Of a DNA stretch of 64,000 nucleotides, positions 1-64,000 are shown piece after piece. The stretch covers positions 16,306,001 to 16,370,000 of the forward strand of contig OZ231126.1 in NCBI GenBank assembly GCA_965153355.1. Direction: 5' to 3'. How positions within the stretch are numbered: the stretch's first letter is position 1; each line of letters opens with the position of its first letter. Under the pieces are notes generated by a model that was not told the origin of the DNA, ran no database searches, and saw only the letters and a list, made by a program, of their open reading frames with translations. Source of the DNA: Flaccisagitta enflata (taxonomy: Eukaryota). Both the position numbers and the translations under genes were made by a program.

Positions 1-2
1 CC

Positions 3-953
3 GAGGCTTTTGAGTCTTTCGCCCCAACATTTTGCCCGCCGTCTTCGTCCTCGCCCGCTTCATCCTCCTCCTCCTTGTCCTCTTTCTCCTCAAACCTGTC
101 GTCAACATCCAACATCTCGACGGCATTCTCCGGCGATCGCGGGATCTTCCACGGCCTCGACAGCGGCACTCACGAGTCGGTGGTCATCGCGCTCACATTT
201 TCCATGATGCTCAACTCGTCCTCAGTTTTATTCATTTTGTTGGGATTCAAACCGACTTTTAGAAGATCGTTTTTCGCTCTTTGGCAAATGGGCAAAGGGA
301 AAGTGGCAGAGATGTGGAAAAAGTGGCGGGGTGGTGGAATGGAAAGAGGAGGAGAAAGAAGAAGAGGAGGGGGAAGAGGAGGAAGTGGAGGAGGAAGAGA
401 AGAAAGAGGAAGTGGGGGAACAGAAGGGAAAGACAGAAACGCAGAAACTGAAACTAACTCTGACAGTGAAAACGAATCAACATGGAAAGTTAACGTAATA
501 TCTTGCGGTGGAAATGGAAATCTGTCCGAGGAAGAAACATTGAGTATAGAGGATGGAAGGGATGGAAAAACCACTAACGACAAAATTCAGACTGAGTCTA
601 AACGTAAAAGAGCGCTCTCCGCGATTCTAAGACGATTGTCGAGGAGATTCGGATGCTGTGGACGAAGATGGCTAAATTACGGCAACAGCAAACTTCGATC
701 CATGAAAATGACGATGGCAGAATCTGGCGGAGGAAATGCCTACAAAAACTTTGACATTATCGTGGAAGATTTTGACGAAAAAACTGATGAAAAATGTGAC
801 GACGGAAAATTTAAAGACGTTGACGAGGACGACGTCGATGACGTTAGAGATGGCGTCAGCGTCGCAAAGGTCGTTGAACTTGATCATTCAAATGGGTTTT
901 ACGAATTTGATGATAAAAACGTCGGTACTGCGGATAACGTCGAAAAGTTTTAG
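3..953 (+). CDS. Terminal exon (5'-partial) of a divergent 7TM/class A GPCR-like gene: TM7, helix 8 and an acidic C-tail
   Basis: The frame is open from position 3 to TAG at 951-953. Hydrophobic VVIALTFSMMLNSSSVLFILLGF is followed by KPTFRRSF (NS...FR pattern of TM7/helix 8). The same LNSS...F...FR pattern occurs in the GPCR exon at 51903-52119. Confidence 0.6.
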   Translation, partial: EAFESFAPTFCPPSSSSPASSSSSLSSFSSNLSSTSNISTAFSGDRGIFHGLDSGTHESVVIALTFSMMLNSSSVLFILLGFKPTFRRSFFALWQMGKGKVAEMWKKWRGGGMERGGERRRGGGRGGSGGGREERGSGGTEGKDRNAETETNSDSENESTWKVNVISCGGNGNLSEEETLSIEDGRDGKTTNDKIQTESKRKRALSAILRRLSRRFGCCGRRWLNYGNSKLRSMKMTMAESGGGNAYKNFDIIVEDFDEKTDEKCDDGKFKDVDEDDVDDVRDGVSVAKVVELDHSNGFYEFDDKNVGTADNVEKF

Positions 954-2741
954 AGCATTGACGAAATAGCATCTTCAATATGTCTAAGCTTGTAATTTTT
1001 ATATCTCATAGCCTCAATCATGTTGTTCTAGCTGTATCAGTCTTCATATATCATTTGGTCTGCCTTTTTTTCCTCGCAGTATTACGAAAGCATACTTCTT
1101 TACCCCTCTAACCCTATTTTCATAGTAATGTTGGCTGTATCATTTTCAGAAACATCCAAATCCATTTGTTCACTAAACACACAGTCCGCTGATTTTGATG
1201 AAACAATTGGCAGCATTTCAGCGTTTTTATCCATCTACCTATTTTGTTAATTTGTGTTTGTATTTTCTATAAATTATCATATTGTTTACTCATGGATTTT
1301 CTCGAAATTGGGTCAACTTTAGAGGACAATAAATTGATTCATCAGCTTTTATCATTACCCTCCTCCACCCACTCCCCACTGACTAAACAAGGCCGGATAC
1401 ATGGCAATCCAGTCGCAGACGGTTGGGCAGGAGCAGTAATGCAAAAACCGCTCGAAATTCAAAAATGTGACGGACCAACGGACGGACCCACCAACCGACC
1501 GACAGGACTAAAAATGGTTGTTGTAACTGATCTCCAATTTCTGCATACGGTGTATAATGACGAGTAGAACCACCTCTGTTGGACGATGGACGCGCAGATC
1601 ATATTCTAAGCGTTCGAAAAATGTTGTTTATGATACCTGAAGCTCATTCATCATGTTTGTTTTATTTTGATGCGTTATAACAATCCCTCTTTTTTCACAA
1701 ATCATTTTGTTCATATCAAAACAAAACGATGAGAGATTAATCGGGTTTGGTTTCGAGGGAGCATCGAAGTGGAAGAGATTTGGATTTGTATAGGGCAAGC
1801 GCAAATCAGAAATGGCCAGTCTAAGCCATCCGTGGATTCGCACGACTGTTTCAGTCCATATACCGCCGCAGATACTGTGCTGTCGCGTACCTCAGTCCCC
1901 GGCTGTTTAATTATCCCGTGAGAACTGCCGCTTTATATCAGGGCTCCAGGAGATGAGAAACATTTATTAGTTAGTGCTGCCATTCTGGACTTTGCGGGCG
2001 GTCGAAAAGGAATAAAATTGTTTGGACAACTACTATCTTCGCCGAAAGAAAGGCAATACCTGCTTTTGATTTAACGATACCTTAACTTTTGAAACAGTTT
2101 AAAATGAAATAGAAGAAGATACAATAAATGATTTACATAAAGAAATCTGCAAAATAAGTGCAAGTGGGTTTCTGTTGCCGAGACAGTTTATAAATTGCAA
2201 GAAAAAGGCTACAGTTTTCTTCAAAAGAATGGAAAAAATGTTGTTATGGGAAAAACAATTTTTCTTCTTGAGATATTCCTACTTGTAGAGTCTAATTCAG
2301 ACAAGCAAAAAAAAAAAGTGAAAATTTGAAGCTAAACCCCCTCCTACTGCAGGGCTGTAATCATGGTAAAAAAAAACGATTTTTTATTTTCACAAGTGTC
2401 ATGATTTGGTTAGCATTTGGTTTAAAAACCAAATCATTCTCTAGATGCCACGTTTCTCTCGGCGAAGATAGTAGAAAGGTCAAAAGAGTCAGAAGGAAGT
2501 CAAGGGTAGAGGTGGAGTTGGGATGAGATTCAAACCACAAAGCTCGTGAGAGTTCGTAGCTCCGGTGGTAATGATGGCAGAGGTAGAAGTTGTGGTTCGG
2601 TAGCAGAAACACAGTGACGAAGTCGCGTAGGCGCTGACGTGTGTGTAAAACATCGAAACATCAATATAACTGCCACTAGGGATGGTTGTTTTGATTCTAC
2701 CCTCATATCGCGATGAAGGAACATAATTCTCGTTCTTCCCT

Positions 2742-2803
<62 letters not shown>

Positions 2804-3003
2804 TTTCTCTTTTTAGTTGCTGGCCATGCGACTCTTTAAGAGGCTGTGAAGGAAGTAGGTCGGTAACGCGATGATGCGAAATCTGCTTTAAATACTGATT
2901 TCAGCGCATCACGGCCCCTGCTCAGCCTCATTACAGCCCCGCCCACCTTCAGACAGCCCCTGCCCACCCCTATTTCTTCCCCTACCCAACCGCCAGCGAC
3001 TCC

Positions 3004-4263
3004 TTTTTGGGCAGCGGCCCCAAAGGGCCGATGCCTGTAGGACACAGGGGTGAATTTCCAGACATCTGTACGTACAGTGCACTATTACCAATAAGAAATA
3101 ACATGGGAAATTGACAAAATACAAGCTTCCCATTGGATAACATAGAAAACTTACAAACAGGTCGCCCAAGGGCAATATGTGGTCAGCGATACCCGTTGCC
3201 CTGCTGTTGATTATGAATTTAAGTGAGGGGAAGCAGGGCAGCGGCCCCGCAGGGGACGAAGTCCTGTAGAACACAGGGGGACTTCCATTCATCCGTTCGT
3301 TCATCCATCCGTCCATCCATCCGTTTGCGCTGAATCTAGGTCTAAGAGGACTGATGTAAGGCCAGAAAGCCAGTTGGGGGCTTGAATGGGCTGACTTGAG
3401 GCTTAAAAGAGCTGGATTAAGGCTTGAAAGACCATTGAGAACTGACTTGAGGATCAGATAGCTGATTTGAGGCTTGAGAGGCCTAACTTGAGGCAAGAGG
3501 TTATATTTGAGGCCTGAGAGGCCAGATTTAAGGCCTGAGAGGCCAGATTTGAGGCCCCAGAGGCCAGATTGGAGGCCTGAGAGGCCATATAAGAGGCCTG
3601 AGAGGCCAAATTTGAGGCCGATGAGGCCAGATTTGAGGCCTGAAAGACCAGATTGGAGGCCTGAGAGGCCAGATTTAAGGCCTGAGAGGTCTAATTTGAG
3701 GCCTGAGAGGCCAGATTTGAAGCCTGAGGGGTCTGAGGGAGGGGGGGGATGGACGGACAGACGGATGGATGGACATACGGACGGACGGACAGACGGACAG
3801 ACAGACAGACGGACAGACGGACGGACGGATGGACGGATGGACGGACGGACGGACGGACGGACGGACAGACGGACGGACGAACGGACAAACGAAAGTCCCT
3901 CTGTGTTCTACAGGACTTCATCCCCTTTGGGGCCGCTGCCCAAAAAGAGAAAAATTGCATGATTCCCATTGAATAACATAGAAAATTATTAAGAAAAATG
4001 TTAAATTCCCATTGAATAACATGGTAAATTGACAAGAAATTGAAAAGATGCAAAATTCCTCTTGAATAACGTAGAAAGTTGCCTCAAATATGCCCTCTTA
4101 GGACGTCTGGTAATTCACCCTTGTGTCCTACAGGACATCGGCCCATTGAGGCTGCTGCCCTGCTCTCACTCCAATTCTTCAGCTAATCACTCCAAGCAGG
4201 GCATCGGGTACCGCTGAACATGTGCGATCCTTGGATGACTTGTTAGCTGTGTATCCGGCCTTG
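3004..4263. mobile_element. Nested Helentron/HINE (DINE-1)-like non-autonomous elements with a 21-bp minisatellite and (GGAC/AGAC)n
   Basis: Short inverted motif TTTTGGGCAGCGGCCCC..CCTGTAGGACACAGGGG / CCCCTGTGTYCTACAGGAC..GGGGCCGCTGCCC, an internal TTGAGGCCTGAGAGGCCAGAT array, a GTCY-type microsatellite, T-rich ends and no TSD. Related copies at ~8570-9346, 14546-15096, 45060-46300 and 50668-51366. The class is inferred from architecture only. Confidence 0.55.
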
Positions 4264-4599
4264 TTCACTGATTAGTCGGGCGCTATGTGACTCTACAGTC
4301 TTAATCCCGCTTTGTCGGTCCATCCCTCCCTTGGTCTACCACAACTTGCTTTTTTGACGATTTTGAGTCTTCTGTGTGTTATGAAGGGTTAAAAATGTTC
4401 AAAACTGTTAAAAAGCGCTTTGAGTGAAAAAAAGGTTTAAATGGGTAAAAAATGATTAAAAAGTCTTTGTTCTCAACGTCAACTATTTAACTGGGTCAAA
4501 TAGGATATTTAGGTATTAGCGTCGCGCACGCGACTTACATATGTTGGCCTTGTTTTCTTTCTTTCCACGAGCGCGAGTAAAATGGTGTCCGCGAGACCG

Positions 4600-4704
4600 T
4601 ATAAAAACTTTCGGTTCTCAAAGCAAATCTTCACTTCTTCTTCTTCTCACCGGGCAAAATTTTAAAACAAGCGATCTAAGACGACGTTAACACGATTTTT
4701 TTAG
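4600..4704 (+). promoter_or_regulatory. Candidate TATA/Inr core promoter and non-coding first exon of the GFP-like gene
   Basis: TATAAAA at 4600-4606 and Inr-like TCACTT at 4631-4636. Donor AG|GTAAGC at 4705 and acceptor CCTCGCAG|4950 lead into the exon carrying ATG 5058, which has an in-frame TAA upstream at 5043. Confidence 0.45.
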
Positions 4705-5057
4705 GTAAGCGGGAAGAAAAAGAAATCTCTTTTTTTAAACTACATTTGGAGCCAGGAGGAAGGAAAATGTGGAGATTATGATCATTCGTGATTGAAACAC
4801 CCAGTCTGATGAACGTTGTGCGTCTGATTTGCGTGATGATAAAGATAAATCGATATCACTCGGATTTTAATCGCGAAACGGATTAGTTTTACATGATAAA
4901 ATTACAAATCTCGTTTTTAAATATCTCCACTTCGTTTTCGTCCTCGCAGAAGAATTTCTCAGGCTCTTCGGGAGCGAAATCTCATTGATCCTTATGGAAA
5001 TCGATTTCACTTGAAAGTTTTGTTCTCCGCCGGTGGAAGGACTAAAATAAAGAAGTC

Positions 5058-19859
<14,802 letters not shown>

Positions 19860-20055
19860 TTTGTCTGCTTTACCTGCTTGCCTCATTGTTTGTGTTTTGT
19901 TGTTTAATGTTTGTTCGTTTGTTTGTTTTTCTCTTTTTTTTTTTTCTTTTTTTTTCGTTCGTTCGCTCACTCACTTTCGTTTGAATGCCTGATGTAATCT
20001 TGTAATTTCGCTCGGTCTCTCTGTCTCTCTGTCTGTCTCTCTGTCTCTCTGACTC

Positions 20056-20150
<95 letters not shown>

Positions 20151-20539
20151 CAAGGAATACATTTTGTGTTTGGGAGTATATCTTATGTCACAGTAACCGA
20201 GAACATCTCAACTGTAGGCACTGTCTCTCAAAATCTCTCAAAATCTGTACAAACAAAACGATGGAACCAATCCCACGATTTCTATTCATGGCATGCTCGT
20301 AGTCATCCTGACTTTTATCCACCTTTCTTTCTGTCTGTACGATTGTCTGTCTAACTGCCTGTCTGTCTGTCTTCCTGTTTGTCCGTCCGTCTGTCCGTCT
20401 ATTTGTCTCTCTGTCTCTGTAAATTCTAGTGTTGATTAAATATCCTTTCTTTTTTTTTTGTCTCGCCACTTTACATGAAAAAAAACACAGGTCAAATGGA
20501 AAAGCAACATGGTCAACGTCGCTCACTACTCATCATGAC

Positions 20540-20626
<87 letters not shown>

Positions 20627-22103
20627 CAAATTTGATTGAATTCATTAAGTTTAAACTCCTAATTACCTTCTTTACTGATACTCCCCTTTTTCCCCCTTCA
20701 ATTGGTGGCACACTTGTTCTCAATATCAAAATTTGTACTAACGAATTGATTGTAGATTCGTTTTGATTTTACCTAATCTGCCAACTAGACACATCGTCAA
20801 GACAATGCATTCAAAAAATATTTTAGAATTCAATTGCTCGGAAAAGTAGCATCGTCTCCTCAGTTCTCACTGTCATCAAATTTCACCATTTTTGAATGTT
20901 TACTACTTCTAGTCGAAATTCTTAATGTTGTGTGATTGCTAATAGTAATATGATTTTCGGGTTTGATGGTTATCGTTAACGCTCAATCTTGACAAATACA
21001 AACGTTCAATAATCTTTTTAAGTTTTCTTCATTCCAAAGAGCGTGTCTTTGAGATTGCATTTTATTTCGCGGGCCTTAGCTATAATGGTATAAGAAATTG
21101 TGATTTTGATTTAAGAAAAAACAAGAAACTTGGGGTATTGATATCGTCGCGGAGTGGGGGCAGGGGCTTGCACTCCCCTTCAGATACAGATACCCACACA
21201 CACACCTACACACACACACACACTTGAAAACACGCATGAAGACTCCCAAACTCGAGCGTGATGGATCCACCGACAGATCGACCAAAGCAATGGAAGGAAG
21301 GATTCACAGAGGAAGAAAATATTTTCATACAGCTTTTTTCAAATCCATTTCTGAGGTGCATTTTTAGGTGCGAGAAAGCACCTCTATAACTGGCTGTATC
21401 TGTCGGTCGGTTGGTCGGTCGTGCAACGCATTCGTTCGACGATCAACACGGCGCACCTTATTGGCCTACTTGGCCTTGTTGCAAGATTCACAGCTTTTAG
21501 AAATTGAGGTCAATTGGCCCTGGGATCCAAGGTCAATATTGCTAAGAGAAGCATCCAGATATACTCATGTGTCAATTTTTTTCTTTTTCAAGATAAACGA
21601 GGCCGGGCCAAGACGGTGCGCCCGGCCTTATTAATTCTTAGAGCTATCCCGTGCTCTATCAAACCTATCCCCAGCTCTATCGTACCTATCCCCAGCTCTA
21701 TCAGACCGAACCATAGCTGAATATAATCATGAATGAAATTAGCGACCGACCGACTGACTGACGGACGAACGGACGGACAGAGCCTCTTATAGAGGTGCTT
21801 TGAAATAACAAGGCCAAGTAGGCCAACGATGCGTCCTCTATGAAGGAACGTCTTTTATGAATGAATGTTTTTTTTTATGAATGAATGTCATTTGTGAATG
21901 AATAAATGATTAAATGAATGAATTACTCGATGTATGCTTCTTTTACTGGGTTAGAACCACTTTTATGTTGAAAAAAATGCTTGATCTTGATGTTTTGATG
22001 AATGTGTTACCGACCAACCAACCGACCGCCCAAACGACCAACTGACACAGCCTATTATAGAGATGCAAGGACGCATCTAAGAATACATCCTCATTTAATG
22101 GCT

Positions 22104-23242
22104 CACGCCCCTTTTTAACTGAGGTAGATAGGAAAAAATTCCACAGCATAGCCGCCTATTCAGGGGCACTATTTACATGTAGACGCATGCATCCATGCTA
22201 AAAACAAAAAATTCTGTTGGGAATTTTACGAGAAAATGCCGTAAAATGCCGTATGAACCTGTAAAAATGACATTTTTGTCCATAATGTTAAGTGAAACTT
22301 ACTCAAAACCAGCGGCTCTTGTTAAATAATGCAGATATGGCACTAATGCACATTTGTGCTTATGTTCAATTGATGCCGTCATCATTTGATGTCATTTTTG
22401 CTGAAAATGCCGTAAAATGCCGTAATATGCCGTTTTTCTGGCACTACCCTTTCTTAATGCCTGATATTCACTTGACAACTAAAAGCAAATGGGTATTGAG
22501 GCCTGCGACACACATATTGTTAAGTTTCAAAACAGAGCACAGAAATTCAGTCACATTGCAAAGCCGTAATAGGCGGAAAATTTCCGTAAAATTTCAAAAT
22601 TGGCAGTTTTTTGTATGAATTTGCCAAAAAAAACTGCTCCACTTGTACGATGATGACCATTTTATGATGAAATGACACTAAAATAAATTAATGCAAATAA
22701 GTTTGTGGGCAAATTAACCCAATAAATTATCAAAAACGCCATTTTACGGCAATTTACGACCTGTTACGGTATTTAAAGACGCCCAAAGATCATTGATTTG
22801 TATCAAGCTTCTTACATTTTTGTGTCCTAGGCCTCAATTCACATTTTCTGTCAATTTGCATATGAATGTTGCCTAATTGGAGGATAAAAAAAAGATGATT
22901 TGGCAAAAACCAACTTTTAACGGCATTTTACGACATAAAATGAAGTACATTAATGACGTCATCGCTTGAATCTTTGCATGAATGCGTGTTAGTGTCATAC
23001 AGATATTGTTTGACCTATTGCTGACAAGAGCCGTTGTTTTTGACTGAGTTTAAACCAACAAATTTGTCAAAATTGCTGTTTTAACGGCTTTTTACGGCAT
23101 TTTACGGCATTTTCTCGTAAAAATCCCAACAGAATTTTTTGTCTCAAGCATGGTGATGTACCCCAAGGTGTACTTGGTCAGATAAGACGTGTCACAATGC
23201 TGTGGAATTTTTTCCTACTTGCCTCAATTAGAAAGGGGCGTG
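22104..23242. mobile_element. Non-autonomous Chapaev-like DNA transposon
   Basis: TIRs CACGCCCCTTT...GGAAAAAATTCCACAGCAT / ATGCTGTGGAATTTTTTCC...AAAGGGGCGTG, CAC/GTG termini, a 4-bp flanking duplication GGCT, and AAATGCCGTAAA subterminal repeats. Confidence 0.7.
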
Positions 23243-23549
23243 GGCTTTTCATCATTGATAAAGTAATCCTTGCTGATTATGAGCAGAATCATAAATTATA
23301 TTTAATTTTGACCATTTTTTGTTAACTAATCATTGTCCCAACATTTCAAGAAGCATCGCTCTCGGGTGGCAGACCCTAAGTGGACAAAGTGCTGTCAAAC
23401 CAGAGAGATGAATGGATGGATGGATGCACATGGCAGAAAGACCATCTTATTACCCCTGTCTCCTACAGTACGTTGTTACTTATACCGATATCACTACTGC
23501 TAATTGTGATGCTTCTTGCAATGTTGTGATAGCAGCAAGTAAACAATTG

Positions 23550-23603
23550 TTATTCCATCATGATGTATGCGATGACGCAAATAAACAAGACTTCGATCAA
23601 ATT
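23550..23603 (-). pseudogene. Displaced original 3' coding end of the Ly6 gene (hydrophobic GPI-signal-like tail)
   Basis: Removing the element and one TSD continues the frame as ...SGSMDFT-NLIEVLFICVIAYIMME* (TAA at 23552-23550). Confidence 0.8.
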
Positions 23604-23611
23604 CGTAAAAT

Positions 23612-24801
23612 TAGGGCCGGCAGTAGTTAACTTTAACTAGTTAGTTAACTAGTTAATTTTCCGAAAACGGTAGTAGTTAACTAGACCAAATTAACTAGTT
23701 AAAATAGTTAAAAAACAAAAAAAGTAAGTGTTGAATTGTTAAGTCCTTTGAAACACTCTAAGCTGTTGAAAATAGATTTGTAGGCCTGCTTTTTGTTCAA
23801 AATAGTGCCTGCAATTACATTTGTGCGTCTGTACTCTGCAAGACTGAAGCTTCATGCATCAGTTCAAACTGAAAATGGTCGTGATACAAAAATCACGTCC
23901 TGATAGTGTTTTATGCACCAATATGTGGAATCATCTTAAGATTATGGCAAGTGATCCAGAATGGGTCAGGAACTCAGTCCATATTATCTTTTTGGGCCTT
24001 TCAATGAAACCCATTTCTTCTGCAGACTTTCAATGCTCAAGTAAATGTGTTAAGCCTTTTTTTATCTCATGTAGTATTCTACGTCATTGCATATGGATTT
24101 ATCAATTGCACTAAATTGAATGTTCATAAGTCTATATCTGTTAGTCTATCGGTCTGCAAGCCTGTCTGCCACTCAATCATTCCACATTTAAGTTTTGTTT
24201 TAGTTTTCTGTGAATAACTCATACAACAACTTAGATTATTGAAGCAAAGGACATCAGATATGGGATCACAAGCAAGTATTCATGATTTTTGAACAATTTG
24301 GCTAATTCATTGATCAATTACTCTGTCAAAAAAAAAGGAAATGGTTGTTCAACAACCTCTGCATCCTCAGTTGGGGTAGAAAGAGTCTACAATGCAGCAG
24401 GACTAAGTTTCTAAAGTGATAGTTTCTCTCACTAACAGGAATGTTGATAATCTTTGCTTTCTATGAAATAACTTGTCTTGAAAAATCTATTCTTTTGCTC
24501 TTCGTTTAGTAATAATGGACTAGATGTTTGTCCTGCTTTGATATAAGGTTGATATAATCTTGAAACAATCATTGTTTGCCATTTGAACTAATTTCATGGT
24601 TATTCTGCATTATGCCATCATGATCAAGATAGATTTCAAAAACATTACATGACTTAACTGAGAGATATATGGCTTACCAAAGATTTCACGCTTGAAAACG
24701 ATGGAAGCTGGTTTTAACTACTTTATTAGTTAACTAGGCAAAAAAGTAGTTAGTTAACTATTAACCAGTTAATTTGAAATCCTTAACTACTGCCGGTCCT
24801 A
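23612..24801. mobile_element. Non-autonomous hAT-type element, copy 1 (1190 bp), inserted in the last exon of the Ly6 gene
   Basis: TIR TAGGGCCGGCAGTAGTTAA / TTAACTACTGCCGGTCCTA, perfect 8-bp TSD CGTAAAAT (23604-23611, 24802-24809), and TAGTTAAC subterminal repeats. Confidence 0.9.
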
Positions 24802-25178
24802 CGTAAAATCCATCGACCCCGAAAAATTCATCGTTCGCGTTTCCAGGTCCTTGTTGGAATTGCAGTAATTCGTGGTGCAGGAATATTGGCAAATTATGAG
24901 AGAATTTTCTTGGAGGCAATGGGGTGGTGTATTGTGCAATTGAGGATATAAATCGCCCGTGCAGCCTCTGTCGACCGATGTTAGGTTTCCGTCCCAGAGC
25001 CATAATTTCACGATTTCGCATTTCTGAGCATCGTCTGAGCCGCAATCTTTTTTTTTGGGGGGGGGGGGAAAGGGGGTAGATGTTGGGTTAACTTTACTTT
25101 TTACTAAGTTACTTATTCAATCAATCCTCACTCCTCAATCCAGCATTCCGTTTCTAATTTCTTTCATCGTTTTCATAG

Positions 25179-25246
<68 letters not shown>

Positions 25247-25247
25247 C

Positions 25248-25295
<48 letters not shown>

Positions 25296-25911
25296 TCATC
25301 CGTTCATTCACTCACTCACTCACACTCACTCACTCACTCACTCACTCACTCACTCACTCACTCACTCACTCACTCACTCACTCAATCATTTATTCATTCA
25401 TCCGTTTGTGCCGAAATATGGCTAATCTATTACTACCCTTGTAGTTATTAATCTGTGGCATCCTGATACGGTACCAACAAGGCCGGATACACAGCCACCA
25501 GTTGCGGACAGGTGGGCAGGGGCGGAAATGCGCGTTTTCCCACTTTTCAACTCGAGCGTGATGGACGGACGGACGGACGGACGGACGGACGGACGGACAA
25601 AGCCTCTTAAAGAGTTGCGTGTCCGCAACTAAAAATAACGATGATTAAGTGTTTGAGGAAATCTTTGGGGACCGCTCGGTGCAGCGGTTTAGAATAAGAA
25701 AGGGAAGAAGTTGCGTTCTATGACCTGTTTCGGTCCACACTTCTCGCCGCTGAGAAATGTCGTCGTCAGTGCATCCAGTGTCAGTGCTCTCGCATCCAGC
25801 ATCCCAGCATTTTCGCGCCCACCTGCATTTGACGCATTTCAAACCGGAAACGCCGGCAATGATCGCCAACGCCGTAGTGAATACCAACAGCATCGCAGAT
25901 ATTTGCATCAT
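24799..25911 (-). CDS. Ly6/uPAR (three-finger) domain protein with signal peptide; C-terminus truncated by the transposon
   Basis: Exons 25911-25725 and 25046-24799 (phase 1): MMQISAMLLVFTTALAIIAGVSG LKCVKCRWARKCWDAGCESTDTGCTDDDISQRREVWTET|DCGSDDAQKCEIVKLWLWDGNLTSVDRGCTGDLYPQLHNTPPHCLQENSLIICQYSCTTNYCNSNKDLETRTMNFSGSMDFT*. Shows the LxCxxC start, RGC and CxxxxCN end of the family. Confidence 0.85.
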
Positions 25912-26794
25912 CTTGCTTAAAAGAGAATTAAGGAGAGGTGCCATTAAAACAGGGCTAGATGTACGCTGAATGGAGTCGAAGATGTTCCTCCCTTTTTTCA
26001 CCCAGCAGGGTTCGCACTCACCACGCGACGTTCTTGGTTATTTTCCTTTGAAAAGAATCCTACAAAACACCAACTGATGAAACAGTTATCACCGACAGAG
26101 CTCCGAAATTTCTCATTATGTTCTATTTCATTTTTTTATCAAAATTTGTTCGTGTTGCGTCGTCGTTGTGTCAGTAGGCAGCATCTACAGTTTTTAACAG
26201 GATATTCTTCTCTTATGTTTTGCACCACCCATGATTCCAATGCTACTTTTTTAAGACTACGAGTTAACATGCCGGTCGGTTGATAGTTACATCCATCCGT
26301 ACTAGGTTCGGCAGTAGTTAAGGATTTCAAATTAACTGGTTAATAGTTAACTAACTACTTTTTTGCCTAGTTAACTAATAAAGTAGTTAAAACCAGCTTC
26401 CATCGTTTTCAAGCGTGAAATCTTTGGTAAGCCATATATCTCTCAGTTAAGTCATGTAATGTTTTTGAAATCTATCTTGATCATGATGGCATAATGCAGA
26501 ATAACCATGAAATTAGTTCAAATGGCAAACAATGATTGTTTCAAGATTATATCAACCTTATATCAAAGCAGGACAAACATCTAGTCCATTATTACTAAAC
26601 GAAGAGCAAAAGAATAGATTTTTCAAGACAAGTTATTTCATAGAAAGCAAAGATTATCAACATTCCTGTTAGTGAGAGAAACTATCACTTTAGAAACTTA
26701 GTCCTGCTGCATTGTAGACTCTTTCTACCCCAACTGAGGATGCAGAGGTTGTTGAACAACCATTTCCTTTTTTTTGACAGAGTAATTGATCAAT

Positions 26795-27615
26795 AGCTTG
26801 TACCTAAATGACTAAAAGCAATAAAATCAGAATTCTACATGTAGTTCTTGTTGTGGGGCTGTCTTGGGCTTCTGATGGCATCAATTTTGGTCTGAAAAAT
26901 TTGCATCTTGCTGTCCGCGCCTTACCTTGAATTTTCCTTCAGCTTATGGGAAACCAAAAATTTCAAAGTGCTTAAATCTCTGTTTTGACTGCAGATTTGA
27001 AATCTGCAGAAAAAACTGTTAATTGAAAGTGCTTTCCTTTTTTCAATATTCCTTGGGGATCATAGTCAAAATTCGTCTTAAAGATGTAAAAAAAGGTGAG
27101 TTCGGCGATTTTACATATACAGTTAAACCCCGCAATAACGGATGTCAAGGGACTAACAAATTTTATCCACTATAGGCGGATTTCCCTTATTGCCAACATA
27201 GAAATTAAAAGAAATTGACATAAAGGGACCAAGTTATAAGATCCGTTATAGGCGGATTTCCCTTACTCTTGGATCCGTTATAGCGGGGTTTAACTGTAAA
27301 TAAAAGAGAAAGGTAAGTTTTGCAAACTTTGACACTTATTTTGAGCACCTTCTAGTTGGAATATTGAAAAAAGGAAAGCACTTTCAATTATCAGTTTTTT
27401 CTGCAGATTTCAAATCTGCAGTCAAAACAAAGATTTAAGCACTTTGAAATTTTTGGTTTCCCATAGGCTGAAGGAAAATTCAAGGTAAGGCGCGGACAGC
27501 AAGATGCAATTTTTTCAGACCAAGAGTGATGTCATTGGAAGCCCAAGACAGCCCCACAATAAGAACTACTTGTGGAGCTCTGATTTTATTGTTTATTGTC
27601 ATTTCGGTACAAGCT
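26795..27615. mobile_element. Foldback element with ~250-bp TIRs nested in hAT copy 2
   Basis: AGCTTGTACC...GGTACAAGCT ends and long inverted arms. Flanked by duplicated ATTGATCAAT, which is single in copy 1. TSD length is ambiguous because the site is palindromic. Confidence 0.75.
27120..27296. mobile_element. Tc1/mariner/pogo-type MITE nested in the foldback element
   Basis: TA|CAGTTAAACCCCGC...GCGGGGTTTAACTG|TA. Confidence 0.8.
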
Positions 27616-29688
27616 ATTGATCAATGAATTAGCCAAATTGTTCAAAAATCATGAATACTTGCTTGTGATCCCATATCTGATGTCCTTTGCTTCAATAATC
27701 TAAGTTGTTGTATGAGTTATTCACAGAAAACTAAAACAAAACTTAAATGTGGAATGATTGAGTGGCAGACAGGCTTGCAGACCGATAGACTAACAGATAT
27801 AGACTTATGAACATTCAATTTAGTGCAATTGATAAATCCATATGCAATGACGTAGAATACTACATGAGATAAAAAAAGGCTTAACACATTTACTTGAGCA
27901 TTGAAAGTCTGCAGAAGAAATGGGTTTCATTGAAAGGCCCAAAAAGATAATATGGACTGAGTTCCTGACCCATTCTGGATCACTTGCCATAATCTTAAGA
28001 TGATTCCACATATTGGTGCATAAAACACTATCAGGACGTGATTTTTGTATCACGACCATTTTCAGTTTAAACTGATGCATGAAGCTTCAGTCTTGCAGAG
28101 TACAGACGCACAAATGTAATTGCAGGCACTATTTTGAACAAAAAGTAGGCCTACAAATCTATTTTCAACAGCTTAGAGTGTTTCAAAGGACTTAACAATT
28201 CAACACTTACTTTTTTTGTTTTTTAACTATTTTAACTAGTTAATTTGGTCTAGTTAACTACTACCGTTTTCGGAAAATTAACTAGTTAACTAACTAGTTA
28301 AAGTTAACTACTGCCGGCCCTAATCCGTACGTCTATCACTCTTTACCCTTGCGGCGTTGACGGGTTGTTTTCGCGGTACTATCCCTGGCTGAATTGTGGA
28401 TTATTCCATCTCATTGCACCCCCTACCCAGCCGCACGGGACGAAGGTAGTCGTGTATTCAGCCTTCTTTACAAATTACAGCACTCTTAAGTCTCAAGTTC
28501 CATTCTCCATTCTTTTTAATTGGTGGTTACTAGAAGGGCCGTGGAGAGAAATGTCATGTACATGTCCTTATTTCAATGTCGAATCGCCTTTTTGGTCGCA
28601 TTTGTCAGTCAAATTGACCGCCGCGACAATCTGTTATTGCTTATTAGTCACGTGCACGTGACTCTATGACCCACCCTGTCTGTCTGTCGGTCCGTCTGTC
28701 GGTCTGTCTGTTGGTCCGTCACGCTTAGCTTTTTTGTTGTTTTACATCATTTTAAGTCATTTTAAGTTTTTTATAAACAATTTACATTTAGTCTTTTAGT
28801 CTTTTGGTCTTTTGGTCTTTTAATCTTTTAGTCTTTTAGTTGTATGGTCTCATGGTCTTAACAATCGCACGCGTCTGTAAGGTGTTGGTCTTGTTTAGTT
28901 GCGGACTCGCAACTTTAAAACAGGCTTTGTCTGTCCGTCCATCAGTCCGTCGGTCTGTGAACACGAGTCAAAAAATGGAAAAACGAGCCCTTTGAATATT
29001 TCTTGTGTATGTTTGCGTGTTGGGCTGGGGGCCAGGGTGTGGATGGGGACTGGATGCCGCTGCCCGCCCGTTCGCAACGATATTGTGATCCCGCGTCACT
29101 TGTTCCTCACCGTGCTGCCTAGCTGTGATACGTAGGAAAAAATGACACAGCATGGCGACCTATTCTGGAGTGTTATATACACCTAGACGGATGTCCCCAT
29201 GCGTGAGACCAAAAATTCTGTTTGGATTTTGACGAGAAAACGCCGTTAAAAGCCTTAAAATGCCGTAAAATGGGCATTTTTCAACAATTTTTGTATATAA
29301 AGAGCTAAAGAATTGCCAATCTAGTCAGGTAATGGCCAAACATTAATGATAAGGCACTGATACACGATCAAGCAAAAATTTGGGTCATGCCAAAATCGAC
29401 TGGTATCATTTTTTGCCATTATATGCCGTCAAGATGGCATTTTTAAGCATTTTTGGGTGTTACTCACTTGTAGAGCACAACAGTAATTTGAAAACTGCCA
29501 GAAAAAGTGTATAAGAGCCTAAAACAAATGAATTATAAAGTTTCTCAACAGTGTTGCAATATTGTCCTGTACCGCAAAAGGTTGTAAAATGCCGTTAAGA
29601 CAGTATTTGTGGCATTTTTTTTTGGGTATTTAGGCCCATGCAACTCCTCTGCTTGTGTTGCATTTACGTGAGCATCTGTGTGCGTGCA

Positions 29689-29796
<108 letters not shown>

Positions 29797-29847
29797 TTTA
29801 CGTGTGTGTTTGTGTGTGCGCGTAGGTGTGTGTGGTTTTATGTGCGT

Positions 29848-30013
<166 letters not shown>

Positions 30014-30198
30014 GTGTGTTAGGAGATTTGCTCGTGAACATGCGGTGGGAGCAATGCAAGAACGAGCCTCGGAATGCTTCATTTTGATCGAGAGTTCCGT
30101 ACTACTATCAAACACGACTTGTTTCTGATTCTGGTTTTGAAACTTAGTTAACTCAGCAAAATATTATAATGCATAAGTAGCTAAACACAGGCAGACAG

Positions 30199-30265
<67 letters not shown>

Positions 30266-30357
30266 GGACACACATCAACACACACACACACACACACACA
30301 CAAAAAACACACGGGGAATTCATTAAATTTTTTTGCGTGTAGGTCATAAATGCATGT

Positions 30358-31110
30358 AGAACAAGAATCTGATGCTTACTTTGGCCTATCATGAGCCAAA
30401 AAAAAAAGAAACGGTTTTTTGTGCCAAAAACAGCTATTTTTCCTAAAAAAATGGTATAAAATAAAATATTTTTGTTTTTTTTTTTACAGAAACATAAAGT
30501 ACCAATAGTGATTGATATCTAAGTGAATCTAGAACAATTTTGAATAGGTCTATGCGGTTCAAAAATAGCATTAAAGTGCTCAAAAGTGGAGAAATGACCT
30601 AAAAATTAAAAAATCGTCAAAACTGATGTTTTGGAACAGTTTCTTAGGGTAAAATATGCTGTCACTGTGAATTTCATTGATTTACTTAAAAAAACATAGC
30701 CACAATAAGCCAAAACGCAAAACGACAATATGCAAATGAGATCTCATTTGCATATTGCAGTTTTGCGTTTTTCGCTTATCACGGCCATGTTTTTTTAAGT
30801 AAATCGATGAAACTCATACTGACAGCATATTTTACCCTTAAAAACTGTTCCAAATCATCAGCTTTGACAATTTTTTAATTCTTAGGTCATTTCTCCACTT
30901 TTGAGCTCTTTAATGCTATTTTTGAACCTCATAGACCTATTCAAAATTGTTCTAGATTCACTTAAATATCAATCACTATTGGTACTTTATGTTTCTGTAA
31001 AAAAAAAGTCCAAAATATTTCATTTATACCATTTTTTGAGGAAATAGCTGTTTTTGCACACCGTTTCTTTTTTGGCTCAAGTTAATCAAAATGAACATCA
31101 GAATCTTGTT
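30358..31110. mobile_element. Long near-perfect palindrome (foldback/MITE)
   Basis: Centre GCAAATGAGATCTCATTTGC at ~30740, with complementary arms of ~370 bp. Confidence 0.75.
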
Positions 31111-31181
31111 CTCTGTTTAAGGTCCCCTGCAAAATCTGGATGGTCCATTTTTTATTTAAGAATGCAAGTGGGAATCCTGGC

Positions 31182-31233
<52 letters not shown>

Positions 31234-31292
31234 AGCACGCACGGGAGCACACACACACACACACACACGCACACACACATGCACACGCACGC

Positions 31293-31404
<112 letters not shown>

Positions 31405-32193
31405 AGAGATGATATTGACCTAACTGTCTCAATAACTACCCTGAAAAGTGTCAGATATCCCATTTTTACGGCATTTTCTGGCCTTCCAATATCATTTTTA
31501 CAACTAAAAATTGTCTTGAATCGCTTAGAATATCTGGATGAATGTATTTTAGCACAAACTCATCATGGTTTTACTGATTTCTGACCAGCAGAGCAGTTGC
31601 ACGAGTGATTATGCTGTAAAAAAAGCTTAAAATGCCATTTTAACGGCATTTAACGACTTTTTACGGGATATTGATGAGGCCACATTGCAACGCTGTGTTG
31701 AGAAACTTTGATACATGTTTGTCTTAGCACCTAATACCCTTTTTCTGGCATTTTTGAAGCTACCGTCCTGTGATTAAAGAGAGTAACTTCCAAAAAATGC
31801 TTGAAAATGCCAGTTTGACGGCATTTTACGGCTTAAAATGATATCAAATGATGGCTGCTTGGCCTGAATTTCTGCGTGATTGTGTCTCAGTGCCATATCA
31901 ATAATGTTTGACCATTTCCTGACTAGCTTGGCTACTGCATCTCGGTTTTTTTATGGCGGACCTCCCCGGTCCGAGGAAAAACAAAAAAAAAATGGCCGTA
32001 GAGCAAAAATGCTCATACCGTTCTCTGATTCAGATTGAACGGCAACTAGCTAACTGAATTTGACACAATTTCTTACCTGCTGCAGCAATAAACAGGACAG
32101 ATTACGAGCTGCTGTGTCAACCCCATTACACTACCTCTCTCTTGGGCGCGTATATTGGCCTCTCACACCACTGCAGATATTCTGCATTGAATA

Positions 32194-32697
32194 CAGTACA
32201 ATGGGAGCAAAAACGACCAAGACTGGAGGATAGATTTATTGTATTTTCATTTCATTTATATCATAGAATATTTGAGATTTAGGCCAATTAAAGGTTGTTT
32301 TATCTAGTGAATATATTTGCAATTTTGAAAAACAAAAATCTGCTTAATTGGGTTATTTTATAGGTTTTACGGCTACTTTAATAAACAAAAGTTGTGCAAA
32401 TTCATTTTTTAGTATAACCTCAAATGGCCATAAACCTGTAAAAATAGACCAATTAGGCTGATTTTTTTTTAAAACTAAATAAGATTTTTCACCCAATTTA
32501 ATGAGATAGGTTAGAACTTCGAAAAATGGAGTCTTGATGAGGTAACGTTATAAGGGGAGGTTTGAGAGACCCAAATATATTCATTCAATACAGCAATATT
32601 TAATTGGCTTAAATCTCAAATACTTTATGATACAAATAAAATTAAGATACTTTAAATCTATCCTCCAGTCTAGGTCGTCTTTGATCCCATCGTACTG
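32194..32697. mobile_element. TA-flanked MITE
   Basis: TA|CAGTACAATGGGA..ACGACC...GGTCGT..TCCCATCGTACTG|TA with extended inverted arms. Confidence 0.75.
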
Positions 32698-33367
32698 TAG
32701 ATAATAAAGAGAAACACAATACAAAGGGTTCAGTCGTTTTTATTTCAGTTTATTAATCAACATGTTGTAAATTCTAGTGTACTGTGCTTTCTTTTGCAAA
32801 TCAAGTCAGTCTAACTATACGTTTCAAGCGTAGCATAATCGTTTTTACCGACTAAACGTCTTTCTGTCTTTAATGCTCTTACTTTGTTTGATTGGAACAC
32901 TACGGTCAAAACACGGGCGATCCAAGTTATGTTCATCAATCGATGAAATGTCACTAGTGTGAAATATTTTGAAATTTTTGTAGATACTTCAAGTTAATTA
33001 AATCAAAAAATAAGAGCCTAATGTTATCATTAATAGAAAGATTTTGATACAAAATCCTAGATAATTTCATTAAAGTTTGAACAGAGCCGTGATCGCCCGC
33101 AGTTTTACGCATGATACTCAGAATAAGAATGAAGCAAAGACCATAGAAGCTCCATTTACATCAGTAGAAATCAACAAGGCCAAATACAGGACAATCCAGT
33201 TGCGGACGGTTGGGCAGGAGCAGTAATGTAAAAACCGCTCGGAGTTCAAAAATGTGATGTACCGACGTACAGACCTACCAACCGACACGGCAAGGTGTAG
33301 AGTCGCGTGCCCGCGACTAAAGAGCACAAAACTTGAATTTCGGCAACCAACAGAATAAGGCTCAATA

Positions 33368-33728
33368 TAAGGTGTGAACCCACTAAAGCTGAGGCAACCC
33401 CCCCCCCCCATATAAACTAGACTTCAGTAAAAATTAGTCTTTCTTAGCGGCAAATTATAGTTTAGGAATATATAGTGGAATCAAAGGCAAATTTCCAATT
33501 TTGACTCAAATTGTAGGTTATCAATACAATATCTATGATTTTTTTGAATTCTTAAAATAGGTTTTTACAGCATTAACAGGCTGTATTTTTAATTAGAAGA
33601 TAAAACCTACAAATTGCTTTGGAAGCGTCTCTTATATTGATATAAACATTTTTTTAGCTTAAAATTATCTAAACAATGATTGGTTAAGGCTGTAGGGGGT
33701 GCTTCGGTTTTCAGGGGTTCACACCTTG
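33368..33728. mobile_element. TA-flanked MITE
   Basis: AAGGTGTGAACCC... / ...GGGTTCACACCTT inverted ends. Confidence 0.6.
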
Positions 33729-34039
33729 TATTATGCTTTTCTCTGCACATAGTCCAGCTCATCACACAGTTACACCCCGCAATTACAAATCGACAGATCG
33801 TTTTTTAGGTGCGACAACGCACCTCTATAACTGGCTCTGTCCGTTGGTTGGTTGGTCGGTCGGTCGGTCTGTCTGTAACGCATTCGTTCGACGATCAACA
33901 CGTCGCACCTTATTGGCCTACTTGGCCTTGTTTTAACTTTGTTGGCAATAACAGATACCTGTCTATAACAATCCAAATTTATCGGTGCTTTGTCATCCGT
34001 TAATGCAGGTTCTACTATTAGTTTTCTTCGGCATGCCCA

Positions 34040-34109
<70 letters not shown>

Positions 34110-34464
34110 ACGCGCACGCACGTGATAACCATCTGTCAGTCTGTCTGTCCATCTCATCGCCGTCCATCTAGCATAGTCACCATCACCCTCTAGATCCATG
34201 CTATATACAACAAGAATTCTTTAATCATTATGAATTTTTCACCACTATCTGGCAAAATCAGAGACAGCACGAAATTAAAAGGCATTTATTCAAAGGGCAG
34301 TTTTGGCAACACTGCTCTCGTCCAAAGTCATGCTCTTGGTGGATCCGCATTAACGACCGGGTAGCTTTTCAGATATTTAGTCGCAGACTAGCGACTCTTT
34401 AGCCTAAAGAGTTTAGGATGCATTGTCTATCTACTGGTCAGTCCTTTAGTTAGTAGGTCACATA

Positions 34465-35066
34465 CAGTGGGGTAAGTGGAATAACAGCCTAAACTGGAGG
34501 AAGGTATTAAAGTGATTTGATATCATTTGACAAATTTGATATTTGAAATATAAGTTGCTCACTTGATGCTATCGTCCCTGAGTTTTTTGGTTGCTATGGA
34601 AACCAAAATTATTTTTTTTAACATTTATAACAACTAGAATATCAATATTTTGACAAATATTATCAGGGAACATTGCTCAGAATTATATTTGCTACAACTT
34701 TCCCACAGTATGTCCTGTAAGAATATTGCTCGTTTAGCCGTTGCTAGGGAGCATCATTTAGCGGTTGCTAGGTGTGATGCCCCCTAGCAACGGCCAAACG
34801 AGCAATATTCTTACAGAACATACTGTGGGAAAGTTGTAGCAAATTTAATTTTGAGCAATGTTCCCTGACAATATTTCTCAAAATATTGATAGTTTAATGG
34901 TTATTAATGTTTGAAAAAATAATTTTGGTTTCCATAGCAACCGAAAAACTCAGGGACAAAAGCATCAAGTGAACAACCTATATTTCAAATATCAAGTTTG
35001 TCAAATGAAATTAAGACACTTAAATACCTTCCTCCAGGTTAGGCTGTTATTCCACGAACCCCACTG
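34465..35066. mobile_element. TA-flanked, fully palindromic MITE
   Basis: TA|CAGTGGGG..GTGGAATAACAGCCTAA...TTAGGCTGTTATTCCAC..CCCCACTG|TA; the arms pair almost to the centre (~34770). Confidence 0.8.
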
Positions 35067-35313
35067 TACACAAAAGCTGCTTTTTTGAGGCTGCGGCGCG
35101 GTTGCGATAGTTTGTTTTTGTGTACAGAGGGGAGGTTGTATGCCCATGCCCACCTGTCAGAGAGGGTATTATAGCCCCATGTCAGTTCTTTTCACCTATC
35201 GCGTCTTGTCTTTCGCACATTGCTTTTCTTCTCAATTCACCGTCGTTTCTTAGACCGTGCGCCGAACATGCCTCATTCCGCCTGAATACATTAGTAAGGC
35301 GTGAGACATTCTG

Positions 35314-35344
<31 letters not shown>

Positions 35345-35774
35345 GTTTCTGTCTCTGTTTCTCTCTTTTTCTCTCATGTACTCGTCACTGCATCAACTTT
35401 CCTACCTCAAACTGCCCTGATTTTGCTTTTGGAACTTGCTGCAGTCTGTGACATCAACTTCCGCAATCCCGTCATCCTTAGCATTTTTGGCGTACTACTC
35501 TGTATGAGAGTGGACGCAAATGACAATTTGACGTCGTGTGTGATGCAGATGATGTCAATGTTGTTTTCGACTGATAAACAAAGCCGGATACATGGCAAGA
35601 CGGTCGCGGTTGGGCAGGAGCCGTAATACGAAACCGCTTGCAATTTAACAATATTTCTTACCGACCTACCGACATGGCAAGGTTTAGTTGTGTGTCCGCG
35701 ACTAAAAACACATCATTGCATATATATTTTCCCTTAGCTTGGTGTGTGTGTGTGTCTGTCTGTCTGTCTGTCTG

Positions 35775-35881
<107 letters not shown>

Positions 35882-36198
35882 TTTCGAACCCCCATCTTCG
35901 ATTTCCTCAAACAGAGCATTTCACTTGCTCCGCTCTGCGCTTATTTTCAGTCTTCTTCAGCGAATCCCTTTCGCTCGTACATCGTCCACCTGGTTTGCGG
36001 TGTCTCTACAAATGTCTTCTGTCCCTGTTTGGTTATAAAAGGTGGATACCTAGAAAGTTTAAATCGCGCTTTTTAGCCCCGCTCCCCCGCGTCAATATTT
36101 TTGGTTCAACCCTCGCCCTCGCTCGCTTTCTCACTCTCTCACTTTCTCTCTCTCTCTCGCTCACACTCCTGCTCTCTCGCTCTCTCGCGCACACTCCT

Positions 36199-36302
<104 letters not shown>

Positions 36303-37017
36303 ACCTCCCAGTTACACATTTTCGCCTTTTCGGTTGCTTTTCGATGCCCGGGGATGCCCTCTGTCGTGTATGAGCGTCTCCATAGTTGATTTATGTGGTT
36401 GGTAACGTCTTGGACACATTGGTTCTGCTGGTTTGTCATAAAAAACAACACTTATCAACACTGGATATAAGTTGAATGTTTTTATTAGTTCAGCTTGCGA
36501 CTCATATTTCAAAAATTACCGCGAGATCCAGCCTGAGCTTTGGTGGTCCTATCCTTGATAGTTTTCTCTTGCCGTACGCCGTCGCAAACAAATTCCTTAA
36601 ATTGATCTTAATCCTTTTTTTGCTTGAAGAAGAAAAAAAAACCGCGGAGAGCATAAGCGGTCCATCTTTACACGCAATCTAAGAACCGGTCACTATTTTG
36701 AGCTATGTTTCTTGCTCAATGAACTAAAAAAAACGGTGAAAAATGCCCATTTTACGGCATTTTACGGCTTTTAACGGCGTTTTCTCGTAAAAATCCAAAC
36801 AGAATCTTTGATCTCACGCATTGGGACATCCGTCTGGTTGTATATAACACTCCAGAATAGGTGGCAATGCTGTGTCATTTTTTCCTACCTATCACAGCTA
36901 GGCAGCACGGTGTCCTGTTTGGAATTCCACTTTGCTGACTAACTAAAAGGAGAAGCCGAAATAATGTCGACATGATAAATCATTAATTGTCAACTATTAG
37001 AATAAGAAAGTGCACAA

Positions 37018-37076
<59 letters not shown>

Positions 37077-37265
37077 TGACAGTCTGACAGACAGAGACAT
37101 AGAGAGTGAGCGATTGGCGCACTTGAAACTGGTTCTGCGAGGGCGAGGCGAGAAATTTTACCTGCGTCCAATTTCAAATTTCAAAGAGTGACAAGTTTTG
37201 GCTGAGATAATATCTCCAGCTCTCAGAATATAAGTATCAGTACGTGTCTTGTCGTCTCAGGCTTA

Positions 37266-37366
<101 letters not shown>

Positions 37367-37715
37367 TCATTCTCGTGGATATTGTTACAAACTCGTTGAG
37401 TAATCGATAAGTCAGAAGATAACTACGTTCCAAAACGAAGAGAAACAAGAATTAGGAAAGATAAGAAAGAGAGAGAAAAAAATGACAACTTTCTTGTTAA
37501 TGAAAAGTCGTCGGTTCAGGTCGCGAGAATAGGCGGAACAACATTAAAAAAAAAACAGAAAAACGGTATTCTCAACCGAATTGTTAATGTATTCCATAAT
37601 TTTACAAATGATATTCCTGAAGATCCAAAACAAGAATTGTTGAATTTTCCTTGGCGACTGATTGATATCCTACAAACCGTAACAACTTGTAGAGGCCCTC
37701 GTCAATAAAGGAACG

Positions 37716-52119
<14,404 letters not shown>

Positions 52120-52819
52120 TAGATCAAGTTTCATATTATGCCCAATGATAACGTGAATGCGTTTGCAACGCGTAGTTGTGGGGGAAGATTTACTGTGAAG
52201 ATGCGTTGGGATGAATGGGGCGTAAGTTGATGTAATAGACGCATTACTTCTGATTGGCGGTGCGGTTGTTTTGATGTGCCAATGAGACCTCTCCTGATGT
52301 GTTCCACATGTGTTCCACTAGAGAATCTATGACCTACTTTTGTATGGATGTGACCATTTCTGTCTTTTGTCAGCCCCTTGATCAATCCCATCCCCCTCAA
52401 AACAAAAGCGAAATTGCATCTCCGGAATTACATCAAAATCGATAAGATGATCCTAACTGCACTTTTCTTGATCCACTAGTTTCTGGACTTACCACGAGAG
52501 TACAATCATTCCTATTACGTGGCCACCAGTCGAGAGTTGGACGCTTCACACGCCATCACTTACAAAATGCCCGCCGATGACGCTTTTGATTGAAACTCTT
52601 GTAACACCGTGTTAGTGAAATGGTCAATTACTACCTTGGACATAAGTATTGCAACAGCTTTAAACTAGAATAAGTTGATTCAAAGATAAAATTTTACCTA
52701 TTTTTTGTGAGATTCCTAATCCACATCAATTTTTTTTTTAATTTAGTGCAATCTTTGAATTCTCAGTCAATTCACTAAGAAACGGCGCAAAAAGCTTAAA
52801 AACATTGCTTTTTGAAAAT

Positions 52820-53120
52820 CATGAAAAAAGGCACAAAAGTTTTTCCTGTACATCTCTACAGAAAATAGTGACAAAAAGTTCAAGAAGTGGCCTGGGAACT
52901 TGCCTGATCTCAATATAACTGAAAACCTTTGAAGTCTGATGAAGAACCTGCAGCAAAAAGAGTGCACAACATCAATCGCGGGGTTGAAAAAAAAATAGAA
53001 TAGAAGGTTTGGAGAGTCTCCAGTGGAGACAAGTCACACCAGATTACATCAAAAAACTATAGAAATTGATGGTAGTTGGGAGCTGTCATTCAGGCCCAGG
53101 GTTGCTTCACAAAATACTTA
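52820..53120 (+). pseudogene. Decayed Tc1-family transposase C-terminal fragment
   Basis: KWPGNLPDLNITENL*SLMK from 52885 resembles WPxxSPDLNPIENLW. AVIQAQGCFTKY near 53082-53117 resembles the Tc1 C-terminus. Stops and frameshifts are present. Confidence 0.75.
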
Positions 53121-54907
53121 TTTGCTTAAAATGATTTATTGTGTATGGTATTGGCGATTAAATGAATTTATACCCCAGGTGTTGCAATACTAATGTCCCA
53201 GGTAGTATGCAAGAAAAAGGTGATAAATCTCGCTCGGTAAAAACTCCCAACTTCAAAATCTTCGTTTTCATTTCCTCGCTTCCCAATAAGTGGCCCGTGA
53301 CTTCCGATATCATATACGTCTCCAACTGTATCCGTGTACTATGCATCCTTGGAAGTTTGTATAATGAATTATATGTAAAGTTTTGATATCCCTCCCCCCC
53401 CCCCGGCCCCTCCCTTCCTCCTCGCTCTTCATAACAGGTGTTCGAAAAAAAATTGTGTCCTTAACGAGAAGAGCTAGAAATGTGCAGTTTTTATTTTTTT
53501 ATTTTTTTTAGTATAAATTAAAAATATTTCTGCCATAGCTTGTGTGTAAGTGGCCCTTTTCAAAGCTTAAAGAGGAGATTTTAATAGGGAAACGACATTT
53601 ATCTACTGGTTTTTGCTGAAAGTTTGATTTGGGGAAGTTTTTTTACCTTGATTTACTTGGAAAATTTTATTGATAAAACAAAAAATCATACATCAAAATG
53701 TCAAATGGTACCTTGTTTGCGTTTCTACATGTGCCACAGTGTGCCTATTCAACAAAAAACCTCTACAATCTTTATTCGAACACCCGATATCATCTGGCTC
53801 AAAAATTTTGTTCCATGACAACTCGCCATTTTACTTCGTTACATGGTGAAGAGAGCGCACGGCAACAAGATTGAATAAAGAACTGAACGGAATGAAAACT
53901 ACATTGTTTCATTCTCATTTGAACGACTGTGCTACCGATCATTACCCTTACTCTCACCTCGCAAGTTGATATTCGTTATATCCGGACTTGTTTTTAGCAG
54001 ACAGCCTCATTCGGGTGTGTCCATAAGCAAAAGGTTTTTTGATCAGATGGTCATCATCAGGGATTGCTTAGACATTAATTTTAAGATACTTACTTTTTTT
54101 TTCCAGATTTCATTCATCTTCCGTTTTTTTCTAAATCCCCATTAGCCCCTAATTTGGATATTGTAGTGCAGCTGGTTTTGCACCCGGATTATTGATGACA
54201 AGGAAAAAAATCAAAACACATTGGTTTTTTTATTCTTTATACTTTAAAAAATAGTTTAAATTTTTTGCTTTTATACAAGATGATTTAGTAATAAAAAAAA
54301 ACATAATTTTCAAAATGATTAATTAGTCTCATTTTCAACAAAACTGGGTGCAGTCGCTAAAAGTATACATATTTTTGACATTCTCTATATGTGCTAAAAA
54401 ACGGAAGATGATTGAAATTAAAAAAAATAAAAATGGTAAGTGTCTTGTAATTAGTGTCTACATAGTCCCTAATGATGATGAGCTGATCAAAAGAACTTTT
54501 GCATATTGACACACCCGACTGCCTCATTTCCGATGTCACAAACCTTTAAAATAGATCTACCGTAGTTGCTTCTCTGAGTCGATCGCTTCTTTATATTGGT
54601 ACTAGAACCGAGATGGCTGAGAACAGTTTCATGTTCATGTTCGAAGACATTCAATGATGATCACTGTCCACTGTCTCCTAGTATTACCTATTAACATTTG
54701 ACAGGACTACTAACCACATATGTTGACTAGCCTACACTTGATCAGATGGTAGGACGTGTCTTTAAAACATGGCGCCCCTGACTCCTTTTAACGTCTGATA
54801 CCTAATATTTGTCATCTCGTCTATTAGTAGTATGTAAATTTTCCGAGCTAAAACCAGACGCTTGGCAAGAGAGGACTAAACTAAAGCTAGAGAGAGAGAG
54901 AGAGGGA

Positions 54908-55005
<98 letters not shown>

Positions 55006-55083
55006 GTGAGTGAGTGAGTGAGTGAGTGAGTGAGTGAGAGCGAAAGAGAGAGAGTGAGTGAGTGAGTGAGTGAGTGAGTGAGT

Positions 55084-55177
<94 letters not shown>

Positions 55178-56301
55178 GAGAGACAGAGAGACAGAGAGAG
55201 ACAGAGAGAGACAGAGAGAGACGAGGAGAAATACTTTGTTTCAGACAGACAAAGACCAGCAGAGACAGACGTATACAAAGTGAAATACAGATGATAGAGA
55301 GACAATGACAGATTAGTCAACAGAAGGCTAGACGGATGGACAGACAGAATTCCCCACCCCCCCCCAAAAAAAAATGAGAAGCCCACGGAGAAAAAACAAC
55401 TTGGGCTAGATTTGAGTTGAAAAATACTAAACTATCTCAAAAAGAGAGTCAAGAGTTATGAAGACAGAAAAAAAAAAAACAATTAAAAGCTAGAGGCGTT
55501 CTTGTCGCACTAGATATAATGATGTATGAGACACATTTTCAGTATATTTTATTCTAAGACGCGGCGAACAAAAAAAAAATGTTTAAAAAATGTTTAAGTT
55601 GGCGAATAAAGACGACTGTACAAAACTTATATATACGTATCAATGTAGGCTCGTTACTTTGCAAAAAAAAAAAAAAAAGATTGGAATTTATAGAAATTAA
55701 TGATAACAGTAAAAAAGAACCAAAAATATGGAAAATGAGAAAATAAAGGCACAACAATGGAGAGAGAGAGAGGAGAGAAAAAACATTCATGCATCTGGAA
55801 ATGGAAAAAAAGGTTGCTGTTTTTTTCATGACACACACACAAACATACACACACACAAAAAAGATGTGAGCAATGGTTATGATCAAGCCAACACACAATT
55901 GTTGTTTTGTTTTTTTTTGAAAGTATGTACAACAGTTCTCTTACATCTTCATTTTGATTCCTAATTGACTAAAGGGATTTTTTTTTTCATATCATGGATT
56001 GAAAAAAAAGGGAAACGGTAAATATATTCAGTATGATAATGACTGCCCTATGACAAAAAAGCAAACAAATGTGCCTTCTTTCTTCATAATCGTCGCATTC
56101 TATTTTGAAATTTCAATTGTTCCTTTTTGTTCTTTTTCGAAAAAAAAGCTGAAGAGCAGACGAGAGAAAAAAAAAAAGCTGGTAAAAAGCAGGTGAATAC
56201 AAAAATATGGTCTTGGTAAAAAGATCATCCAAAAAATCTTCTTCTTACGTGGAAAAAAACTGTAAAACAGAAACATTTGAAAAAGGTGTTTTATTTTTAG
56301 A

Positions 56302-56408
<107 letters not shown>

Positions 56409-56991
56409 CCAAAATAGTAATGTTTTAAAAAAGATGAAGAAGGCGAGGAAAAAGAAATAGCAAGAAGTAGAAAGTTACACATTTTTTGGAGCCTTGGCGC
56501 AAAGGTAAAAAAACCCAATAGAATTGACCTAGTAAGCAATATTTTTTCAAAAAATGATTGGTTTAATAATAATAAGTGGAGGACGAGAAGTGGGGAAGAA
56601 CGCCGGCAGTGATTAGTCATTGAAAAGCACAAAGGTACAAAAAAAGTTTGTGTTCTGTCATTTTATGTTCTATCTTTGCTGATATTTGTCCATTGAAATC
56701 ATTTTTTCATCATCAGTGGGCTGAGAGACCACCTTTTTTCATGGATATTTCTTTTTCTTTTCATTTGGTTTTTTTTCTAACTTCCTCTCAAACGTCATAT
56801 GTTTCACAACCTAAAAACAGAAAAATAATGATGATTTAGAAAATTACTTCTCTAGTAAATTGTTAAAAAAAAATAACTCGCGGTCAAGCATGAAGTACCA
56901 CTCCATTTTACAGCAGGGAGAAAATGAATACTATGACAAAATTGTGGGTTTTCATGAAAGAGATTGCACCTTCCATTGGAATCAACGACAT

Positions 56992-57117
<126 letters not shown>

Positions 57118-59006
57118 GGAGGAAGGAGTGGGCAGCCAATTTTGTTTCCTATACTTAATTGTGATGGTAATTTAAAAGTAGGGCAGTAGGAATAATATGG
57201 GCTTTAGTTACAAAAGAGACCAGTGTTTTTCTTTTACCATGTGCTGCTAAGATAGACCATGACCCATATTTTGTTATCATGACTCATATTATGTTTTTTT
57301 GTCTCGTGAAAAAATTCGTCGGGAACTTTGGATAGGATAAAAAACCTCGAGTTTCCTTAGTTTTTTTTTTTAAACAACATTTCGCCTAAATAATGAACTA
57401 CAGTATTAAAAATGCTTGGTATCCGATCTCTGAGAGAAGCCGCCCATTTTTCATTCCATAGGGGGTGGGAGAGGGGATGCACACAAAATAAGTATGGAAA
57501 ATCTAAACCCACGAAAAGACTAATGAGAAAGCTAAATCTACATTAATAAATGAATACTTTTTTGTAAATCTTTTTCTTTGTACAAATATTAAAATCGGAG
57601 AAAAATGATAGTCTATTTTTTTTCTCTCTCAAAATTCTATCGATCACGCTTGAAAACAAGAATGATGATTCTACCATCTAGCTCATAAATATACGGAGAC
57701 TTGAAAAGTAGCATCAACTTTGAGGAGGTGCTGCACTTAAACAAATTGAGTTACTGTAACCAGATTAGGCCAATTTCAAAGAGTTGTTTCAAAACTTTCA
57801 AATGCGACCAATCTGGGGTCAGTTACTTAATTCTCTTAGTCGCACCACCTTTCTAAAGTTGATGCTCTTTTTCAGGTGTCCGTATATTTATGAGCTAGGT
57901 AGTATTCAATCAATAAATACGCTCAAGTCTGTACCTAAGTGTCCGTATCTATATCATCTTTTGAAAATAACGCAAAAATAAGACAGCGTCTTCGAAAAAA
58001 AATAAAAAAGAATCAGGTCATGTCTGCTCTGGAGAGATGTCTAGCAGTAAATGAACGATGGTTGCCCATTGCGATAAAAGGTTTCCATCATGCATTTTTG
58101 GTGTAAAATAAACATTTTCGAGATGCAAAACGGACATTTCTGTCAGGGGACTTTCGCTCTCCTTCATATTTTCCCTGCACGCGATCATTTTGGGTCAGAT
58201 GGCCCAAATATTCTCTCAAAAAAAGGAGAGAGAGAGAGAGAGAGAGAGAGAGACGGACGCAGACAGAGGCAAAAATAGAGTTGAATCAGTCCTGCAGAAG
58301 TCAACATTTACCAAAATGGAACAAAATGTCTAAAAATCTTTTTTTACTCCTGTCTATCGAAAACAGCTCTGTTTAATTAATCTCTTTCACATTCATGACA
58401 GAAATGTCATTGATACAATGCAATAATACGACATTTTCCTCTACTGACATTATGGAAGGAAAGGAAAAAGCCCAATCGTGATGAATTTAATGGTAAAAAA
58501 AAATAACGAATTCATCACTATCAGAGAGACAGCTTTTCGATAGCTATTGATTTACGAAGTACTTGAAATTTCTGACTTGGAGACAAAAAAGTACTATCCC
58601 TCCGTATATAGGAGCACTTTTTCAGTTTAGATCGCTGTATCTTCTCCAGTAACACAGACAGACCGACCAAAGAAAATAGAGAAACAGCTGCGAGATTGCA
58701 AATGATCTCCCTTGGAAAAAAACGGGACTAAGATAATATGCACAAAATTTTACACATGAATGCGTATTTGATGTTGGTTTCTATCTTACAGACATGCCAA
58801 TGAGTTCCCTAGTTTCTTTTTCATTGTATCACTGACGAAAAAAAAAAAGAGATATCGAAAAGGGAGAACAATGCAGTAATGGAGGACCCTAACGAAGATG
58901 TTGTCGTTGTCGTCGTCGTCACCATCTTCTTCGTCGTCGTTGTAGTTGTCGTTATTGATGTTCGTTGTTATTCTTGTTGCTGGATTTTGGTTCTTGTAAT
59001 TGATTT

Positions 59007-59012
59007 TGTTGC

Positions 59013-59109
<97 letters not shown>

Positions 59110-59179
59110 GCTGTTGTTGTTGCCGGTGGTGTGGATTTCTTCGATATCCGACATTATCCGTATATCTCTGTTGTTGTTT

Positions 59180-59255
<76 letters not shown>

Positions 59256-59308
59256 CGTTGTTGCCGGTGGTTTGGATTTCTTCGATATCCGATATTATCC
59301 GTATATCT
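59007..59308. repeat. Two (GTT)n tracts, each followed by a duplicated ~48-bp unit, downstream of the CaaX gene stop
   Basis: GCCGGTGGT(G/T)TGGATTTCTTCGATATCCGA(C/T)ATTATCCGTATATCTC at ~59122 and ~59263. Confidence 0.8.
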
Positions 59309-59436
59309 CGCCAATTCAGTATTTTGTTTTATCGTTGGTAGACATCGAGGAATGTCCAGGGGCCAATTTTGTCGACAAATGCAAGGTGAATAGTTTTGTT
59401 TTGATGCTGCAGCAACTAGAAATTCGTTTGTCCACA

Positions 59437-59527
59437 TCACAGAATTGTGCAGCAAGATAATCCCTTTTTGGCTTCTTCTTTGCCTTCTTCCACAGCAGCA
59501 GCGGCATCGCCTGAGCAATTAAACAGG

Positions 59528-59568
<41 letters not shown>

Positions 59569-62500
59569 ATTTACGATTGTTTTGAAAAAGGGCGGAGTAT
59601 TGGTCGGTTGAGTTTGAGGTGACCGGTGTGTTTAAAGGTACTGCTTAATGGGCGTTGGAGATATTGAGTGTGTGTGGGCGAAGGGAGTTGAAGAGGAATT
59701 GGTTGGAGAGACAGTCATCAATTTGGAAGATTAGATGAGTTGGAGGCTGGCACAGTGCACGAGTTGTGGCAAGGGAAACTGAGGGATTTAAATGTGTCTT
59801 ATGTTGGTAAAGGAAAACTACATATGAAGCTCTGCGCCATAATATTTCAGACGGGAAGAAACCCATCTCTTTGTGTTTATACTCTGCCCATATAAAAGGA
59901 AAGTGGACGTGGTGAATATCGCAAAATCCCAATGCGCCCAAGGATCATTTTCCCATTTTGTATTTTGAGCCGTTGAGCTTTTGATATGCGCTCAATAGTT
60001 TGGCCAACTTCGCTACAATTTGTAAAGCATTCGTTTTTCGTTTGGCTTGTTGAGTAACAGTCCTAGGCAGCTGTTATGTAATGATCGCAAGGTAATGGAC
60101 TCAGAAAAAAATCCATACTGGATAACACCAACTGAAACGTGTAGCCAACCCTGTTTAAGCCAGCTCGAAGCATGGTTTGTGGTACTAGACTTTGGTGCGC
60201 CGTCATGCTTAGACGGATGGCGTGGATAATGTCGAACTTTGAATGTTTCGATGATGGAATTGCTTTATTTATTTTTTTTTTTTCAACGTCATTTTATGTC
60301 GCGGCTTCTCTAATGAATGTTTCGATGATGGAAATGTTTTTTTGTTTTTTTTTTTTCAACGTCATTTCTTTTTATCAAGTTGTGACATCTCAATTGTGAT
60401 CTCGTCTCATTTGTGATCTCATCTCAATTGTGATCTCATCTCAATTGTGATCTCATCTCAATTGTGATCTCATCTCAATTGTGATCTCATCTCAATCGTG
60501 ATCTCATCTCAATCGTGATCTCATCTCAATCGTGATCTGACCTGCTGCATCCTCGGCTTTCTTTGCTGCATCGTCGACGGCAGTTTGTGCTGCGTCTGTT
60601 GCTGCTTCCGTCGCCTCTTCCGTTTTTGCTGCCACCGCTTCTTTTACCTGGAAATGCAGAACAAATAAATTTCGTGTCTTTTTAGATGCGTCCGTCAGGA
60701 ACGCATCTCTATAAGAGGGTCTGTCCGTCGGTCCGTCTGTCGGTCCGTCGGTCCGTCCGTCGGTCCGTCGGTCCGTCCGTCGGTCCGTTACGCCTATGCA
60801 AAAACCGCGTTTCTCGGCTGTTTTTGGCCGCGATGAGATCCTACACTGAAACAAATGATCAACCAACATGTTTTGAGAGTCTTTTCACCCGTCTGTTCGT
60901 CCATCTGTTTCTCCAAACATATGTCGCATAATCAATACACGCTGAGACACAGCCCGGACGCATCGTTGCCCGGTCAGGCTTGTTTTTACATATGTGACGT
61001 GACATGAAAGATACGTTTTCCAGCATAAGTCCTGCAGCAACTTTTTCAACACTAACTACACATGGACGCAAAATACAGCGTGATGAGGCGCCAAAAGTTT
61101 TAGCACCCCCCACTACAGCCAATTTGGCTCAATGAAATTTCCTTTTGAAAGTTGTTTTGAGTCACTAAGGGGAATATGAGTGGCGTCATCAGAGGAAATT
61201 CTGAGATTGTACCTAGAACCTAGAAATTTATCACTTTTTACTCTGTTTTCTGATCTTTTCAAAGAGTGTTAATTTTATGAGTAAAAGTGATAAATTTCAA
61301 GGTTTTAGTTACAATCTCAAAAATCGCTCTGATGACGCCATTTGTATTCCCCTCAGTTACTCAAAATTACTTTTCATAAGAATTTTCAATCAGCCAATAT
61401 GGCTGTTGAGCATCTTTATGACAACACATGAATCTGTATTCGCCAAAAAGATTTGTAATGGAGTGTGCATCGTGACTGCTGTCTCTGTTCTTCGACGAGA
61501 TGCGTTCCTAATTCTGGCAACCATGAAATAGTAGCAAGGAACCTCGACAAATTTTAATACGACAGAGTTGTGAAAATGGTGCCTTCCACAACGATGCCTT
61601 CCGCAGTGGTGCCTTCCGAAATACCTTTTCGGAGAAAAATATTCATCCCATCTGGAAGAAAATCTTTGTATGACCAGTAATAAATGGTATTGAAATATTC
61701 AGGTATGAGAATTACAGACAATTTTTCTGAGACGTTCAATTTTACAAAAATTGCAGACAAGATCTAACTTGATGTATATCTTTTAATTATGTTAAAGTGT
61801 ATCCCACGAGAAGGAGCCCTTCAATTTTACCACAATATGTAAATCAGGTGCATTGCCTCGGACAACTAAGCGATTACTATCATAGCGCATGCGCATGAAA
61901 ACAAAAGTACTATCTTGGCGGAAAGAAACGCGACAGTGGCTTAAAGTAGCATCCACTTTAGAAAAAAGCTACTCTTAAACGAATAAAGATGAATACTTCA
62001 ACTTGGTCTCATTTTGAAGATTTGATACAGACCTTTGAAATGGGACCAATCTGAGGTCTACAGCTTTTTTCGTTTAGGAGCAGCACCATTTCAAAGTTGA
62101 TACTACTTTTAACAACTGTCGCGTTTCTTTCCGCCAAGATAGTACACGGCAATTCCAATCGCATGCGGATGAGTAGGGGAACTCACTGGGCAGTAAAGAA
62201 GGTCACTAGCATATTTTGACATAGTGTTGCCAAGAAACAAGCCCGACCGGGCAACGATGAGTCCTGACTGTGTCCTGACGTGGAGCGAAATTCGCGCTGA
62301 TAGTGTGTGACATATGGGTTGACACATGGCATGGATGAACTGACAGACAAACTGCAAAACACGCGTATTGATCGTTTAGTTCAGCAATCAGCATACGATC
62401 TCACCTTGGCCATAAACAGCTGAGAAACGCGTTTTTTAACCAAGTGTAACGGACCGACAGACGGACGGACGGACCCACGGACCGACGGACGGACAGACCC

Positions 62501-63043
62501 TTTTGTAGAGATGCGAGGACGCATTTAAAAACAAGGCCAGATACATGGCAACCAAAGTTGCGCGAGGGTGGGCAGGGAGTGATGAAATAGGCCAAAACGC
62601 TCCTGGGCAGGAGCCATGGTACAAAAACTGCCCGTAAATGCAAAAGAAAAAAACGAAGTGTGATGGACCGGCTGATGAACTGAATGACAGGCGGACCAGC
62701 TAACTGACATTCCGGGTTATTGAGTCGCGTGCGCATGACTAAAACGTGTGAGTACGATTGCCGGACGGACGGACCGATGAAGTGACTGACCGAATGACCG
62801 ACGACCCCATACTGCGGGGTATGGAGGATAGTTCGTAGAAAGACCTGGTTTACTAACCTCTTCAATTTTCTCGGCGACGGCCTCCTTGGCCTCTTCGGCT
62901 TTGGTTTCTGCCGCTTCCGAAGCCTCGTTGACTTTTTCCGAAACGGCTTCCGAGGATTTCTCGACGACTTCCGTCACGGACGTCACAGACTCACTCACCG
63001 CCGTCTCACCAGCAGACGTCACAGTCTCCACTGTCGACTTGAC
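59437..63043 (-). CDS. 3' exons of an acidic Ala/Glu/Lys/Thr-rich protein ending in a CaaX box (5'-partial)
   Basis: Phase-consistent exons 63043-62858, 60647-60542 and 59510-59437: VKSTVETVTSAGETAVSES...EAKEAVAEKIEE|VKEAVAAKTEEATEAATDAAQTAVDDAAKKAEDAA|GDAAAAVEEGKEEAKKGLSCCTIL*. Confidence 0.8.
60379..60538. repeat. 17-bp minisatellite directly after a splice donor
   Basis: About nine copies of T(T/C)GTGATCTCATCTCAA. Confidence 0.85.
61910..62142. mobile_element. TA-flanked hairpin MITE
   Basis: TA|CTATCTTGGCGGAAAGAAACGCGACAGT...ACTGTCGCGTTTCTTTCCGCCAAGATAG|TA. Similar hairpins lie at ~57678-57898 and ~61160-61362. Confidence 0.75.
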
Positions 63044-63057
63044 CTATCAAAGAGAAG

Positions 63058-63629
<572 letters not shown>

Positions 63630-64000
63630 TCATAGAACATGATTTTGTATTCAATAAACGTTGGAACGTTGTAATATATACATTCTCATCATATAAAACG
63701 ATTATCCAATATCCATCGACGATAAAAAATAGAATATCATGATGAAGCTTAGGGTCCCTCGAGGCGTAGACCTTGGCCGCGTGGCCGCGTGGCGAAAGCA
63801 GTCCATCACTTTGTCATCGAAATTTATAGATTGACGCTTTTTTTTTACACTCTCAAAAAAAAAATTCAAGTGTTGTTTTTTTTTTTTACCATTGATTTCA
63901 TTCAAGCTGTAAGGGAAGATGAAATCTGTATCGGGCCTAGATTAAATAGTTTTAGGCAGGTTAAACTGAAAGTGGAAGCATGACCTAGTTCATGTGTTCA

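Follow-up and report, generated by a model that had tools for sequence, protein, structure and literature searches.

A hAT-like insertion in the last exon of a probable Ly6-like gene, and an uninterrupted allele that is still expressed

When a transposon lands in the final coding exon of a gene for a small protein and leaves its cysteine-rich domain whole, is the protein lost, or does it become soluble? This question is raised by a locus in a window of 64,000 nucleotides from Flaccisagitta enflata (contig OZ231126.1, positions 16,306,001 to 16,370,000), in which a preliminary description had seen a hAT insertion that removes the tail of a Ly6 gene and either turns a membrane-anchored protein into a secreted one or inactivates it. 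The reading that we favor, with a probability of about 75%, is that a recent hAT-type insertion in the last exon truncates a Ly6-like gene, for which a soluble product is predicted.

An inverted-repeat search placed an element of 1,190 bp (copy 1, plus strand, 23612..24801) within exon 2 of a two-exon gene on the minus strand. The sequence on both sides of the element is the perfect 8-bp target site duplication (TSD) CGTAAAAT, the gene-proximal copy at 24802..24809 and the distal copy at 23604..23611; the two are identical at 8 of 8 positions, and such a match arises by chance at 4^-8, or about 1.5e-5 per site. The junction codons read ATG GAT TTT ACG TAG, where the duplication spans (D)-F-T and the new stop, according to the translation and the junction sequence, is formed by the terminal three bases of the element (minus strand, 24799..24801). 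Because the element tip reads TAG in the frame of the gene, the open reading frame (ORF) gains no foreign residues. Past the element the frame resumes with the 17 codons NLIEVLFICVIAYIMME and the native stop TAA (23552-23550), which together make up the orphaned end of the translated ORF (minus strand, 23550..23603). The preliminary description had located the TSD within the D-F-T codons, which stands with small coordinate refinements only, and the junction confirms what it had said of the element's terminal TAG (24801-24799) as the in-frame stop and of the frame beyond. The event may be pictured as follows. A cut-and-paste transposon of the hAT type, in the form of a 1,190-bp non-autonomous copy, would have inserted into the last coding exon of the small gene, the staggered 8-bp cut would have duplicated the codons for (D)FT, and the TAG of the tip would have stopped the ORF at once, 17 codons short of its natural end.

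The gene itself has a simple anatomy. Exon 1 (minus strand, 25725..25911, 187 nt) was translated from the ATG at 25911 to the donor GT at 25724-25723, and its end was confirmed by an RNA contig. It encodes a predicted signal peptide, with a mean Kyte-Doolittle (KD) value of 2.31 for the h-region, and the first 39 mature residues, which start L-K-C-V-K-C and include 5 cysteines. The GT..AG intron that follows (minus strand, 25047..25724) contains (CAT)n, (CACT)n and (GGAC)n microsatellites, as found by a repeat search, and is absent from an RNA contig of the sequencing run X8, which links 25046 straight to 25725 and thereby confirms a phase-1 intron. The coding part of exon 2 that is retained in the insertion allele (minus strand, 24802..25046, by translation) encodes 7 cysteines, the domain end C-x3-C-x4-C-N and then ...NFSGSMDFT. 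In all, the mature domain has 102 residues and 12 cysteines with spacings of 2, 5, 4, 6, 16, 7, 18, 14, 8, 3 and 4, and N follows the last cysteine. The new stop comes 20 codons after the last cysteine codon, in agreement with the earlier claim that the cysteine domain is untouched. An RNA contig of X8 covers 23327-23570, so that the native 3' UTR (minus strand, 23327..23549) extends at least to 23327, and a polyA-like ATTAAA is found at 23306, 244 nt past the native stop. When the window was searched for paralogues by tblastn with three peptides, only the gene itself was recovered, and the remaining matches had E >= 0.25.

Read mapping had been proposed as a check for an empty-site allele. 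We compared four runs in the form of Logan contigs, not raw reads: X1 (organism A), X3 (a metagenome with a run type, 'DNA?', that is a guess), X8 (RNA) and X13 (oligo-dT RNA). The exact joint was found, in that 23603 is connected to 24802 in three of the four runs, in one contig each from X3, X8 and X13, and the RNA contigs come from two studies. The joint skips 1,198 bases (1,190 + 8), with 8 ambiguous letters, and at none of the 9 possible offsets does the skipped stretch have GT..AG ends. An exact skip of this length with no GT..AG at any offset demonstrates that the empty-site allele exists and is expressed, and in these contigs NLIEVLFICVIAYIMME adjoins exon 2 directly. The X8 contig (352 nt, side 54, 2 other letters) crosses the junction between exon 2 and exon 1 and is therefore spliced mRNA; it also has a 6-nt in-frame deletion relative to the window and is therefore from another haplotype. 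A T>C change at 24887 is common to the X8, X13 (side 49) and X3 contigs, which, together with the 6-nt indel in X8, indicates haplotypes other than that of the window. The X3 contig (side 63, depth 6) shows 9 other letters and 3 gaps over 140 nt and may derive from a haplotype that has diverged, from a sibling species or from a close paralogue. The filled-site junctions were bridged by no contig among those listed from any run, and therefore the insertion has so far been seen in this assembly only. X1 left 24850-25035 uncovered and lacked the empty-site joint, holes in contig cover carrying no weight on genotype, and in the RNA runs the element interior was barely covered, which tells little about expression of the filled allele. 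The ancestral, uninterrupted allele is still circulating in natural marine populations, where it is transcribed and spliced.

A second copy of the element (copy 2, minus strand, 26303..28322) lies 391 bp upstream of the ATG, inverted with respect to copy 1, and has a perfect 8-bp TSD of its own, ATCCGTAC, at 26295-26302 and 28323-28330. The two copies are about 99.7% identical: a stretch of 707 nt contains 2 mismatches and one of 487 nt a single gap, and one tip shows 2 differences. Nested in copy 2 is a MITE of 821 bp (26795..27615), with the palindromic 10-bp TSD ATTGATCAAT and long terminal inverted repeats (TIRs) whose 280-nt arms match at 92%, a figure given as reported, with the duplicated flank included. 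Contigs matching the compared stretch numbered 753 in X1 and 310 in X3, and loose contig ends at the left tip of the element lead into differing flanks; hundreds of matching contigs and differing flanks thus point to a multi-copy family. The preliminary description had called the insertion recent and possibly polymorphic. Empty-site contigs in the 'DNA?' run and in two RNA studies, along with the nearly identical second copy, support an insertion that is both recent and polymorphic. A larger mobile unit carrying the gene and bounded by the inverted repeats 23079-23156 and 29194-29270 was rejected, because these flanking repeats belong to a dispersed short repeat that is also present at 22206-22322, 31629-31923 and 36750-36809.

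To which superfamily does the element belong? The TIR arms of copy 1 (23612-23630 and 24783-24801) are 19 nt long, 95% complementary and start TAGG, and within this 1,190-bp copy the subterminal repeats TAGTTAA/TTAACTA occur only at element positions 13-94 and 1103-1172. The TIR core GGCAGTAGTTAA, searched as a 12-mer with <=1 mismatch, has 6 sites in the window against 0.21 expected, a number reached in 0 of 100 shuffles, and six out of six fall inside the two element copies. The longest open frame of copy 1 is 88 codons. None of the 68 window ORFs matched a transposase family in a Pfam scan, in which the sole match past its Pfam cut-off was RVT_1 on 41709-42572, and neither the element nor the window yielded a BED or a hAT dimerisation domain. 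The hAT identity proposed earlier is thus favored by the 8-bp TSDs of both copies (CGTAAAAT and ATCCGTAC), the short TIRs and the subterminal short repeats, but not by a transposase in the window. The tip TAGGG fits the YARNG tip of hAT elements. TSDs of 8 bp are also made by the P, Merlin and Zisupton superfamilies, and the element may be of one of these types instead; from its termini we infer that it is a hAT element.

When 1.84 billion representatives were searched exhaustively with HMMER, a sole relative emerged, P0004 (E 1.8e-15), in which 45 of 81 residues are identical to exon 2. P0004 ends ...GSGMDFTNLGEVMFICVIAYIMME, uninterrupted, and 15 of 17 residues are identical to the orphaned tail of the window. 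Because its sole relative keeps the tail contiguous and at this identity, the ancestral protein truly ended in what is now the orphaned tail. A word-index search for further protein relatives scored 0 of 3 candidates with exon 2 and found only P0004 with P0004, and there were no relatives of P0004 among 67 pattern matches in metagenome contigs. Three weak metagenome loci for exon 2, out of 119 pattern matches (19-28 residues, 48-63% identity), were taken as chance, and the part of the metagenome locus L002 that was read contained nothing resembling the gene. The domain is less conserved than the tail, an unusual pattern for a cleaved GPI signal and one that counts against our main reading.

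The hallmarks of a GPI-anchored protein are an N-terminal signal peptide and, towards the C-terminus, small residues in the omega and omega+2 positions, then a polar spacer, then a hydrophobic run that ends the chain without a cytoplasmic tail. By this rule, applied by hand, the reconstructed protein shows the signal peptide, small residues, a spacer and a hydrophobic end. There are two candidate omega sites, NFS (-26) with a spacer of 7 residues and SGS (-24) with one of 5, and P0004 has GSG where the gene has SGS. The hydrophobic run of the tail comprises 15 residues (mean KD 2.67) with one residue beyond it and no cytoplasmic extension; the truncated product has a mean KD of -0.78 over its last 17 residues. 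The GPI-like character that had been ascribed to the tail is thus borne out by hand rule in its small-residue triplets, its spacer of 5-7 residues and its 15 hydrophobic residues, and the protein of the empty allele is predicted to be GPI-anchored.

Is the gene a member of the Ly6/uPAR (LU) family? The typical Ly6 domain ends in adjacent cysteines, CC-x4-CN, whereas the last three cysteines of the gene form C-x3-C-x4-CN. According to PMC6600238, the LU domain has 60-90 residues and 10 plesiotypic cysteines, with Asn invariably after the tenth; the mature N-terminus L-x-C-x-x-C and the N after the last cysteine fit this signature, and the length of 102 residues and two extra cysteines depart from the plain consensus. 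The same paper describes LU genes whose domain spans two exons, whose introns are in phase 1 and whose last exon carries the GPI signal. Here an RNA contig shows that one phase-1 intron splits the domain; the tail is in the last exon, and the signal peptide has no separate exon. At E <= 10, no Pfam family was matched by the exon 1 peptide, the exon 2 peptide or P0004, each of these queries being part of the domain. The sole match of phmmer against the PDB, to a leucine-rich stretch of ribonuclease inhibitor (E 0.07), was judged spurious. The AlphaFold (AF2) model of P0004, which represents the exon-2 part only, has a mean pLDDT of 42, and on this model the best Foldseek match was the LU domain of Lypd6b at E 0.03, with none at E <= 0.001; by their titles, LU-domain proteins and ectodomains of TGF-beta-family receptors made up at least 13 of the top 20 rows. 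Look-alike clusters in the ESM Atlas that are shown with a Pfam family carried QVR, UPAR_LY6, Toxin_TOLIP, UPAR_LY6_2, Activin_recp or ecTbetaR2 at scores of 0.76-0.91, to be read with the caveat that a third of shuffled proteins likewise get 10/10 family matches in one clan. The Ly6 identity given in the preliminary description is thus suggested by the cysteine pattern, the Atlas look-alikes and weak Foldseek matches, with no Pfam family and a low-confidence fold, and we consider membership probable.

The same data were weighed against other readings of the gene and its tail. The lack of a Pfam or PDB sequence match, the single relative among so many representatives, the structure search on a weak model without a match at E <= 0.001 and an Atlas agreement that also occurs in shuffled proteins would all suit an unrelated, lineage-specific cysteine-rich secreted protein that is Ly6-like in outline only. 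We regard this as unlikely, because the L-x-C-x-x-C start, the C-x4-C-N end, the signal peptide and the hydrophobic tail all argue against it, the top Foldseek rows are mostly LU and TGF-beta-receptor ectodomains, the Atlas clusters shown with a Pfam family are all three-finger-type, and the Pfam queries were separate exon peptides that halve the domain. Somewhat less likely still is that the tail is retained and serves as a short transmembrane anchor at the C-terminus, one that includes a conserved acidic residue, in which case the insertion would remove a functional transmembrane part. The greater conservation of the tail than of the extracellular domain (15/17 against 45/81 residues shared with P0004) favors such an anchor, as do the conserved glutamate within the hydrophobic run and the helix that AlphaFold shows for P0004 residues 118-132 at a pLDDT of ~30. 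Nonetheless, the run has just 15 residues, 12 of them after the glutamate, and only one E follows it, leaving no cytoplasmic stop-transfer charge cluster; the SGS and GSG triplets 5 residues upstream in the two proteins give the classical outline of a GPI signal; and, with two sequences only, a close paralogue or gene conversion might explain the conservation.

We then come to the fate of the truncated allele. Its product would retain the signal peptide, the full cysteine domain and the small-residue stretch of the would-be GPI attachment site, would lack the hydrophobic stretch needed by the GPI transamidase signal or by a membrane anchor and, if expressed, would leave the cell as a soluble protein. 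A soluble secreted form is the outcome that we favor, though with modest confidence. An effective null is the less likely but serious alternative: the mRNA may be destabilised by the transposon-derived 3' end, the two near-identical inverted copies that bracket the gene may give rise to double-stranded RNA and silencing, or the tail-less protein may fail quality control. No RNA contig among those compared reads from exon 2 into the element, which is a weak sign for a null since contigs drop rare forms. On the other side, the new stop lies in the last exon, so that no exon-junction-dependent decay is expected, the element supplies an AATAAA at 24727, 72 nt beyond that stop, neither the signal peptide nor any of the 12 cysteines is affected, and deletion of a GPI signal usually gives a secreted protein. 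Other outcomes account for a small share. The preliminary description had stated that its reading would fail if transcripts spliced out the element and restored the tail. The RNA contigs of X8 and X13 do show the exact tail-restored junction and are silent on the allele of origin, but removal of the element from the filled allele's own transcript, as an accidental intron or by precise excision at the RNA level with the protein unchanged, appears very improbable: neither GT..AG nor AT..AC ends occur at any of the 9 offsets, the skipped length is that of the element and one TSD, as is characteristic of an empty site, X3, a run labelled 'DNA?', has this joint as well, and the X8 indel and the shared T>C point to other haplotypes.

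Gene-truncating transposon insertions are common, and the event itself is ordinary, but it is a neat insertion polymorphism. It offers a clean natural example in which no residue is added, the whole cysteine domain is kept, the putative membrane-attachment signal alone is removed and the ancestral allele is still expressed. Should the truncated allele be expressed, it and the uninterrupted one would together make a natural experiment on the tethering of a three-finger-type protein. The locus also flags, in this genome, a hAT-like MITE family that is very young and present in many copies, and an unannotated, highly divergent LU-like gene family. The truncated gene and its promoter region are bracketed by the two inverted copies; that membrane-tethered and secreted tail-less alleles of an LU-like gene form a standing polymorphism, and that the copies (outer ends 23612 and 28322) act as a 4.7-kb composite transposon able to copy the tail-less gene elsewhere, is a speculative and improbable extension. 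A literature search, which was not exhaustive, found no paper that combines Ly6, a hAT transposon and a GPI anchor, and among the matches listed, as titles and the starts of abstracts, there was no case of a transposon insertion whose premature stop removes a GPI anchor and gives a secreted product.

In comparison with known systems, the element resembles non-autonomous hAT elements (Ds of Ac/Ds, with Hermes as the structural reference) in its 8-bp TSDs at both insertions, and Hermes, as described in PMC10368747, in its short imperfect TIRs, 19 nt here versus 17 bp, and in subterminal short repeats concentrated near the tips. A point of difference is that neither the element nor the window revealed a transposase, a BED or a hAT dimerisation domain. 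The Hermes/Ac-type target preference in that paper is nTnnnnAn, which ATCCGTAC fits at both specified positions and the gene TSD CGTAAAAT at one of two on either strand, a comparison of two sites only. The gene is like GPI-anchored single-domain LU proteins (CD59, Lynx1 and Drosophila Quiver/Sleepless, QVR PF17064) in its signal peptide, L-x-C-x-x-C start and Asn after the last Cys, and, as PMC6600238 reports of GPI-anchored members, in a small-residue linker followed by a hydrophobic run in the last exon. It is unlike the CD59/Lynx1/Quiver type in having 12 Cys over 102 residues instead of 10 over 60-90, a C-x3-C-x4-CN end where that type has adjacent cysteines, one exon that encodes both the signal peptide and the first half of the domain, no Pfam match and an unusually conserved tail. 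The closest parallel to the proposed change is the transition from tethered to secreted forms in SLURPs and snake three-finger toxins, which is inferred from phylogeny alone (PMC10421932); in that transition as in this gene, the cysteine domain and signal peptide are retained and the C-terminal hydrophobic region is gone. The present case differs from that one in showing no sign of toxin function and in that LU membership is probable and secretion predicted, and it differs also in its stop codon, which comes from the tip of a transposon, and in its state, a segregating polymorphism rather than a fixed ancient change.

The gene carrying the insertion lies on the minus strand and has two coding exons. 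Exon 1 (25911..25725) begins with an ATG and encodes MMQISAMLLVFTTALAIIAGVSG followed by LKCVKC..., with 5 cysteines, and exon 2 (25046..24802) adds 81 residues and 7 cysteines and ends in ...CTTNYCNSNKDLETRTMNFSGSMDFT, then TAG. A loose end (at 25023) of an RNA contig from the public sequencing run X8 links 25046 straight to 25725 and so confirms the phase-1 intron (25047-25724). Three successive microsatellites, (CAT)n, (CACT)n and (GGAC)n, lie inside this sole intron (25161-25602).

Exon 2 is interrupted by a 1,190-bp element (copy 1, 23612-24801) with 19-nt terminal inverted repeats (TIRs) that are 95% complementary. The same 8 bp, CGTAAAAT, stand on each side of it (23604-23611 and 24802-24809), an 8/8 match with a chance probability of about 1.5e-5. 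The in-frame TAG (24801-24799) consists of the final three bases of the element, and past the element the gene frame resumes as NLIEVLFICVIAYIMME, then TAA. Thus, the preliminary description was correct in all its statements about the sequence: the 8-bp target-site duplication (TSD) in a Ly6-like gene, the stop codon taken from the element's end, the resumed frame, and the untouched cysteine domain, all of which lies upstream of the new stop. The insertion cost the protein 17 codons, added 0 foreign residues and left the signal peptide intact. The structure is that of an insertion with a staggered 8-bp target duplication, the in-frame stop coming from the element's tip.

We aligned assembled contigs, rather than raw reads, of four public runs (X1, X3, X8 and X13) to 23300-25150, and this check pointed to an empty site. 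One contig in each of three of the four runs joined 23603 to 24802, skipping 1,198 bases, that is, the element plus one TSD (8 letters are ambiguous). The shorter side of the joint was 63 letters in X3 (a marine metagenome labelled 'DNA?', which is a guess), 54 letters, with 2 other letters, in X8 (a 352-nt metatranscriptome contig), and 49 letters in X13 (oligo-dT RNA from a different study). We asked whether the element could instead have been spliced out of a transcript, which would restore the tail. GT..AG ends were absent at all nine possible placements of the 1,198-base skip. The X8 joint contig is a spliced mRNA continuing into exon 1, and relative to the window it lacks 6 nt, in frame, close to where exon 2 begins. 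Furthermore, T>C at 24887 is common to the three joint contigs, which therefore derive from haplotypes other than the assembled one. These points favour an empty-site allele over splicing. None of the listed contigs from the four runs bridged a filled-site junction, the insertion allele being seen in the assembly only. The simplest reading is that natural populations hold an expressed empty-site allele.

As a caveat, the X3 contig diverged from the window, showing 9 other letters and 3 gaps over 140 nt; among these differences was an insertion of CCC, in frame, behind 24901, accompanied by a cluster of substitutions (24887-24906). This variation and the X8 deletion (25024-25040) suggest that wild alleles of this small protein are highly polymorphic in its loops.

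When the exon 2 peptide was searched exhaustively with HMMER against 1.84 billion representatives, exactly one relative came back, P0004 (E 1.8e-15). Its N-terminal part resembles a mispredicted read-through of an intron, and its C-terminus is uninterrupted (...CNSNSDLETRTITLTGSGMDFTNLGEVMFICVIAYIMME). Because P0004 keeps a contiguous, matching tail (15/17 identities, window 23553-23603 against P0004 117-133; 45/81 in the exon 2 part), the orphaned tail represents the ancestral C-terminus. Judged by a hand rule, this tail fits the outline of a GPI signal, with SGS (GSG in P0004) or NFS as the small-residue triplet, then 5 or 7 spacer residues, and a hydrophobic run of 15 residues (mean Kyte-Doolittle 2.67) with one residue beyond it; the last 17 residues of the truncated product average -0.78. 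The preliminary description had called the lost tail GPI-signal-like, and its outline, judged in this way, agrees with that. The tail is far better conserved than the cysteine domain, which is odd for a cleaved GPI signal and would fit a retained membrane segment, a reading we consider unlikely; such conservation could also stem from gene conversion or from a role of the tail in its own right. An internal glutamate is kept in the tail of both the window gene and P0004.

Without the hydrophobic run, the protein would undergo neither GPI transamidase processing nor membrane retention and, if made, would be secreted. The new stop is in the last exon, where it is not expected to trigger exon-junction-dependent decay. 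An AATAAA inside the element, 72 nt downstream of the new stop, makes a shortened mRNA plausible. We favour a soluble secreted form (probability roughly 0.55) over the view that the truncated allele is effectively null, which we regard as the less likely outcome.

Whether the gene is a Ly6/uPAR member was considered separately. In line with the three-finger (LU) signature outlined in PMC6600238, it has a signal peptide, a mature start L-x-C-x-x-C, an Asn after the last cysteine and a tail in the last exon. ESM Atlas look-alike clusters with a Pfam family belonged to QVR, UPAR_LY6, Toxin_TOLIP, UPAR_LY6_2, Activin_recp or ecTbetaR2 (scores 0.76-0.91, rated as leads). Foldseek with the P0004 model placed the LU domain of Lypd6b at the top (E 0.03), and at least 13 of the best 20 rows carried the title of an LU-domain protein or of a TGF-beta-family receptor ectodomain. 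Against membership stand that model's pLDDT of 42, the 12 cysteines across 102 residues with a C-x3-C-x4-CN domain end, and the failure of a PDB sequence search to give a meaningful match and of Pfam to match the exon 1 peptide, the exon 2 peptide or P0004. These negative results are weakened because Pfam and folding were run on separate parts rather than the full spliced domain, and membership in Ly6/uPAR is probable.

A second copy of the element (26303-28322), inverted relative to copy 1, lies 391 bp upstream of the ATG within its own perfect 8-bp TSD, ATCCGTAC (26295-26302 and 28323-28330). The TSDs of the two copies differ, indicating two independent insertions, and the copies enclose the promoter region together with both coding exons, their like ends pointing towards one another. 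Their alignment shows 2 mismatches over 707 nt and a single gap over 487 nt, and one tip has two differing bases. The TIR core occurs at 6 sites in the window against 0.21 expected, all within the two copies, and TAGTTAA/TTAACTA words are concentrated in the outermost 100 bp or so at each end of the element. Contigs matching the aligned stretch numbered 753 in X1 and 310 in X3, and those at the left tip continue into differing flanks, indicating a young, multi-copy family. Both tips read TAG inward, so that any insertion of the family into a coding exon gives an immediate stop in one of three frames in either orientation. The tip TAGGG agrees with YARNG, the tip pattern of hAT elements. The longest open frame of copy 1 is 88 codons and no transposase was found within the window, so the hAT label is a classification by anatomy.

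Nested in copy 2 is an 821-bp MITE (26795-27615) with TIRs of about 258 nt (92%) and a perfectly palindromic 10-bp duplication, ATTGATCAAT; long TIRs with a 9-10-bp TSD suggest a possible Mutator-like element. Repeats at 23079-23156 and 29194-29270 were considered as a TIR pair bounding the gene and rejected, since they belong to a short dispersed repeat of tandem ACGGCATTTT-like units that also occurs at 22206-22322, 31629-31923 and 36750-36809, to either side of the gene as well as further away. The window is eukaryotic and rich in microsatellites, GA/CT and CA/GT repeats being unusually plentiful throughout. It carries a LINE-type reverse-transcriptase ORF (41709-42572, minus strand; Pfam RVT_1, E 1.1e-17), adjoined by a 329-codon ORF (40407-41393, minus strand), and a 1,154-codon open frame (16395-19856, plus strand) that is rich in Ala/Ser/Thr/Pro, contains long stretches of poly-Q towards its end and may represent a large exon of low complexity; neither of the latter two has a Pfam family.

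The comparison of the product with disulphide-rich secreted ectodomains bearing a C-terminal tethering signal is independent of Ly6/uPAR membership. C-terminal truncation induced by a transposable element is an already known kind of event; literature searches, which were not exhaustive, found no paper uniting Ly6, hAT, transposon and GPI-anchor, and among the further titles listed none was relevant. The element shares with Hermes, a hAT element, the 8-bp duplications, short imperfect TIRs and subterminal repeats described for it in PMC10368747. Koludarov et al. (PMC10421932) regard a stop codon arising before the C-terminal hydrophobic region as the likely route to its loss; the change described here is of the same kind, but takes the form of a transposon-borne polymorphism.
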